Below, piece after piece: positions 1-64,000 of a stretch of 64,000 nt of DNA. This stretch comes from a virus, in the IMG/VR virus record IMGVR_UViG_3300037337_000032, positions 10,498-74,497 of that record; one strand, given 5' to 3'. Position 1 is the first letter of the stretch. Every line of letters starts with the position of its first letter. Below the pieces are notes generated by a model that was not told the origin of the DNA, ran no database searches, and saw only the letters and a program-made list of their open reading frames with translations. Position numbers and translations under genes: made by a program.

Positions 1-23
1 CTTAAAAATGAATAGGAGTTAGT

Positions 24-1745
24 TTGGCTGCATTTATTAGACACACAAGTTGCCCCAAGTGTAATAGCAAAGATAATCTTGCTGTTTACGCTGATGGTAG
101 TTATTTTTGCTTTAGTTACTGTGGGTATAAATCGGTAAGCGAAGATTTCAAAGAAGCAAATAAAAAGAGTATTATTAAAGTTCGCTCTAGCATTAAAAAG
201 GAAATAGAAAATATGGAAGTTAAACCTAGTAGTAAACCTGCAATGACACCAGAAGAAAATGCAGAAATTAAATCTGAAACTTCTGTTAAGGCAAAAGGCT
301 TTAGGGGTATTTCTGATGGCACATATTCAAAATTTGGTGTTCGTCATGCATTTGCAGAAGATACTGGAAAGGTAATTGAACAATACTATCCTTGTACTCA
401 AGATGGACAGCTCGTTGGATATAAGGTTCGTGAAGTGCCTAAAAACTTCTACTCAAGGGGTCGAACAGGAGCAGACTGTGAATTATTCATGCAGTTCAGG
501 TTCAATCGTGGTGGTAAGTATGTAGTCATTACAGAAGGTGAAGTTGATGCTTTATCTGCATACGATATGTTATCTGATTACAATAAGAGTAAAGGATGGG
601 ATTTTGAAACTGCTGTTGTTTCTCCTACTACTGGAGCTGGTTCATATAAACAGATTGCAGGTCAGTATAAGTTCTTTGATTCTTTCGATAACATTATTAT
701 TGCATACGATAATGACAAGGCAGGACAAAAGGCAACAGATCGACTTCTTAAAGTACTACCAAAAGGAAAAGTAAAGATTATGCCTATGCGTTTTAAAGAC
801 GCTAACGAATATTTAGATCAAAACGCATCTTCTTCTTTTGTGAGTGATTTCTATAGTGCTAAAAAGCAAGTACCTGTTGGTGTTCTTGCTTCTAGTAAGT
901 TATACGAACGAATCATGGGTCAGTCTGCAGTATCTAAGATCCCTTTTCCTCCTTTTATGCAGAAGCTTAACGAGTTGTTTGTAGGTGGTATGCCATTAGG
1001 ACACATTGTAAATATTGCTGCAGATACAGGCGTGGGTAAAACAACTCTCGTAAATGAATTAATTTATTATTGGATTTTTAATTCACCGCATACTGTAGGG
1101 ATTGTTTCAATGGAATTAGATGCAGGGCAGTATGGTGAAGTATTATTGTCTAGGCACTTAGAAAGAAAGATTGCTCTTATTGAAAGTCAAGAAGAAAAGA
1201 TCGCCTATCTCAGTAGTCCGCATGTAGTTGAAAAGGCCAGAGAACTTACAATTAAAGAAGATGGAGACTCTCGCTTTTATCTTTTAGATAATCGTGACGG
1301 TACAATTGAAGAGATCCAGGATACGGTTGAAGAACTTGTGTCTGCTTGTGGGGCTAAGGTAATTGTTTTAGATCCACTACAGGACATCCTAGACGGCCTG
1401 AGTAACGAAGAGCAAGCGGACTTTATGAAGTGGGCCAAAGGCTTTATCAAAAGTCACGGAATTACTTTCATCTTCATCAATCACATGCGAAAGACACCTG
1501 CAGGTCAAAATGGAGCAGATAGTGAGCAAAACATTATGGGGTCCAGTACAATTATTAAATCATCATCTGCAAATATTCTGCTTAAACGGGATAAGATGTC
1601 TGAAAGTGAAATTTTAAGAAATAGCACAGATATTATTGTTACTAAGAACCGTATCTGTGGTCTTACTGGTTCCGCTGGCTCTATTTACTACGACAATGCT
1701 ACACATACACTGCATAGCCTAGAGGAATGGCTAAGTAGTCACTGA
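24..1745 (+). CDS. T7 gp4-like primase-helicase
   Basis: N-terminal Zn finger (CPKC...YFCFSYC), TOPRIM (ITEGEVDALS; YDNDKAG), SF4 helicase Walker A ADTGVGKTT, LDPLQ, INHMRK, KNR motifs. Confidence 0.95.
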   Translation: MAAFIRHTSCPKCNSKDNLAVYADGSYFCFSYCGYKSVSEDFKEANKKSIIKVRSSIKKEIENMEVKPSSKPAMTPEENAEIKSETSVKAKGFRGISDGTYSKFGVRHAFAEDTGKVIEQYYPCTQDGQLVGYKVREVPKNFYSRGRTGADCELFMQFRFNRGGKYVVITEGEVDALSAYDMLSDYNKSKGWDFETAVVSPTTGAGSYKQIAGQYKFFDSFDNIIIAYDNDKAGQKATDRLLKVLPKGKVKIMPMRFKDANEYLDQNASSSFVSDFYSAKKQVPVGVLASSKLYERIMGQSAVSKIPFPPFMQKLNELFVGGMPLGHIVNIAADTGVGKTTLVNELIYYWIFNSPHTVGIVSMELDAGQYGEVLLSRHLERKIALIESQEEKIAYLSSPHVVEKARELTIKEDGDSRFYLLDNRDGTIEEIQDTVEELVSACGAKVIVLDPLQDILDGLSNEEQADFMKWAKGFIKSHGITFIFINHMRKTPAGQNGADSEQNIMGSSTIIKSSSANILLKRDKMSESEILRNSTDIIVTKNRICGLTGSAGSIYYDNATHTLHSLEEWLSSH

Positions 1746-1748
1746 TAG

Positions 1749-1778
1749 TTGACTTAAGACCTAAAGTTGTGATAGACT
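1749..1778 (+). promoter_or_regulatory. sigma70-like promoter overlapping a hairpin
   Basis: TTGACT-18 nt-TAGACT with TG extension; overlaps inverted repeat AAGACCTAAAGT/ACTTTGGGTCTT. Confidence 0.5.
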
Positions 1779-1806
1779 TTGGGTCTTGTTTATTTGGAAG
1801 GAACAC

Positions 1807-4104
1807 ATGCGTTACATCATTGACATCGAGAGTACAAACCTACTACAAAATGGTTTAGATTACTCTTCTATGCCTTACACTTTAAAACCAGATTATAAAG
1901 TTTGGTGCGTAGTTGTGCGTAACATTGACACAAATGAAGTGCAATCGCTAGTAAAAGAAGAGATCACTTACAAGAATTTGAGCAGTATTTTAGAGGATTG
2001 TACGGAGCTTATCGGGCATAATATTGTAGCTTTTGACTTACCTGTTCTTATGCTCTATGGTGCATTAGACTATAGCGTAGGGTATCCAGATCAGAGTAGT
2101 ACACTCTTTGGTAAACCTGTAACTATTACAGATACACTTCTGTGGTCAAAACTTTTAAATGCAGATAGACTTGGAGGTCATAGTCTAGATGCCTGGGGTA
2201 AACGTTTAGGAAATACAAAGGCGCACTTTAAGGAATGGGATCGTTTCTCTCAAGAAATGCTAGACTATTGCATTCAAGACACTAGCGTAAACCATTCAGT
2301 ACTTACTGAAATTATTAAAGAGCAAGGTAAGACTGCTTGGAAAAGACCGTATAGTATGGAGGTAAAACTAACCGACCTTACTCTACGACAGGAACTCTTT
2401 GGTTTTGACTTTAACGTAGAACTGGCACATAAAAACGTAGCTGAACTATCTGGTTTTATGCAGGGTATTGCAAAGACCGTTGATCCTCTATTACCTAAGA
2501 AACGCATGACACAAGGCAACGCAAGTTTCTACCAGTTACCAAAGATCCGTTTCAAAAAGAATGGCGAAGTATCGTCTAATCTCATTAAGTTCTGTGAAAA
2601 GCTGGGTGCTGTACTATCAGAAGACCACCAAACTATTTTATATGATAATAAAGCATTTCCTATAACCACAGAAGTACCTCTAAAAAGTGAAGAGGAAGCA
2701 GATATTGAAGATATCGATGTAGTTAAGAGTTATTTACTAACACTGGGTTGGATTCCGTCAGAAGTAAAAGAGCGTGATATCGTAAAGAAAACAGATAAAA
2801 GTCTAAGAGATTATGATGGTATCATTGAAGCGATTGATAGGTATGTAAAGCAAACAGAGAACTCTGTATTTCGTGAGTTGCGCTTAGACTTCTTAGGTGT
2901 ACGCATGGACAATCTTCGTGCATTTCTTATCAAGAAGATTAACGGTACAAAACCTATTTACTTACCAACTACACCTAAACTAACTGTAGGATTAGAAAAA
3001 GAGATATGCCCTAATCTTATTGCACTTGGTGAAAAAGGTGATTTCGTAAAAGATGTAGTGCATTATTATACCTACAGGCATCGAAAGAACTCTATCTCTG
3101 GTGGTGCATTAGATGAAGATGGCGAGCCTATGACTGGTTTTCTAAGCGCAGTACGCGAAGATGGTCGTATACCTACACCTGCAGATACTTTAGGTGCAAA
3201 CACTGGGAGATACCGCCATAAGATTGTCTGTAATGTACCAAGGGTTACTTCTTTGTACGGGGAACAGATGCGTAGTTTATTTGGGAGTGGTAAAGGCTTG
3301 TGGCAACTTGGGTATGACTTTGCTTCACTAGAAGCTAGGGTTATGGGACACTATGTACTTCCTTATACTGATGGTGTAAATCTTGCAGATGCACTAGTCG
3401 CAGAAAAACCTAATGATATTCACAGTATTAATGCAGGTAAACTAGGTATTGATCGTACATCTGCCAAAAGTTTTTCATATGCAGCCATTTACGGCGCTCA
3501 ACCTAAAAAACTATCTAAGATGCTAGGCATCAGCGAAGCAGAGGGTCAAGCGTTATTTAAAGACTATTGGGATGCTGTACCTGCACTGAAGGAATTAAAA
3601 GAACGTGTAGAACAAAGATGGGAAGCAAGTGGCAAGAAAAGCATTCCGGGTATTGACGGTAGGTTGCTATCAACCCGAAGTAAGCACAGTCTTATTAATG
3701 TACTGTTTCAATCTGGTGGTGCTATTGCAGCTAAGTGGTCTGCTGTGCGTCTAGCTCAAGCAATGGAAGATGAGGGTATTTTAGGTGATCCTTTTAAGCA
3801 CAGTAAAAAAGATGTTAAAGTCTGGTGGTTGATCCACATGCACGATGAACAACAGATGGCATGTCATCCGAGCCTACTAAAGATTAAATCTTTTGAGTCT
3901 GAAGAAGAAGCTAAAGAATTTTGCAAGTTAAATGCAGGTTGTAGTGCTATCGGTCACGGTTCAAAGGGTGCTTACGTAGGTTTGAAGACCTTACCCGTAG
4001 ATTGCATTGAGAAAGGTATCAAACAAGCTTGCAATGAATTGAAACTCCGTGTAGACTTAGGCTTTGAATACATCCCCGGTGCAAATTGGGGGCAATGCCA
4101 CTAA
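1807..4104 (+). CDS. polA: family A DNA polymerase with 3'-5' exonuclease (T7-like)
   Basis: Exo motifs DIES, GHNIVAFD, YCIQD; pol motifs GYDFASLEAR, AKSFSYAAIYG (Tyr at T7 Y526-equivalent), HMHDE; ATG 1807 follows GGAAGGA. Confidence 0.95.
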   Translation: MRYIIDIESTNLLQNGLDYSSMPYTLKPDYKVWCVVVRNIDTNEVQSLVKEEITYKNLSSILEDCTELIGHNIVAFDLPVLMLYGALDYSVGYPDQSSTLFGKPVTITDTLLWSKLLNADRLGGHSLDAWGKRLGNTKAHFKEWDRFSQEMLDYCIQDTSVNHSVLTEIIKEQGKTAWKRPYSMEVKLTDLTLRQELFGFDFNVELAHKNVAELSGFMQGIAKTVDPLLPKKRMTQGNASFYQLPKIRFKKNGEVSSNLIKFCEKLGAVLSEDHQTILYDNKAFPITTEVPLKSEEEADIEDIDVVKSYLLTLGWIPSEVKERDIVKKTDKSLRDYDGIIEAIDRYVKQTENSVFRELRLDFLGVRMDNLRAFLIKKINGTKPIYLPTTPKLTVGLEKEICPNLIALGEKGDFVKDVVHYYTYRHRKNSISGGALDEDGEPMTGFLSAVREDGRIPTPADTLGANTGRYRHKIVCNVPRVTSLYGEQMRSLFGSGKGLWQLGYDFASLEARVMGHYVLPYTDGVNLADALVAEKPNDIHSINAGKLGIDRTSAKSFSYAAIYGAQPKKLSKMLGISEAEGQALFKDYWDAVPALKELKERVEQRWEASGKKSIPGIDGRLLSTRSKHSLINVLFQSGGAIAAKWSAVRLAQAMEDEGILGDPFKHSKKDVKVWWLIHMHDEQQMACHPSLLKIKSFESEEEAKEFCKLNAGCSAIGHGSKGAYVGLKTLPVDCIEKGIKQACNELKLRVDLGFEYIPGANWGQCH

Positions 4105-4137
4105 CGTAAACGCAGCAATGCTACAATGCAGGAGGAC

Positions 4138-4314
4138 ATGACTTACACCTACAAATACAATGAAGAATATGGTACACTACAGCAAATAGACGAAAATAGT
4201 GTACTAAAATCTAGCCTGAGTATGCCAAAGAGTGATCTAAATAGCATTGCTCAGTTGAACATAAAAGAAAATATTTTACGTAAAGTTGCCACAGATGTGA
4301 AAATTATTGTATAA
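4138..4314 (+). CDS. hypothetical protein
   Basis: Short ORF with GGAGG RBS before ATG 4138. Confidence 0.5.
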   Translation: MTYTYKYNEEYGTLQQIDENSVLKSSLSMPKSDLNSIAQLNIKENILRKVATDVKIIV

Positions 4315-4315
4315 T
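4286..4315 (+). promoter_or_regulatory. sigma70-like promoter for tRNA/ncRNA cluster
   Basis: TTGCCA-18 nt-TATAAT. Confidence 0.65.
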
Positions 4316-4391
4316 CTCTTTAGTTGGCTTGATCACCAACAACTCAGAGCTGAGATTGAGCTACTATCGGGTGCAAAGCCCGTCCAAATCT

Positions 4392-4466
4392 ACGGTGTTC
4401 GTTCAAAGGATAGGACAAGATTCTTCTAAAATCTTAATAGAGGTTCGATTCCTCTACGCCGTACCA
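4392..4466 (+). tRNA. tRNA-Arg(UCU)
   Basis: Acceptor ACGGTGT/ACGCCGT, anticodon arm AGATT-CTTCTAA-AATCT, T arm AGAGG-TTCGATT-CCTCT, encoded CCA. Confidence 0.93.
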
Positions 4467-4471
4467 GTTAT

Positions 4472-4572
4472 GCAACTGTAGCTCAGTGGTAGAGCAGGAA
4501 CCGACTCATGGCGAAGGGCCAAATGCAGTCGGGTAAACTAAGCCGTTGGTTCGAGTCCAACCAGTTGCACCA
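4472..4572 (+). ncRNA. tRNA-like RNA with anticodon arm replaced by an extended hairpin
   Basis: Perfect acceptor GCAACTG/CAGTTGC+ACCA, canonical D and T arms; ~43-nt arm with no 7-nt anticodon loop. Confidence 0.8.
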
Positions 4573-4580
4573 GTAAATTA

Positions 4581-4805
4581 GTCCCGGTAAGCCTGTTGCT
4601 TGTATCCCTAAAGTTAGCGGCTCAAACCTCCGAAGCGGGTGCAATCCCCGTTAACCTCTAAGTGCAAACTTAGAATTGTAAAAATACAGTAGTGATTTGC
4701 GATACTACGTAGGATTTCTAGCATGAGGACTGTCGTCCAAAAAAGCGCAACGATAAATTTCTCTTACGTGCGCAAAAAGACACTATAATACTGCTTAGGG
4801 GCAGT
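4581..4805 (+). ncRNA. putative structured ncRNA(s) in tRNA cluster
   Basis: No ORF; stems GTTAGCGG/CCGTTAAC, TCTAAGT-GCAA-ACTTAGA, GTAGT/ACTAC, pseudoknot ACGTAGGA/TCTTACGT with GCGC/GCGC. Confidence 0.5.
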
Positions 4806-4807
4806 TG

Positions 4808-4924
4808 TTATAGTTCAGTATATTTCAGGTTGGACAGTATTCGCGGTACTGTTATTTGGGATGGCGATTTAGTGTTTGTTCACTGAGGGGTACCATCTAA
4901 GATACGGAATATACTGAACTATAA
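4808..4924 (+). ncRNA. putative ~117-nt three-way-junction RNA
   Basis: 17-bp perfect closing stem TTATAGTTCAGTATATT/AATATACTGAACTATAA enclosing two G-U-containing hairpins. Confidence 0.6.
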
Positions 4925-4926
4925 TT

Positions 4927-5001
4927 GCGACAGTAGCTCAACGGAAGAGCAGGGTACTCATAATGCCTTGGTCGTGGGTTCAACTCCCACCTGTCGCACC
5001 A
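4927..5001 (+). tRNA. tRNA with CAU anticodon (elongator Met or Ile2)
   Basis: GCGACAG/CTGTCGC acceptor, GGGTA-CTCATAA-TGCCT arm, T arm GTGGG-TTCAACT-CCCAC, CCA. Confidence 0.92.
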
Positions 5002-5015
5002 AATAAAGGAGTAGT

Positions 5016-5837
5016 ATGCAAAATTTATTGATAGGCTCTAGGGCTTTAGCCTATTGGAATAAAAACCTCCAGATAAGTTCTAATGCAGATTGGGACATAA
5101 TTAGTGATAAGCCCATTGAAGGTGCTGAGTGGCACGACAGTAAGTTTCTAAACAATGCAGAGTTTGAACAATTTACGAATAGCAGCGATGTTATTGAATT
5201 TAACAATAACAAGGTTAGTGTTGTAAATATTTTTGGCTTGTCGATTATTAAAAGAAGTCATCTATGGCGTAGTCTGAGTTTTCAAAAGCACATTACACAT
5301 TACCATAAATACCTGACAAATTTTAAACGCAAGCAATATAATTCATATATGGAACAAATATTGCAAGAACGTATTTTACTTACAATGCAAGCATATCCGC
5401 AAGCATATCCAAGGTTAAATAAAAGAGTAGATGAATTTTTTGACGACTATGTAACAAAAAAATATAATCACGACTATTTACACGAACTAGTCGCTTACTA
5501 TGATAAACCACTGTATACTCGTATGCAACACAATCCAGACAGAGCTTGGTGCGATAAAGATCTCTGGAATGATCTAGCACTGGAAGATAAAACAAAATGC
5601 ATTGCTGAAGAAGTACAAGTAATTGCAATTGAAAGATTCATGGTGCCAAACGATTGGAAGTACTCTGTAAGACTTGCATATATAAAATCTTTAGATAAGG
5701 TATGTACTACTCTGTGCAGTGGTTGGTTTCGTGATCACGCGATTGACTACTATCCAGAAGTTTTAGCTTTATGTGATACACTAAGAATTGCCAAGATTAG
5801 AAAGGAACTTGAACTTCAATATACTTACTTAATTTAA
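5016..5837 (+). CDS. conserved phage protein, putative Pol-beta-type nucleotidyltransferase fold
   Basis: N-terminal LLIGSRAL...DWDII matches hGS/DxD NTase signature; AAGGAG RBS. Confidence 0.55.
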   Translation: MQNLLIGSRALAYWNKNLQISSNADWDIISDKPIEGAEWHDSKFLNNAEFEQFTNSSDVIEFNNNKVSVVNIFGLSIIKRSHLWRSLSFQKHITHYHKYLTNFKRKQYNSYMEQILQERILLTMQAYPQAYPRLNKRVDEFFDDYVTKKYNHDYLHELVAYYDKPLYTRMQHNPDRAWCDKDLWNDLALEDKTKCIAEEVQVIAIERFMVPNDWKYSVRLAYIKSLDKVCTTLCSGWFRDHAIDYYPEVLALCDTLRIAKIRKELELQYTYLI

Positions 5838-5879
5838 ATGTCAATGTTTAATAAAATTTATACATAAAAAGGAAATATA

Positions 5880-6230
5880 ATGCTAAATAATAAAGTAACT
5901 GAAATGCTAAATAACGCTGATAATAACGTTCTAAAAGAAATGTATGGTCGGGATTTTAATTGTAAATCTGATGCATACGATAGTGAAAATACTGCAGCTT
6001 TTAAGTTAAAATTAAGGGCTGAAAATATTGCTGTATTGTTAGAAGCTGAATATGGAGGCGAAGGTGAAGGAGAGGAATTCTGGACAGTGTACTCCTTTAC
6101 TAGAGGACTTGAAGTAGTATTAATTAAGCTAGATGGTTATTACCTATCCTATGACGGCTGTACTTACAAACAATTCTACGAAGTCTATCCCAAGCAAAAA
6201 TTTGTAACAGTATATGAACAGAGAGCTTGA
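5880..6230 (+). CDS. hypothetical phage protein
   Basis: ORF with RBS; YGGEGEGEEFW motif. Confidence 0.75.
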   Translation: MLNNKVTEMLNNADNNVLKEMYGRDFNCKSDAYDSENTAAFKLKLRAENIAVLLEAEYGGEGEGEEFWTVYSFTRGLEVVLIKLDGYYLSYDGCTYKQFYEVYPKQKFVTVYEQRA

Positions 6231-6255
6231 CTTATTTTTGCAAATTTGTTATAAT
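6227..6255 (+). promoter_or_regulatory. sigma70 promoter with extended -10
   Basis: TTGACT-17 nt-TATAAT, TGn extension. Confidence 0.75.
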
Positions 6256-6373
6256 TTAATTTACAATTAAGATTAATTGTACTAGTCCATCTAATATGGG
6301 CGGCTATTGACATTAACCGCTCTAATATGATCTAATATAGTCCGCAACCTAAACATCCTTGAAAGGGAAATAA

Positions 6374-7036
6374 ATGAACAAACTAACTGGAACTCTTCTT
6401 TACGTGCAATTGAATAAACCAACAAAAGCTTTTTTTAAAGCAGGAGAGGATAAAAAACCAGACGAATGGAAAGCATCTGTAGCGATTGTAGATGAAGACA
6501 TTATCGATGAATTTGAAGACTATTGCAAAACTGTAGATGCAAAAGTATCTGTAAAGAAGGTAAAAAGTACAGAGTTCAAAGCTACTTATAAAGTAGATGC
6601 ACCAGAAGGCGCAGGTAAAAATCTGTGGGTTGTTACTTTCCGTAAATCCACTGAGCTAGGAAAAACTGGCCGCGCTGTCCCCGATCAGTATAAGCCAAAA
6701 GTATTCGAGAAGATTAAAGACATTTTAGTTGACGTAACAAATACGAAACTACCTGCAAATGGATCTATTGGTTCAATTAGTATTGATGAATTTACACGCG
6801 ATAATGGAACAAGTTCAATGTACTTAAAGAATGTTCTTGTTACTAAAATGATTGAATATGTACAGGAAGAGTCTGAAGTATATATTCCAGGTAACGAGTT
6901 TAGCGAAGAAGTCCACGAAGTAGCGGCAATTGAAAAGACCCAAGTAAAAAATAAACCTGTGACAACACCTGCGGTTAAAACTAAAGCTAAAGCTAAGGTT
7001 GAAACCGAAGATTTTGATGATGATATCCCATTCTAA
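6374..7036 (+). CDS. putative single-stranded DNA-binding protein
   Basis: Acidic C-terminal tail ending EDFDDDIPF; position in replication module. Confidence 0.7.
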   Translation: MNKLTGTLLYVQLNKPTKAFFKAGEDKKPDEWKASVAIVDEDIIDEFEDYCKTVDAKVSVKKVKSTEFKATYKVDAPEGAGKNLWVVTFRKSTELGKTGRAVPDQYKPKVFEKIKDILVDVTNTKLPANGSIGSISIDEFTRDNGTSSMYLKNVLVTKMIEYVQEESEVYIPGNEFSEEVHEVAAIEKTQVKNKPVTTPAVKTKAKAKVETEDFDDDIPF

Positions 7037-7050
7037 TAGGAAAGTAAATA

Positions 7051-7248
7051 ATGAATAAACCTCTTATGAAAGTGTTAAGTATCCTACTTATAGTATTCCT
7101 GGTAATTCTATGTCTTATTTTTATACCTTTAATTACAATCTGGGCACTAAATACACTATTTCCTATTCTAGCCATCCCATATTCATTTTATAGCTGGTTA
7201 GCTGTAATTGTTATGAATGCAACGTGGATGTACAAACCTTCTTTTTAA
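7051..7248 (+). CDS. small membrane protein
   Basis: Two hydrophobic segments. Confidence 0.7.
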   Translation: MNKPLMKVLSILLIVFLVILCLIFIPLITIWALNTLFPILAIPYSFYSWLAVIVMNATWMYKPSF

Positions 7249-7259
7249 AAGGACTTAAT

Positions 7260-7508
7260 ATGCAAAATCAAAATACTACCCCAAGTACCCTTCAAAGTAA
7301 AGAAGCAATTGCTCGCCTAGTAAAGCTTTATACACAAGAACAATCTCTCGGTGAGGAAATCAAGGAAGTTAAAGATGCATGTAAAGCTGCAGGTTTTGAT
7401 CCTTCTGTGCTAAGTGCAGTAGCTAAAGCTATCGTAAAAGATGGAGTAGATAAACTAGTAGAAAAATCAGAGCTTACTTTAGAAGCTGTTCTAGTAGCAC
7501 GTAGCTAA
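7260..7508 (+). CDS. GapR/DsbA-like small dsDNA-binding protein
   Basis: EEIKEVKDACKAAGFD pattern typical of DUF2312/T4 DsbA-like proteins. Confidence 0.55.
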   Translation: MQNQNTTPSTLQSKEAIARLVKLYTQEQSLGEEIKEVKDACKAAGFDPSVLSAVAKAIVKDGVDKLVEKSELTLEAVLVARS

Positions 7509-7516
7509 CTTATTAC

Positions 7517-7548
7517 CCCTTCGGTCAAAAGCTGAAGGGTTTTTCTTT
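7517..7548 (+). terminator. Rho-independent terminator
   Basis: CCCTTCGGT/GCTGAAGGG stem followed by T-run. Confidence 0.8.
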
Positions 7549-7558
7549 AAGGAGAACT

Positions 7559-8536
7559 ATGACGGAAAGAATTCTAATTATTGACGCTGACCTTATTGCT
7601 TATAGATATGCAGCTGCTAATGAAACTAGAAGTATTAATGCCAAGCATTTAAAATCAGGTAAAGAAAAAGTATTTAAGAATAGAACTGAATTAAAGACCT
7701 TGCTAAAAGAAAAAGGCTTTGAGTTTAATGCAGATAAATATTCTATTCAGGATGTTCAGACAGCTTCTTCTATCACCTTTGCATTGCGAAACGTGAATGG
7801 TCTTATTAAGCGTTTAACAGAGCATACGTGGGCCGATAAGGTTGAGCTATATCTTGGATCTGGGAAAACATTTAGACACGACCTACCTCTACCTGTGGCA
7901 TATAAAAACAATAGATCAGATTTGTTAAAACCATTACAATTACAAAATGTAAGGCGCTATATGCAAGTAAAGCACAAAGCTGTGCTTATCCGGCACATAG
8001 AAGCAGATGATATGTTGAGTATACGTGCTTACGAAGAGTTAGCTAAGGGTAACTATCCTATTATTGTTTCTGCAGATAAGGATTCGCAACAGTCCCAGGG
8101 TATAGAAGTATTAGACTTTACGAAAGACGATTGGCAAGGTAAGGTTATACCTATTGTTGGATCTTTAACAAAAGTTAATAATGCTATTAAGGGGGATGGC
8201 TTAAAGTTTCTAGCCTTTCAAGTCCTAGCAGGAGATACCGCAGACACCTATAAAGGTTATGAATTATCTGAACTAAAATACGGACCTGTGAAAGCTATGA
8301 AAGCCCTAGATAGTGCAAATACAGAGCAAGAAATTTTACAGGTATTAATAAGTGAATTTAAACTTTTGTATCCAGATCCATTTACTTATTTTGACTGCCA
8401 CAGTGTAGAACACACAGAAGTAGATTGGTTTGATATGCTGCAAATGTATTGGCAATTAGCGTATATGAAACGCAGTATAGATGATGATAGTAGTTTTGTT
8501 AGATTTGCTTCGGAGAAAGGTATATATGTCAAATGA
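7559..8536 (+). CDS. 5'-3' exonuclease (T7 gp6/FEN-like)
   Basis: IIDADLIAY, YKNNR, EADD, DKD, GDTADTYKG motifs. Confidence 0.9.
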   Translation: MTERILIIDADLIAYRYAAANETRSINAKHLKSGKEKVFKNRTELKTLLKEKGFEFNADKYSIQDVQTASSITFALRNVNGLIKRLTEHTWADKVELYLGSGKTFRHDLPLPVAYKNNRSDLLKPLQLQNVRRYMQVKHKAVLIRHIEADDMLSIRAYEELAKGNYPIIVSADKDSQQSQGIEVLDFTKDDWQGKVIPIVGSLTKVNNAIKGDGLKFLAFQVLAGDTADTYKGYELSELKYGPVKAMKALDSANTEQEILQVLISEFKLLYPDPFTYFDCHSVEHTEVDWFDMLQMYWQLAYMKRSIDDDSSFVRFASEKGIYVK

Positions 8537-8747
8537 AAAAGAGCAACTAGTTTATAGGCTAAGGAAACGAGCAGAAATTCGCAGGAGTATTTCTGAGCGT
8601 AAATCAGTACAGGAAAATAAACCCGACAGAATCTCCGAATTACTAGAAGAAGCTGCAGATGAGATTGAAAAACTAACTTCTATTTCTGCTGAGCTTGAAG
8701 AAACTGTTAAACGGCTGTTGCTAAGAGAAGATGCAAACGACCATTGA
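8526..8747 (+). CDS. hypothetical protein
   Basis: ORF overlapping both neighbours; LLEEAADEIE motif. Confidence 0.65.
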   Translation: MSNEKEQLVYRLRKRAEIRRSISERKSVQENKPDRISELLEEAADEIEKLTSISAELEETVKRLLLREDANDH

Positions 8748-9246
8748 TTTATACAATGCAGCAGATGTTAGGAAAGTAAGAGAGTTCCTAACAAACGAGC
8801 AGAATAATAAATGTGCAGTAACTGGCATAGAGATAGCAGCTAAACAGCATGTAACCGACCATGCGCACGATGAAACACAACTAGTTCGTGGAGTATTACA
8901 CAGGCAAACTAATAGCTTTCTTGGTAAAGCTGAGAATGCTTTTGTAAGACTAATCGCATGGTGGTATCCGAATGATCTACCAACCCTATTAAGAGAGTGT
9001 GCAGAGTACCTGGAAAAAGAACCAGACTTACGCTACCGACATAACGGATGGATCAAAAAGATAAATACGCAATTTAATAAGCTCAAAGAATCTCAGAAAG
9101 ACTCTGTACTTGCTAAACTTGGTAAACCACCTGGAAAGAATGCAGTAGAGCGTAAAAAGATGTTTCAATCTGCTGTGTTAACTAAGAAGTTTAGCTATAG
9201 CGTAATCTGTAGTTTTATCAATAAAGAAAGAGTCACAACTTTTTAG
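8731..9246 (+). CDS. recombination endonuclease VII family protein
   Basis: QNNKCAVTG...DHAH...VRGVLHRQTNSFLGK. Confidence 0.85.
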   Translation: MQTTIDLYNAADVRKVREFLTNEQNNKCAVTGIEIAAKQHVTDHAHDETQLVRGVLHRQTNSFLGKAENAFVRLIAWWYPNDLPTLLRECAEYLEKEPDLRYRHNGWIKKINTQFNKLKESQKDSVLAKLGKPPGKNAVERKKMFQSAVLTKKFSYSVICSFINKERVTTF

Positions 9247-9268
9247 GCTCATTTAACAAAGGACTGGT

Positions 9269-9454
9269 ATGAAAATCCGAGTAATCAGGTGCAGTGATCC
9301 ATTGCTATGGTACGCTAGCCACATAGGTCAAGAATTTGATGTAGCTTTCGTAGACCAGAATTCTTACTGGAGTCGAGAAGTAGATGGTGTATTCAATTGT
9401 TTAAATTGGTTGCACAAAGAAGACGCAATTATTACAGAAGGAAATGCAGAATGA
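9269..9454 (+). CDS. hypothetical protein
   Basis: ORF with AAGGA RBS, ATGA overlap with next gene. Confidence 0.65.
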   Translation: MKIRVIRCSDPLLWYASHIGQEFDVAFVDQNSYWSREVDGVFNCLNWLHKEDAIITEGNAE

Positions 9455-10398
9455 AATATTCAAAAAATACGATTAACTTAATTAAATCAATGCAAAGCTT
9501 AGGATTATCTTCACGAAAGATTGCAATGCAATTAGACATCAGTAAGTCAGGTGTCAATGATCTTTTTAAGCGAAAAGCTACACTGCTATGTGAGCAAGAG
9601 GCTGAAGATTCTAAGGGTAAACAACCTCGTATTCTTATCTTCGACTTGGAGACGGCAGCTGCCACTGCTCTCACATTCGGAAGATTTAAGGTGAACTTGT
9701 CTCAGGCTAATATTCTAGAGAATGGTGGTTGGATTCTTTGCGCTTGTTGGCGCTGGTTAGGACAAGAAGAGGTAGAATCACTGTGGCTCTCACCACAAGA
9801 AGTTGCTGAGTGCGATGACAGCAGGATTGTGGAGCGATTATTTGAACTATACGAAGAAGCTGATGCTGTACTAGCGCATAATAGTCTAGGCTTCGACCAT
9901 AAGGTTCTACAGGCAAGGGCTATCTATAATGGATTTCCAGCTTTACCTTTGGTTAAAGTATTAGATACACTTCAACTAGCACGAAGATACTTAAAGCTCC
10001 CAAGTAATCGTTTAGACGCAATCGGTGAGTTCTTTGGCCTTGGACGGAAGATTGACACAGGTGGTATTTCTCTGTGGAAGGAAGTTCAATCTGGAGATAA
10101 AGAAGCTATGGCTAGGATGCTTGAGTACTGTAAACAAGACGTTAATTTGTTGTACGAGGTTTACCTACGGACTCGTCACTTGGGGCGAGCAGGTTCAGAC
10201 TTTAATGCAGCCTTGTACTACGACGATGATAAGGTTCGTTGCCGTGTTTGTGGAAGTACTGATGTCTACGAGACTGGTCGTACTACAGAGACAGCACTGA
10301 ATTCTTTCGCTGAAGTTCGTTGTAATAGTTGTGGTGCTGTTCATCGGCATCGTCAGGCTAAGACAACAAAAGAAAAACGAAAAAACTTGTTGATGTAA
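9451..10398 (+). CDS. HTH + RNase H-like (DnaQ-type) exonuclease + Zn ribbon
   Basis: N-terminal HTH (LSSRKIAMQLDISKSGV), FDLET, AHNSLGFD, YCKQD, C-terminal CxxC...CxxC. Confidence 0.8.
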   Translation: MKYSKNTINLIKSMQSLGLSSRKIAMQLDISKSGVNDLFKRKATLLCEQEAEDSKGKQPRILIFDLETAAATALTFGRFKVNLSQANILENGGWILCACWRWLGQEEVESLWLSPQEVAECDDSRIVERLFELYEEADAVLAHNSLGFDHKVLQARAIYNGFPALPLVKVLDTLQLARRYLKLPSNRLDAIGEFFGLGRKIDTGGISLWKEVQSGDKEAMARMLEYCKQDVNLLYEVYLRTRHLGRAGSDFNAALYYDDDKVRCRVCGSTDVYETGRTTETALNSFAEVRCNSCGAVHRHRQAKTTKEKRKNLLM

Positions 10399-10451
10399 AG
10401 CAACTGTGATATACTTATATCGTAGACCGAAAGTAACAATCTAAACATAAA

Positions 10452-10477
10452 CCCCCGGCTAATAACCGGGGATTTTT
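10452..10477 (+). terminator. Rho-independent terminator
   Basis: CCCCGG/CCGGGG stem then ATTTTT. Confidence 0.75.
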
Positions 10478-10494
10478 ACATTAAGGAATAAGTA

Positions 10495-10659
10495 ATGACA
10501 CAAACTTGGATCAAATGGTTAGTAAATAATAGCATGCGATTTGTTGTATATTTTGTTTGGTTTTTAGTGCTACCGCTATATCTTATTGCATATGCTAAAG
10601 ACGCAGCTAGTGACGCCTCTAATGATCTTAAAAAAATTCAAAAACTCAAGAAGGATTAA
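10495..10659 (+). CDS. small membrane protein (54 aa, not in ORF track)
   Basis: AAGGA RBS; MTQTWIKWLV...FVVYFVWFLVLPLYLIAY...; stop abuts next ATG. Confidence 0.6.
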   Translation: MTQTWIKWLVNNSMRFVVYFVWFLVLPLYLIAYAKDAASDASNDLKKIQKLKKD

Positions 10660-10660
10660 T

Positions 10661-11185
10661 ATGCAGGAAGAACCTACCAACCAAGTTAACGATTATAGTA
10701 TAGAAGACTTTCAGATTGATTGTTATGCATTTAATGAAATTGCAGAAAAGCATAGTCTTACAAGTTTAAAAGATATTACATTACAGTATGAACTGATAGC
10801 AGAAGAGACTCAAGAGATTAAAGACAAGGGTATTGACTTCAACGACCCGACAGAGGTTCTAGATGGTGTGCTTGACGTTATGGTAACTGCTCTAGGCTTA
10901 CTACAGAAATTAGAATATTTAGGTATAAACGTAAATAAAGCTATGCAAGATACTGCATATAATAATTTAAGTAAGTTTCCATATTCAGAGGATATAGCGA
11001 TTTCTACCGCACAGCACTACGAAACCAAGGGTGTTAAAGTAAAAGTAGAGTATAACTCAAGCTACGATCTTTTTGTAATTAAGAATGAATCTGATAAGGT
11101 TATGAAACCAACAGGATTTGAAAGTAATAACCTAGCTAATTGCATACCACTTAACTTACTTATGGATGGATTTAAATATGACTAA
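10661..11185 (+). CDS. MazG-like / PRA-PH-like NTP pyrophosphohydrolase
   Basis: LIAEETQE...EVLDGVLDVMV...NNLSK...KVMKP pattern. Confidence 0.8.
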   Translation: MQEEPTNQVNDYSIEDFQIDCYAFNEIAEKHSLTSLKDITLQYELIAEETQEIKDKGIDFNDPTEVLDGVLDVMVTALGLLQKLEYLGINVNKAMQDTAYNNLSKFPYSEDIAISTAQHYETKGVKVKVEYNSSYDLFVIKNESDKVMKPTGFESNNLANCIPLNLLMDGFKYD

Positions 11186-11570
11186 TATGCAAAGTACTAC
11201 ACAAGAAATTAAAGAATGGCAGCACCCAAGTAGTTCTAAACTGGATACTACACAGCAACCTATTGGTACTAAATACGACCAAGACAAACTGCAATATACT
11301 CTAATTCCACCTAAAGCACTAGAAGCTGTAGCTCGTAACCTAACCATAGGACTGAAGAAGTATAAAGAGCGTGACAACTGGAAAAAAGTGCCCAATGCAA
11401 ACCAGCGATATCTAGATGCACTTTACAGGCATCTGGAGGCCCATAGAAGCGGTCAGTTGTATGATGTTGATAGCAGTGACCCAACTATGCCGCATATGGC
11501 TGCAGTGGCTGTAAATGCCCTATTTTTACTTGAATTTATGCTAGACCCCAACTTAAAGGAAAAAGAATGA
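11178..11570 (+). CDS. dATP/dGTP diphosphohydrolase domain protein (DUF5664-like)
   Basis: GTKYDQDKLQYTLIP...GLKKY..DNW...ALYRHL...PHMAAVAVNALFL. Confidence 0.85.
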   Translation: MTNMQSTTQEIKEWQHPSSSKLDTTQQPIGTKYDQDKLQYTLIPPKALEAVARNLTIGLKKYKERDNWKKVPNANQRYLDALYRHLEAHRSGQLYDVDSSDPTMPHMAAVAVNALFLLEFMLDPNLKEKE

Positions 11571-11722
11571 TTACTACTATATTATATATTTGTCTAGCTT
11601 TAAGCGTAACTACATTTGTGCTTATCTATTTAGCTATTCTGAAAATAATTTATGAGAATAAGCAACTTTATGCTAGTCTAAAGAAAGATAAAGAAAACCT
11701 TGATTTAACTAAAACCCTGTGA
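11567..11722 (+). CDS. small membrane protein (51 aa, not in ORF track)
   Basis: ATGA overlap with upstream stop; N-terminal hydrophobic helix. Confidence 0.55.
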   Translation: MITTILYICLALSVTTFVLIYLAILKIIYENKQLYASLKKDKENLDLTKTL

Positions 11723-11757
11723 TAGAATCACTATTCTCTTAATTTTAAAGGTAGTAA

Positions 11758-12177
11758 ATGAATAAAAAAATAAAGCACCCTGTCCGCCCTAATGCTATCG
11801 TTGCTCTTTGTGTTATCTCAGAGTCGGAAATCTCAAGAGTAATGCCAAATTACAGCGCAGAGTTTGAGAACGAAGAGATTAAATTTAAGAGTTTCCTTTA
11901 TAACTTAGGTATGGACATTAATAAGCCGTTTCAACGCCAAGATGGTCTTCAGCATCGTAATCGATTGAATGAAGTGGTAGTCTGTAGTAGGTGGGTGGGA
12001 GAAGAACGACTAGACGAAGCTTGGATTTATAGCAGTTACGCAAGTAAATCTGCTATTGATAAAGCAAGTGGAAGCAAGTTAACAGAAGACTTGTACCGCG
12101 CAAGGTATGAGACAGAAGACGCGCAAAATATGTTAGAAGCACGAGAACGATATAATACAACAACTGAGGAAGAATAA
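11758..12177 (+). CDS. hypothetical protein
   Basis: ORF downstream of TTGATT...TAGAAT promoter-like site, coupled to nrdB. Confidence 0.7.
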   Translation: MNKKIKHPVRPNAIVALCVISESEISRVMPNYSAEFENEEIKFKSFLYNLGMDINKPFQRQDGLQHRNRLNEVVVCSRWVGEERLDEAWIYSSYASKSAIDKASGSKLTEDLYRARYETEDAQNMLEARERYNTTTEEE

Positions 12178-13169
12178 TGCTAGAAAAGCACTTATTGCCA
12201 ATTAACGAACGACAAGAACCCGTAGAATTTGCAGATCAACAACTGAAAGTATTCTGGTTGCCTGATGAGATTAAAGTAGAAAAAGACGTACAAGATGTAC
12301 TTGTAAACTTTACACCAGCCGAGAAACATGCAGTTATCACTACGCTAAAGCTGTTCAGTATCTATGAAACACACGCAGGATCTGAGTATTGGGGTGGAAG
12401 ATTTAAGAGTATCTTTGATGGTGCTGAGTTTCATAGAATGGGTTCAGTATTCTCTATGTTTGAGCTTGCAGTTCACGCTCCATTCTACAATAAGATTAAT
12501 CAATTACTACATATTGATACACCTGAGTTTTATACTTCATATTTAAACGATCCAGTACTGAAGCAACGAGTAGAGCATATTGGTGAAATTATTGCTCACC
12601 CTGATAACCTAATCTCACTAGCTGCTTTCTCAATGGTAGAAGGTGTTATTTTATACTCTTCGTTTGCATTCTTGAAGCACTACCAATCTCAAGGTAAGAA
12701 TAAGCTAATGAATATTGTACGTGGAATTAATTTCTCCGTTAGAGATGAAAATATGCACTCTGTTGGTGGGGCTTGGTGTTTTAAGTACAGACTAGAACAG
12801 ATTAAGTCAACTATGTCTGCTGTAGAATTTGAAGAGTATACTGCTAGTATTGAAAAGCAAGTAAGAGAAGTAGCCCAAAAACTATATGAGCATGAGTGCC
12901 AGATAATTCATAAGTTATTCGAGCAAGGCGAAATTAAGGGTATTACTGCACATCAACTTGAGAACTTTGTACAGTCTAGAGTTAACGAGTGTTTAAAGCA
13001 ATTAGGCTTTGCTAAACAATATGATGTAAAATACAACCCAATTTCTGAATGGTTTTACAAGGGTATTAACAATTATACGTTCAATGACTTCTTTAGTGGT
13101 ATGGGTAATCAATATCACCGCAGTTGGGATAGTTCACAATTCGTATGGAAAAAGGAAATAAATGAGTAA
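12177..13169 (+). CDS. nrdB: class I ribonucleotide reductase beta subunit
   Basis: FWLPDEI, ELAVHAPFY, VEGVILYSSF, RDENMH, C-terminal DFF...Y. Confidence 0.95.
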   Translation: MLEKHLLPINERQEPVEFADQQLKVFWLPDEIKVEKDVQDVLVNFTPAEKHAVITTLKLFSIYETHAGSEYWGGRFKSIFDGAEFHRMGSVFSMFELAVHAPFYNKINQLLHIDTPEFYTSYLNDPVLKQRVEHIGEIIAHPDNLISLAAFSMVEGVILYSSFAFLKHYQSQGKNKLMNIVRGINFSVRDENMHSVGGAWCFKYRLEQIKSTMSAVEFEEYTASIEKQVREVAQKLYEHECQIIHKLFEQGEIKGITAHQLENFVQSRVNECLKQLGFAKQYDVKYNPISEWFYKGINNYTFNDFFSGMGNQYHRSWDSSQFVWKKEINE

Positions 13170-14865
13170 TATCTATAAAGAACTAAGCGAAGAACGTAAA
13201 GAACTACAGTTGAGAGGTTTAGTACCCCAGTGGTATACTACTGCAGGTTATCAGATGTTCAAAGAAAAGTACGAATATGAAGTTGAAGGTCAATCTGTTC
13301 GTGGGCAGTTCGAGAGAATTGCCAAGACCGCAGCAAAGCATTTAAAAGGTACTTCCTTTGAAGAAGCCGCAGAAGGTAAGTTTTTCGATCTGCTATGGGA
13401 AGGCTGGCTTTCAGCTAGCACCCCCGTGTTGGCAAATATGGGAACTAGTAGGGGTATGCCTGTATCTTGCTCTGGGACTGTAATAGAAGACTCTGTGGAT
13501 GGTTTCTACAGTAATCTACGCGAAGTAGCCCTGCTTACTAAATATGGATTTGGCACGGCTACAGATTTAAGTGCAGTTCGTCCTAGAGGATCTAAGATCA
13601 GTATCGGTGGAAAAGCAAGTGGTGTATTACCTGTAATTAAGGAGCACGTAAACGCCATGCGTAATATCGCCCAAGGAACTGCTAGACGTGGTGCCTGGGC
13701 CTTCTATTTGAACATTGAACACGGTGATTTCCATGAGATTGCAGATCATATATTAGCCGAACCAGATGATTTAAATGCAGGGTGGGTAATTAAACAGTCT
13801 TTTATTGCTGCACTGGAAAATGGAGATAAAGAGGCAACTGAACGTTTTCAAAAGGCAATGAAGATTAAGATGGTAACTGGTAAAGGTTACTTCTTCTTTA
13901 TCGACAAAGCTAATGCTAAACGACCTTTGACTTACCAACATCACGACTTAAAGATCAACAACAGCCAACTGTGTTCTGAGATCATGCTATTCAATGATGA
14001 AAACCACACCTATACTTGTGTACTGTCATCTATGAACGCAGCAAAGCGCAAAGAGTGGAAAGGCACAGATGCCCCTTATTGGGCTACAGTGTTTCTAGAT
14101 TGCGTAGCATCTGAGTTTATAGAGAAAGCTCGAAACGTAAGTGGACTTGAAAAAGCAGTAAGATTTACTGAAAAGAGTAGGGCACTTGGTTTAGGTCTTT
14201 GTGGTATTCATACTTTATTCATGCAAGAGATGTTTACGTTTGAGAGTTTTGATGCTCATATTCTAAGTCAAGAAATTTCTGCAGATATCTGGGAGCAAGC
14301 TGAGAAAGCTACAAAAGATATGGCAATTGTGCTTGGTGAACCTGAGTGGTGCAAAGGCTTTAATCGTAGGAATAGCCACACTATTGCTATTGCCCCTACT
14401 AAATCTACTGCGCTATTGATGGGTGGTGTCTCAGAGGGAATCAATCCAGATCCTGCTATGAGTTACAATCAGATGACAAGTGCAGGTGAGATTGATCGCT
14501 TAAACCCTGTACTACTTGAGCTGATGAAGAACAAGGGTGTTTACTCTAAGAAGCACGTGCAAGAAATTACCGACAAGCAAGGATCAGTACAGCATGTCAG
14601 TTGGCTAGATGATGTTGAAAAACAAGTATTTAAAACTGCTTTTGAAATCAACCAGAAAGCTGTGTTAAGATTAGCCTCTGCTCGAAGTAGATATATTGAT
14701 CAGTGGCAGTCTTTGAACTTATTCTTTGCTGCTGATGAAGATCCGGCATGGATTGCTGAAGTGCATTCTGAAGCTTTTCGTGACCCTAATATCTTAGCTT
14801 TGTACTATATTTATACACAGGCTGGAGTACAAGCTAGTAAAGGCGAATGTGAAGCCTGCCAGTAA
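13162..14865 (+). CDS. nrdA: class I ribonucleotide reductase alpha subunit (no ATP cone)
   Basis: STPVLAN, VSC, SQLCSEI, IAPT, LYY, C-terminal CEACQ. Confidence 0.95.
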   Translation: MSNIYKELSEERKELQLRGLVPQWYTTAGYQMFKEKYEYEVEGQSVRGQFERIAKTAAKHLKGTSFEEAAEGKFFDLLWEGWLSASTPVLANMGTSRGMPVSCSGTVIEDSVDGFYSNLREVALLTKYGFGTATDLSAVRPRGSKISIGGKASGVLPVIKEHVNAMRNIAQGTARRGAWAFYLNIEHGDFHEIADHILAEPDDLNAGWVIKQSFIAALENGDKEATERFQKAMKIKMVTGKGYFFFIDKANAKRPLTYQHHDLKINNSQLCSEIMLFNDENHTYTCVLSSMNAAKRKEWKGTDAPYWATVFLDCVASEFIEKARNVSGLEKAVRFTEKSRALGLGLCGIHTLFMQEMFTFESFDAHILSQEISADIWEQAEKATKDMAIVLGEPEWCKGFNRRNSHTIAIAPTKSTALLMGGVSEGINPDPAMSYNQMTSAGEIDRLNPVLLELMKNKGVYSKKHVQEITDKQGSVQHVSWLDDVEKQVFKTAFEINQKAVLRLASARSRYIDQWQSLNLFFAADEDPAWIAEVHSEAFRDPNILALYYIYTQAGVQASKGECEACQ

Positions 14866-14903
14866 TAAATGTAAAATACAATGCAATAAAATGCAATATA
14901 GCG

Positions 14904-14938
14904 ACATCTAAGCAATTAAAAGTACTATAGCGTAATCT
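14904..14938. repeat. dispersed motif CTAAG-N8-12-CTATAGCGTAATCT (also 33791-33852 twice, 9182-9209)
   Basis: Direct sequence comparison. Confidence 0.7.
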
Positions 14939-14946
14939 GCAGACGT

Positions 14947-14988
14947 AAAAATACCCGGAGTCCTGTGAAGGATATCCGGGTTTCTTTT
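14947..14988. terminator. bidirectional terminator between convergent modules
   Basis: ACCCGGA/TCCGGGT stem flanked by A-run and T-run. Confidence 0.75.
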
Positions 14989-15433
14989 ATTTGTGTAGTC
15001 CTAAAATATATCTAGTTTTACCGTCTGTATTTTTAGCTGTCAGTACTTGGTTACGATTAGCACCTGCATTAAAACTGATATGAGTCCATGTATTAAATTC
15101 GTTTATTGCTTGATCAAATTCAATACCTAAAGTAATCAACTGCTGTACTACATCGTAAGGTTCTACACCTTGCACTACAATGTCTACTGCTTTACCTTGA
15201 CTATGCTGGCTTGTTTTAACGCCTCCTACAGCTTTATTTACAGCTGGGCTACGGTAGCCGCTTGTAACTCTTAAGGAGAGGCCTAGAGCTGTTCTAAGCG
15301 GTTGTAGGATGTTTGTTACCAACTGCTGTAGATTTTGCACTACTTCTTCAGTTGGTTCATTAGAAATACCCAATTTAACAGCAGATGCAGATTGTGTAAA
15401 TTCTCCTAGAGAGAAGTTCTGAGATAGTTGCAT
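14987..15433 (-). CDS. endolysin, peptidase M15 family
   Basis: VTSGYRS, SQHSQGKAVDI, WTHISF Zn-binding motifs. Confidence 0.9.
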   Translation of the reverse strand: MQLSQNFSLGEFTQSASAVKLGISNEPTEEVVQNLQQLVTNILQPLRTALGLSLRVTSGYRSPAVNKAVGGVKTSQHSQGKAVDIVVQGVEPYDVVQQLITLGIEFDQAINEFNTWTHISFNAGANRNQVLTAKNTDGKTRYILGLHK

Positions 15434-15443
15434 ATTAAATCCT

Positions 15444-15935
15444 TTATTTAGTTAGCTTACTAATAGTATCATCTTTATTCTGAGAGCTTCTAGAAGAGCC
15501 TCTGTGAAAGTTAATGATAGTACCAGTTAAAGTCCAGAGCGAACCTAATGCCATATAAACTAGCTCTTTATTCTCTGCAGGAACTCCTTGAAAGAAAGCT
15601 AACCAAGACACAAGTACAGCAGCACCTACTACTATAAAATCTAAAATATAAGCTGAATTCTTAGATAATAAAGATGCACTAACTGCCTCTTGAATACGAG
15701 CATTCATGTTACGAGCATCTGCAGTATTTTTAAGATTCAATTCTTCTTGAAATTCTTCGTGCTTTAATACTGCTAGTTTTAATTCTGCAATCTTTTCTGC
15801 AGACATATCAGGTTCAAGTTTAATACCTGTTTTCTCTTCTACGTAATCTAAACCTTTGTCTACTACAGCTTGGGCTACTTTATGCAGATTATTAGATAGA
15901 AGAGAACTGATTACACCCGCTAAGATTGGTAACAT
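15444..15935 (-). CDS. putative holin
   Basis: ADAR..., two TM helices, FHRGSS C-terminus; adjacent to endolysin. Confidence 0.7.
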   Translation of the reverse strand: MLPILAGVISSLLSNNLHKVAQAVVDKGLDYVEEKTGIKLEPDMSAEKIAELKLAVLKHEEFQEELNLKNTADARNMNARIQEAVSASLLSKNSAYILDFIVVGAAVLVSWLAFFQGVPAENKELVYMALGSLWTLTGTIINFHRGSSRSSQNKDDTISKLTK

Positions 15936-15946
15936 ATATTATATCC

Positions 15947-16174
15947 TTACATGCCTATGATTATTTTAAGTACATTAGTTATACCCATAGACTGAGATAG
16001 AACTACAAATACAGCACCCATTGCTAAATATTTAATCTGATTAAGTGTCTTCTCAATGCTGCTTAAAGCCCTACGTAGATCTGTAGAAATATCTTGAAGC
16101 TTTTTTAACTCCTGTGCATGATCATCTACTTTTATTTCGAGCTTTATAACTCGGTGTTCAATTTGTTCTGACAT
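15947..16174 (-). CDS. coiled-coil + TM lysis-associated protein (XhlA-like)
   Basis: N-terminal coiled coil, C-terminal TM; first gene of lysis cassette. Confidence 0.55.
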   Translation of the reverse strand: MSEQIEHRVIKLEIKVDDHAQELKKLQDISTDLRRALSSIEKTLNQIKYLAMGAVFVVLSQSMGITNVLKIIIGM

Positions 16175-16284
16175 AGTGGTTAGTATCCTTAGCGGCTGAG
16201 ATAGGAAGAAGTTATAATCTGTAATAAAAAATAAACCTGAGATAGTTACTATTTTATAAGTAGTATCTCAGGTAAAGTTGAACT

Positions 16285-16313
16285 ATTATAGCATAACTAT
16301 TCTAGTAAATCAA
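16285..16313 (-). promoter_or_regulatory. sigma70 promoter, extended -10 (lysis cassette)
   Basis: TTGATT-17 nt-TATAAT with TGC; same design at 30677, 37471, 46266, 52069, 53330. Confidence 0.75.
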
Positions 16314-16374
16314 GGTTTAAGCTGACATTGAGTCACTTTTAACACGAGATGTAGAATAACTATTTATCATTACT

Positions 16375-17322
16375 TTATTCTCTAGATAAAATATCCTCTA
16401 TTACTGCAAGCTGGCGTATCTGTACATCTCTTATCTTTATGCCACTTTCTATATACAGATTTTGTAATATACCACTTATTGCAGAACCTTTAATGGTTTC
16501 AGTCATAAGTACTTTTCTAAGCCCCTCAGATAGATCTGATGTACACTGCTTATCTGTATTCGTATGCACAAACAAAGCAGACCAACCGAGGTCTTCAATT
16601 TCTGCGTAACCCTGTTCCCTAAGTGTCGCTATGTTTTTTTTACCAACCAAGCTATGCTTAGGTGCTGCAATGATTCGGAGACTCCCACTATTAATTAGCC
16701 CACTTATTAAGGGGTTATCTGGGGCTGCCACTATGTAGTCTAGGCGTCCAGCAACGAGGTCAATGACTACTTGCCCAATACTTTTGTATTTAACTACTTC
16801 TGTTTTTGTAGCTAAACTTTTATCCAGCAGCTTAATAGTAAGGTAGTGACTCTCTGTAGCCCCTCCACCAAAAAGCCCTTGCTTTGTTATGCCTGCATCT
16901 ACCAGGTCCTTAGCGGTGAAGATATCTGACTTTGTGCTTACAAGTACTGCTAACGGTACTTGTATTAGTCCGTGGACAGGCGTTAAACCGCTAATCGGGT
17001 CTAATTGAGAACTAGCATGTGTAGCTTTAAGGTAACCCAGAGTAGCACCAGCAACTAGTGCTGTGCTGCAGTTAGCTGGTAAATTTGCAAACTTGTTTAG
17101 ACCTATTACGCCGCTTGCACCGGGTACGTTTACCACTACTACAGGTCTTCCCAACTCCTTCCCAAGCAGGGGTGCTAAGTATCTTAGGGCTACGTCAGTA
17201 GAACTTCCGACTCCAGATAGCGTCATTAGTGTTAGTGGCGAAGCTAGTAAACTTGCCGAACTAAATAATAGTAAAAAAACTAAAAAGTATTTTTTATAAT
17301 TCAAGTTAGCCTCCATTTTCAA
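16375..17322 (-). CDS. Bug/TctC-family tripartite tricarboxylate transporter substrate-binding protein
   Basis: Signal peptide; TDVALR...LGRPVVVVNVPGASGVIG; VKYK...DLVAGRLD; TLREQGY...W. Confidence 0.85.
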   Translation of the reverse strand: MKMEANLNYKKYFLVFLLLFSSASLLASPLTLMTLSGVGSSTDVALRYLAPLLGKELGRPVVVVNVPGASGVIGLNKFANLPANCSTALVAGATLGYLKATHASSQLDPISGLTPVHGLIQVPLAVLVSTKSDIFTAKDLVDAGITKQGLFGGGATESHYLTIKLLDKSLATKTEVVKYKSIGQVVIDLVAGRLDYIVAAPDNPLISGLINSGSLRIIAAPKHSLVGKKNIATLREQGYAEIEDLGWSALFVHTNTDKQCTSDLSEGLRKVLMTETIKGSAISGILQNLYIESGIKIRDVQIRQLAVIEDILSRE

Positions 17323-18664
17323 TATAATTAAATCTAGCCTGCACTTCTGTTTTTGTTAAGCCTATACCAGCAACCTGTACAACATCCCCTGTACTGTTAA
17401 ACCTACGTGGAAACAACTGTGCAGCATACAGGTCTACCACATATATTGCGGGTATAGGTGTAGCATGGTAGCCCCTAGCCTCATAGTATGTTTGCTGTTT
17501 CTTTGGTTTATGTATGTCCATCATATGCGCTATAGCCTGATCAAGAACAGGGTGTACTGCAGCAAAAAAACGAACATGGGAATTGGCTGCACCTCGTGCG
17601 TTCCAATCTAGCAACGTCCACTTATTGTCGTACCACACAAACTGTACACTATGTAGTCCGTTTCTTAGCCCATACTTAGTACACACACCTTGCAGTAGAG
17701 TAGCTAGTTCAGATATATCGCCTGTGTATGGTGTAACACGTCCGAACTGGTTGACAGATGGCAACCTGTGCTCGTCAACAGACCATATAAGAGCCTCACT
17801 TTCACAATTAACTGCAATGTGAATATGGAGGCTCTTTATAGGGTAGCTTAAAGCTGGCTGGATAACATACTCACCATACAGCGGGTTAGGCTTTGCTTGT
17901 TCCTCCCAGAAAGATGAGTGCATGGAATCAACAAAAGCCGAAGGGGACTCCCAAGTACTATAAGCAATTCCGTTATCTTCCTTAGAATACGTTCGTCTAC
18001 GCTTAACGAATATAGGTGTGTTTGGCAACCCTAATACGTCTTCCTTTTTTAGTGGAATAGTTACGGGCAGTGAGTCAAACCCTAGGGACTTCATATCTAT
18101 TCTATCTGTTAGACTTAGTAAGACACCTGCAGTAAACGGTACGCTAACACCTGTGCTAGGGTAGGCAAGCATTTCGTACACATCTGTGTCTGATAAGAGT
18201 AAAACGTAACCAGCCAAGCTAATATCTGTAGTTATGTCAATACCGAGGTTATGCTGCAACCCATCTAGCGTATTTTTATTTAGTAATTGCATTGTATTTT
18301 GAGGTACATACAGCGTTTTTCGATTTGTATCGCTGGCAACGTAGGCACTGGGGGAATCAAATAGTGTTGATTTGATGTACGGCACCCAAAGACAGGTTGC
18401 TTCATCTAAGTACAGCCTTGGGTTTTTATTTGGCAAATAGAAAGCATCCCGTTCTGCATCATAAATATAACCTACCCTCGCAAAGTTTTTACGTATAGCT
18501 GAACCACCATCTGGTTTTCCGTCTGCACTATAATGCACTCCACCTCGGGTATCAATTGAGGTCTGAACCCAAGTATCGGTCTTTGGCATTTCGTCGATGA
18601 ACAACTGTTCAGCCAGAATTACTTCGGTTACAGACCCCAATTCTACTTTTGCGTAATATGGCAT
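17306..18664 (-). CDS. tail-fibre-associated domain fused to ATP-grasp-like domain
   Basis: N-term WVQTS..TRGGVH...RKNFA..GY.YD..RDAF; C-term PIFVKRR...EYVIQP...GLHSVQF...LDWNAR. Confidence 0.55.
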   Translation of the reverse strand: MPYYAKVELGSVTEVILAEQLFIDEMPKTDTWVQTSIDTRGGVHYSADGKPDGGSAIRKNFARVGYIYDAERDAFYLPNKNPRLYLDEATCLWVPYIKSTLFDSPSAYVASDTNRKTLYVPQNTMQLLNKNTLDGLQHNLGIDITTDISLAGYVLLLSDTDVYEMLAYPSTGVSVPFTAGVLLSLTDRIDMKSLGFDSLPVTIPLKKEDVLGLPNTPIFVKRRRTYSKEDNGIAYSTWESPSAFVDSMHSSFWEEQAKPNPLYGEYVIQPALSYPIKSLHIHIAVNCESEALIWSVDEHRLPSVNQFGRVTPYTGDISELATLLQGVCTKYGLRNGLHSVQFVWYDNKWTLLDWNARGAANSHVRFFAAVHPVLDQAIAHMMDIHKPKKQQTYYEARGYHATPIPAIYVVDLYAAQLFPRRFNSTGDVVQVAGIGLTKTEVQARFNYIENGG

Positions 18665-18688
18665 ATTTCTCCTTAAACTGTAAAAAAA

Positions 18689-19015
18689 TTAAGCCACAAC
18701 TGCAAATATATCTTTTAGTGCAACTGTAATAACTCTGGGAGTTATAATTGCAACTGGCTTTTGTAGATTTGTAATTGTAAATAAACCGTCGAAAGTGAAA
18801 CCAATACTTGTACTTCCAAGCTCTTCTTTTAGCTCAAATACCCCTGTAATATCGTCTAAAGCCCAAACCATGCACGGTGTAGTTTCTTGTGGTATTTGAA
18901 TTGTATTGTATGGAGGTAACCATGTTTCTGTATTTCCATCCCATATACAAATATTTTCAACTACTCCATCTTTAATTATTAAATAAGATTGCTCTGTCAT
19001 ATTTACCACCTTCAA
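18689..19015 (-). CDS. putative tail fibre assembly/accessory protein
   Basis: YLIIKDGVVENICIWDG...IGFTFDG motif; follows Gly-rich fibre. Confidence 0.55.
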   Translation of the reverse strand: MKVVNMTEQSYLIIKDGVVENICIWDGNTETWLPPYNTIQIPQETTPCMVWALDDITGVFELKEELGSTSIGFTFDGLFTITNLQKPVAIITPRVITVALKDIFAVVA

Positions 19016-19656
19016 AATTGGAAAACTACAATACCTTGCCTGCCAGCGCCGCCGCCGCCTGCGGCACCGCCAGCCTCCGGCTGGCCTTGTTTATTAAATC
19101 CGCCTGCTGAACCTCCTCCGCCCCCACCTCCTCCAGACCCATAACCACCCGCACCACCCGTGCCTCCGCTGCTTGCGGCAGATGTCCCAGCGCTAGCGCC
19201 CCCGCCAAAAGCAGCGTAGCCATGACCCCCGCCATAGAAACCGAAACAGCCTGCAGTATTTATCGATCCCCCGGAAGCGCCTCCAGATGCTGCGCTCGCA
19301 GTTGTAATACTCTGTGTCCCCGATGTTATTGTAGACGTACCACCTACCCCACCTACTGTTACGCTAATGGTTCGTCCTGCGGTTAATCCTGTAAGGAAAC
19401 TAACAGCTACTGCGCTACCGTTACCACCTTTACCAGGTAGCCCCATACTATTTCCATAACCGAGGCTGCCGGTAGCACCATTAATGCCTCCACCGACAAC
19501 GGTTGCAGTAACGCGTGTCACACCTGCAGGTATTGTAAACGTACCGCTGGAAGTAAACGCTTGCCCACCACCTCCGGCGCTACTGGCTACAGCAGCTGTA
19601 CTTTGCGTAGTTGCGTCATTAAATGTAATGCTTGTATTACCTACAGTAATTCCCAT
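19012..19656 (-). CDS. glycine-rich tail fibre tip protein
   Basis: FTSSGTFTIPAGVT...VVGGG; GGAG..GIVV C-terminus; locally high GC. Confidence 0.75.
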   Translation of the reverse strand: MGITVGNTSITFNDATTQSTAAVASSAGGGGQAFTSSGTFTIPAGVTRVTATVVGGGINGATGSLGYGNSMGLPGKGGNGSAVAVSFLTGLTAGRTISVTVGGVGGTSTITSGTQSITTASAASGGASGGSINTAGCFGFYGGGHGYAAFGGGASAGTSAASSGGTGGAGGYGSGGGGGGGGSAGGFNKQGQPEAGGAAGGGGAGRQGIVVFQF

Positions 19657-19666
19657 ATTTTTCTCC

Positions 19667-20437
19667 TTATGCGACAGTAAAGCCAGTTGTTTGGTTCATT
19701 ATAAATTTAGTAACGCCTGCGTACTTAAACAGCAACTCAGCGCCTGCTTCTTCTACAGTCCAGTTGGATGTTAATACTCTGGTTGCGTTAGTAGCATTGG
19801 TTGCATTGGTTGCATTGGTTGCGTTAGTAGCATTGGTTGCATTGGTTGCAGTAGCTGCATTACCTGAGATACTAATGCCCCAAGTTCCGGTAGCATTAAG
19901 GCCCGTAGTACTAGGTGCTCCTATTGTATTATAACTAATAGTAGCACTAGAGCCACCGTTAAATGCACTACCACTTGCTGCACCTGCTCCTGTATTATTA
20001 AAGGTAGCGCTATTATTTAAGTTTAAGCTGATAGCTGCGCTGCCGTTAAAAGCTACACCGTTGATGTTTCTAGCGGTTGCTAGTACACTAGCAGTAGCTG
20101 CGTTACCAGATATATTACCTGTAATCTTAGCACCAGCCAGTGAAGTAATCCAATCAGGGTTTGCGTAAGAACCTGTAGTAACTACACCATTTGTAACTGT
20201 ACCTGCATTACCACTTACACTAATAGCATAAGTTGCTGCGAGGTCGTTCCAAGCACTGCCATTATATTTCTGCCATTTACTTACTGCAGAACTCCATCGA
20301 ATAGAGTTAGTAGGTACGTTTGTTGCTGAAGTGACAGCAGGGTCAAGCCCTACTGCCAAATCATCAAAGCGTAAATCTAATTCTGTTACGAAATTAGTGT
20401 AAGTACTAGTAAGTACTGGCTTTGAATGATCTGCCAT
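19667..20437 (-). CDS. tail fibre protein with (ATN)n repeats
   Basis: LATARNINGVAFNGS, GTWGISISGNAAT motifs; likely start MADHSKP after AAGGA. Confidence 0.75.
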   Translation of the reverse strand: MADHSKPVLTSTYTNFVTELDLRFDDLAVGLDPAVTSATNVPTNSIRWSSAVSKWQKYNGSAWNDLAATYAISVSGNAGTVTNGVVTTGSYANPDWITSLAGAKITGNISGNAATASVLATARNINGVAFNGSAAISLNLNNSATFNNTGAGAASGSAFNGGSSATISYNTIGAPSTTGLNATGTWGISISGNAATATNATNATNATNATNATNATNATRVLTSNWTVEEAGAELLFKYAGVTKFIMNQTTGFTVA

Positions 20438-20439
20438 AT

Positions 20440-23400
20440 TTAATATCCTTTTATAGCCCAAGATGCAGAACCTGATACTCTAGCACCTGTATTATCGAAT
20501 AGGTAAAGTTTGAATGATTGCGGATACAATGTACCAGCACCACTTGTATTTGCAGTTGTCATATTTACAACAAAAGTGTTTGATGTAGAAGACAATACTG
20601 TATAAACAGCAGTAATACCAGTACCACTAGAAAAATACAACTTAACTTTTTGACCTGCAATTAGCTCATGAGCAGTACTTGTTACAGTACAACTATTTGA
20701 GACAACAGAATAAGTAGTATTTAATATACTATCCTGAAAATCATAAACAGTAGTAATAGGGGTAGTTCCTGATGGTGATAATGTAATGCTCTGTACGTCG
20801 ATAAACTCTTTATTAAAGTTAACAATAGTTCCTAGAGTATCTCCAGCTACGCCAGCTACACTTCCTGCATCGTTCTTTAGTTTAGAGTCCGCTCTAACAG
20901 AAAGCTCTGCAATTTCATATAGATCTTTATCTGTCGGTGCAGTTACAGTCAACCTTACCTTAACGTATCTGAAGTTTGTTCCATATACATCGGTAACTCC
21001 ATTATACTCTACGAAGGTAGAGTTGTCAAGAGATAAACTTATTTTAGGTATTACTGTAGGGTTGCCTGCAATAATAGCCCCACGAGAGTTTAATACTACC
21101 CTGCTAGAAGATAAAACTACGCCAAAGTCAAAAGTCTCTTCATAGAATGCACTTCCATTTGTAGGTTGTACATAGATAGGGTAGCCTGCATTGACTTGTG
21201 CTTGTGGGCTTGCCCAGCTTCTTGTAGTAAAGTGCTGTTCAAAAGTCTCTGTAGTATTTACTGGTAGAGCTAAAACATTACCATCAAAAGAAGCAGAAGA
21301 CTTAGTACCAGTGAAACTACTAAAGTATTCTCCATTGAAAGTAAAATCAGGTGGTTCATTTACTAGTGTAGTAATAGCAACTGGTGCGCTTTCAATAGCA
21401 TCAGTATCTACAGCAGCTAACCAGTAGGTATACTCTGCTCCTACAATCTCTGTAATAGTAGTGAAAGCTCCCTTTTTATCTCCAATAACTGTAGCAGTTT
21501 CCCACACTGCACCTCTCTTAATTAACACATGGTCAATCGGAAGAGAAGTCCTTTGGGGTAAAGTCCAGAAAAGCATAACTGTATTATCAATTACTTGTGC
21601 TCTTGCATCAGACACAGGATCTGGCGCTGCCTTAGTAACTAACTGAGAAAAACCTGAAGATTTATTCCCATGAATATCTACTGTTTTAATAGTAAATAAT
21701 CTTCCACCAACCCAATCCGCTGCAATGGTAATAGTATTACCTTTTACAGTTTTTACACTACCGTTGTAAGTTAACTCATAGTAGGATATATCAAACTCAG
21801 AGGCTGTTACATCGTTCCAATTTAGATTAACTGTAGCACTTGTTAGAGCAGTATCTTCATAGTCAAATGAAAATGATTCGATATTTGAAGGTGTAGGAAG
21901 AGAGTAAGAAACACTTGTAGGATTTAAGCTATAGTTTCCAGCTGAATCAACTGCTTTAACATAGAGTGTAAAGGCAGTATTATACTGTATAAATGCACGG
22001 TTAGCATCTCCATAGAAAAGCCTACTTATATCGTTAGAACCCCAACCACTATCTGAATCTCTGACTTCATATGTATATACATCTAGTTCTGGATTATTAT
22101 CCCATGTTAGAAGTAACTGACCACTTGACTTATCCGAGAATACTTTGAAATTTGTTACATCTGAAGGTGGGTTAGTCTTTCCTACTACTGTATGATTAGA
22201 GTAAGAACTCCAGTTCCCAACAATACCATTACGACCCACATATCGCATTCTAATCTTATAAGTACTGCCCTCTTGAACGTCACCAATAGATGCAGAACCT
22301 TTTTGATACGGAACAAAGATAGATCTAAAGTTTAAGCCTGCAGTAGCTGCTAATAGGTCATATTGTACTTCTACAGATTCTACTACGGCAGGAAGCTGTG
22401 ATGCGTTTACATATGCAGCTGCAATTCTATACTGAAATACACCCTTAGATATTCTCTCCATTACTGATTCATCACTTACAAATCCAGTGATCTGTGGAAC
22501 CTTATTACCAAAATTCTCAACTTGTAATCTAGGCGGCAACGTTATCTGAGATTCAAATACAACAGCTGCAGTTAGGTTTAAATACTGAGTGTATATATTA
22601 TATTCAGATGTTACGCCATAATCTACTAAAGTAAGTCTAGCTGAGTTATTTGCAGAAGGTTCGATACCTATTACAATACAGTCTTGAGCCTCTTGTTGTA
22701 ATTCTCCAAATAAGAATAGATCCAGTACATCAGCTTCTGTTGTAGTCACTGCAGTAGTTAAATCAACTTCATTATAGTAACCATCTATAGTTTTAGCTAC
22801 AAGAGTTCTTACTGTAGAAGCACCTAGTTTACTTCTAAATCGTAGGGTATAATTAACACCCGCTTGCATTGGAAGATCTTCGTCTAGCAGTAGCTTAGTA
22901 CTTGATAACCTAGTTTTAATTCTACCGGAACCTAAACCCCACATTGGGACATCGTGCATTACTTTCACACGGTCACCTCTATTACATACTAAGTATTCTA
23001 TGTCAGAATTAAGAGTATAAACTTCTGGTCTGAGTTTAATCTGTGCCATATGCCAACGAGCATGATCGACAACTAGGCTGCGTTTAGTTACACCTGGAAG
23101 AGTAATGCTTTCAAATAATGTAGCATTTGTAGCTGTCTTACCTATATCATAAACAATAGTTTCTGATTCTTGGTAATCTCTATCTTCATCGTAGAATGTT
23201 ACACGTAAACCTTCTGGACGTTTAGGCAATACTTTTGTAGCTTCAAAACCCCAAGAGTTATGTGGTGTAAAATGCTGAATTACATTTGGTTTAACTTCGT
23301 CTATAACTACTGTCCATTTACCATCAACAAGTGCAGGACTAGCTCTACCAGCAGCACAAATATCTCTGATAACTTCTAGTATACTTCTAGCTTCTCCTAA

Positions 23401-25359
23401 TATACCGTTGTACTCAAAACCCATGCTTTGGCAGTAATTGTAGAAGTATTGCAACTGCGCTAGATTGATTTGAGTATTTGCGTTAGTAACCTTACGTGGG
23501 TTAGCTGGATGCTCTAGTACGTAGCGCATCAAAGCTGCTGGGTTATTTGTATTACCATCTACCCATGCAGTTCCATTCCAATCTTTACACCAAGTTTGGA
23601 CTACTGCACTAATACCTTGAATGCTTCCATTTAGTTGCTCAGTAGCCTTAATTTTGAAAGCTGTCTTTGCAATCTTAGTTCCAACAGGATCAACTGCAGG
23701 CGTAGTATTACGTAAGAATGTTACATCTTGTAGAACGGAAACAAAGTAGTAACGAATATCTGGATTGTCTTCTACGTTATCCCCAGTCTCTCTTCGTGCT
23801 CTAACTAGCATCTGTGGATTATTTAAACCTGAGTATGTACGTGTAGTAGTAAATGCATCTTTCTTAGCCGTATCTCCACCTATAGTTAATAACTCAAGTA
23901 AAGTAAAAGTAGTACCTGAATCATTCGAAGACTCTAGTCTAATATTCACTGAAGTAGCTGCAGAGTTACCTGCATTATCTCCTTTAGTGAATATCTTACG
24001 TAAACCCTGTGGAAAATGCAAAGCTACCGTAACTGAAGTGACAGGCACAATCTCTTCATTTGTGTTAAACTCTGTTCCAGTAGCGGCCTCGAACCAAGGA
24101 CCAGGAGCTACTGTTGCTTCTGGGTTGCCATCACATACTAATTCAATCTGTGTATTAATCTGTGTTATGTCGTTTCCATAGATAGAATCAAAGTCCCTCT
24201 TAGTAGTTGCAGAAGGTTCAGTTTTTCTATCAAGTGTAATGTAATTGTAATCTGTAAAGTTAGTTAAAGGTATTTCACCTATTCTTAAAGTAGCAGCATC
24301 GATAGTTAAAGGGCCATAGCCCCAGACTAATAGCATAGATAAATAACTATCGCGTTCATTTTCGTATGTCAAGAAGTTTACGGAACCTAGTGGAGGTGTT
24401 ACACGTACTTTTCCTAAAACAACAGGGATTGCAGCATAAGGTGTAAGAGGATTAGAACCTCCATTAACCATTAATTGCTTTTCTGCAGAACCAGGGTCAT
24501 TCCTATTTTGAACTACAGGTGGCCTGATTGGTGCAATAGCATTTACTAGTGCAGAACCAATCATCATAATACCTGCAGTTACTGCGATATTTAATGCAGT
24601 TAAACCTAAAGTTACACTCCCACCCATAACACCTGCAGCTGCTGCTGCAGATGTATAACCAGTAAGAGAACCTGCAAGCATTGGAGCATAGAAAGAAATA
24701 GCTAAAACAGCTATTAATCTTACTGCATCTCCTGTAGGAACTGCTCGGTATTCGATTACGTCGTTCTTATTGATAACAGTAGTATGCCAATCCTCTTGTG
24801 CAATAACTCTACCATTGATCATTACACTGATTCTGCTTTTAAGCTCTGCAGCTACATTATACTGCAAGCTAATATTCTGTATAAGCTCTGTTACAGTAGT
24901 ACCTGGAATAACTGCTACTGTGTAGCGTTCAGTTTTTAATGGATGCGGGACTGTGTTTAGAATAGCATTTTTATTCTCAGAATACCTGAAGAAACCTACC
25001 GTGCGTTTATTCCACTTAGTTGAACTTAGTGATTCAATAGCAGTATCTTGCTTTTCTCTTACATGGATAAAGTGCGTAGGGCTAATAACTAAACCTACGT
25101 GAGACTCTATACCTAGAATTCTAAATAGAACAATATCGCCTACTTGAGGTTCCTCTGCAGGTTCCCATCCTTCTTTATATTGTGCAATTAGCTCTTCGAT
25201 TCTTTTGTTATCCTGCACAGCGTAATCTGCAGTAAAACTTGGTAGACTGATGTTCTTTTCTTCTTTGTAGATCAGACGGACTAAACCATAGCAGTCTAAC
25301 CCTGAAATATCCCTACCTTTTTCAGCGTAAGGAATACCTACATATTTATCAAAATTCAT
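20440..25359 (-). CDS. central tail tip protein: NlpC/P60 + ubiquitin-like + gpJ-like/FN3 domains
   Basis: GIPY..GRD..GLDCYGLV...HVG...FIH N-terminus; IPVVLG, NNPA, FN3-like repeats. Confidence 0.9.
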   Translation of the reverse strand: MNFDKYVGIPYAEKGRDISGLDCYGLVRLIYKEEKNISLPSFTADYAVQDNKRIEELIAQYKEGWEPAEEPQVGDIVLFRILGIESHVGLVISPTHFIHVREKQDTAIESLSSTKWNKRTVGFFRYSENKNAILNTVPHPLKTERYTVAVIPGTTVTELIQNISLQYNVAAELKSRISVMINGRVIAQEDWHTTVINKNDVIEYRAVPTGDAVRLIAVLAISFYAPMLAGSLTGYTSAAAAAGVMGGSVTLGLTALNIAVTAGIMMIGSALVNAIAPIRPPVVQNRNDPGSAEKQLMVNGGSNPLTPYAAIPVVLGKVRVTPPLGSVNFLTYENERDSYLSMLLVWGYGPLTIDAATLRIGEIPLTNFTDYNYITLDRKTEPSATTKRDFDSIYGNDITQINTQIELVCDGNPEATVAPGPWFEAATGTEFNTNEEIVPVTSVTVALHFPQGLRKIFTKGDNAGNSAATSVNIRLESSNDSGTTFTLLELLTIGGDTAKKDAFTTTRTYSGLNNPQMLVRARRETGDNVEDNPDIRYYFVSVLQDVTFLRNTTPAVDPVGTKIAKTAFKIKATEQLNGSIQGISAVVQTWCKDWNGTAWVDGNTNNPAALMRYVLEHPANPRKVTNANTQINLAQLQYFYNYCQSMGFEYNGILGEARSILEVIRDICAAGRASPALVDGKWTVVIDEVKPNVIQHFTPHNSWGFEATKVLPKRPEGLRVTFYDEDRDYQESETIVYDIGKTATNATLFESITLPGVTKRSLVVDHARWHMAQIKLRPEVYTLNSDIEYLVCNRGDRVKVMHDVPMWGLGSGRIKTRLSSTKLLLDEDLPMQAGVNYTLRFRSKLGASTVRTLVAKTIDGYYNEVDLTTAVTTTEADVLDLFLFGELQQEAQDCIVIGIEPSANNSARLTLVDYGVTSEYNIYTQYLNLTAAVVFESQITLPPRLQVENFGNKVPQITGFVSDESVMERISKGVFQYRIAAAYVNASQLPAVVESVEVQYDLLAATAGLNFRSIFVPYQKGSASIGDVQEGSTYKIRMRYVGRNGIVGNWSSYSNHTVVGKTNPPSDVTNFKVFSDKSSGQLLLTWDNNPELDVYTYEVRDSDSGWGSNDISRLFYGDANRAFIQYNTAFTLYVKAVDSAGNYSLNPTSVSYSLPTPSNIESFSFDYEDTALTSATVNLNWNDVTASEFDISYYELTYNGSVKTVKGNTITIAADWVGGRLFTIKTVDIHGNKSSGFSQLVTKAAPDPVSDARAQVIDNTVMLFWTLPQRTSLPIDHVLIKRGAVWETATVIGDKKGAFTTITEIVGAEYTYWLAAVDTDAIESAPVAITTLVNEPPDFTFNGEYFSSFTGTKSSASFDGNVLALPVNTTETFEQHFTTRSWASPQAQVNAGYPIYVQPTNGSAFYEETFDFGVVLSSSRVVLNSRGAIIAGNPTVIPKISLSLDNSTFVEYNGVTDVYGTNFRYVKVRLTVTAPTDKDLYEIAELSVRADSKLKNDAGSVAGVAGDTLGTIVNFNKEFIDVQSITLSPSGTTPITTVYDFQDSILNTTYSVVSNSCTVTSTAHELIAGQKVKLYFSSGTGITAVYTVLSSTSNTFVVNMTTANTSGAGTLYPQSFKLYLFDNTGARVSGSASWAIKGY

Positions 25360-25378
25360 TTATATTCCTCTTGTTGGT

Positions 25379-25900
25379 TTAGAACATACCACTGAAATAT
25401 CTTGGCGTAAAAGAATGCACCGGAAACGGCTCGCGTTCATAATCAATCATAGATAACTCAGCTGTAACAGTATCTGCATTATAAGTAAAACCAGTAATAT
25501 AGAAGTCTGAGAAAGATACTTCGACTACATCGGGAGATTTACTGAGTACCAGTTCTAATTTAATTCTAGGTGGTGCTGTTAAAGTTCTAATAATAGGCGT
25601 AAGAAATCTAGTAACATCGTACATTACAATAGAACATCTGGGAGCTTGTGCTTCATCTTCAGATGGCAGGGAAATCTGCATAGGCAGGAAAGTAAAGTCC
25701 TGTGAATTACTAGTAACACCATATGTAACTTCCGCTGCATTCTCAGATAATCGCTTAGTATATCCGTCTGCTAATCTATATACAACTTGATCTTCATTAA
25801 AAGGATCATAGATAGTAAGTAGTATAAGTAAGTCATCATCTGCATCAGGAGAGAAAACTGCTCTTAACGCAGCAGGTGATAGTGAAGTTAATCTACTCAA
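25379..25900 (-). CDS. minor tail protein (DUF1833 / gpL-like)
   Basis: FLPMQISLP, EPFP...FTP..F.GMF; synteny. Confidence 0.75.
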   Translation of the reverse strand: MSRLTSLSPAALRAVFSPDADDDLLILLTIYDPFNEDQVVYRLADGYTKRLSENAAEVTYGVTSNSQDFTFLPMQISLPSEDEAQAPRCSIVMYDVTRFLTPIIRTLTAPPRIKLELVLSKSPDVVEVSFSDFYITGFTYNADTVTAELSMIDYEREPFPVHSFTPRYFSGMF

Positions 25901-26259
25901 GGTAACACCTCAAATTGTAAAGAGACTTGCCAATACTCTGGTAGAAGATAAGCTAAGGAAAACAGTTGTCCGTCCCCTTGAGGTACTATTCTGACTTCGA
26001 CTACTGCTAGTGTTCTAGGATGTGTAAAGTCGAACCTAGCCGTAGCCATTAGTGTATCCTGAGTAAATACTCTGAGAGTCTCACACTGCGCCGTAGACAT
26101 GTCAAACTGAACGCTAAGGGTATCTGGACGTTTACCTCTTCTGCGCATCTTTGCAGGCCCAGAATCAGTTTGAGTTCTGAGAATTATTGCACCAGAAGTC
26201 TCTGAGTAACTAGACAAAGGTCTTTGTGGTAAAGATCCAGGCCATACATAAGCTGCCAT
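25897..26259 (-). CDS. distal/minor tail protein
   Basis: WP..LP, RTQTDSGPAKMRRR; follows tape measure. Confidence 0.75.
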   Translation of the reverse strand: MAAYVWPGSLPQRPLSSYSETSGAIILRTQTDSGPAKMRRRGKRPDTLSVQFDMSTAQCETLRVFTQDTLMATARFDFTHPRTLAVVEVRIVPQGDGQLFSLAYLLPEYWQVSLQFEVLP

Positions 26260-26264
26260 ATATA

Positions 26265-29200
26265 TTATCTCCTAATTAATTGTGGTTGAATACCGAATGT
26301 AGACTTAATAGATTTCTGTGAAGAACTACCGCTGCGTGATATTTCACCTGCTTGCATTTCACCGATTACTACTTCAATCTTTCGGTTACCCTTAGAGTCC
26401 GTAGTTTCATTTGTAGTTGCTTGTGAACTGCTGTTATTAATAACTTGCACAGAAACATTACTAGAGTTACCACCGGCAGCTACTACACCCAGAGAACCAT
26501 CAGATCCTCTACGAAGTGGCATAATAGCTTCAGGACCAGCTTCACCCATCATGCCGGTGCCTTTAGCGAACTTAAACATAGTAGGAGAATCTACGATTGA
26601 GTTTGTGAATGAACCACCGTTAGCAAACTTCTGTACACCTGCATCAAATGAACCACCATTCGCAAAACCAAGTGAAGAAGATATAGCAGCTACTATACCA
26701 GAGCCACCACCTGCAGCTTTATACATGTTAGTCATAGCCATCTGCATTTCAAGTTTAATCAGACCTATGAGCATAGATTTAACCATATCTCCAAAGGATG
26801 TTTTGCCAGTTAAAGCAAAGTCTACAATTGCATCACCCATGCCTTTAAACAAGTCCTCAAAGGCAGTAGCATACGCTTGATTGCGTTTAAAACCGTCGGT
26901 TAATAAGTACTGCTCTCTATCATAGACTTCTTGCGCTTTAGCTTTCTTGACCTCAGCTAGATTTGCGTATAGAACTTCAGCTTCAGCATATTCAGCTTGA
27001 TTCATTGTTCGGGAAGCTTCTGCTAGATTTTTCGCATACTCATTGTCAGCTTTCAAACTAGCTTCTTTAAATTTAGACAGTGAAGTAATAGATGCTTTTT
27101 CAGCTTCTGTTTTAAAGTCCATACCAGAGCTAGAACTAAGAGTTTTACGTTCTGCATTAATATCTGTAATATTTTTATCTACGGTTATCTTAACACTCTC
27201 TAAAGCTTTAAACGAATTTGAAGTTTTATAAATAATATTTAGTAGCTTACCGTATTCCTCAAGTGATACATTTCCAACTAGGAGTGCTTCATCTAGTTTT
27301 CTAAGTGTACTGTAGTATTGATCACCCATGTTATCGCTCTTACCGTATAGATCTGCAATAAGGGTTATATCTCTTTTTCTTTCGTCTTCTGTTCTCTTTA
27401 GTATTTCATTAGCATTAGCTTCTGCATAAATTGCACTGATTGCATCTTGACGTGTTTTAGATTGACCCTTAAAAGCATCGGTTGATCGTATCTGAGCTAG
27501 CGCGATTTCTGCTTTTGTTAGATTCTCTACAGCACCAATTTGAGCTAGCAGGAAACTGGTAGCCTGTTGTAGCATCTGCTGATAAGACTGCTCTATTTTA
27601 CTAGCTTCATTTTCAAGTTTATTAGCTGCTTCATCTCGCTTCTTTTTGTCGTCTTCGAACTTACTTGCTGCCTCTGAGTTCTTAGCTTCGACAGCTGCTA
27701 AATCTTTTTTGGCAGCTATTTCATTTTTTAAATCTTCTATTAAACCTTGCGTAGCTAATATGCGATTATTTGTAGCTGAACCTTCTGTACCTGCTCCCCT
27801 ACGCCCCTGCAGGAATGCTAGATTTTTTTCAACTTGAGCTAGTTCTTCTGTTAAAGTATCTCTACGTCCTATATTCATAATAGAATCCCAAGTAGCACTC
27901 CAAATCTTACCTAGTGAAATGCCAAGCCTTGTAATACTACCAAAATTTTCTACTGTTCTATCTGCTGCAGTCTTGCCTGCATCTGCATAAGCTGCAGTAG
28001 CTAGCTCTGCAGCTTTAATAGCATTACCTGCACGCTCATAAGCATCAATTTGTTTTAGAATCTCTACCGGGATAGTACCAAGTTTAATAGCTAATTTAGT
28101 TAAAGCTTCTGTTGGTTTTTCTTGGAGTTCTTTGAACTGCTTTACTGTATCTGCAATTGGAATATCAAAAGCTGTCTTTAGTGCTTGAGCAGTTGTTGCA
28201 ATCATTTTTAAACTAGAAACAGACATGCCGCCAATCTTTGCCATTTCTGTTAGGACTTTAAGCGCATCTCCAGTGCTTACACCGAATTCATCCATACCCC
28301 TAGCTGCATCGTATGCCATATCTAGATTTAGACCCATAGCAGCACCTGTTAGGTTTAGCGCCCTGTTTAATGCATTCTCTTCTTTTACTAGCGAACTAAC
28401 AGAAAAAGCTAAAGCAATAAGCGCAGCTATCGCAACAGCTGCCCCTACTCCTACAACAAAAGTTAGAGCTTTTCCAATGAGATCAAATGCTTTTACTAGC
28501 CCCGATCCCTCTCCAGATATTGCGATAAGTTTAACACGAAATATATCTAATAAAGCAGAAGTGCCTGTTATTTGCATACCGAACTTTACAATAGCACTAC
28601 CAGAACCAGTAATTGCATTTACTATTAACTGACCTACAGCTAAACCAATATCTTTCACGCTGCTAACCATTGCTTTACTGGCTTGAACAAGCATGGCACC
28701 CATTTGAGAACCTGCTACCCCAGCTAATGCAAATTGATCTCGCAACTGACCACCCTGTTGTAATAGAACAGTAAGAGGCGCCTGACCGGAGTATAAACCA
28801 ACAGCGATGTCGGTAATCTGTGGGCCAAGGGCACGAGATAGGTAATCTACCTGACGATTGCCACCTGCTTTTTCAATAGAGCCTAAAGCTGTTTTATACT
28901 TTGTTAAAGCAGCCGCTTGCTCTGATGCAGTTTTACCTGAGCGTTTTAATGCCTGTTCAAACTTTATTAGTTTATTGTTTGTTGCACTTGTGATCTCTCC
29001 GTTAGAGGCAGTTAATCTAGTAGCTCTCTCCATTTCGGTAGCTACATATTCGCTAGCCTTAGCCGTTGCGTTTGTTGCTTGAACCTGATCTCGCATACTT
29101 TTAGTTCTAGCATCATTAGCCTGGTTAAGCCTTAAACTCTTCTGTACTAGTTGTTCGTACTCTGTACCAAGGCCAGTTAGACTCCTACCTTCAATGCCGT

Positions 29201-29762
29201 ATAGTGCAATCAAACGCTCTTTTTCACGAGCTAGGTCGGTCATTTGCTTTTCAGTTAAACCTAGATTTCTGTTAAATAAGCTGGTGACTTCATTGGTTGT
29301 TTTATATTCATTCTGCAGCTTCTGGAGTAACCCGATACTTTTATCAAAAGGATCTCCACCGATTAAACTACGCTGAGTTTTCAACGTATTATTCAGAGCC
29401 AGCATATCTTCATCTAAAGCACCAGCAGCTCTAGCTGTAGCTAAGATCGAAGCTTGACCTTTGGAATTACCTTGTGCCATATACTCTAGGATAAGATTCT
29501 GGCGCTCTAGCATAGACGTAGATTTACCTACAGCAGTTGCAGATTTTTCTTCTGCTTGCTGTAATTTAACCTTAGCAAGTGCAGCCCTAGAAGCAGAGTC
29601 CTCTGCCTTAGACAATTCTTTATTAGTCTTTGCGGATTCTTTAGCAAAGTTCTGCATTGGTTTATCTAACTTAGATACTTCAACTGCTAACTTAGCAATT
29701 TCAGCTGCTGCGTCTTGTAGTTGCTTTGTATCGACGACAAATTTTAGACTGGCAAGTTCCAT
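26265..29762 (-). CDS. tail tape measure protein
   Basis: QITDI...GQAPLTVLLQQGGQL lambda-H-like motif, helical Ala-rich, FANGG/GEAGPEAIMPL C-terminus. Confidence 0.93.
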   Translation of the reverse strand: MELASLKFVVDTKQLQDAAAEIAKLAVEVSKLDKPMQNFAKESAKTNKELSKAEDSASRAALAKVKLQQAEEKSATAVGKSTSMLERQNLILEYMAQGNSKGQASILATARAAGALDEDMLALNNTLKTQRSLIGGDPFDKSIGLLQKLQNEYKTTNEVTSLFNRNLGLTEKQMTDLAREKERLIALYGIEGRSLTGLGTEYEQLVQKSLRLNQANDARTKSMRDQVQATNATAKASEYVATEMERATRLTASNGEITSATNNKLIKFEQALKRSGKTASEQAAALTKYKTALGSIEKAGGNRQVDYLSRALGPQITDIAVGLYSGQAPLTVLLQQGGQLRDQFALAGVAGSQMGAMLVQASKAMVSSVKDIGLAVGQLIVNAITGSGSAIVKFGMQITGTSALLDIFRVKLIAISGEGSGLVKAFDLIGKALTFVVGVGAAVAIAALIALAFSVSSLVKEENALNRALNLTGAAMGLNLDMAYDAARGMDEFGVSTGDALKVLTEMAKIGGMSVSSLKMIATTAQALKTAFDIPIADTVKQFKELQEKPTEALTKLAIKLGTIPVEILKQIDAYERAGNAIKAAELATAAYADAGKTAADRTVENFGSITRLGISLGKIWSATWDSIMNIGRRDTLTEELAQVEKNLAFLQGRRGAGTEGSATNNRILATQGLIEDLKNEIAAKKDLAAVEAKNSEAASKFEDDKKKRDEAANKLENEASKIEQSYQQMLQQATSFLLAQIGAVENLTKAEIALAQIRSTDAFKGQSKTRQDAISAIYAEANANEILKRTEDERKRDITLIADLYGKSDNMGDQYYSTLRKLDEALLVGNVSLEEYGKLLNIIYKTSNSFKALESVKITVDKNITDINAERKTLSSSSGMDFKTEAEKASITSLSKFKEASLKADNEYAKNLAEASRTMNQAEYAEAEVLYANLAEVKKAKAQEVYDREQYLLTDGFKRNQAYATAFEDLFKGMGDAIVDFALTGKTSFGDMVKSMLIGLIKLEMQMAMTNMYKAAGGGSGIVAAISSSLGFANGGSFDAGVQKFANGGSFTNSIVDSPTMFKFAKGTGMMGEAGPEAIMPLRRGSDGSLGVVAAGGNSSNVSVQVINNSSSQATTNETTDSKGNRKIEVVIGEMQAGEISRSGSSSQKSIKSTFGIQPQLIRR

Positions 29763-29850
29763 TTTTATTTCCTACGTAATGAATAGTATAATTCTATGTA
29801 TATACTATTATTAATACATACATAGAAGCCCTCCTGAGAAGGCTACTACT

Positions 29851-30243
29851 TTATTTCTTAGAGGCTTTTTTTCGTTCAGCTTCAGACTCTTTTGCATATG
29901 ATAGCATTGCTTCGTTATCTATGCGTTTAATTAAGCTCAGTTCCCAGTCTTCAATCTCTATACCTATGAGATCTAGATAAGCTTTAAGGTCAGAGTACGC
30001 TATAGGGTTGACACCGTAACCATTAGATGATCTTGCATTATTAAGATCTATAAACCAACGCCAGACTTGATTGCAACTTTCTGGTAATTCTTTAATATCA
30101 TCTAGCTCTTTAGGTTTCACACCTGTTTGTCGCCATATGGAGTTTAATTGATCCCGTAAGGAACCAGAGTTACCAGATTTTCTACTTAGCTCAAACTCTT
30201 GCTTTACGAACCCAATAGCATCGTCAATTTCACTCTGAGCGAA
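29851..30243 (-). CDS. tail assembly chaperone C-terminal extension (frameshift product)
   Basis: Frame open from 30246 to 29851, overlapping end of chaperone gene in +1 frame. Confidence 0.7.
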   Translation of the reverse strand, partial: FAQSEIDDAIGFVKQEFELSRKSGNSGSLRDQLNSIWRQTGVKPKELDDIKELPESCNQVWRWFIDLNNARSSNGYGVNPIAYSDLKAYLDLIGIEIEDWELSLIKRIDNEAMLSYAKESEAERKKASKK

Positions 30244-30643
30244 AGTTCAGGAGTTGACCTGATTCCTCCATCACTGCATCTTTAATCCAAGAATATTCAC
30301 TAAAAACTCGCTCTGCATTTTCTTTTGTGAATGCAACCTCTTTACCGTTCTCTGTGATATTTTCCCATCCGATTACACGGACTACGGCAGACTCTACACT
30401 CAGCTCTTCAGCTTCTTCTAGTGTCATATCTTCAGGCTCTTTGCCTCTTCGTTTTGCTTGTTGTTCACGCAGTTTAAATTCTGCGTATTTCTTACGACCA
30501 AAAGCTTTTACTGTTTTAGATTGATCGCCACGTACATTAATAAATACACCAGTAGCTTCACCAGTTCCAGGAAGTTTTAATTCAAACTTATAGCCAACTT
30601 CTGCGATCTCTGTGTAATTATGCTTTGCTAGGTCAAATTTCAT
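30230..30643 (-). CDS. tail assembly chaperone
   Basis: Between tail tube and TMP; VIGWENI...FTKENA; ends NF-RSE; likely start MKFDL after AAGGG. Confidence 0.8.
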   Translation of the reverse strand: MKFDLAKHNYTEIAEVGYKFELKLPGTGEATGVFINVRGDQSKTVKAFGRKKYAEFKLREQQAKRRGKEPEDMTLEEAEELSVESAVVRVIGWENITENGKEVAFTKENAERVFSEYSWIKDAVMEESGQLLNFRSE

Positions 30644-30676
30644 AATACCCTTTCTATTATTTATAAACAAGAAATG

Positions 30677-30705
30677 ATTATAGCATAAATTTCGAGATAA
30701 ATCAA
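30677..30705 (-). promoter_or_regulatory. sigma70 promoter, extended -10
   Basis: TTGATT-17 nt-TATAAT (TGCTATAAT). Confidence 0.7.
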
Positions 30706-30719
30706 GAGGTGCAAATAAA

Positions 30720-30751
30720 GAAAAACCCCTTGGCTTTTGACCAAAGGGTTT
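30720..30751 (-). terminator. Rho-independent terminator after tail tube
   Basis: CCCTTTGGT/GCCAAGGGG stem then T-run on minus strand. Confidence 0.75.
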
Positions 30752-30775
30752 ATTCGTAAGTTATCTGTGCAAGTA

Positions 30776-31981
30776 TTAAGCAGCAGAATCTTGGATTTGA
30801 ATTGTAGTTGCAACTAAACCTGCACTAGTTACATCGTTAAGTAAAGCTTGGAAACTGGTAGATGCGATAATACCGAGTTCGCCGTCATCTTTGGTGAAGC
30901 TACTTAGTTTGACTTTAGGCAGTGTAAAAGTAACGAAGTCAGCAGCAGGGCTACTGTCTACAGTTACGCTAAGTACGATAGCAACAGGTGTTTCACTGTT
31001 GAAGTAACTACGGAAAGTTGAATCTTGGAAGTAAACACTTAGATTGCCAGTAACACGGATACGACCAGTGAAAATCTCAGCAATTGAATTAGAACCTACT
31101 GCTGTTGCATTCTCTGTTGCACGTTCGATTGAAAAGTCAGCAGAAGTTACCAAAGCAACAGGAGCGCCATCTACAAGCATGATACCGTTAACAGCAGCAA
31201 AAATACCATTGGAATTCTGTGCAGTTGGTGAAGTAAAGTACTGAGTTGAACCTGTTTGTGCTAGGTCTTTACCTGCAAATCCGAAGTCTAGTGTAGTTAA
31301 GCCGGTAGCAGGTAGTTGAACAGCCATGCTGTTTATTTTCATACCCGTATAAACTTCAGATTGAGCAATATCGGAGTAGAACTCTTCTACTGTATATGAA
31401 TCATCTGTATGGCCTGAAGCAGGGACGAAGGTTTGCTTTCCTGGCGCAACTAGTGTCACAGCAGATGCAGTAACCTGTGCGGTCATTGTAGAGCTATTTA
31501 GAGGCACTACAGTTAAGTTTGTAGCTGTAATTGCAGCGACTAGCAAGTTCTTTGCATTGTCTGAGGTAGCTGTTAAACCACTAGCACGGACAATCATACC
31601 TACACGAACACCATCAGTTAACCATGAACCTGATGCACGAACAAGTTCGTAAGTACCAGTAGTAGAAGTAACTGTTACTTGAGCAGAAGCGCCTAGACTA
31701 ACAGAAGTAAAATCACGGCCACTAATAGAACCCATGAAATCAGAGTAAGTTAAAGCAGATAACTCACCATTCAGAGAACCTTCAGCGGAACGTACGCCAT
31801 GCCGAAAGTCAGAGACTTGCCGATCTGTGCGAATCTCACCAGACTCATAGGCTTCTTTTACTAAGTTAAAACTTGCAGTTACACGGCGAAGTAATTTAGC
31901 GGATGTTGCACCGGCTACAGTGCCCCAAGTACTTTCTTTCTTGTAAGCAACAACTTTCGATGTACCTTTTGAAATTGGCAT
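30776..31981 (-). CDS. major tail tube protein
   Basis: E.TWG...LRR...SGEIRTDRQ; VTGNLSVYF; synteny. Confidence 0.85.
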   Translation of the reverse strand: MPISKGTSKVVAYKKESTWGTVAGATSAKLLRRVTASFNLVKEAYESGEIRTDRQVSDFRHGVRSAEGSLNGELSALTYSDFMGSISGRDFTSVSLGASAQVTVTSTTGTYELVRASGSWLTDGVRVGMIVRASGLTATSDNAKNLLVAAITATNLTVVPLNSSTMTAQVTASAVTLVAPGKQTFVPASGHTDDSYTVEEFYSDIAQSEVYTGMKINSMAVQLPATGLTTLDFGFAGKDLAQTGSTQYFTSPTAQNSNGIFAAVNGIMLVDGAPVALVTSADFSIERATENATAVGSNSIAEIFTGRIRVTGNLSVYFQDSTFRSYFNSETPVAIVLSVTVDSSPAADFVTFTLPKVKLSSFTKDDGELGIIASTSFQALLNDVTSAGLVATTIQIQDSAA

Positions 31982-32046
31982 ATTATTTTCCTTAATTTAA
32001 ATTTTCAACATTTGCAAATGTACTGATTTAGGTTCAGCAACCTTGA

Positions 32047-32454
32047 TTAGTATGAGTATACTTCTGCAACTAATTGAATTAGTACAGGGCAGATCACTCT
32101 TTCAGATACAATAGTATTACCTGCAATTTGCGGTGTTTTTAGCACATGTATCTTTACATTATCTTCTTCTAGTACTAAACCTTTTGCAAAGTGATTGCGA
32201 ACAAGTTCAGCCTGTGTAATAACTTCAGAAGTACCTTTGTTAGCAGAACCTACAATAAACACCTGTAGAGTTACTCTTTCACGGTGGAAGCCTACGCCTA
32301 GCACAGGATCCTCTGGGGCTTGAATTGTAAATTGAACTCTTTGATATATTGAAGCAGTAGGCTCAAAACTAACTCCCTCCCATGCTGTAGCTAAAGTAGG
32401 AGTCAAAGCAAGTAGCCTACGTTCAGCTGCTCTTTTAATTTGTATAATTGCCAT
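32047..32454 (-). CDS. tail terminator protein
   Basis: AWEGVSFEP, LQVFI...GT...AE.V..HF; synteny. Confidence 0.7.
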   Translation of the reverse strand: MAIIQIKRAAERRLLALTPTLATAWEGVSFEPTASIYQRVQFTIQAPEDPVLGVGFHRERVTLQVFIVGSANKGTSEVITQAELVRNHFAKGLVLEEDNVKIHVLKTPQIAGNTIVSERVICPVLIQLVAEVYSY

Positions 32455-32945
32455 TAACTTTCCTTATAATAATCGTCAAGATGTAATTGATATGTTCTCA
32501 TGACGGAATCAAGTGTAGGCTGCATTATTGGTTGATTTTTATTGTACCTATCAAAATTCTTCTCAAGTTCAATAATATAAGGTCCAAAGTTACTGATCAT
32601 TATAGTTTCACCTAGCTTATAATCATTTAAGTCTGATTTTATAAGTGAAGATGCCATATCGTCAGAACTGTCTCCGTATAGTGCTTGCATCTCAAGAGTG
32701 CCATCTGTAGATACTCTCCAAGAACCTTTAGCAAAACCTTCTATAGGCTCTAGACCGATTAATTGTTGTCGCCTCAAGTACAGATCTTCCCACTTAACTG
32801 AATCACCGATAGGAGTATTATCTATTGCGGTTACCGCTACAATGTATGAGAATTTCTCCACCATACCTTGCATCTTTCTGGTAGCTTCTTCGTGGAAGTC
32901 TTTTAAGCTTTTCTCTAGTGCAGAGGTATTTACTGATATTTGCAT
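32454..32945 (-). CDS. HK97 gp10-like neck/tail completion protein
   Basis: TPIGD...GFAKGSW...ISNFGPYIIELE. Confidence 0.7.
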   Translation of the reverse strand: MQISVNTSALEKSLKDFHEEATRKMQGMVEKFSYIVAVTAIDNTPIGDSVKWEDLYLRRQQLIGLEPIEGFAKGSWRVSTDGTLEMQALYGDSSDDMASSLIKSDLNDYKLGETIMISNFGPYIIELEKNFDRYNKNQPIMQPTLDSVMRTYQLHLDDYYKES

Positions 32946-32947
32946 TA

Positions 32948-33304
32948 CTAACTCTTTACGGCTAATATCTTATATAGAATTATCAGACCATCTGCAGCGT
33001 GTTCAGTTATTGAGTCTATAGTATAAGTAGTAGAATCAAGTGTTATCTTATCTTTAACAGCAGGTGTAAACGCTAGATTATTATTTGCTAGATGAAAAAG
33101 AGCAGAATCTCTTCCAATCATATTCGGAAAGTTATACTGATTAGCTCTTACGTGCTTCTTGTACATTATAAGTTGATAGCTAGTTTCCGTGTTGCTTGTA
33201 GAACTTGTCTCAACATCATAATAACCTTCTTGAACTGCAATATAAGTACAAATTTTACCATGTTGATTTAATGCCTTAACTGTAAGAGCTAAATATCTAT
33301 CCAT
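32948..33304 (-). CDS. head closure protein
   Basis: G.YDVET, P.VKDKI pattern; synteny. Confidence 0.65.
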   Translation of the reverse strand: MDRYLALTVKALNQHGKICTYIAVQEGYYDVETSSTSNTETSYQLIMYKKHVRANQYNFPNMIGRDSALFHLANNNLAFTPAVKDKITLDSTTYTIDSITEHAADGLIILYKILAVKS

Positions 33305-33317
33305 ATACTTCCTTCAG

Positions 33318-33746
33318 TTAAATGCCAAACGAACCAAACCGTGAAGGGTAAGAAGGATTAGTCCTTGAGGTGTAGTACGTATCAGATGGTTGTTTAATTA
33401 TATTATTATCTAAGTTAGCATCATTAGCTCTCATATCGTCCTTAGATATACCGCCTGCATACCCTTGAATCTTATCATACATAGAATTAAGACCTGGACT
33501 CTTAATATATAATTGCAATGCCTGCATATAGTTCTTTGCAGCTGAGGATCCTTTAATACTAAAAATATCTACAGTTTCATCAGTACGCATAGAAAGCTTT
33601 AGAAGAATACTCTTAGCTGAATCCATAGAAGCTCGTTGGATATTCCAATCGTGCTTACCCAAGAAATATGTATACTCGTCATCTGACATAATTGGAAACT
33701 CAGTCGAAACGTCCCCAAGCTCTATTCTCAATGCATGTATTGTCAT
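33318..33746 (-). CDS. head-tail adaptor
   Basis: LRIELGD...MSDDEY.YFL; YAGGIS. Confidence 0.7.
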   Translation of the reverse strand: MTIHALRIELGDVSTEFPIMSDDEYTYFLGKHDWNIQRASMDSAKSILLKLSMRTDETVDIFSIKGSSAAKNYMQALQLYIKSPGLNSMYDKIQGYAGGISKDDMRANDANLDNNIIKQPSDTYYTSRTNPSYPSRFGSFGI

Positions 33747-33912
33747 AGTGTATGTCCTTTAGTGTAGCTAACATAAAAACTGAAATAGTAACATCTAAGT
33801 ATTTAAGTACTATAGCGTAATCTAAGTAATTAAAAAGACTATAGCGTAGTCTGTAAACTTAATAGTACTATAATATAACAATACTAATGCTATATTTCAA
33901 TTCTTATGTTAG

Positions 33913-33929
33913 AAACCCGCCGAAGCGGG
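33913..33929 (-). terminator. terminator after major capsid gene
   Basis: CCCGC-TTCG-GCGGG (UUCG loop) then TTTCT on minus strand. Confidence 0.7.
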
Positions 33930-33948
33930 AATCTAAATTAACTAGCTA

Positions 33949-34962
33949 TTAGTTGCTTGAAAACAAACGAACTAGAGCTTGTGGGCGGCGAACTAGGTTC
34001 AAAAAGTTAGATTCGGTTTGAATCTCAATCTGGCTACCTTTAGGATCGCGGAAAGTGAAAGCATAAGCCTCTTCACCGATGGTGTTAACAAAGTCAAACT
34101 TGTTAGCAGGTGAAAAGTAGCTGATGAACATGTCGCTAGTACCTAGTGGCATTGCGTAAGCATCGCCAGCAGGGATTAGAACAGCACCATTGTAAGAACC
34201 ACGGTATTCAATGTACTCAACACCGCCATGAGTAAAACGACGGTATAGACCAGAGCCTAGACGCTGACGTAGTGGCTCTTGAGTGCTAGAGTAGTACTTG
34301 TAAGCTTCTTTGACGCCAGCTTGAGTAATTAGCTTACCGAAGAAACCAGGTGAGCAAAGGACAGTTACATTACTTACGTTCTCACCAGAGAGGATGTTAT
34401 CCTGAATGTGAGCGATAGCCTCTTCGGACTTACCGAGGACATCCGTACTTGTAGTGCCTAGTACGAAGTCAACCTCTTTGCGGGTAACACCAAAGTCTGT
34501 GTAGTAGTTACCAGCAACAGTACCGTTAGGAGCATAGATAGCACCAGTGGTAATGGCAAAGCAACGGGCAGCTTCTAGTGTAGCAGCGTGGCTACGGCGA
34601 ATACGCTCTAGCTTACGTGCAATAACAGCAGCTTCAGTTTCAGATTGATCTGGAGAGCCATAAGCACGCTTGCCTTGGACGTCTTCAGGCTTGATTGCGT
34701 CATCAAGTGGAAAGTGCGGGATAGCAAATGAACGTAGAGCACGGGTGTCATCTTTGTTTACGTTGTTACGCTCACCACGGACTTTATCGGTAACTAGGCC
34801 GAGAGTACCTTGGCTGGATTCAACGGTAATGCTGTGCTGGGCTACACCTTCATTACGGAAAATTCCGAGTTCGTTGACTAGACCCCATGTGTTTGGAACT
34901 AGGAGTAGTTCTTCGGTATAGTCTACGAGTTCAAATGGTTTTTCAAAACTGCGAGTTTGCAT
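33949..34962 (-). CDS. major capsid protein (lambda gpE family)
   Basis: IPHFPLDDAIKPEDVQG, F.HGGV...EYRG, TESN.L...RPQAL; strong codon bias. Confidence 0.9.
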   Translation of the reverse strand: MQTRSFEKPFELVDYTEELLLVPNTWGLVNELGIFRNEGVAQHSITVESSQGTLGLVTDKVRGERNNVNKDDTRALRSFAIPHFPLDDAIKPEDVQGKRAYGSPDQSETEAAVIARKLERIRRSHAATLEAARCFAITTGAIYAPNGTVAGNYYTDFGVTRKEVDFVLGTTSTDVLGKSEEAIAHIQDNILSGENVSNVTVLCSPGFFGKLITQAGVKEAYKYYSSTQEPLRQRLGSGLYRRFTHGGVEYIEYRGSYNGAVLIPAGDAYAMPLGTSDMFISYFSPANKFDFVNTIGEEAYAFTFRDPKGSQIEIQTESNFLNLVRRPQALVRLFSSN

Positions 34963-35000
34963 TATAATTTCCTTGTTTTATTATTAATATACGTTAGCTA

Positions 35001-35396
35001 TTAAACTGCATCGTTGCTAAGAATACCCTTAGCATCGAAAGCAGCATATACGGCAGCTTTTTCTGAGTCTAGGTTATAACTTGCATCTAGAATTAGACCA
35101 GCTTTAGATACGATAGCAGCACCGCGAACTAAGCATAGAACTCCGGTGGCAGTAGCAGAAGCTACAGTTTTCTCGACCATTACGATTGCATCAGCTACTT
35201 GCGAGCCATCGCTAGCAGTCTGAACTGCAATTTTATATGTACCGTCTGCGGTGACTTTACCTAAGACAGTACCAGGGACTAGGGCAGCGGCAGTACCGTT
35301 GTAGGTAACTACGAGGCGGCAATAACCTGCTTCTGGGAATAACTCTTGTTTGACTACGTTTGAAAGACGAGCGGCTTCTGTTGCGATTAGTGGCAT
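35001..35396 (-). CDS. head decoration protein (lambda gpD-like)
   Basis: GTVLGKVTADG.Y...A.DGSQ.A.AI; upstream of MCP. Confidence 0.85.
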   Translation of the reverse strand: MPLIATEAARLSNVVKQELFPEAGYCRLVVTYNGTAAALVPGTVLGKVTADGTYKIAVQTASDGSQVADAIVMVEKTVASATATGVLCLVRGAAIVSKAGLILDASYNLDSEKAAVYAAFDAKGILSNDAV

Positions 35397-35413
35397 TATA
35401 TTTTCCTTTTAAT

Positions 35414-36664
35414 TTACTTAGCTTGCTTTGCTTGCTTGGCTTTTAACAGTCTAGCTACAGCAGATTCTTTACTGGAGGCTTCTTCAGTAGAAGCACCTTT
35501 TTCTACAAACATATCAGAAGATTCTACAACTTGCATGATTGCTTCAATAGCAAGAACAAATGCAGTAAAATCATCTTCAGATTCTAGTGTCAAACCTGCC
35601 TTAGCGATTGCTTGAACTTTGCTTTCGTCTTTTACGATAGCTTTAATTTTTTCAGTTTTTGCCTTGTTGATAGCTTCTTTTTTATCAGCTTCAAATTTAG
35701 CAATAGTATCCAAGGCTTTTTGTAGTTGTACTTTTTGCTCTTCTAGAGCTTTTTGCACAAGTTCAAACTGAGCTTTTTCTACAGTTTCGACTTTCAATTC
35801 GTCATCCATCTTAGATTTCTCCAATTCTTCTTTGTTAACAGAGGTAGACACCCCTTGGCTTGTCTCAACGCTAGCGTTTGTTGAGGTATCATTATCTTCT
35901 GCAAAAGCAGTAGGTTTAGATTCTGTATCTAGAGACTTCTGTACTTTAGTAAGTGTAGAAGATTTGTGACCTACACGAACATCCGTAGGTTTATCATCTC
36001 TATAAAGTCTAATCAACGTAGCAGGATTATCTTCAGTTCCTTTTACGCTAAAACTTGTATTGGGTACTTTGATTGTTCCGTCTTGTACAATCTTTTCAAT
36101 CTTACCAGTAGCTCTACCACCACTGGAGTTCCATGAAACCATATCACCAACTTTTGGTTTATATGCTTTTTCTAATTTGTCAAATGCTTTTTCGATCAAA
36201 GCTTGATCATTTAATAGTGCTAAGTATTCGTTTTCATCCAACTCAGATAGAACTTGTGAAAGACTCTCAGCACCGTAAGCAGACTTCATTACCTCGTAAG
36301 ATTCTAACCTAGACTGAATGTAATCTTCATGATCTGCATTAGACATCATAGCACCATCAGACATCTTATGCATCGGTTCGTAACCCATCATAAGAGCTAG
36401 TACTTCTGCATCGTCTCCATATAAAGAGAAAAACCTACGAAGAAAATCTGGTAGCTCCATTGTAACGCGAACTTGTTGCATCTTTTGCACAAACTCTTCG
36501 CTGAAATTACTGGCCTTTAATACAAGCTTATAGTCTGCACCAGAAGCAGGACCACCTTGATCTTTAGATACAAGAGCAATATGTGAACCTTCTGCACTAA
36601 AATCGATATTACTTAGTTTGCGCTTAGTCTTAATTGTCTTTTGCGTTGTTTCCAATGTTTGCAT
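35414..36664 (-). CDS. capsid scaffolding protein with inserted Tudor-like (DUF2945-like) domain
   Basis: Coiled-coil C-terminus; insert KVGDMVSWNSSGG...VGHK. Confidence 0.65.
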   Translation of the reverse strand: MQTLETTQKTIKTKRKLSNIDFSAEGSHIALVSKDQGGPASGADYKLVLKASNFSEEFVQKMQQVRVTMELPDFLRRFFSLYGDDAEVLALMMGYEPMHKMSDGAMMSNADHEDYIQSRLESYEVMKSAYGAESLSQVLSELDENEYLALLNDQALIEKAFDKLEKAYKPKVGDMVSWNSSGGRATGKIEKIVQDGTIKVPNTSFSVKGTEDNPATLIRLYRDDKPTDVRVGHKSSTLTKVQKSLDTESKPTAFAEDNDTSTNASVETSQGVSTSVNKEELEKSKMDDELKVETVEKAQFELVQKALEEQKVQLQKALDTIAKFEADKKEAINKAKTEKIKAIVKDESKVQAIAKAGLTLESEDDFTAFVLAIEAIMQVVESSDMFVEKGASTEEASSKESAVARLLKAKQAKQAK

Positions 36665-36678
36665 TGTATTCCTTTATG

Positions 36679-37440
36679 TTATTCATCTGCGTCTTCGACA
36701 TTAGCCAAAGCACCGATAGATATACCTGTAATTTCATCATCTTTAATCATCTGCCAGAGAGTGTCATCGTGTACTTGCAAGGTAATTAGCCATGTGCTTT
36801 TCTTGACGAACTGTCCGTTTAATGTCATGTCACAAGCAGCTAAGTAAGATTCAATAATATCAAAAGTATCTGTCATAACTAAATGAAACAAGTTAGCTCT
36901 CATCATGGACTTATTAAAGGACTCTTTAGCCTTACGAACTTCTTCTTCTGATGTATAATCTCCATGAAGATCTGTGTGATCTGGGAGCATTGCTACATAA
37001 GTAACCTGCTTCAATTCTTCCTCTAAAGCCTTAACTACAGTTAATTTACTGCTGTCATGCACATAAGAACCGCCGGAGCTTTTTGTCAACTCTTCTTGCT
37101 TTAATATTCTTCTAGACCAAGCTACACCTGCAGAGCCACCCCAAAGTAGCCAAGCAATTGTTCCTGCTGTGGGGCCACCATCCTGCATTTTCTTTTCAGG
37201 TTTGTAGTTTTTCTCATGCCTACTGAAGAAAGCTGACATTCTTTTAACAGTATCTAGGCTTAGATTACCATTAATTATATCTCTTGCTCTGGCTACGCCA
37301 GAACCTACACCTTCTTCTTTAGCCTGAGATGCATCTAAACCACCGCGAGAGTATTTCTCTCTCATGGTTAGCCCGCGCTTTGCATTATTCTTCATTGCAT
37401 CGGTGGGAGAAAAGCTTTTAGCTTTATAAATTGTTTCCAT
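36679..37440 (-). CDS. prohead protease (XkdF-like) with extra N-terminal domain
   Basis: PD.TDLHGD, NLFH, IIESY, TW, ITGISIG motifs. Confidence 0.75.
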   Translation of the reverse strand: METIYKAKSFSPTDAMKNNAKRGLTMREKYSRGGLDASQAKEEGVGSGVARARDIINGNLSLDTVKRMSAFFSRHEKNYKPEKKMQDGGPTAGTIAWLLWGGSAGVAWSRRILKQEELTKSSGGSYVHDSSKLTVVKALEEELKQVTYVAMLPDHTDLHGDYTSEEEVRKAKESFNKSMMRANLFHLVMTDTFDIIESYLAACDMTLNGQFVKKSTWLITLQVHDDTLWQMIKDDEITGISIGALANVEDADE

Positions 37441-37470
37441 ATTATCCCTATTTAACGCAATATAAAAATT

Positions 37471-37499
37471 ATTATATCACAATTTTACTAGAAAATCAA
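37471..37499 (-). promoter_or_regulatory. sigma70 promoter for head genes
   Basis: TTGATT-17 nt-TATAAT (TGATATAAT). Confidence 0.7.
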
Positions 37500-37509
37500 G
37501 TATAATAAA

Positions 37510-38517
37510 TTAAACTGCAATTAGTTTTGATATTAATTCTTCTAACTTATTGATTCTTTGCTCTTGTTCTAAGATTCGCTTAGATAATGCTATGGTTGAA
37601 ACTAGTGCTGCATTTCCATAAGCTACCGATAGCCCTCCATTTTCATCCTCAAGCACTGAATTTGGAAGTACTTTTTGTAGTGCTTGGGCAGATACTCCAT
37701 CTTGTGTTATAGCGACATCTAATCTATCGTAAGTGCCGTGTTTAACTCCAGACAGCTGTATAATAAAGTCTTCAGGTAAATCTCTCCAATTTGTCTTAAT
37801 ACGTTCATCAGAATTTGCAGTTATATTACCGCCGCAAGTTAAGTTAGTTCCATTAAAAACTAAATTGGCAGATCCTGCCATCGTTCCTGCGTTGTTGTAA
37901 GCTACCTGAGTTGTAGTTCCAATTACTGAACCACCTAGCGCAGCAGTTGTTACAGCTGTCACTCGACCTTTGGCGTCTACAGTAACAACAGGTACTGCAC
38001 CAGAACTACCATAGCTACCTGCAGTAACCCCAGACGCTGCTAGTGTAGCAATACCTGTTACGGCAGCACTACCGTTAAAACTGCCGCTAGTATAAGTAAC
38101 ATCTCCAGTTAAAGCGATTGTGCGGCCTGTCTGTAGATTAGTTGCAGTAGTTGCATTACCTGTAATACTAGCCGAGCTATCGATATAACCGGCTGGATTA
38201 CTGCTATTGTAAGGAGTATAACCAAGAGCAGTAGTTACATTACTGCTATTAATTTCACTACGTATTGTAGCACTACTTTTATTTTCTACACTTCCAAGAC
38301 CAACGTCACTAGAAACAAGAGATACTTCTCCTGTTTTACCAGCAACTGAAGTAACAGTCCCCGTTAAGAACGAATCAATTGTTCCATTTGCTTTCTTAAA
38401 GTACAACTTGCTATCGGCATAATTAATAGCTAACTCACCAAAATCTAAATCTCCGACTAAAGGTACTTTAGAGACTACGGATGATTTCTTTAATATAATT
38501 TTACTTGACATTTGCAA
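37510..38517 (-). CDS. fibre protein with C-terminal S74 intramolecular chaperone
   Basis: GELAINYAD.KLYFK N-term, VTVDAKGRVT repeat, SDERIKTN...G.SAQ..Q...P..V...Y. Confidence 0.8.
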   Translation of the reverse strand: MQMSSKIILKKSSVVSKVPLVGDLDFGELAINYADSKLYFKKANGTIDSFLTGTVTSVAGKTGEVSLVSSDVGLGSVENKSSATIRSEINSSNVTTALGYTPYNSSNPAGYIDSSASITGNATTATNLQTGRTIALTGDVTYTSGSFNGSAAVTGIATLAASGVTAGSYGSSGAVPVVTVDAKGRVTAVTTAALGGSVIGTTTQVAYNNAGTMAGSANLVFNGTNLTCGGNITANSDERIKTNWRDLPEDFIIQLSGVKHGTYDRLDVAITQDGVSAQALQKVLPNSVLEDENGGLSVAYGNAALVSTIALSKRILEQEQRINKLEELISKLIAV

Positions 38518-38574
38518 TCCTTAATAAAGGTAAAAAGAAAGGCTGTAAAAACCGCCTGTTATCTAGTAAATACT

Positions 38575-39906
38575 TTAGTATGTTCCACCGTCTACTTGAG
38601 ATATAGAAACCAAACCTGCTGTTACTGAAAAGTCAGTACTATCAAACTTAGAGAGACCTAGCACTGAAGTGCTTGCAGTTGGAATAGCACTTGAGCCAGC
38701 TGCAGTTACTAGCCCCTTAGCATTTACTGTAAAGTTAGGAACTGTTACTGAATTACCAAAACTCCCTACATTTCCGTTAACTGTAGTTAGAGTTAACGCA
38801 GCCGATACAGCAGCACTTCCATTTACAGCAGAAAGAGTAGCAGTAGCATCGCCAGTTAAGCTTAGATTACGTGCAGTTTGCCATGTTGTTGCAGTACTAG
38901 CATTACCAACCAGAGCAGCATAAACAGTAGCTACATTTAGATTCTTATTTAAGTTCCAGCGATCATCTACACTTGAATAAGTTAAAGTCGCTGGTACAGT
39001 TGGGCCGATAATAGTTAAGCCACCACCATCAGCACCCGCTGCATCAACAGCATCTTTAGCTAATTCAATATTCTTGTCGCCTACAGCTACAGTAGTACTG
39101 TTTACAGTAGTAGTAGTACCCTGTACAGTTAAGTTCCCTGTAATTACTGCATTGCCTGTTACATTGATATTAGCTGAAGTAATATCATCACTTGTAAAAG
39201 TACCATTTACGTTTACGTTATTAAATACTACGTTACTTGTTGGAGCAACTTCTTGTCCAATCGCTAATGTTACAGTATTATTTGTAACTGTAGCAGCTAC
39301 ACCAGTTCCTCCTACAAAGGTTAGAGTATCTGTTAATAGGTTAACACTGTCTGTACCAGTACCTCCTGCAATGCTAAGGCTACTAGCTACGCTAGCTGTA
39401 CTTACAGCAGTTACTAGACCTTTAGCGTTCACAGTAACAATTGGTATTGTAGAAGCACTACCGTATGTGCCTATACTTGAGTTAACAGTAGCTAGGGTCA
39501 AAGCAGTAGAAAGATTTGAATTACCGTCTACAGCAGCAAAAGTTGCAACAGCATCTCCAGTTAATCCTAGACTACGTGCGTTTAACCATCTTGTAGTTGT
39601 GCTTGAGTTACCAAGCAACGCTGCAGTAATTACGTTAGCTGCAAAGTTGCCTGAAGCATCTCTCTTTACAATAGTACTTACTGTATTATCTGCAGTTCCA
39701 GCATCAAGCATATCAGTATAGCGCTTACCGCCAATGATTGTGTGATTTACTGCATTACCTGAAGTCTCAGTACCAGTTCCTATGTATAATCTGTCGCCAC
39801 CATTTGAGCCATTATCCCCCAAAGAAGAGTAAGCTAGTACGCCCTGTCCTAAGACAGCAGGATTACCAGATACCTCTGATCGTTTGATTCTTAAAATTGA
39901 AGCCAT
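38575..39906 (-). CDS. fibre protein
   Basis: IRIKRS-like N-term, TVNAKGLVT repeats, GNLTVQGTTTTVNST, DGGTY end. Confidence 0.75.
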   Translation of the reverse strand: MASILRIKRSEVSGNPAVLGQGVLAYSSLGDNGSNGGDRLYIGTGTETSGNAVNHTIIGGKRYTDMLDAGTADNTVSTIVKRDASGNFAANVITAALLGNSSTTTRWLNARSLGLTGDAVATFAAVDGNSNLSTALTLATVNSSIGTYGSASTIPIVTVNAKGLVTAVSTASVASSLSIAGGTGTDSVNLLTDTLTFVGGTGVAATVTNNTVTLAIGQEVAPTSNVVFNNVNVNGTFTSDDITSANINVTGNAVITGNLTVQGTTTTVNSTTVAVGDKNIELAKDAVDAAGADGGGLTIIGPTVPATLTYSSVDDRWNLNKNLNVATVYAALVGNASTATTWQTARNLSLTGDATATLSAVNGSAAVSAALTLTTVNGNVGSFGNSVTVPNFTVNAKGLVTAAGSSAIPTASTSVLGLSKFDSTDFSVTAGLVSISQVDGGTY

Positions 39907-39918
39907 TATTTTCCTTGG

Positions 39919-40173
39919 TTAGTATTGTCCAGACTCTATTGTCTGTTGTTCTAATAATCTAGTTGCTTTCCATTTTTGATCTGCAACAGAATACACTAAG
40001 ATAGAACCCTCTAGCTTATCTGTAGTATCTACATCGGCAGCATCTGCTAGATTTTGAATACCATCTGCCCCGGGTGGCCCTTGTTCAGCTGTAGTAATAA
40101 CTGAAGTACTAGTGGGGGCTTCATCTATAATTATAGTCTCGTATACTGTATCTACGAGTACATCAGTTGTCAT
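39919..40173 (-). CDS. small virion protein
   Basis: QGPPG, L.D..DVD, GSILVY...KW motifs. Confidence 0.6.
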   Translation of the reverse strand: MTTDVLVDTVYETIIIDEAPTSTSVITTAEQGPPGADGIQNLADAADVDTTDKLEGSILVYSVADQKWKATRLLEQQTIESGQY

Positions 40174-40215
40174 ACAGCTTCCCCTTTGTTTTTTGAATGA
40201 ATAGGTTTATTGCAA

Positions 40216-40707
40216 TCATCTATGTGCTTCCCTGCTATTAAAGTAGTCTTTAGTTATATTTTGACCTATACTCATACAAATTGCAGCTAAATGGTGCGGC
40301 CCGAAATTAGCCGCAGACTGTAAATAAGGATAGGCTACCCATTCATTACAGAACCATTTATTACTTACTTGTTTACCGGGTAATACAGTAGCCAAAGCAC
40401 CGCGCCAATCGTAGGTTTCATTTTTAGTGCAAGACAATAAATCAATAGATGCAATAACACTCCACTGGGGAACATCAGCAATTATCCAGCTATCTTTGGT
40501 AAGTGTCACTTGCTTAGAGCGAACACCCCCTTCACGTAAGCTAGAACTTGCAATTATTACCGAGCCATCTGCCTGTTCCGAATGAATAGCTTCTACGTGT
40601 GTAACATAACTGTATTGACCCTTTTGTGCCAATTTTGTGAGTCTCCAACCAGACCTCACTATAAAGCTGTCCTTAGCGTGTGTGCCAACGTAGAAGGCTA
40701 TTTTCAT
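40216..40707 (-). CDS. permuted papain-like (NlpC/P60-related) protein
   Basis: His before Cys: THVE...YDW.G...KWFCNE. Confidence 0.6.
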   Translation of the reverse strand: MKIAFYVGTHAKDSFIVRSGWRLTKLAQKGQYSYVTHVEAIHSEQADGSVIIASSSLREGGVRSKQVTLTKDSWIIADVPQWSVIASIDLLSCTKNETYDWRGALATVLPGKQVSNKWFCNEWVAYPYLQSAANFGPHHLAAICMSIGQNITKDYFNSREAHR

Positions 40708-41156
40708 AATTTTTCTGTGTAACTCAACGGCCAGCCGCTGGTGAAGTTGTAGGTACTTGGTGACATACTCTTCATAAGTTCTAATCTATGCTTCTCTGCA
40801 GTAACAAATACTGCTTGCTCGCGAATAACCATAGCTTGAAATATCTGAGTAGCTATTTTACTAGTCATAGTAACAAAAGAGCCATCCATAGTCTTCCATT
40901 GCAAACCAGCGGGAATATTATCTCCCATAATCATTAAACCAAGGTGTTGAATCTTTGAGCTTGCATCGGAATGAAACCATTTACCATCCACTTCTGCACC
41001 TCCATCTTGAACTCTAGTTCGGTGATCTTTAATAAGCTCCCACTCAATTGGGGTGGATTGTCTTAACTCTTCGTAGTTATCAAAGTGATTGCTCTGCATG
41101 AAAGCTGCAGTAGCTTGTATTGTAGCTCCTGTGCTATTTATTTTATATAGTGGCAT
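40704..41156 (-). CDS. DUF4376-like tail fibre accessory protein
   Basis: GG.EVDGKWFHSD..S..Q...WKTMDGSFV...YNF..GWP; start at AAGGA...ATG. Confidence 0.7.
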   Translation of the reverse strand: MPLYKINSTGATIQATAAFMQSNHFDNYEELRQSTPIEWELIKDHRTRVQDGGAEVDGKWFHSDASSKIQHLGLMIMGDNIPAGLQWKTMDGSFVTMTSKIATQIFQAMVIREQAVFVTAEKHRLELMKSMSPSTYNFTSGWPLSYTEKL

Positions 41157-41166
41157 TTTACTTTCC

Positions 41167-42912
41167 TTACACCATTGAAACGTAAACAATACGAGATACA
41201 CCTGTAATAGCGATTACTGCTGCAGCTGTTTTAACTGTAAGATTCTCGTACATGGCAAAGTGCGGGTATGGATTTTGGTCTAGAGCTAAAGCAGCAACGC
41301 CTACTAAACTCAACTCTGCTCCGCCCTGTGAACCTGCTGTTGCAGTTGCGAATTGAAAAGAAGTTGGAATTGCTGCAATGCCAATTTGAGTTGCAGCTAG
41401 CATTAGAATCTTAGATGGCACCCCACCACCATACGGGTCAAATGCACCCACACGTCCAATGCCGTTAGGTACTGTAGTACCTGTGGTAATAATTGCCCGA
41501 CCACTTGTTGTTTTCAGCCAAGTTACCATAGCTGCTGTTGCTGCCATTGTGTTCGTAGCTACGTTAGATACAAACATAGCTGCTCTAGCATTAGCAGATG
41601 CAAACATGGCAGCGCGGTTAGCATCTGTTGCACCGGAACCCAGTAGTCTTGTCATGGCGGCTTGTCCGCCAGTTAACGCTGCGATTGCAACGCTACTATT
41701 AGTAGCAACCGTAAAGTTTGCATGGTCAGCTAATGCGCCTACTGCTGCAACATTACCTGCAAAGGCAGACATAACAGTAGCGTTTCCTGCTATGACCGAG
41801 AAGTTTGCGCTGGTCGCAAGAGTGACCAGCGCAGAAGAGTTGCTTGAGATAGCTGAAACCATTGCGGTACTAGCCAAAGCTGCTGTCAAGTTAGCGGAAT
41901 TGTTTACAAGCGCAGAGATTGCAGCACTGTTAGAAGCGATGGCGTTAGTTACAGTAGCGTTCCCAAGAACTCTGAAAAAGTTTGAATTAATTGCAAGTGC
42001 AATCATGGTTGCCGAGTTGGTTGCCATTGCCTCGGAAGCCCCACCACTAGCTAAAACCTTTACCAAAGCCTCGGGGTCGTCTACCATTGAAATAAGCGTA
42101 GGATATAATGCAGGAACTAACCCAGCTAATGTAGCAGCAGTTGCTGGAACGCTTGCGATAAAGTGCAAACTTGCCTTATATGCAATCCAAGCAGCAGGAT
42201 TTGAGTATACAGCATCGATTGCGACTTTGGTATTTGCAATAGCAGTCATTGCATCTAGCACTGGAGTTACTACAGACATTGCTGTAGTAGATGCAGCAAC
42301 ATAAGGAAATGCTTCACTAGACTCAGCAAATAAGCGAATAGAGACTGGATTGTTTGCAATCTCCGACATCATTGTTGCATTCGATGCAGCTACACCAACA
42401 GAAGGTAAACTTGCAATTAAAGCCCGTGTAGCACGACGGGATGCAACTACTGCTGCCTTTGCCACTGGGTTGGCAATAAGAGCATTTATTGTAAAGTAGT
42501 TTGCAGGAACTAGACCAGCTAGAGTTGCAATAGCATTCTTAGAATTTACCTCATAATTAGCACTAGTAGTAAGCAACCTCCAAGCTGTAGGGCTACTCTC
42601 TGCAGCACGTAAAGCCCCGATATTTAGGGCCACTGCTTCCATAGCAGAAGGCACATCAAGTATAGATTTGCAAGCCGTAAAGTTATCTTCAGTAGCTTGT
42701 GCAAATACTGTATTTATAGCTGTAGTGCTGCCAAGTAATGTAGTAACAGTAGTAGAGTTCGAAGCAATCCTTCGGGTTGTACCGCGCATAGTAAGAAGAA
42801 CTTTAAATTCTCCAAGTCTTCCGCCGTCTGTTAATGTAGTTTCTAGTTGTGAACCAGTAACACTGCCATTTTCAATTGCGTTTAATAGTCGAATAGCTCG
42901 TAATGCAGGCAT
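41167..42912 (-). CDS. Ala-rich helical-repeat protein, probably structural
   Basis: ~10-11 aa repeats of type AM.A(I/V)A.(S/N). Confidence 0.65.
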   Translation of the reverse strand: MPALRAIRLLNAIENGSVTGSQLETTLTDGGRLGEFKVLLTMRGTTRRIASNSTTVTTLLGSTTAINTVFAQATEDNFTACKSILDVPSAMEAVALNIGALRAAESSPTAWRLLTTSANYEVNSKNAIATLAGLVPANYFTINALIANPVAKAAVVASRRATRALIASLPSVGVAASNATMMSEIANNPVSIRLFAESSEAFPYVAASTTAMSVVTPVLDAMTAIANTKVAIDAVYSNPAAWIAYKASLHFIASVPATAATLAGLVPALYPTLISMVDDPEALVKVLASGGASEAMATNSATMIALAINSNFFRVLGNATVTNAIASNSAAISALVNNSANLTAALASTAMVSAISSNSSALVTLATSANFSVIAGNATVMSAFAGNVAAVGALADHANFTVATNSSVAIAALTGGQAAMTRLLGSGATDANRAAMFASANARAAMFVSNVATNTMAATAAMVTWLKTTSGRAIITTGTTVPNGIGRVGAFDPYGGGVPSKILMLAATQIGIAAIPTSFQFATATAGSQGGAELSLVGVAALALDQNPYPHFAMYENLTVKTAAAVIAITGVSRIVYVSMV

Positions 42913-42922
42913 AATAAATTCC

Positions 42923-43519
42923 TTATTTAGTTGTAAATATTGCAGCTAAACGGATAGTTTCATCCTCGTCTAACTCATCTCTGAATGCTTCTTCTATACT
43001 GTTAATTGCAGCTAAAAAATCCTGTGCTGGTACAGCTAGAAGCCACTGACCTAATGCATCCGTAAAGCAAGTTTCATCGTCATCTGGCTCAATCTGTGTA
43101 TTATACCACATAAATAGACCAAGACCTTCAATTACTACTGAGTCATCTAATTGTCTCGGTAGAGCAGGAATATCGCGTAGCATACCTCTACTTTCATATT
43201 CAAGGCTATTCAGGGATGTAGCTCCGCGTGGGATTACCGTATCACCTTCACCCAACAGAGATAGACCGTTAACAGTCCTAATCGTTAGGCCAGACACAAG
43301 AGTGTCTTGCTTTAAGCCAATTGCTATCCCTTGTGCGGTGCTGATGGGCTTGCTGGCATCGGACGTATTACTTACGTTGTTTAATGCGTTTACGCGGGCT
43401 GTAGTAGCTGCAAACGTAGCCTGAGCCTCAGAAACTGCAGTATCTCTTGCTAGTACTGCAGTTGTAAGTAGGTTATTTGCGGTGGCTAAATCCGCTACTG
43501 TTTGTTCTAAAGTTGGCAT
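42923..43519 (-). CDS. fibre-related protein
   Basis: NVSNTSDASKPISTAQ and KQDTLVSG..IRTVNG.SLLG fibre motifs. Confidence 0.65.
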   Translation of the reverse strand: MPTLEQTVADLATANNLLTTAVLARDTAVSEAQATFAATTARVNALNNVSNTSDASKPISTAQGIAIGLKQDTLVSGLTIRTVNGLSLLGEGDTVIPRGATSLNSLEYESRGMLRDIPALPRQLDDSVVIEGLGLFMWYNTQIEPDDDETCFTDALGQWLLAVPAQDFLAAINSIEEAFRDELDEDETIRLAAIFTTK

Positions 43520-43520
43520 T

Positions 43521-43703
43521 TCATCCTCCTGTGCGAGTTATTAGCGCGGCTTGTGTATTGGTCATGGCAGTAACGATTTGGATTAGTGGCAACTGCACCG
43601 TAGAAGACATAACTGCCTCTACGCTTGTTCGCTGTGTTGTAAATAGCTCAACCGCTTCGGTTACTACAGCTGTAAGTTCGATAATAGTTATATCTGTGCT
43701 CAT
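43521..43703 (-). CDS. hypothetical protein
   Basis: Short ORF coupled to neighbours. Confidence 0.5.
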   Translation of the reverse strand: MSTDITIIELTAVVTEAVELFTTQRTSVEAVMSSTVQLPLIQIVTAMTNTQAALITRTGG

Positions 43704-43900
43704 AATTCCCCCGAAATAAGTTGCGCCATATATATGTTCTGAAACCTGATGGTGTTGTACGCTCTAGCTATTTCAACTTTTGCAATATGTGACACCTGTG
43801 GTATATTTATCTGAAAAAAGTCACTCGGATGATTCAATTCCATGTATTCAATCGTAGCCAATATTGAATGCCCGGTACTGATAAATTGAAAATTCAGCAT
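43700..43900 (-). CDS. hypothetical protein
   Basis: Short ORF, ATGA overlap with next gene. Confidence 0.45.
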   Translation of the reverse strand: MLNFQFISTGHSILATIEYMELNHPSDFFQINIPQVSHIAKVEIARAYNTIRFQNIYMAQLISGEL

Positions 43901-43902
43901 GA

Positions 43903-45372
43903 TTATGTTGAAATCAATGAAACGCTAAAATCAGGAGAAGTAGCCGTAGGCGTAACATCATTATTGGCTGCACCCAGCGTCATAGTAGCCCCGATACCGT
44001 TAGAGAAAGCAAAGCCCTCTACTGGTAGTGGATAAACCAAAGTACCGCTCGCCGGTAAGCTGCAAACAATCACGGGCGTACCGTTACCAGCTGTTGGTAC
44101 GGAAGCAGTATCATACAATTTTAAGTGCCGTGCTGTTGCTGTGTAGTTCGTAAATACCACGGTGCGCAAGATAGCGGGCACGTTGCGGATGGAAACAGAG
44201 TTCACATTCACCGCTCCCTGATTCCCCAATATAAACAACGGGATTAGCGCATCCGCCGACGCTGGTAATGACCGAACCGAGCCTATTACGTTTGATCCAG
44301 CGGGAAGCGCACCGAACGAGACAGGAACCAAGTCGTCTGTGGCAATAGACACTCGTTGTACGCCTGCACCACGCACACCGCCACCAGTAGCGACTACCGT
44401 GCCGAGGATTTCCATCAACGCCGAAGGCGAGTTGTTCAGCTGGGTGGCGGCAGGAATAGTGCCAAACGCAGTATCAAGTTCAAACAACGCTGTTAATGAA
44501 CCACTGTTAAGGAATGTGACCCGAATATAGTTGCCGTTGATAACACCCGAACGGGCGAACCCGACATTCGCCGAAACAGCGTAAGCCAAAGTTTGATTTA
44601 CTTTTGTGCCCAACTCGTCGGAGAACTGTTCAATCGTAATCACGCCATCCTTGTCAGAGAACGCCAAAATGATGAACGCCTGCTGAGACACAATCGACTC
44701 AACAGCACCAACGAACGATGCACCCGAAGCTAGCTGGGCCGAAGACGAGTTAGCCGTACTGAAATGGTATACCTGACCTGCAGGTATCACGTTTAGATTT
44801 TTCTGGCCGGTGCCTGCCTCTGTTGTTTCCAGCAGGTTTCCCGCTCCGTCTGCGAGTCTTACAACGCCAATAGCCTTCGTGGTTTCGGCCGCCAGCGTAA
44901 CTGAACCAACTGCCGAAATCTGCCCGTTGGTGTTGAGTTCTTTGTACCCAAACGCCACACCCTGGATGATGCCGGACGTAAATGCAATCACGCGGACTCG
45001 CAAAAACTTCATACTGATCGGTACGGTAATGATTGCGTTGGCTGTTGCTGACAGCACGTATGGCGAAAGGATAACCCCCATGTCCTGCACGGTCAGCGGG
45101 ACGAACGTCCCGTTATCATTCGATCCCTGAAACTGAACCGAACCCACCCACGTACCAGTGAGTTGCACCGAGATGAACTTATAGGCGGATGCGTCAAACG
45201 AAGCGATCAGGTCGTTGTTGGCTACTGTTACGTTTGATACCTCAATGCTGATCGGCAGCGATGGGACTATCTCAACACCTGCGCTGTCGTATTGTGTAAC
45301 ACGAATAGCCTTGCTAATCGCATCTATTGTTGCTAGGTCACTTGACGTACCCGACTTTATTTCTACAGCCAT
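43903..45372 (-). CDS. multi beta-sandwich virion protein
   Basis: GTWVGSVQFQGSND, LKLYD...P, G.AFSNGI domains; GC higher than neighbours. Confidence 0.6.
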   Translation of the reverse strand: MAVEIKSGTSSDLATIDAISKAIRVTQYDSAGVEIVPSLPISIEVSNVTVANNDLIASFDASAYKFISVQLTGTWVGSVQFQGSNDNGTFVPLTVQDMGVILSPYVLSATANAIITVPISMKFLRVRVIAFTSGIIQGVAFGYKELNTNGQISAVGSVTLAAETTKAIGVVRLADGAGNLLETTEAGTGQKNLNVIPAGQVYHFSTANSSSAQLASGASFVGAVESIVSQQAFIILAFSDKDGVITIEQFSDELGTKVNQTLAYAVSANVGFARSGVINGNYIRVTFLNSGSLTALFELDTAFGTIPAATQLNNSPSALMEILGTVVATGGGVRGAGVQRVSIATDDLVPVSFGALPAGSNVIGSVRSLPASADALIPLFILGNQGAVNVNSVSIRNVPAILRTVVFTNYTATARHLKLYDTASVPTAGNGTPVIVCSLPASGTLVYPLPVEGFAFSNGIGATMTLGAANNDVTPTATSPDFSVSLIST

Positions 45373-45384
45373 TTTATTATCCTT

Positions 45385-45855
45385 CTATTGTAAAAGCCAA
45401 GCTACACCATATGTGCCGTTTGCACTGGCATTGCCCATCTCACCGTAAAGTGTAAAGCCAACACCCTGTACTATACTGTGTGCCGCAAGTCGTATAGGGT
45501 CAACTAACATATCATCTACACTGTGAGACACTGTTGCTATGTTCCTCATACTAAGTAATATAGTAGAGGTTGCTAATATTGTATCAACACCTGTAATAAT
45601 TACTTGTGCTGTCTTACTACTTAATCCAAAATCTAATGTAGCAGTTCCTGCTGTACCATTTATACCTTGAGCACCAGTTAAACCTGTCGGGCCAATCTCT
45701 CCTTGTATACCTTGAGCGCCAGTATCGCCAGTTAAACCTGCAGGGCCAATCTCTCCTTGTATACCTTGTATACCTTGAGCGCCCGGTACGCCTTGTTCAG
45801 CTATGCTAATAACTGTGGTAATACCCGGAGTCCCTACAACTACCCTAGTTGTCAT
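45385..45855 (-). CDS. collagen-repeat protein
   Basis: (G-X-Y)n run QGVPGAQGIQGIQGEIGPAG... Confidence 0.75.
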   Translation of the reverse strand: MTTRVVVGTPGITTVISIAEQGVPGAQGIQGIQGEIGPAGLTGDTGAQGIQGEIGPTGLTGAQGINGTAGTATLDFGLSSKTAQVIITGVDTILATSTILLSMRNIATVSHSVDDMLVDPIRLAAHSIVQGVGFTLYGEMGNASANGTYGVAWLLQ

Positions 45856-46208
45856 CTAGTTACCTCTGGAGCTGCTGTAAGACTTCCCTCTATAACTCTA
45901 GTGACTGTTCCATCAGCAAATACAATCTCTAAATCATATGCTGCACTTGAGAATGTATATGCAGTAGATACGCCAGATGGAATTACAATCTTAAATTTAC
46001 CATTTAAAGCATCGTGAATTTCTAATCTTAAGTTTTCTGTAGTAAGGGCATCTAGAATGGTAGTATCAGTTACAGTTCTTCTTATTTGCATTCTAGCAGT
46101 GCAACCAGTAAGATTAACTGCTACAGCTGGTACTCCTGTTTTCCATTGGATAATTTTAACAAACGTAGAACCTTTGTAAATCTCCAGATCAATATGTGCG
46201 GGTTGCAT
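45852..46208 (-). CDS. BppU-like/adaptor virion protein
   Basis: GSTF...NLTGCTARMQIR...YDLE...V.R..EG. Confidence 0.65.
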   Translation of the reverse strand: MQPAHIDLEIYKGSTFVKIIQWKTGVPAVAVNLTGCTARMQIRRTVTDTTILDALTTENLRLEIHDALNGKFKIVIPSGVSTAYTFSSAAYDLEIVFADGTVTRVIEGSLTAAPEVTR

Positions 46209-46265
46209 TTTTATTCCTTTTAAAACAACAATAACCCTGAGTATTACTCAGGGTATTTGTAAATT

Positions 46266-46294
46266 ATTATAGCATAGAATTTATAATAATTCAA
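46266..46294 (-). promoter_or_regulatory. sigma70 promoter for fibre cassette
   Basis: TTGAAT-17 nt-TATAAT (TGCTATAAT). Confidence 0.7.
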
Positions 46295-46301
46295 GTAACA
46301 T

Positions 46302-46670
46302 TTAATGTTTATTTAATCTGTATCTTACACTATCAGGTAGTTTACCACCTTCACTGGTATTCCAGCCCATATTCTTAAAAGGTCTGAAAATACTCTCTAT
46401 GTAGTATGCTTGAGCTGCTGTGCATACGCATAATCTAGATATTATAATATCTTCTATTGCATATTCATTAAGTACAGTATGTAGTGCACTATAACTACTA
46501 GAAGTACTTTTAGCTTTTCTACAGTGCTCTTTAAATCTAACCTCTATTTCTCTAGTAGTAACACCAACGTATCCTTCTGAGAATACGTCAGTGTGTTCTT
46601 TTAAATGCAGCCAATATACATAAGCTGTTTTCTGGTTAGCCTGCGATAGACTACCTACGTTAGCCTGCAT
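46302..46670 (-). CDS. short GIY-YIG endonuclease
   Basis: YVYW...GYVGVT...RFKEH...E...GWN..GG. Confidence 0.75.
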   Translation of the reverse strand: MQANVGSLSQANQKTAYVYWLHLKEHTDVFSEGYVGVTTREIEVRFKEHCRKAKSTSSSYSALHTVLNEYAIEDIIISRLCVCTAAQAYYIESIFRPFKNMGWNTSEGGKLPDSVRYRLNKH

Positions 46671-48135
46671 TTTCTAAGTTGTTACTAGAAGTATCTGCAC
46701 CTGTTGGCCCAAGCGAAGTACCTTCACCTGCTGTCTTAAAGCCGTCTCCACTTCGAGAAGTCATATCAGGCAAGTACTCTGCATTAGGTTCTTGCTCTGC
46801 AGGTAGACTATCTACTCCAATAGCTTCACGAACTCTATTTAGAACTGCACGATCAACTTCAAGAACAGAAGTACTTGCAAAACGCTGAATTGCTTTAGAG
46901 AATGACTCAAGATCTTCAGCATCTAGGTTATCAAAGTCCATGTGACCCATTCTAGATATGTCCCATGAATTTAGTTCATAAGTTTGCTTGATCAAATCTT
47001 CGTTAATTACATCACGAATTTTCCTCAGCATTGCTTCGGCTGCAGTAGCTGAAAGTGAATTCTTAACTTGGCCTAAAGCATTAGATCCACCCCCAGACTG
47101 TCCTAGTACGAGAATATCTGCAAATAAGGAAGTTAAGATTGAATTCTTGTAGTACTCTTTAATCTTAGAAGTATCCATTGCTTTACTACCATTTAACGAC
47201 AGTAGCTCTAATTCAAATAGAGGCTGTTTGGTATCTGGATCATGAGCTTGAGGTAAAATTAGAGCAGATTGTTGATTTAGCTGCATATTTCGCATTACGT
47301 TTTCATAGTACGATCTAATAGCTTTTTGATCCGTAGATGCATCTGCAGATAAATACTGCGGAGGTAGCTTTAGCACAGGAAGTCCAACTAAATCTTTAGC
47401 TACACCGTTAGCTTCAATCTCTTCGATTACACTTAGAAACCGCCAAGACAGATACGCATCTCTTAGCATGGACTTACCAAAAGGATCTCCTTTGTGCTTA
47501 CCTGCTTTAAATAAGATAATCTTACTTCTACCTAAAATGACTTCGTTATTAGTACGTGTACTATAGCGATTATAGACGTCTGAAATAGCAGATAAATTCT
47601 GCTTGACGCCTTTCACTTCGTTACCATCTTCACTGAATATAAACTTCTCAATTGTCTCTTGACTTCTGATTGGTAGCTTTTTCCATCCAATGATACCGTC
47701 GTTATATTTAGATCCATTGGATTTTAAACGCCTACGGTATACTTTTTCATGCACAGAGAAACCATACATATTTGCAGAAAGAGCTTCAGATATAAAGTCA
47801 GACCAGCTGTACTCCTTCATATCTTGCATCATTTCATTTATAATCTCAGCTTCACGAAGCTCTTTAGCTGAAGCTCCAGCTACTGGTTTAAATATCCAAT
47901 CAGCTTTTCCGATTAAGTTATCAAATAATGTTAAAGCTGAGTTAATTGTTCCGTGGTAAGACATTTGCTTATAAGTAGCAATACTGTGCGGAAAGTTCAA
48001 CTCGCGTTTTAATTCATCGTTAGATACGCCATTAAAGACATTCAAACCAAGATAGCCTGTTTCACTTAATTTAAAACGCTCTGGATCTTCGCTAAATGAT
48101 TTCTGTACTAAATTACTATTTGATTTACGTGCCAT
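46660..48135 (-). CDS. portal protein
   Basis: YGFSVHEKVY, DPFGKS.LR.AY, GS.ALG; follows terminase. Confidence 0.9.
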   Translation of the reverse strand: MARKSNSNLVQKSFSEDPERFKLSETGYLGLNVFNGVSNDELKRELNFPHSIATYKQMSYHGTINSALTLFDNLIGKADWIFKPVAGASAKELREAEIINEMMQDMKEYSWSDFISEALSANMYGFSVHEKVYRRRLKSNGSKYNDGIIGWKKLPIRSQETIEKFIFSEDGNEVKGVKQNLSAISDVYNRYSTRTNNEVILGRSKIILFKAGKHKGDPFGKSMLRDAYLSWRFLSVIEEIEANGVAKDLVGLPVLKLPPQYLSADASTDQKAIRSYYENVMRNMQLNQQSALILPQAHDPDTKQPLFELELLSLNGSKAMDTSKIKEYYKNSILTSLFADILVLGQSGGGSNALGQVKNSLSATAAEAMLRKIRDVINEDLIKQTYELNSWDISRMGHMDFDNLDAEDLESFSKAIQRFASTSVLEVDRAVLNRVREAIGVDSLPAEQEPNAEYLPDMTSRSGDGFKTAGEGTSLGPTGADTSSNNLENAG

Positions 48136-48150
48136 TAACGGCTCCTTTTC

Positions 48151-50837
48151 TTATGATACTAATGAACTGCGATACTCAGGTATTACACCAGAAGCACCCG
48201 ATCCAAAGGGGTTTGAACCTGTGAAGTCAGGTAGTGAAAACGTAGGAATAACTAGCTCTTTATTTAACAAAAGAAAGGCATCTGAACAAACGTCTGCAAT
48301 GTCATCTTTCTTTTTAGGGTCACCATCGAATACTTCAAGTTCATCATAAAACGCTTTGTTCCAGTCTGCTTTTACTACATTAATAAAACCAGCTTGTGCT
48401 ACACTTGAGAATGGTGCAAAGCGAGTAACCTTTGATTTAACTGGTTTAGACAACCTTACGTTGAAGCCCATCTCTCCTAATTTGCGCTGTAAATCTCTTG
48501 CATAAGCTCCAGCAGCAGCAGCAGGATCAAGAGGGATAGATACTGTTACATCTTGACCATCATGCACTGCAGTCTCAAAGATCATTTTCTCTACGTTATG
48601 CACTCTATCTCTCATAGACCGTAGATCTTCTACAGTATACACATTAGTACTATCCTTTGACATTAGCACGCCACGAGTCCAGTCTGGATTAGGGTACTGC
48701 TCCGAAGGCAAGCTAAAGGCAAGATCCCATGCTCTAATGCGCTTCTTAGCTCTTCCGTTAGGTAGCTCTACCTCTTGTACCCACTCGCGTTTAAACAGCC
48801 CAGAGGACTGCTGACGAGCGTACCATGAACCTAGTAGCAACCGTTCCATTTCTACTCTAGGCAATGCCTTGAGTTTAGATATATAGGTAGGATCTGCTTT
48901 CATCAGTGGAGGGTTATCGTAGATTGTACCCGGTATGAACTTAAAGGTAAGAATACCAGATTGATCTCCTCCACCGTAAGTATCTTCTAGCTCTCGCTTA
49001 GTATCCGACCACACAAGAGATCCACCTGCTACTTGCACCATGTAGCGCATCGGGTATATTTCTTTTCTAATTGGTATACCACGTTCATCTAATGCGAATT
49101 CTACCCACTCTCTGATAAAACTATCATAGTCTGGATTGCCTGTAGCAAATGCTTGCTTCTTATAATCCACAGAAGTAGACCGTAGACGTGAAAGCAGGTA
49201 AACTACGTTATCTTGATTCAACTGCTGTATTTCATCAAAGCCTAGAAACGTTATTTCTGAACCTTGATAGTTATACTTATCTGAAGCAGTATCTAAATAT
49301 CCAAAACGTAATTTAGCTCCAGAACGAAAGATTAGCTCCTGCTCGCGCACTTTTACTCTCAGCTTAGGATCTACTTTTTTATACAGATTTACTGCTGAAT
49401 CAAATAAACCGCCTGGATTAGATATCTGTTTAGTAGTTCTTCTGAAGATTACACCACGAGTTCTAGGGTGGTGACAGAACTTCAGGAATGCACCTAAAAG
49501 ACAGTGCGAATTATGAGTAACAATGTAATTACTCGTTAAGAATAATCTGTCTTCACCTGAAATACTTATGCATGTAGCGTAATCTGAGGCAACTTTTGTT
49601 ATGCTGATTATGCGATTGCCAGTAATCTTGAACTTAGTCCTTGTACTTTTTCTAGGTAAGCTGAAGAGTTTGCTCTGATATTTACCTCTGATATATAAGT
49701 TGTATGAATCTAAGCATGGTACCTTAGCACCTAACTTGTTTTTGTAATACGTCTTTTTAACCTTAATAGAACAAGTAAACCCAAGCGAATGCAATACCTG
49801 TTTGATATCCGAAGCTAGTACCTCAGATGCAGTAGAATAATAACAAGCACCGCCTGCGTCTACATAGCCGTCTGTATCCATCAAACCTTGTAGAAGGTTG
49901 AAACGATCCTCTACTGTACTTCTTTTATATTCTTCTGGTATGAACTTAGTTTCAGACCTTTTACCATATAAGTTTAATTTCTTTAGTGCAGGTACTAGTT
50001 TTTGAACACCATACATAAATACATTATTAGGTTTCTCCGATGAGTACCTATTTACAGTATAACCTTCACTGCGAATTCTATCGATAATCTCTACATCTTG
50101 AGAGGTAATAGTAGCAATAGTTGACACTAAGCAGCCATCACCAATAAGCGCACCAAGTGTATATGGGGCTATATCTAACTGCTCTTTATCAAAGCCTATA
50201 GGCTCTGTAAGAGGTAGTATAGGTCTGAAACCTTTACCTAGTCTATTCAAAAGATGAAGAGTTGTATCAACCTTAACCTTGCCTCTGCCTCTAGCTTCAT
50301 GGTAAGACCAAAGGTGCTCACCGCAAACATCTACAGTAGAAGCATCTTGCATCTCAACCCTGTAAATATCTACTACACCCTGTGGGAATATACCTGTTAC
50401 TTTTTCCTTTGTGTTCTTGTGGGTTATTACTGTTTCGCCAATATAGATATCTTCTACATTCTTGAAACCAACATCAGTGAGCACTTTTTCACCATGTCTA
50501 AGTGCTTTACCAGAACCAGCTGCCTTTACTGTTATATGCTTCGTTAGAGCATCCCAAGTTTCCTTGGGTGTCGGACTATATCTTTGCAACTCAATGCACC
50601 TACTGTTTCAGCTCCACTTGGAGCTTACTCCCTTGCGGGATAGTCTCTACACACGCCCGAAGTTTCCTTCTGCTTGGCTCGGTATTGCCCTCGTCTTTAC
50701 GTTAGGGTTTCACCGAATTAAATAGGTTTTAAATGGAGGCGCATATGTTCACCACCATAGAATGTAATATCTGCATCACTCATTAAGAATTGTTCCTGAG
50801 CACTAGATGCAGGTGAAAATACAATGTTACTTGACAT
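48151..50837 (-). CDS. terL: terminase large subunit; exon 1 50837-50751 joined to exon 2 50523-48151; contains intein
   Basis: Spliced N-terminus MSSNIVFSP...ITFYGG|AAGSGK|S restores Walker A; FDEIQQ Walker B, ATGNP, RAWDLA, KDDIAD nuclease motifs; AAGGA RBS before 50837. Confidence 0.92.
49510..50505 (-). mobile_element. class 3 intein (332 aa) with LAGLIDADG homing endonuclease
   Basis: Starts ALRHGEKVLT, block B CGEHLW, block F ATCISI, ends VTHN|S; LGALIGDG and LQGLMDTDG motifs. Confidence 0.9.
50524..50750 (-). mobile_element. group I intron without ORF (227 nt)
   Basis: 5' exon ends U with P1 GGUGGU/GCCUCC; P AAUUCGGUGAA, Q AAUACCGAGCC, R GUAGAGACUA, S AAGAUAUAGUCC; P9 CCCAAG-GAAA-CUUGGG; terminal G. 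Confidence 0.92.
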
Positions 50838-50845
50838 TTATATCC

Positions 50846-51190
50846 TTAATCCGAGTTAATTACTTTTAAGCTAAATACTGGAGCATTCTGCTGCTGAATC
50901 TCAATACCTGCTTCATCTTGTGCTTCTTCTGTGTCATACATATCTAAAGTTAATCTGCGATAGTTATCCAAAAGGATAGTTGCAGCTTTTAGCTGATTTT
51001 GATGCGAAGCTTCTTGGTTCTTCATGATACTTGCAGCCTGTACAATAGCTTCAGCGATATGGGGCTTAATTCGCCTTAACAGCATAACCAACTCACGTTC
51101 TTTTAGTTCGCGGTTAGTTGGCTTATCACCTACAGTGTCTTGTCTAGGTGGTCTTCCCTGCGGGTTACCTGATTTACCTTTTATAAACAT
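50846..51190 (-). CDS. terS: putative terminase small subunit
   Basis: F.KGKSGNPQGRP (DUF5681-type) N-terminus; directly upstream of terL exon 1. Confidence 0.75.
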   Translation of the reverse strand: MFIKGKSGNPQGRPPRQDTVGDKPTNRELKERELVMLLRRIKPHIAEAIVQAASIMKNQEASHQNQLKAATILLDNYRRLTLDMYDTEEAQDEAGIEIQQQNAPVFSLKVINSD

Positions 51191-51204
51191 TTAATCTCTC
51201 CTAT

Positions 51205-51406
51205 GTTAGCTCTGGTTACGATTCCAGAATAGCCCTCTCGTAGCTATCGCCGATTAATACGCTGTTACTTTGAATAAGTACTTGGCTTGCTATGGCAGCA
51301 AGCTACCATCTGCAATACTCAGCTGAAGTGCAAACTTCATGTTACCTCGCAACAGATTCGAGGGACGCCTAAAACCGCAGCGACAACGTACCCAAGGTAG
51401 AGTTCC
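51205..51406 (-). ncRNA. putative ~200-nt structured RNA between tRNA-Tyr and terS
   Basis: Multiple stems whose G-U pairs work only on minus strand; pseudoknot-type pairings. Confidence 0.5.
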
Positions 51407-51491
51407 TGGTGGATATTCTAGGAGTCGAACCTAGTTGCCCGAAGGCCACAGATTTACAGTCTGCTGCAGTCGCCAATGCTGCTCAACATCC
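51407..51491 (-). tRNA. tRNA-Tyr(GUA)
   Basis: GGATGTT/AATATCC acceptor, GCAGA-CTGTAAA-TCTGT, long variable arm, T arm, CCA. Confidence 0.93.
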
Positions 51492-51522
51492 TTTTCTGTT
51501 TGCTATTGTGTAATATCGTATA

Positions 51523-51593
51523 TGGTAGCAGAGGAAGGACTCGAACCTTCTGCATCGAGCTTATGAGACTGACGGATACCCTGAATCCCTGCG
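51523..51593 (-). tRNA. atypical/degenerate initiator-like tRNA (CAU)
   Basis: C1:U72 mismatch, CTCATAA loop, intact T arm and CCA; shortened D arm, bulged anticodon stem. Confidence 0.6.
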
Positions 51594-51608
51594 TTAATTT
51601 AGTACTTA

Positions 51609-51797
51609 CTAATCTTCTGTAATTGCGTTATCATAAAAGACAACTCGTGTCTTTCCGTTTGGGCGCTTTAATAATTCTAATTCTACTTGCATTTCAGAAT
51701 CAATGTCATCTAGAGCATCAGCTTGACAGCTTTCGCACTCAGAGCCTTGATCGAATACTACAAGTTTAAAATATTGGTTGCAACTTGTGCATCTCAT
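51609..51797 (-). CDS. small Zn-finger protein
   Basis: MRCTSC...CESC; start uncertain. Confidence 0.5.
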   Translation of the reverse strand: MRCTSCNQYFKLVVFDQGSECESCQADALDDIDSEMQVELELLKRPNGKTRVVFYDNAITED

Positions 51798-51812
51798 AAT
51801 TGTTATTATTCT

Positions 51813-51865
51813 TTCTTTGTATATAGCTACGAAGATAATTTCTTTGTATATAGCTACGAAGATAA
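51813..51865. repeat. 26-nt direct repeat, 27-nt period
   Basis: TTCTTTGTATATAGCTACGAAGATAA x2. Confidence 0.85.
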
Positions 51866-52068
51866 ACCTCGTATACTTTTGTAAGTCCCGGTTACTTATC
51901 CGGGTCACACTGAAGCATCTAGAACTGAAAGGAGTGAAAGGGTAGCTAGACTAACGTATGAAGATTGTCTTCTTTGTAGTGTTAAGCTTTTTCTGTCTTA
52001 AACAGGTTTGCACCTCTTAATAGTGCAATTTATTTTAGATCTTGTACTTAATTCACAAAGAAGTCTCG

Positions 52069-52097
52069 ATTATAGCACAAGATATGCTGTATTTCAA
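52069..52097 (-). promoter_or_regulatory. sigma70 promoter upstream of tRNA/terminase operon
   Basis: TTGAAA-17 nt-TATAAT (TGCTATAAT). Confidence 0.7.
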
Positions 52098-52131
52098 GAG
52101 CAATATCAATTAATATCCAATATATCTGATA

Positions 52132-52623
52132 TCAATCGAATATACAATATCTGTTTAAAATCTTAGCGTATTTAAGTTGTATCCTAGAATACAGTATTTT
52201 AGCTATTACTACATCTTGCACTACTCTTACTTTATCCTTTGAATTCTCTTTCCATATCAGAAGATATGAAAACATATCCTTAGAATGCGGCTGCAGTTTT
52301 AAAGCACCTGATAAGTTTCTATGTGCTTCTTTGATAATATTATATATATTCTTAGGTAATAGTTTTAAGTTTATATACCTATAATCATCTTCATTTAAAT
52401 TTCTATGCAAGACTACTTTATCTTTTTGCACTATTATATTTTGCACAAGTTGTATTGCTGTCTTATTAGCTTTAAACTTTAATCTCTTACCATTCTTATA
52501 AAATATAATATAACCCTCTTCATTTGGAAATATCCTACGGTATCTTAAATTATTCTTTATTATAAAGAAAGCACCTTCAATCATGTCATAATCTAAAATT
52601 AAACTTATTTCTGTTATTGTCAT
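52132..52623 (-). CDS. degenerate HNH-endonuclease-like protein
   Basis: LDYD...G.F...EGY...VLHRNLNEDDYRYINL resembles HNH motif with substitutions. Confidence 0.45.
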   Translation of the reverse strand: MTITEISLILDYDMIEGAFFIIKNNLRYRRIFPNEEGYIIFYKNGKRLKFKANKTAIQLVQNIIVQKDKVVLHRNLNEDDYRYINLKLLPKNIYNIIKEAHRNLSGALKLQPHSKDMFSYLLIWKENSKDKVRVVQDVVIAKILYSRIQLKYAKILNRYCIFD

Positions 52624-52662
52624 ATTGCACCTAATAAATAATAAAAGAATATACTTAGTATA

Positions 52663-53320
52663 TTAATATAGGATATCAATGTAGGTTATATTAATATTGT
52701 AATTATAGTTAAATCTACATTGGTATCCTATATTAACTATATTACTTGATCTGATTAACTAAAAATTACAGCTTTGATAGAAGCCTCTACAAGCTCTTTG
52801 TTGATGTTCAGGCTACACACCCATCAACTTAGTCTCTACGAACCGTCTGAGAGCGTTCTAGAGCACCTGTTGAGCCTTTCTGACGATCTGCACCAACTAC
52901 AAGTTCAGTATTGCACTAAAATTCAGTTTATTAGCACTAATCTTACTTTATTACTTTATTACTTTATTACTTTATTACTTTATTAAATAATAATAATATC
53001 ACGAGCTGAATATAGATTATTAATATATATAATATATATAATAACAACTGCAGTTATACTATATATTAATAATCTATATTAAACTGCAGTTATACTAGTA
53101 GTTATTTATATCTTAGTTATATATACAGTTTATTAATGTTACTATCTAATGTTAATATGTATAGTACTATCAGATGTTACTATTAATATATAACACATGA
53201 TTAACCTATATATAACTGAGATATAACTGCAGTTTAACGTATAGTATTAATATAGGTATTATTAACGTTAATAATAATATACGTATATAATATACATATA
53301 TACCTATATATATACGTTAG
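52663..53320. repeat. very AT-rich noncoding region with long inverted repeats and an 8-nt tandem repeat
   Basis: 25-bp IR 52663-52736, 21-bp perfect IR 53009-53080, (TTACTTTA)n near 52943-52984, three AACTGCAGTT palindromes. Confidence 0.75.
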
Positions 53321-53329
53321 TATATTCTT

Positions 53330-53409
53330 AGTGTAGCACAGGTTTTTACACTTGTCAAGCTATTTCTATAAATTGTTTACTTGACTTGTGCAAAAGCTTA
53401 TGTTACAAT
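53330..53409. promoter_or_regulatory. back-to-back sigma70 promoters
   Basis: Minus TTGACA-17-TACACT (53358-53330); plus TTGACT-17-TACAAT (53381-53409), both TG-extended. Confidence 0.7.
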
Positions 53410-53455
53410 AATTTAACATTAAGAGATTAACCCACATAACCCACAAAGGAGAGCT

Positions 53456-53719
53456 ATGAATATTAAGAAAATTGAAGCATATAGTTTATTTGAATTCTGC
53501 CAAACAGTAGAACAAAATATCAAAGATGGATGGAAGTTTGACTTTGAAAGTAATGAAAACTTTCCAAGTGCTTACGGTAGTATGCTAGTTGCAGGTATGG
53601 TAAAAGATATTGCAATTAGTTCTAAAGATACTATCTCAAAAGATAATACAGATAATACTGAAGATACTAATACAGAGTCTGAAACAGTAATTAAAAGAGG
53701 AAGAAAACCTAAACAATAG
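53456..53719 (+). CDS. hypothetical protein with C-terminal AT-hook-like motif
   Basis: AAGGAG RBS; ends KRGRKPKQ. Confidence 0.7.
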   Translation: MNIKKIEAYSLFEFCQTVEQNIKDGWKFDFESNENFPSAYGSMLVAGMVKDIAISSKDTISKDNTDNTEDTNTESETVIKRGRKPKQ

Positions 53720-53861
53720 AGATAATAAATAGACAGAATATATAGCAGTAAATAGCAATAAATTTAAGTAAATATCAGTAAAATATAATTAAATAATAGT
53801 CTATATTAAATTACTGATATTACTTATATTATTAATATTATAAAGTAGTTAAAGGGAATAT

Positions 53862-54686
53862 ATGAAACGTAATCAGAAAGTTCAATCTCAGCGGGTACAG
53901 AAGGAGAAGTTTACTCGCAGTCAGTTCCCAATTCTTCATGCGCTGAATGACAGGCAAAGTGAACTACTAGAGGCACTAAAATATAATACTCTTGTTGTTG
54001 CACGAGGTAGTGCAGGTACTGGTAAGACTCTACTAGCTGTGCATCATGCAGCTAAGAAACTGCACTTCGGTGACGTTAAGAAAGTAGTGCTAATCCGTGC
54101 ATATCAAGCTCTAGCTGGTCGTAGCATTGGTTTCCTTCCGGGTACAGCAGAAGAGAAATTACTTCCTTTTTATCAGCAGATGATTGACTACTTCGAGGAC
54201 TATCTTGGTAAAGCTACTACAGATATTCACTTAAAGACTAAAACTATTGAAATCTGTAGCCTAGAGACTATCCGAGGTAGAAGCTGGAATGAAAGCATTA
54301 TTATTGTAGATGAGAGTCAAAATCTATATGTGCCAGAGATTCAAGCACTTACTACCCGAGTAGGAAAAGATTCTCAAATTATCTTTTGTGGTGATAACAC
54401 AGGACCACAAACTGACGTTAAGAAAGGAATGGATGGTCTAACCTACTTAGAGAAGATTTGCCATAAGTACAATATCAATGATTGTAGCTTTACTACATTC
54501 TCAAGAGAGCACGTAGTTCGAAGCGGTCTGACAAAAGAGTTCGTTATTGCATTTGAAGATGAGATTGAGTCTGAATTTACAAAGAACAGTGTAATTGATG
54601 AATACACGAAATCTCTATCTACTAACTCTGCACCAAAGTATAATAGCAATAATATCAATAAGAAAGGTAGCACTAATGCAAAATAA
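53862..54686 (+). CDS. phoH: PhoH family ATPase
   Basis: GSAGTGKT, IGFLPG..EEK, RGRS, IIVDESQN, TRVG, GD..Q, VRS. Confidence 0.95.
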   Translation: MKRNQKVQSQRVQKEKFTRSQFPILHALNDRQSELLEALKYNTLVVARGSAGTGKTLLAVHHAAKKLHFGDVKKVVLIRAYQALAGRSIGFLPGTAEEKLLPFYQQMIDYFEDYLGKATTDIHLKTKTIEICSLETIRGRSWNESIIIVDESQNLYVPEIQALTTRVGKDSQIIFCGDNTGPQTDVKKGMDGLTYLEKICHKYNINDCSFTTFSREHVVRSGLTKEFVIAFEDEIESEFTKNSVIDEYTKSLSTNSAPKYNSNNINKKGSTNAK

Positions 54687-55431
54687 CTTTAGTAATCAAA
54701 ATAACTTTAGTAATCAAAATAACTTTAGTAAGTTTAATCAATTTAAGCAATTTAAGCAGCTACCTTCTAATGCTACTAACGATGACGATGATGACGATGA
54801 AATTGAAGCTATCTCCCGAAGTTTACAATACCTACCTTATTTCGAGAGTAAGCGAATAAACCGCTGTATTAAAATAAGTTTAGATGAAAGTATTAAAGCA
54901 CCTAAGTACTATCGTACAGTATTACAGGGTATTGATTCATTATCTGAAGATGACATCGTACTATTGAATATTAATAGCTATGGTGGGCAACTAGATGGTG
55001 CTATTGCAATTATCAATGGTATTCAAAATACAGCAGCAGATGTATATGCTAATATCGAAGGTATAGCAGCCAGTGCAGCTTCACTTATTGCACTAGCTGC
55101 TCCTAGTGTTAGCGTAGCACCTTACGCTAGCATGATGGTACATTCAGCTACCTTTGGAACTTTCGGTAAACAGTCAGATGTCATCTCACATGCTTCATTC
55201 GTAGACAAGCAAGTGCGTGGTTTAATGTGCAGTATCTATAAGGATTTCCTAAGTGAAAGAGAACTTGAAGAAGTAATTATGGGTAAAGAGTTCTGGTTTG
55301 ATGCAGATGAGATTATTTCTAGGTTAGAAGTAAGAAATGCACTAGCAGAGAAGAGATTCAAAGCACAGCAAAAAGCAGAGAAAGTTGCAGAGAAAGTTGC
55401 AGATAAGTCTAAAGTTGTTATTCAAACATAA
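54676..55431 (+). CDS. ClpP-like (S14/S49) protease
   Basis: INSYGG, AASAAS, MMVH motifs; low-complexity N-terminus. Confidence 0.85.
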   Translation: MQNNFSNQNNFSNQNNFSKFNQFKQFKQLPSNATNDDDDDDEIEAISRSLQYLPYFESKRINRCIKISLDESIKAPKYYRTVLQGIDSLSEDDIVLLNINSYGGQLDGAIAIINGIQNTAADVYANIEGIAASAASLIALAAPSVSVAPYASMMVHSATFGTFGKQSDVISHASFVDKQVRGLMCSIYKDFLSERELEEVIMGKEFWFDADEIISRLEVRNALAEKRFKAQQKAEKVAEKVADKSKVVIQT

Positions 55432-55486
55432 TAATATTTATTATATATTTGATAGTATAAATATACTACTAAAAAATTAAAATTTT

Positions 55487-55523
55487 AAACCCCTTGGTGT
55501 AATAACCTTGGGGTTTTTCTTTT
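55487..55523 (+). terminator. Rho-independent terminator
   Basis: AAACCCC/GGGGTTT stem then T-run. Confidence 0.65.
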
Positions 55524-56219
55524 GGAAAATATCTACCGTAAAGATACTTTTACTACAGCTCACAGGTGCTGTTTTATACTATTCAAGCTACCTGTACTAC
55601 AGAGCAGTAATACGGCAGCTTGTAGGGTGGTTTTAAAGCCTTGGCTGGCTACTGCTGTGCCTTATATCAGGTTTACATCTGTTGATCATACCTTGATATA
55701 CCCTTTGTAGTATTTCTGATAGTACTTTAGGTTATGTCTGGTTTAGTGTAGTTTAACCAGAGTAAGACCCAGGTGTCTGATAGGAACCTTACTACCCTGC
55801 CCAAGTATAACTATGATTTTAAAATATCTGGTTAACTTCTGTTTATATATACGTAGTATCTATTATGGTATTATTTTATTCAGATATTAATAATATAAAC
55901 TTATCATAGAATACACTCGGTCTAGAATTTTTTTATAGGGTTATCTGGGTTATATTGTAGGTTCTATCCGGGCGCTGGTGTTCTTTGCCGCATGGCTTTT
56001 GATTTACAATTAGGCCACACGACAAAAACCCCGATATCATTCTCAGATAATCGGGTGTATTTATAAGCATAATTTATGCTGCATTTACTGTTTTAATCTG
56101 CTATGCATAAATTTAATATAGTACTTATTAGAATAAGCGCTCAAGAATATTACTCCAATAAGTACCCAACAAAATAACCATGAATATAGTATTGCAAGGC
56201 ACACTATTTTAATCATATG

Positions 56220-56987
56220 TTAACCCTGAAAATGCTTTGCAGTTGAGCCATGAGCTACGATTGCAATAGATTTTGCTTTAGTAGTCGAGCCGGTGCATAA
56301 TTTGCATGAATTGCACGTTGATTTATACCCTGCCTCTTTACTTGCTGGACATAAAATCTCATCACTCATTAGGGTAGTTTTGCCGTGTTCTTTCCATTGT
56401 TGCACGGGTATAACGCGAAACGTTCTATAACCCTTAGTGTGCGCTTTCCTTGCCTCCTCTGGTGTATCTGCACTATACATTGCAAGAGTGTATGCACTAG
56501 GTTTATTGGTGTCGTGCTGGTGAGTGTATCCCGTGTGTCCTAAGCTGTGCATCAATAGATTATCCCATACGGTATCGGGGACTGCTGCCGGGTCGCCGTA
56601 TGTACCAAGCCTAACCATGCGTTCTCTTCCTATGGCTTGCGTTTGCTCTGGTGATGCCTGCGGGTAGTTGCCTTTAATATGCGCCTTGTAAACCACGTTA
56701 GGGCCTTGTCCAAGGTTAACATAACATGAACGGCCTGCTGCAGTCTTTTTATTTGGGTTGTCGTGTGAATTTCCTCTATGCTTACAATTTCCGCAAATAG
56801 CATAATCTGCGCCGGTCTTACTCGCTAGCATTGGGTTCATGTCGGCGCGGATAATATGAGTCTGAATCATGTTGCCGGTTTTGACGTTGCCTGATTTTAC
56901 GATTGCGACAACAATAATCGGTGAACCATCAATTAGGGATGGGCCGTTATATATAACGCTACTCTTGGGTTTAATCTGTTTTGTCAT
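56220..56987 (-). CDS. conserved Cys-rich phage protein of unknown function
   Basis: NVKTGNMIQT, ICGNC...CYV, RLGTYGDPAAVP, GYTHQ, CPAS...CxxCxLC; start after AAGGA. Confidence 0.7.
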   Translation of the reverse strand: MTKQIKPKSSVIYNGPSLIDGSPIIVVAIVKSGNVKTGNMIQTHIIRADMNPMLASKTGADYAICGNCKHRGNSHDNPNKKTAAGRSCYVNLGQGPNVVYKAHIKGNYPQASPEQTQAIGRERMVRLGTYGDPAAVPDTVWDNLLMHSLGHTGYTHQHDTNKPSAYTLAMYSADTPEEARKAHTKGYRTFRVIPVQQWKEHGKTTLMSDEILCPASKEAGYKSTCNSCKLCTGSTTKAKSIAIVAHGSTAKHFQG

Positions 56988-56988
56988 G

Positions 56989-57381
56989 CTATCCTTTTGG
57001 TAATTCAACTTCATCGCCGAGCTTGCTGGCCACGTAACAGCGCATGGCTGCGACTAGTGGTGTTTGGCCGTACCCATTGAATACCCGCACACCAGGCTGA
57101 GCGCACCAACCGGAACCATAGGTAATGGAAAAAACATCGATGCGTTCACTCTCAATAATCGGTCCAGCTTGCGTCCAGTCGGTCGAGTATGCAGGCACTA
57201 AAGCTGCCTTTACACCCCCAGGAAAAACAATAACTGGATGATTTTGCGCAAAATAACAGTCTCTACCTTTCCAGTAGTCGTTCTCCGTCTCTAACCAATT
57301 CCGGTATGTCTTAACGGTATGTCCTTCGCACTTCGCCACTGCCCAATCAAGGGCTGTTCCCGTCAATTCTGATGTTTTCAC
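56989..57381 (-). CDS. NinX family (DUF2591) protein
   Basis: ELTG.ALDWAVA...YSTDW.Q.GPII...TPL.AAMRCYV. Confidence 0.85.
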   Translation of the reverse strand: MKTSELTGTALDWAVAKCEGHTVKTYRNWLETENDYWKGRDCYFAQNHPVIVFPGGVKAALVPAYSTDWTQAGPIIESERIDVFSITYGSGWCAQPGVRVFNGYGQTPLVAAMRCYVASKLGDEVELPKG

Positions 57382-57391
57382 GATGCAACCC

Positions 57392-57724
57392 TTAATCTTT
57401 TTGTTGCTTTGCTATGCCCAGTGATTCTAGATATTGTCTAGCGGCTTCTTTCGCCAAGCATACGCCGTGCGAGTTAGTGTAGTAGTCTCCTACTTTTTTG
57501 AATCCGCCCGAGCCTGGGAGATAACTTACAATGCTGTCCCATAATGAAAGGTTAATATCGTTCATATGCCTATCTGTCGATTTGATAAGTTGGTCATGTC
57601 CTATGACGGAAAGCACGCGGTCGATCGTGCGTTGGGTGACGAACTGCCCGAAATACTTCCGATGCGCTGCGATTGCATCGATTTCGTTGTCCAGCATGTA
57701 CTCGGCGTAGGTGTAATATTGCAT
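57392..57724 (-). CDS. hypothetical protein
   Basis: HRKYFGQFV...VCLAKEAAR; start after GGAG. Confidence 0.65.
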   Translation of the reverse strand: MQYYTYAEYMLDNEIDAIAAHRKYFGQFVTQRTIDRVLSVIGHDQLIKSTDRHMNDINLSLWDSIVSYLPGSGGFKKVGDYYTNSHGVCLAKEAARQYLESLGIAKQQKD

Positions 57725-57725
57725 T

Positions 57726-58124
57726 TTATATACTCCAAACTTTAGGATAAACAGTAGACTGCTCAAATTGTGCATGATTAAAATAAGATAACAGAAGAGT
57801 ATCCATCATTATAAAATCAAGCGATAGTGTATTTTCGCAAGATTGATACCTCCAGCATTGAATGAGTTTAATAATATCTATTTCACTATATTCTGCGGTT
57901 TTATCATGTAGTTTAACCCTTGCGAGTTCAATAGCATCTATTTCAATATATACTGCGGTTTTATCCCGTATAAATCGAGTCTTTTCGGTATATCTGTGAT
58001 TGACTGATTCTATATTAATTCGCTTTAATTTGTCTGCGATAATCTGGGGATTTATTCCCGTATTATCTGCGACATAATGCGCTATTACTGAAAAATGCTT
58101 ATCTGAAATACTAAATGCTGACAT
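57726..58124 (-). CDS. hypothetical protein
   Basis: MSAF...N..SVNHRY...C..YQSCE...WSI phage family pattern. Confidence 0.65.
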   Translation of the reverse strand: MSAFSISDKHFSVIAHYVADNTGINPQIIADKLKRINIESVNHRYTEKTRFIRDKTAVYIEIDAIELARVKLHDKTAEYSEIDIIKLIQCWRYQSCENTLSLDFIMMDTLLLSYFNHAQFEQSTVYPKVWSI

Positions 58125-58137
58125 AATATAGCCTTGT

Positions 58138-58335
58138 TTACTTTCTGGCTAGGATAATGCTAAACTCCGCATTGTCATTACCGCGCATTGTAGTTAAATA
58201 ATCCATTGCTTCATCTTCGCTCTCAAATTTCTTGTTGATACCATATGCATCACCGTTGTGATTTATATATATCCCATTGCAAATAGTATGCTCATCGGTC
58301 ACCGTAACTTTAATCCGTGGTGTGTTCGTTTTCAT
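58138..58335 (-). CDS. hypothetical protein
   Basis: ORF in tandem array. Confidence 0.55.
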   Translation of the reverse strand: MKTNTPRIKVTVTDEHTICNGIYINHNGDAYGINKKFESEDEAMDYLTTMRGNDNAEFSIILARK

Positions 58336-58339
58336 AATA

Positions 58340-58576
58340 TTAGCCTACCATTGCTTTGAGTTTAATTTGTGCTGGCGTATGTTCTACAATTTCCCAAATG
58401 TTATTATCTAGGTTTAAGACTCTCTTAATATCATGCGCGTATACGCTGCCAAGTTCGGTTTCAAAGCCTCCAACTTCTGCGAGGCGAATGTTTCCTCGCA
58501 TGTTGTCTTTCATTGTGCCATGCCAACCATTAGCGAGTTGAATTTTGTGGCCTGATTTAATGTCGTTCGTCTTCAT
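58340..58576 (-). CDS. hypothetical protein
   Basis: MKTNDIK.G...M.DN.RGN.R...GSVYAHDI. Confidence 0.65.
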   Translation of the reverse strand: MKTNDIKSGHKIQLANGWHGTMKDNMRGNIRLAEVGGFETELGSVYAHDIKRVLNLDNNIWEIVEHTPAQIKLKAMVG

Positions 58577-58599
58577 AATGTAATCCTAATTGATAACTG

Positions 58600-58857
58600 T
58601 TAGGCTTTAATCTTAGCGAATGTGCGCAGGGAGCGGTTTGATCTAAATTGCTCTTTCCAGTCTACGGTACGCTTTGCGTTATCAACACGCAAATTTATAA
58701 TCGGCATATTATCGTTGTCCATGCCGAGGAATTGCCCACGATACAGACCTGATTTACTGTTAAGGCTGAGACCAGTTACCCACTGCCCAACTCTCAAGGC
58801 TTTGAACTGCGCGGTCTGATTGGTTGAACGGATAAAAACAGTTTTCGTGTAGTGCAT
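58600..58857 (-). CDS. hypothetical protein
   Basis: L.VGQWV...RGQFLG. Confidence 0.6.
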   Translation of the reverse strand: MHYTKTVFIRSTNQTAQFKALRVGQWVTGLSLNSKSGLYRGQFLGMDNDNMPIINLRVDNAKRTVDWKEQFRSNRSLRTFAKIKA

Positions 58858-59015
58858 AATATAATCTCATTCAATACCGGGTAAAATAACCCGACATAAA
58901 CTCCTATTTAATAAGAGTTTATATCTGACATTTTATGAATTCTATGCACGCCAAAGAAGTAGATCAAAGAAGACAATTATTATAGCGAAGATATAAACTG
59001 CTATTAGTATTGGTT

Positions 59016-59219
59016 TCACTTTTTCGCCCTTAGGATAGTAAGAAGAGTATTTGCAGGCCAGTGAGTAGCACGTGAACGTGCGTTATCCGTAGTTCTTATA
59101 TAATCAACGTTATACCCTGCCAACGTATAAGCCTTAACACTGGTGATAGTAGCGCCAAAAATAAAGCTGTCACCCACGGTAAGATTCAAGGCGCTAACCC
59201 TAATTTGTTCTAAGTCCAT
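59016..59219 (-). CDS. hypothetical protein
   Basis: AAGGAG RBS before MDLEQ. Confidence 0.5.
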   Translation of the reverse strand: MDLEQIRVSALNLTVGDSFIFGATITSVKAYTLAGYNVDYIRTTDNARSRATHWPANTLLTILRAKK

Positions 59220-59483
59220 ACTGTAGCTCCTTTGGTCTGCCTTTGCGTTATTGCTTGGCATGGCTTAATTATGCCATAAATTTTAACCCCACATAAAATA
59301 CGTTAATTTATTTTTATATGGAAACCCTCATGTATATTTATACAGCAGTTCCGACAATGTTCTAATAAGTAACGCGAGCGCCTACGCGAAGAGCAACATT
59401 AATGCCATACAATTATCATGCCAGCCCGTAGAATGCGTTTTAAGCTGTTTTTTCTGCTTGGCTTACCCTAGGATGCAAAAAAG

Positions 59484-59877
59484 TTATCCACTCTGCACGT
59501 ATACTTATGCACAATTTGACTCTTATATAAGACTAATAACCTGTGGATAACTCAGGCATGATAATTGCAGTCCTGTGGATAACTTAATACCCTGTGGATA
59601 ACCTGTGTATAACTTTTTCTGCTTATATAAGCGTTGACTTATATAAGCTTTCACTTATATATTGATTCTCTTATATAAGCTTTCACTTATTTTTCTGCAG
59701 ATTACATTTAGGTATTTTACATTTACAATTTGGCAAGCGGCTTTCTGAAATTTTTAGGCAAACGGCTTTTCGGCTAAAATTCCTATGCGCGGCTTTTTTC
59801 CAAATTTAGGTCTTACTGCATTACAAAAAGAAAAAACCCCAAACGGCTTTTTAATTCCGAAAGGGGTAAGCGGCTTT
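59484..59877. repeat. DnaA-box cluster with CTTATATAAG palindromes and CGGCTTT repeats
   Basis: Six TTWTNCACA-type boxes 59484-59612; four CTTATATAAG; five CGGCTTT. Confidence 0.85.
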
Positions 59878-60309
59878 TCATTCAATTTCTGTATTAAGTA
59901 CATATCGTTTATTCCAACGCCCTACTGTAATCGAAATGTAATACGAGCAGTCAAAATAATCAATTTGTGCGTCACTATTATTATAATGATCTATACACAT
60001 AATTTCTTTAGCTTTCTCGAGATACTCCAAAGCTTTACCCTCAAAGTATGACTCTATTTTGTAATGATTTACAGCTATATTTCCTGTCTTTTTTATGCAC
60101 TGAATTGTAAGCTCATTATCTATAAAAGAATTGCCCTTTAGTGCAACTAGTGCAAAGCTTTCAATGAAATCAATACTACCCTCTGAGATAGTCAAACTAA
60201 GTGTACTGCTGTTCTTACCTGCCATTGAGGACTTTACGCCGTACTCTTTATTTAGAGCCTTCATTGCAGTGCGAGCTTTTTCAATAACTTCTTGTGTAAC
60301 GTATGCCAT
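59878..60309 (-). CDS. conserved hypothetical phage protein
   Basis: MAYV.QE...G.IDF...VNHY...SDAQIDYFD..YY....G.WNK.Y. Confidence 0.7.
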   Translation of the reverse strand: MAYVTQEVIEKARTAMKALNKEYGVKSSMAGKNSSTLSLTISEGSIDFIESFALVALKGNSFIDNELTIQCIKKTGNIAVNHYKIESYFEGKALEYLEKAKEIMCIDHYNNSDAQIDYFDCSYYISITVGRWNKRYVLNTEIE

Positions 60310-60353
60310 GATGAACCTTTAATTAAACATATAAGAGAGCACTGTAGCTTGTA

Positions 60354-60647
60354 TTATACTACAAATTTTGTATAAATTTCCCACCAGATCTGCATAAAAT
60401 CGTTGTCTAGGTGGTCAATTACAGTTTCATCATCTTCTAGACCATGTGCGCAAACTAAAGCCCATCCTGCTAGACTAATCTCTGGTTGTTTTACTATTTT
60501 AATCTCAGCTTCCTCTACTGATTCAATAGCTTCCGTAATAGCTTTAAAATCATTACTTTCATTTACCTGCCACTCTTCACCGTCCCATACACTGATTGTG
60601 CAATCTTGAGATAATGAATATTCAACCAAATGCAAATATGCTTTCAT
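60354..60647 (-). CDS. hypothetical protein
   Basis: GGAG RBS; ISVWDGEEW. Confidence 0.65.
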   Translation of the reverse strand: MKAYLHLVEYSLSQDCTISVWDGEEWQVNESNDFKAITEAIESVEEAEIKIVKQPEISLAGWALVCAHGLEDDETVIDHLDNDFMQIWWEIYTKFVV

Positions 60648-60686
60648 GCTGTACTCCAGTTGTTTAAAATTAAATTATAACACATC

Positions 60687-60947
60687 TTAGCAGGTACTTG
60701 AAAAATCCTCGCACTGCATTAGCTTATTTTCTTCTATCAAGAAAGTACTGCCTATGTTGCGAACTTCCTTATTGCTGTTCATTACACTTGGACTATCTGA
60801 CAGTACTGTATGCTGTACTTTACCTCCGTATTTTACTCTGCTATCTTGCACTACGCCGGTTACAAAGCACTCGTCTAAGTACTTGCCAATAACCCACTGG
60901 CCTTTTCTGTCAAAGTTAGATCCTGCGTTGTATAGGCATTTGTTCAT
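60687..60947 (-). CDS. hypothetical protein
   Basis: G.V..SRVKYGGKVQHTV motif; start after GGAGA. Confidence 0.6.
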   Translation of the reverse strand: MNKCLYNAGSNFDRKGQWVIGKYLDECFVTGVVQDSRVKYGGKVQHTVLSDSPSVMNSNKEVRNIGSTFLIEENKLMQCEDFSSTC

Positions 60948-60996
60948 AATATTCTCCATTTATTAAGCTATCCTAGTGCATTAATTGTAGCTTATT

Positions 60997-61248
60997 TTAT
61001 ACTTTAAGTGCTTTAAGTGCTTTAAGTGCTTTAAGTGCTTTAAGTGCCAAAATAGACTCACTACAATGCATAAATGCATCAACCATAATGTCACTTTCTT
61101 CGTTTGCCTTGGCATATTTACGGCACAGATCTGCACATACTTGTAGTGACAGTAATTCACCAGCTTCAAACGCAGATTGCATTCTTGCAATATCTTGAGC
61201 ACCTAGTGTATCAAGTTTGAAATGATTTAGCCAATCATTGAATTTCAT
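60997..61248 (-). CDS. hypothetical protein with (ALK)n tail
   Basis: Start by ATGA overlap; paralogous to 61522-61764; 9-nt tandem repeat at 3' end. Confidence 0.6.
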   Translation of the reverse strand: MKFNDWLNHFKLDTLGAQDIARMQSAFEAGELLSLQVCADLCRKYAKANEESDIMVDAFMHCSESILALKALKALKALKALKV

Positions 61249-61525
61249 GCGTTCAACTCCTTCAGTTTGACTTCGATCTCTCGGGCAATTTCTTTTACAT
61301 TTCCAAGAAATACACCATCTTCTGCTAACGCATAGATTTGTGCATCCGTCAGTCCGATCCATTCGGTAGCAATGACTGGCTGCTCTATCCGTGAGCGTAG
61401 GACGGTGATGGCTTCCAGATGTTCTTTGAATGCCTGCTCACAATAGTCGTCGTCCCCACCCTTTGGTCCGGCGTAGATTGTTTCAACGCATCCAGCGCTT
61501 GCTGCATGATTTCTTTGTCAGTCAT
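61245..61525 (-). pseudogene. frameshifted small gene
   Basis: MTDKEIMQQALDAL... continues in another frame to WIGLT...IEVKLKELNA; span 281 nt, ATGA overlaps at both ends. Confidence 0.65.
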
Positions 61526-61764
61526 TTGTTCTTCTCCTTGAGTTTGGCTTCGACAATTGCTGCAACATCCGCAAACGAAAAGTCATTGACGATGTATGGC
61601 ACACGAGGACGCATTGAATTTGTGCCCGTAGCATCTTCTAGCAACTTCGCACACACCTCACGCTCGTGGTCTTGACCCGCTTCAAAGGCGGCGTGTAGTC
61701 GAGCCAAGTCCTGCGAGGTTAGCGTGTCGAGGGCAAACCGGTGTATCCAGTCTGTGAATATCAT
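61522..61764 (-). CDS. modular hypothetical protein
   Basis: EREVCAK and VEAKLKEKNK modules; AAGGAG RBS. Confidence 0.65.
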   Translation of the reverse strand: MIFTDWIHRFALDTLTSQDLARLHAAFEAGQDHEREVCAKLLEDATGTNSMRPRVPYIVNDFSFADVAAIVEAKLKEKNK

Positions 61765-61988
61765 GTGTTGCTCCTTGCACGTATGGCTTTGGCACACCAA
61801 GTCGCCAGCACATCCTCGCCGCCATATTCGGCGTTAATGTCATCACACACCTTTGCACACGCCTCACGCTCTACTTTAGTAGCCGCTTTCCACGCCTCCC
61901 ATGCCCACCACACTGGTGTTTCTGGCTCATACTGGTTGTTTTGCAGTATATATGAAGAATCCCACCACTGGTTAAATTCTTCGTTCAT
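61761..61988 (-). CDS. modular hypothetical protein
   Basis: AWEAWKAA...EREACAKVC...CAKAIRAR. Confidence 0.65.
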   Translation of the reverse strand: MNEEFNQWWDSSYILQNNQYEPETPVWWAWEAWKAATKVEREACAKVCDDINAEYGGEDVLATWCAKAIRARSNT

Positions 61989-62386
61989 GGTCTAACTCCA
62001 AAATGTCGTTTGATCTTGCTTACAGTCAGAATATCGTACCCTTCAGAGCAAGGTTTTTCATCACTCCGCACATTCACAACACCCACAGGCTTCTGCCCAA
62101 TCAACTCGGCGTGAACCTGCGTAGCCAACGCGTCCTGATACGCCTCTGACTTGCAGGTAGGCCAAGTGCAGGTGTGGCTCTGCGATGTGTCGGTGGGAGA
62201 CTTCAGTGCCTCTATCTCACCGCACGAGCCTGCAGAATCATCTTGCGCTGTCAGGCACCTTGCCAAGTAAAGTTTGTGCCAGTGCTCGGCAGATTCTTTC
62301 AGCTTGCGATTTTCCTCGTTGTATGTCGGTCGTGTTGGTGTGCCGCCCATTCGTGTGTGCAACTCGCTTAGTTCTTTGTCAGTCAT
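61985..62386 (-). CDS. hypothetical protein
   Basis: ATGA overlaps; IKRHFGV C-terminus. Confidence 0.6.
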   Translation of the reverse strand: MTDKELSELHTRMGGTPTRPTYNEENRKLKESAEHWHKLYLARCLTAQDDSAGSCGEIEALKSPTDTSQSHTCTWPTCKSEAYQDALATQVHAELIGQKPVGVVNVRSDEKPCSEGYDILTVSKIKRHFGVRP

Positions 62387-62691
62387 TTGTTTTTCTCTTT
62401 TAATTTGGCTTCGACAATCGCCGCAACATCTGCAAACGTAAAGTCATTAACAATGTACGGCACGCGTGGCCGCATTAAGTCGTAGTCTTCTGGTGTTAGC
62501 CCAACCCACTCACGGGCAGGCTGCTTCTTTTCTTTCTCAATGGCCTTGCAGAGGATTGAATAGGCTTCTGGAATGCCATTCTTCTCCTTGAGTTTGGCTT
62601 CAATATCCCGCGCGTATCCGTATGGCAACACAAGGCTACCCTCGACGTTTTTACTGTTTTCTACCACGCAATTGATTTCTTTGGCAGTCAT
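62383..62691 (-). CDS. modular hypothetical protein
   Basis: IEAKLKEKN twice, WVGLT module. Confidence 0.65.
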   Translation of the reverse strand: MTAKEINCVVENSKNVEGSLVLPYGYARDIEAKLKEKNGIPEAYSILCKAIEKEKKQPAREWVGLTPEDYDLMRPRVPYIVNDFTFADVAAIVEAKLKEKNK

Positions 62692-62720
62692 TTGTGTTCC
62701 TAGTGTGTTTTGTTCAAGTG

Positions 62721-63074
62721 TTAATTATAACCTGCATTTAAATTATCTTTTTTCGTTTTCTTTTCCTCGCAAGGGAAAGCAGTGTATAACGCAAAAGTTA
62801 CTATATCGTTAGCTGGGTAACCCCTTTCGTAGGGGTAAGCCAGTAGCGTATTCACAACAACTTCTGCTACTTGTTTTACAGTGGTGCCATTAGGCGGGCA
62901 GAAAATCCTGCCATTGCCAGTGTCAAACACACCTACAATGTAGCCTACAGCAAGTGCAGCCTGGCTTTTATCTTGCATTTTTGCTATCAGGTCGTTCCCA
63001 GTAAGGAAACCGCCTGCATTAGCCATTAATGATGTGCTAATAACAATTAAGCTGAGTATAGATTTGTATTTCAT
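62721..63074 (-). CDS. secreted Rap1a/Tai-like immunity-fold protein
   Basis: Signal peptide then TGNDL...GYIVGV.D...FCPP...Q...VV...A...V..AL..AFPC, pattern of Rap1a immunity proteins; AAGGAG RBS. Confidence 0.65.
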   Translation of the reverse strand: MKYKSILSLIVISTSLMANAGGFLTGNDLIAKMQDKSQAALAVGYIVGVFDTGNGRIFCPPNGTTVKQVAEVVVNTLLAYPYERGYPANDIVTFALYTAFPCEEKKTKKDNLNAGYN

Positions 63075-63108
63075 TATGTCTCCTTTAATAATAAAATTCT
63101 TATAGTAT

Positions 63109-63303
63109 TCAATGCAAAGTATGTACTTGTACTTCATACACATAGCGCTTCTTTAACGCTTTCAATGCACTTGCAATATTGATGAATTGCGCTTTACTAT
63201 AGTAAATATACTCTACAGGCAGATCAGCTACAAGAGTGCGTATACTGTACTCTGTGATAAACATTGTAGCGAGATTTGTATCAGTATTATTTATGTCTGT
63301 CAT
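63109..63303 (-). CDS. hypothetical protein
   Basis: Short ORF in array. Confidence 0.45.
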   Translation of the reverse strand: MTDINNTDTNLATMFITEYSIRTLVADLPVEYIYYSKAQFINIASALKALKKRYVYEVQVHTLH

Positions 63304-63362
63304 AATTTACTTTACCTTTTACTTTATGTTGCTTAATATAAGTACTAAACTTTCCTGAACTT

Positions 63363-63794
63363 TTAAACTTTTTTGAACACTGAAATAACACGCTTACCTG
63401 CTGTGTTATCGAATGTATCTATAATCCTACCGTTAACAACAGCTACGGCATGCCCAGTTGTATTTACAATATAGTTACCAGAGACTAAACTGGAGATTAA
63501 ATTACCCAATGTAATTCCCCTTCGTGCAGTACGGTTAGATTCATTTGATACAAAACGAGCTGCACTTGTTGTACCATAGACACCCTCTAAAACAAAGCCA
63601 GCTTCTTCGTATGCAGCTTTCATTGTGTTGAAAAAAGCACCCTTACGCTCTTTTCTACCGTGCTTCTTCAATACAGCGTGAGCTTCAGCGTAAGGCATCT
63701 CACCTGCATTTGCTAGTGCTCTTACTGTACAGTCTTTAGCTTCAACTTCGTTAAGGCATGTAGCACCACGAGAGATAGGTTGAACTTTCTGCAT
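63363..63794 (-). CDS. conserved hypothetical phage protein (possible papain-like Cys-His-Asp)
   Basis: DCTVRALA...GHAVAVVNG.IIDTFD; AAGGAG RBS. Confidence 0.65.
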   Translation of the reverse strand: MQKVQPISRGATCLNEVEAKDCTVRALANAGEMPYAEAHAVLKKHGRKERKGAFFNTMKAAYEEAGFVLEGVYGTTSAARFVSNESNRTARRGITLGNLISSLVSGNYIVNTTGHAVAVVNGRIIDTFDNTAGKRVISVFKKV

Positions 63795-64000
63795 TAAAAA
63801 CTCCTTGTGTTTAAGGTTTAATTATAGCCTAATTTTTAAAGAAAGCACAAGTCCTTCCAATAAATAGGTTAATCAGTCCCACAGTGCAGTGAAATATTTG
63901 CCAAACAAAGTACAACCATTTTTTATGCGCTCGTGATACAAGTTTAAACCTGCATGATCAGTCTTCATCTTTTTATTAATTTCCATGCCTCGATCAGAAA

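Follow-up and report, generated by a model that had tools for sequence, protein, structure and literature searches.

Walker A codons of a phage large terminase gene occupied by a group I intron and a class 3 intein 18 nt apart, probably as independent elements

The window, i.e., the whole 64,000-nt stretch of virus DNA analysed here (positions 10,498 to 74,497 of IMG/VR record IMGVR_UViG_3300037337_000032), harbors on its minus strand a large terminase gene (terL) interrupted twice within its Walker A codons. It is the only Terminase_6N gene of the complete 74.5-kb genome, which possesses terminal repeats. The source phage is Pakpunavirus-like and comes from salt-lake metagenomes. The features of the locus are as follows.

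50843..50847, minus strand: terL Shine-Dalgarno sequence AAGGA, 5 nt upstream of the true ATG (read from the sequence)
50751..50837, minus strand: 29-codon terL exon 1 (M...ITFYGG), containing the initial half of Walker A (aligned to uninterrupted TerL)
50524..50750, minus strand: ORF-less group I intron, 227 nt, P1–P9.1 including P7.1/P7.2 hairpins, terminal G at 50524 (Rfam RF00028, empty sites, covariation)
50718..50720, minus strand: in-frame TAA, where translation would end after residue 39 if the RNA stayed unspliced (read from the sequence)
50506..50523, minus strand: micro-exon of 18 nt encoding AAGSGK, the remaining half of Walker A as far as the invariant Lys (translation)
49510..50505, minus strand: 332-aa class 3 intein (P0001) that includes a LAGLIDADG homing endonuclease domain, a precise in-frame insert between GK and S
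50308..50310, minus strand: Trp66, the B12 (block B) residue of the class 3 triad (W in 124/127 aligned homologues)
50131..50157, minus strand: LAGLIDADG motif 1 (LGALIGDGC) with catalytic Asp123 (D in 116/127 homologues, G118 in 127/127)
49864..49893, minus strand: LAGLIDADG motif 2 (LQGLMDTDGY) with catalytic Asp212 (D in 124/127 homologues)
49570..49572, minus strand: Cys312, block F position 4, predicted initiating nucleophile (C in 126/127 homologues)
48151..49509, minus strand: TerL C-extein, 452 aa plus stop, beginning at the +1 Ser and covering the remainder of the ATPase plus the nuclease domain (Pfam)

As read from the sequence, terL truly starts with the ATG at 50837 on the minus strand; its AAGGA shares bases with the stop codon of the DUF5681 gene lying upstream. 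Exon 1 ends with GGT GGT at 50751, aligns with the N-termini of the uninterrupted DC31 and PaGz-1 TerL and of 70 loci, and is 100% identical in the relatives L004 and L005. The intronic TAA (50720-50718) lies 10 codons into the intron, in frame with exon 1. The intein begins with ALRHGEKVLT and ends with VTHN, followed by the +1 Ser at 49509, and the mature TerL is predicted to comprise 29 + 6 + 452 = 487 aa after both splicing steps. The called 812-aa ORF, with its TTG start at 50589, begins inside the intron, so its first 22 residues are intron sequence and half of the P-loop is missing from it.

This layout had been proposed in an initial annotation made from the letters of the window, and its individual elements, with all coordinates and counts, are borne out: the ORF N-terminus read out of intron sequence; the 29-codon exon (50837-50751) ending in ITFYGG, which matches uninterrupted TerL and L004; the 227-nt group I intron with its P1 U.G pair, terminal G and no endonuclease, backed by the Rfam match and the empty site of L004; and the six codons AAGSGK followed by a 332-aa class 3 LAGLIDADG intein ending with HN before Ser, backed by the WCT triad and empty sites. 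The need for both RNA and protein splicing to build YGGAAGSGKS in a 487-aa TerL likewise agrees with the layout and with uninterrupted TerL.

Both insert boundaries are proven, because natural empty-site alleles exist. In L004, which shares 98.5–100% nucleotide identity with the window in every segment compared, exon 1 runs straight into exon 2, the absent stretch being exactly 227 nt; the same 227 nt are also absent from L006. Lys is joined to Ser, with exactly 996 nt absent, in L007, L025 and one unitig of metagenome X4, which skips 49509-50506; the same insert is absent from DC31 and many other TerL. The micro-exon is joined directly to exon 1 in L004 and to the C-extein in L007/L025. Over both junctions, the uninterrupted DC31 TerL reads ITLAGGAAGSGKTYTS (...GGAAGSGKT...) and that of PaGz-1 reads ITVFGGAAGAGKSY; once both inserts are removed, Walker A is restored and the spliced N-terminus aligns gap-free with these two proteins. 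A megablast search of the gene against GenBank phages gave only 45–65-nt matches, in the conserved intron core of unrelated phages.

Judging by its domains, the host protein is a large terminase of the Terminase_6 type: the C-extein matches Terminase_6N (60.5 bits) and Terminase_6C (54.4 bits) in Pfam and is 62% identical to the TerL (489 aa) of Limnohabitans phage DC31. The exteins are under strong purifying selection (pN/pS 0–0.10 vs. L004–L006). The same allele is present in several metagenomes, and no RNA run was found to contain the stretch.

The 227-nt insert is, by its predicted fold, a real group I intron of a known kind, for which self-splicing is predicted. The search with group I intron models suggested in the initial annotation gave a match to RF00028 at 50760-50552, covering the full model (1-253) with 64.3 bits (E 5.7e-16), i.e., above the gathering score of 50 bits; a scan of the whole genome reproduced this result and found no second group I intron. 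In the RF00028 alignment, U50751 forms the U.G splice-site pair of P1 with a G of the guide sequence. This pair is retained in 6/6 same-site introns and the terminal G in 7/7 related introns, and a 3-bp P10 (UGC/GCA) is readable in the sequence. Across seven homologous introns, 97.2% of the cells in 11 helices, including the P3/P7 pseudoknot, are paired, and compensatory changes with both sides changed were recorded at 37 of the 63 base pairs, in every helix and at 6/6 pairs of P3. These values were reached by 0/500 shuffles, and slid controls gave 37–42%. Two covarying hairpins (helices 7 and 8) sit between P7 and P3'; in the Michel–Westhof scheme, extra P7.1/P7.2 hairpins at this place are a trait of subgroup IA. 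When several loci were scored together with Rfam, the introns at this site in L015, L016, L017 and L038 fell below the gathering score; blastn and covariation reveal their homology to the window intron. No ORF with a nuclease domain was found inside the 227 nt.

The 332-aa insert has the sequence of a class 3 intein with intact LAGLIDADG motifs, and both its splicing and its endonuclease activity are predicted. Its Ala1, Trp66, Cys312, Thr330, His331 and Asn332 agree with the intein family, for which 17,336 related representatives were collected. Inteins of class 3 are defined by the lack of a Cys, Ser or Thr nucleophile at position 1 (PMC5050341), a position taken here by Ala (among the 127 homologues, Ala 96, Cys 3, Ser 1). 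The WCT triad (B12/F4/G5) is represented by Trp66 (124/127), two residues past the invariant block B His (127/127), by Cys312 (126/127) in ..ATCIS.., and by Thr330 (126/127) in VTHN, with His331 conserved in 126/127 and Asn332 in 127/127. The -1 residue is Lys in 105/127 homologues, and the +1 residue is Thr, Ser or Cys in 127/127. The nucleophile role assigned to the block F Cys follows the way class 3 is defined (PMC5050341, PMC2807308). Pfam reported no HINT domain for the intein, and a sequence search of PDB (phmmer) returned a weak match only, to the class 1 gp41-1 intein (E 8.6e-5), and no class 3 intein structure; the splicing domain is indicated by this match and by the motifs of the splicing blocks. 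In the endonuclease part, Pfam reported LAGLIDADG_3 (33.7 bits, cut-off 22.5) and Hom_end (21.2 bits, cut-off 21.1); both catalytic acidic residues, Asp123 and Asp212, are retained, and the domain evolves under purifying selection (pN/pS 0.05–0.22). No other LAGLIDADG gene was found in the genome.

Among 76 related TerL alleles, 58 carry neither element, 10 only an intron at this site, 2 an intron at another site, 3 only an intein, 1 two inteins, and 2 both elements. The second intron site lies 6 nt from the first; in the double-intein allele, which is free of introns, the second intein site is 3 residues away. On the TerL tree, at least six intron-state changes are required vs. three intein-state changes, in an unrooted count that does not distinguish intron gain from loss. 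The intron and the intein show no significant association in an underpowered test (Fisher p 0.24, no linked pairs), and the independent-pairs test contains too few events for significance either way. Intein-bearing genomes of about 99% identity differ in whether they have the intron (present in the window and L005, absent from L004), and at 95–99% identity L004 and L006 harbor the same intein but no intron; these two intron-less alleles have in common a linked SNP at 50784. Alleles already occupied by the intein should resist its own endonuclease.

Intron identity follows the TerL tree (89% between L015 and L016, 69–76% for L017), and because of this the intron looks like an old resident of the site and the intein like the later arrival. 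A second TerL clade, 29% identical, displays the same mix of intron and intein states; the spacing between the two elements is 18 nt in the clade of the window vs. 15 nt in the distant clade, and therefore no unit moved between the two. In the distant clade, the intron of the intein-bearing L154 is only 53% identical to that of L156, an otherwise 93%-identical relative, and this divergence lies within a patch whose flanks are highly identical; such a pattern hints at an occasional joint transfer of intron and intein, being what it would leave behind.

The explanation considered highly probable is that one terL gene was invaded by two unrelated selfish elements targeting the same conserved Walker A codons. 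What the sequences show are the boundaries, the families of both elements, the constraint on fold and coding sequence and the distribution of alleles; the splicing chemistry, the endonuclease activity and the order of events are inferred. The intron guide would pair with the exon end GGUGGU through the U.G at U50751, and guanosine-initiated self-splicing would join GGU to GCA; unspliced RNA would yield only the 39-residue peptide. The spliced mRNA would encode an 819-aa precursor with the intein inserted after the invariant Lys of the P-loop and before Ser. Cys312 of block F would then attack the Lys–Ala1 bond, the branch would pass to Ser+1, and Asn332 would cyclise, giving rise to the 487-aa TerL, which contains YGGAAGSGKS, and releasing a LAGLIDADG endonuclease able to home into intein-less alleles. 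The intron would represent an old nuclease-less resident of the site following GGTGGT in the TerL clade, precisely lost several times, and the intein would have arrived later, in the sub-lineage of the window. Ordinary recombination among co-occurring salt-lake phages would shuffle the intron-plus and intron-minus states.

Both elements are of well-known kinds; it is their stacking that is unusual, and the data speak against any new mechanism. The intein resembles the class 3 P-loop inteins of phage ATPases (e.g., those at the mycobacteriophage TerL1-a site and in Bethlehem DnaB; PMC5050341, PMC2807308; 10.1101/2025.01.02.630785) in its insertion between the Walker A Lys and Ser/Thr, the “classic” P-loop site, and shares with them the lack of a position-1 nucleophile, the WCT residues at B12/F4/G5, the LAGLIDADG domain and a phage host gene. 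Unlike them, it has a host TerL of the Terminase_6 type and Ser at +1; in mycobacteriophages, inteins of TerL6 proteins were at the C-motif only. The closest GenBank phage intein is 38.6% identical to it. The intron is comparable with the group I introns in terL of LL-H, rV5 and the Bastillevirinae phages SIOphi and phiAGATE (PMC3606486, PMC11878797), which are also of the self-splicing type and need to be spliced for packaging; the extra hairpins between P7 and P3' are shared, phage-intron-typical architecture. In contrast to the Bastillevirinae introns, which average ~800 nt, it is very small at 227 nt, and in further contrast it lacks an endonuclease ORF, lies inside the Walker A codons and belongs to a same-site family across a TerL clade.

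A nuclease-less intron adjoining a separately encoded homing endonuclease, its possible carrier, is known from T4 mobE/nrdB (PMC2790892), and a similar arrangement underlies the model of a free-standing endonuclease with the psbA intron, as cited in PMC2814812. Unlike in T4, the possible helper here is encoded by an intein and acts at the protein-splicing level, and the distribution of the intron is independent of it. Crowding in one nucleotide-binding motif, common single-occupied alleles and a phylogeny giving no support to co-homing are also featured by the haloarchaeal MCM-a/MCM-d inteins (PMC10643990); multiply invaded phage genes include the crAss-like TerL with two inteins (PMC7886860) and RNR genes (PMC3653736). 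In contrast to the MCM pair, the neighbors in terL operate at the RNA and the protein level, 18 nt apart, and among relatives there is a further intron site 6 nt away and a further intein site 3 residues away. No paper was found in the literature describing an intron and an intein so close in a terminase.

The initial annotation had proposed that the intron may hitchhike on the intein endonuclease by co-conversion, as part of a composite unit. In such a model, cleavage of an empty terL 18 nt away by the enzyme would be the main route of intron spread, with both elements traveling and persisting together. We consider this unlikely, although the endonuclease appears intact and constrained and the 18 nt fall well within the co-conversion tracts typical of homing via double-strand-break repair. 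The state with both elements also recurs in the two distant TerL clades, and intein gain and intron replacement coincide in the conversion-like patch distinguishing L154 from L156; moreover, T4 mobE with the nrdB intron is a proven case of trans-homing of a nuclease-less intron by a neighboring endonuclease (PMC2790892). However, the survey of co-occurrence in related terL revealed an independent distribution, the outcome named beforehand in the initial annotation as refuting its proposal: the 10 intron-only, 3 intein-only and the intron-free double-intein alleles stand against 2 composite ones, with no association on the TerL tree. The intron-less L004 and L006, the unequal spacing in the two clades and the co-divergence of same-site introns with TerL point in the same direction, and adjacent haloarchaeal MCM inteins interfered with each other instead of co-homing (PMC10643990). 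The intron distribution is not explained by co-conversion with the intein; the two elements are very probably independent parasites of one hotspot. It is possible, if rather doubtful, that the intein endonuclease at times carries the nuclease-less intron along (cross-level trans-homing): co-conversion is mechanistically plausible when an empty allele is the partner in a cross, and a hint comes from L154 vs. L156, since intein gain and intron replacement coincide there in a patch centred on the P-loop. If this is true, the terminase P-loop would be a natural arena for the exchange of mobility functions between introns and inteins.

Retention of both elements as a double checkpoint gating the timing or conditions of DNA packaging appears very improbable. 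Both splicing steps are strictly required for the P-loop, conditional splicing of inteins and introns has been proposed generally as a sensor (Belfort 2017, as cited in PMC11878797), and the phiAGATE TerL intron is spliced late in infection (PMC11878797). Nevertheless, neither element is needed, because close relatives such as L004 (~99% identical) and L007/L025 do without one or both; the sporadic distribution is typical of parasites, and no regulatory feature was found at the locus. It is hardly credible that terL is a decaying pseudogene or the intron a dead, non-splicing relic: the gene is the sole Terminase_6N gene of a genome rated complete, its extein pN/pS is at most 0.10, the same allele occurs in several metagenomes, and pairing has been preserved by compensatory changes throughout the intron.

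Across relatives, the Walker A codons of this essential gene accommodate two intron and two intein sites within 24 nt, and all intron/intein combinations segregate in nature, some of them in the same salt-lake samples. Hence, the terL P-loop represents a compact natural system for asking whether selfish elements lying side by side promote, leave unaffected or impede one another's homing, a question so far tested only for the paired haloarchaeal inteins (PMC10643990). Since the same-site intron family is widespread in the TerL clade, automated annotation of terL is systematically wrong in these phages.

Free-standing endonucleases were also considered as potential intron helpers. Two candidates, an HNH_3-like ORF at 52132-52623 and a GIY-YIG-like ORF at 46302-46670, were rejected, with Pfam scores below the cut-off; both are unlinked to the intron, because they occur in relatives of every intron/intein state. 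The only clear HNH domain belongs to a distant 582-aa protein outside the window.

Around the P-loop, identity profiles of the window vs. L007, L025, L016 and others reveal no clear tract of conversion; identity amounts to 92% in exon 1, which is too short for interpretation, vs. 66–84% downstream. Between the window and L006, synonymous divergence is 0.10 in the intein vs. 0.18 in the extein, the C-extein itself being mosaic, and the lower value for the intein could reflect its later transfer without the intron.

The window comes from a 74,497-bp virus record that has direct terminal repeats and is rated complete, and it carries the large terminase subunit (TerL) gene on the minus strand. The coding sequence is interrupted twice within the Walker A region, as follows:

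50837 (-): true terL start, ATG, preceded by AAGGA
50837-50751 (-): exon 1, 29 codons, ending in ...ITFYGG
50750-50524 (-): group I intron, 227 nt, full-length Rfam match
directly 3' of the intron (-): micro-exon AAGSGK, six codons
directly after AAGSGK (-): intein, 332 aa, beginning with ALRHGEKVLT and ending in VTHN
after the intein (-): C-extein, Ser followed by 451 more TerL residues

The predicted product comprises 29+6+452 = 487 aa, in agreement with the exon 1 of 29 codons and the mature length proposed in the initial annotation; its suggestion that the N-terminus of the called ORF is read from intron sequence also holds, since the start of this ORF (TTG 50589, 812 aa) falls within the intron. 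The exteins harbor Terminase_6N and Terminase_6C, and the 332-aa insert LAGLIDADG_3 and Hom_end (all Pfam). Overall, the initial observation is fully confirmed and its structural interpretation is right.

The junctions of both elements are proven, because empty-site alleles exist in relatives. The nearest GenBank relative, Limnohabitans phage DC31 (TerL identity 62%), possesses an uninterrupted TerL of 489 aa reading ITLAGGAAGSGKTYTS across the site, and the TerL of Pseudomonas phage PaGz-1 reads ITVFGGAAGAGKSY. In a comparison set of 80 IMG/VR loci with related TerL, locus L004, whose nucleotide identity to the window is 98.5-100% in all compared segments, has exon 1 fused to exon 2 with precisely the 227 nt absent; L005 carries an intron 100% identical to that of the window, and L006 (89-98% identity by segment) is without it. 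In L007 and L025 (86-87% protein identity), K is joined straight to S with no intein. In the salt-lake metagenome X4, one unitig, preceded by the 3' end of the intron, skips exactly 49509 to 50506.

The intron matches the Rfam group I model over its entire length (64.3 bits, E 5.7e-16, gathering score 50). In this alignment, the exon end GGUGGU pairs with the internal guide, with the U.G wobble at U50751, and the last intron base is G, so the P1 splice site and terminal G of the initial annotation are borne out. The sequence also allows a P10 pairing between GCA, the first three bases of exon 2, and the UGC adjoining the guide. Translation of unspliced RNA would terminate at an in-frame TAA ten codons inside the intron. 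Six distinct introns occupy the same site (window, L015, L016, L017, L021, L038; 219-233 nt, 69-89% identical); these were aligned with the neighboring-site intron of L035 against a specified structure comprising P1, P3, P4, P5, P6, P7, two hairpins between P7 and P3', P8, P9, and P9.1. Across the seven introns, standard pairs occur in 97.2% of cells, and two-sided changes in 37/63 pairs, including all six pairs of the P3 pseudoknot; 0/500 shuffles reach the observed values, and partner sliding lowers pairing to 37-42%. The terminal G is present in all seven, and the U.G pair is kept in the same-site ones. Judging from this covariation, the intron is a predicted ribozyme under constraint; by the classical scheme, the additional pair of hairpins would point to subgroup IA. 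No nuclease-domain ORF was found within the intron, and the genome has no other group I intron.

Related loci display further group I introns. In the DC31-like clade, a different one (237 nt, Rfam 73 bits; L035:3228-3464, also L036) is inserted at GGAA|GSGK, 6 nt downstream of where the window's intron sits; therefore, intron insertion sites within the Walker A codons number at least two. Another resides in the terL nuclease domain (L021:4670-5462, also L022-L024; Rfam 75 bits), its ribozyme core being followed by a 175-aa ORF, and one about 90 codons into the C-extein (L038:2725-2939, Rfam 59.6 bits).

An exhaustive HMMER search with the intein retrieved 17,336 representatives of clusters at E<=1e-3. 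Among GenBank phages, relatives occur in 871 records (helicases, terminases, and DarB-like proteins; top identity 38.6%). Across 127 homologous inteins aligned together with their flanks, Lys precedes the intein in 105, and Ala occupies position 1 in 96 (Cys in 3, Ser in 1). The His of block B never varies, with Trp B12 two residues past it in 124/127; Cys F4 (block F) and Thr G5 are each found in 126/127, the inteins end in His-Asn, and +1 is Thr, Ser, or Cys in all. These features correspond to the class 3 definition of Kelley et al., for whom GK|S/T is the "classic" P-loop intein site (PMC5050341). By these residues, the window's insert is the class 3 LAGLIDADG intein ending at HN|S that had been described initially. 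The catalytic Asp is present in both LAGLIDADG motifs, and the endonuclease is probably still functional, because pN/pS of its domain (0.05-0.22 vs 0-0.10 in the extein; window, L004, L005, L006) is close to that of the extein. A single P-loop at another locus (L071:2307-3476) holds two inserts: a 155-aa candidate mini-intein at SAG|SGK (starting CFDKDTEYLT, ending VYVSGN, +1 Ser; no Pfam family match) and, three residues on, a 232-aa insert related to the intein of the window, with most of the endonuclease domain lost.

Each of the two elements belongs to an already known kind. Group I introns in terL, as in the window, are known from LL-H, rV5, and Bastillevirinae, with splicing demonstrated (PMC3606486, PMC11878797). 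TerL is the most frequent intein host in actinobacteriophages, and P-loop inteins of class 3 are an established group (PMC5050341, 10.1101/2025.01.02.630785); crAss-like phages feature a two-intein TerL and intron-dense genomes (PMC7886860). The literature searched contained no description of a terminase P-loop with intron and intein at so short a distance. Apart from a correct terL annotation, the arrangement offers a compact natural system for studying the interactions of adjacent selfish elements.

The initial annotation further suggested that the intron may hitchhike on the intein's LAGLIDADG enzyme as a composite mobile unit, against which independent distribution would speak, and that the two splicing steps could act as checkpoints of DNA packaging; neither idea is supported. 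Among the loci with a readable N-terminus, 58 have neither element, 10 only the intron at the window's site (7 distinct TerL sequences, several tree branches), 2 a different intron 6 nt downstream (GGAA|GSGK), 3 only the intein, 1 two inteins and no intron, and 2 both (window and L005); the distribution is thus independent (intron-only 10, intein-only 3 vs both 2). The TerL tree requires a minimum of 6 changes for the intron and 3 for the intein. Independent pairs that differ in either element almost never differ in both (an underpowered comparison), and Fisher's test on raw counts is likewise underpowered (p 0.24); nothing in these tests points to linkage. In the four close genomes (window, L004, L005, L006), the intein is present in 4/4 and the intron in 2/4. 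L005 and L004 are identical across 50783-50150 except for the intron, and SNP 50784, common to both intron-less genomes, is the sole linked marker. Given the way homing endonucleases work, their target should no longer be contiguous once the allele contains the intein; therefore, the intron polymorphism among these intein-bearing genomes would not be the work of this enzyme. Ordinary recombination between intein-bearing alleles explains it in the window's population. The intron appears to be a long-standing resident, precisely removed on several occasions, and the intein a later arrival, because the same-site intron identities parallel the TerL tree (L015-L016 89%, sisters; L017 69-76%, basal); exon third positions are saturated.

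The search with the intein also revealed a second TerL lineage, whose C-extein shares only 29% identity with that of the window. Here, a 258-nt group I intron follows GGTGGT in L154 and L155 (Rfam 54.6 and 53.3 bits), together with a class 3 intein 46% identical to the window's; L156 and L157 have an intron only and L158 the intein only. In this stacked arrangement (L154:1214-2500), the micro-exon between intron and intein is 15 nt (AGGGK), as against 18 nt in the window, and therefore no unit moved between the clades. The introns of L154 and L156 (2241-2485) are only 53% identical, and only L154 has the intein; their flanking exons show 93-96% identity in a patch centered on the P-loop, down to ~60% 1.5 kb off. 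A single joint replacement of intron and intein would account for both differences in this one case. Since the case fits such a replacement, occasional co-conversion is retained as a rather unlikely event. Trans-homing of a nuclease-less intron by a neighboring endonuclease is proven in T4 (PMC2790892); in haloarchaeal MCM, neighboring inteins interfere instead of co-homing (PMC10643990).

The sequence of window 49400-50900 is present in six salt-lake metagenomes (X1-X6) from six studies. In X4, the intein unitig reaches about half the depth of those covering the intron and the C-extein, consistent with a population in which genomes with and without the intein are mixed.

No further LAGLIDADG gene was found in the genome. 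Weak HNH_3-like and GIY-YIG-like ORFs close to terL were rejected as intron helpers: they score below Pfam cut-offs and occur in relatives of all states. The GIY-YIG-like ORF (46302-46670, minus strand, 122 aa) overlaps the portal gene end and shares only 66-69% identity with the corresponding ORFs of L004, L005, and L006, vs 96-99% for flanking genes, a local mosaic typical near free-standing nucleases. The other ORF (52132-52623, minus strand, 163 aa; weak HNH_3-like motif, 15.8 bits, below cut-off) is kept upstream of terL in relatives of all intron/intein states. Between it and the DUF5681 gene lies a tRNA-Tyr(GTA) gene (51407-51491, minus strand), at the position of which relatives (L021, L007, L025) have tRNA gene arrays with a maximum of about ten members (Rfam); the int-alpA RNA model (Rfam) is matched in L025, L035, and L068.
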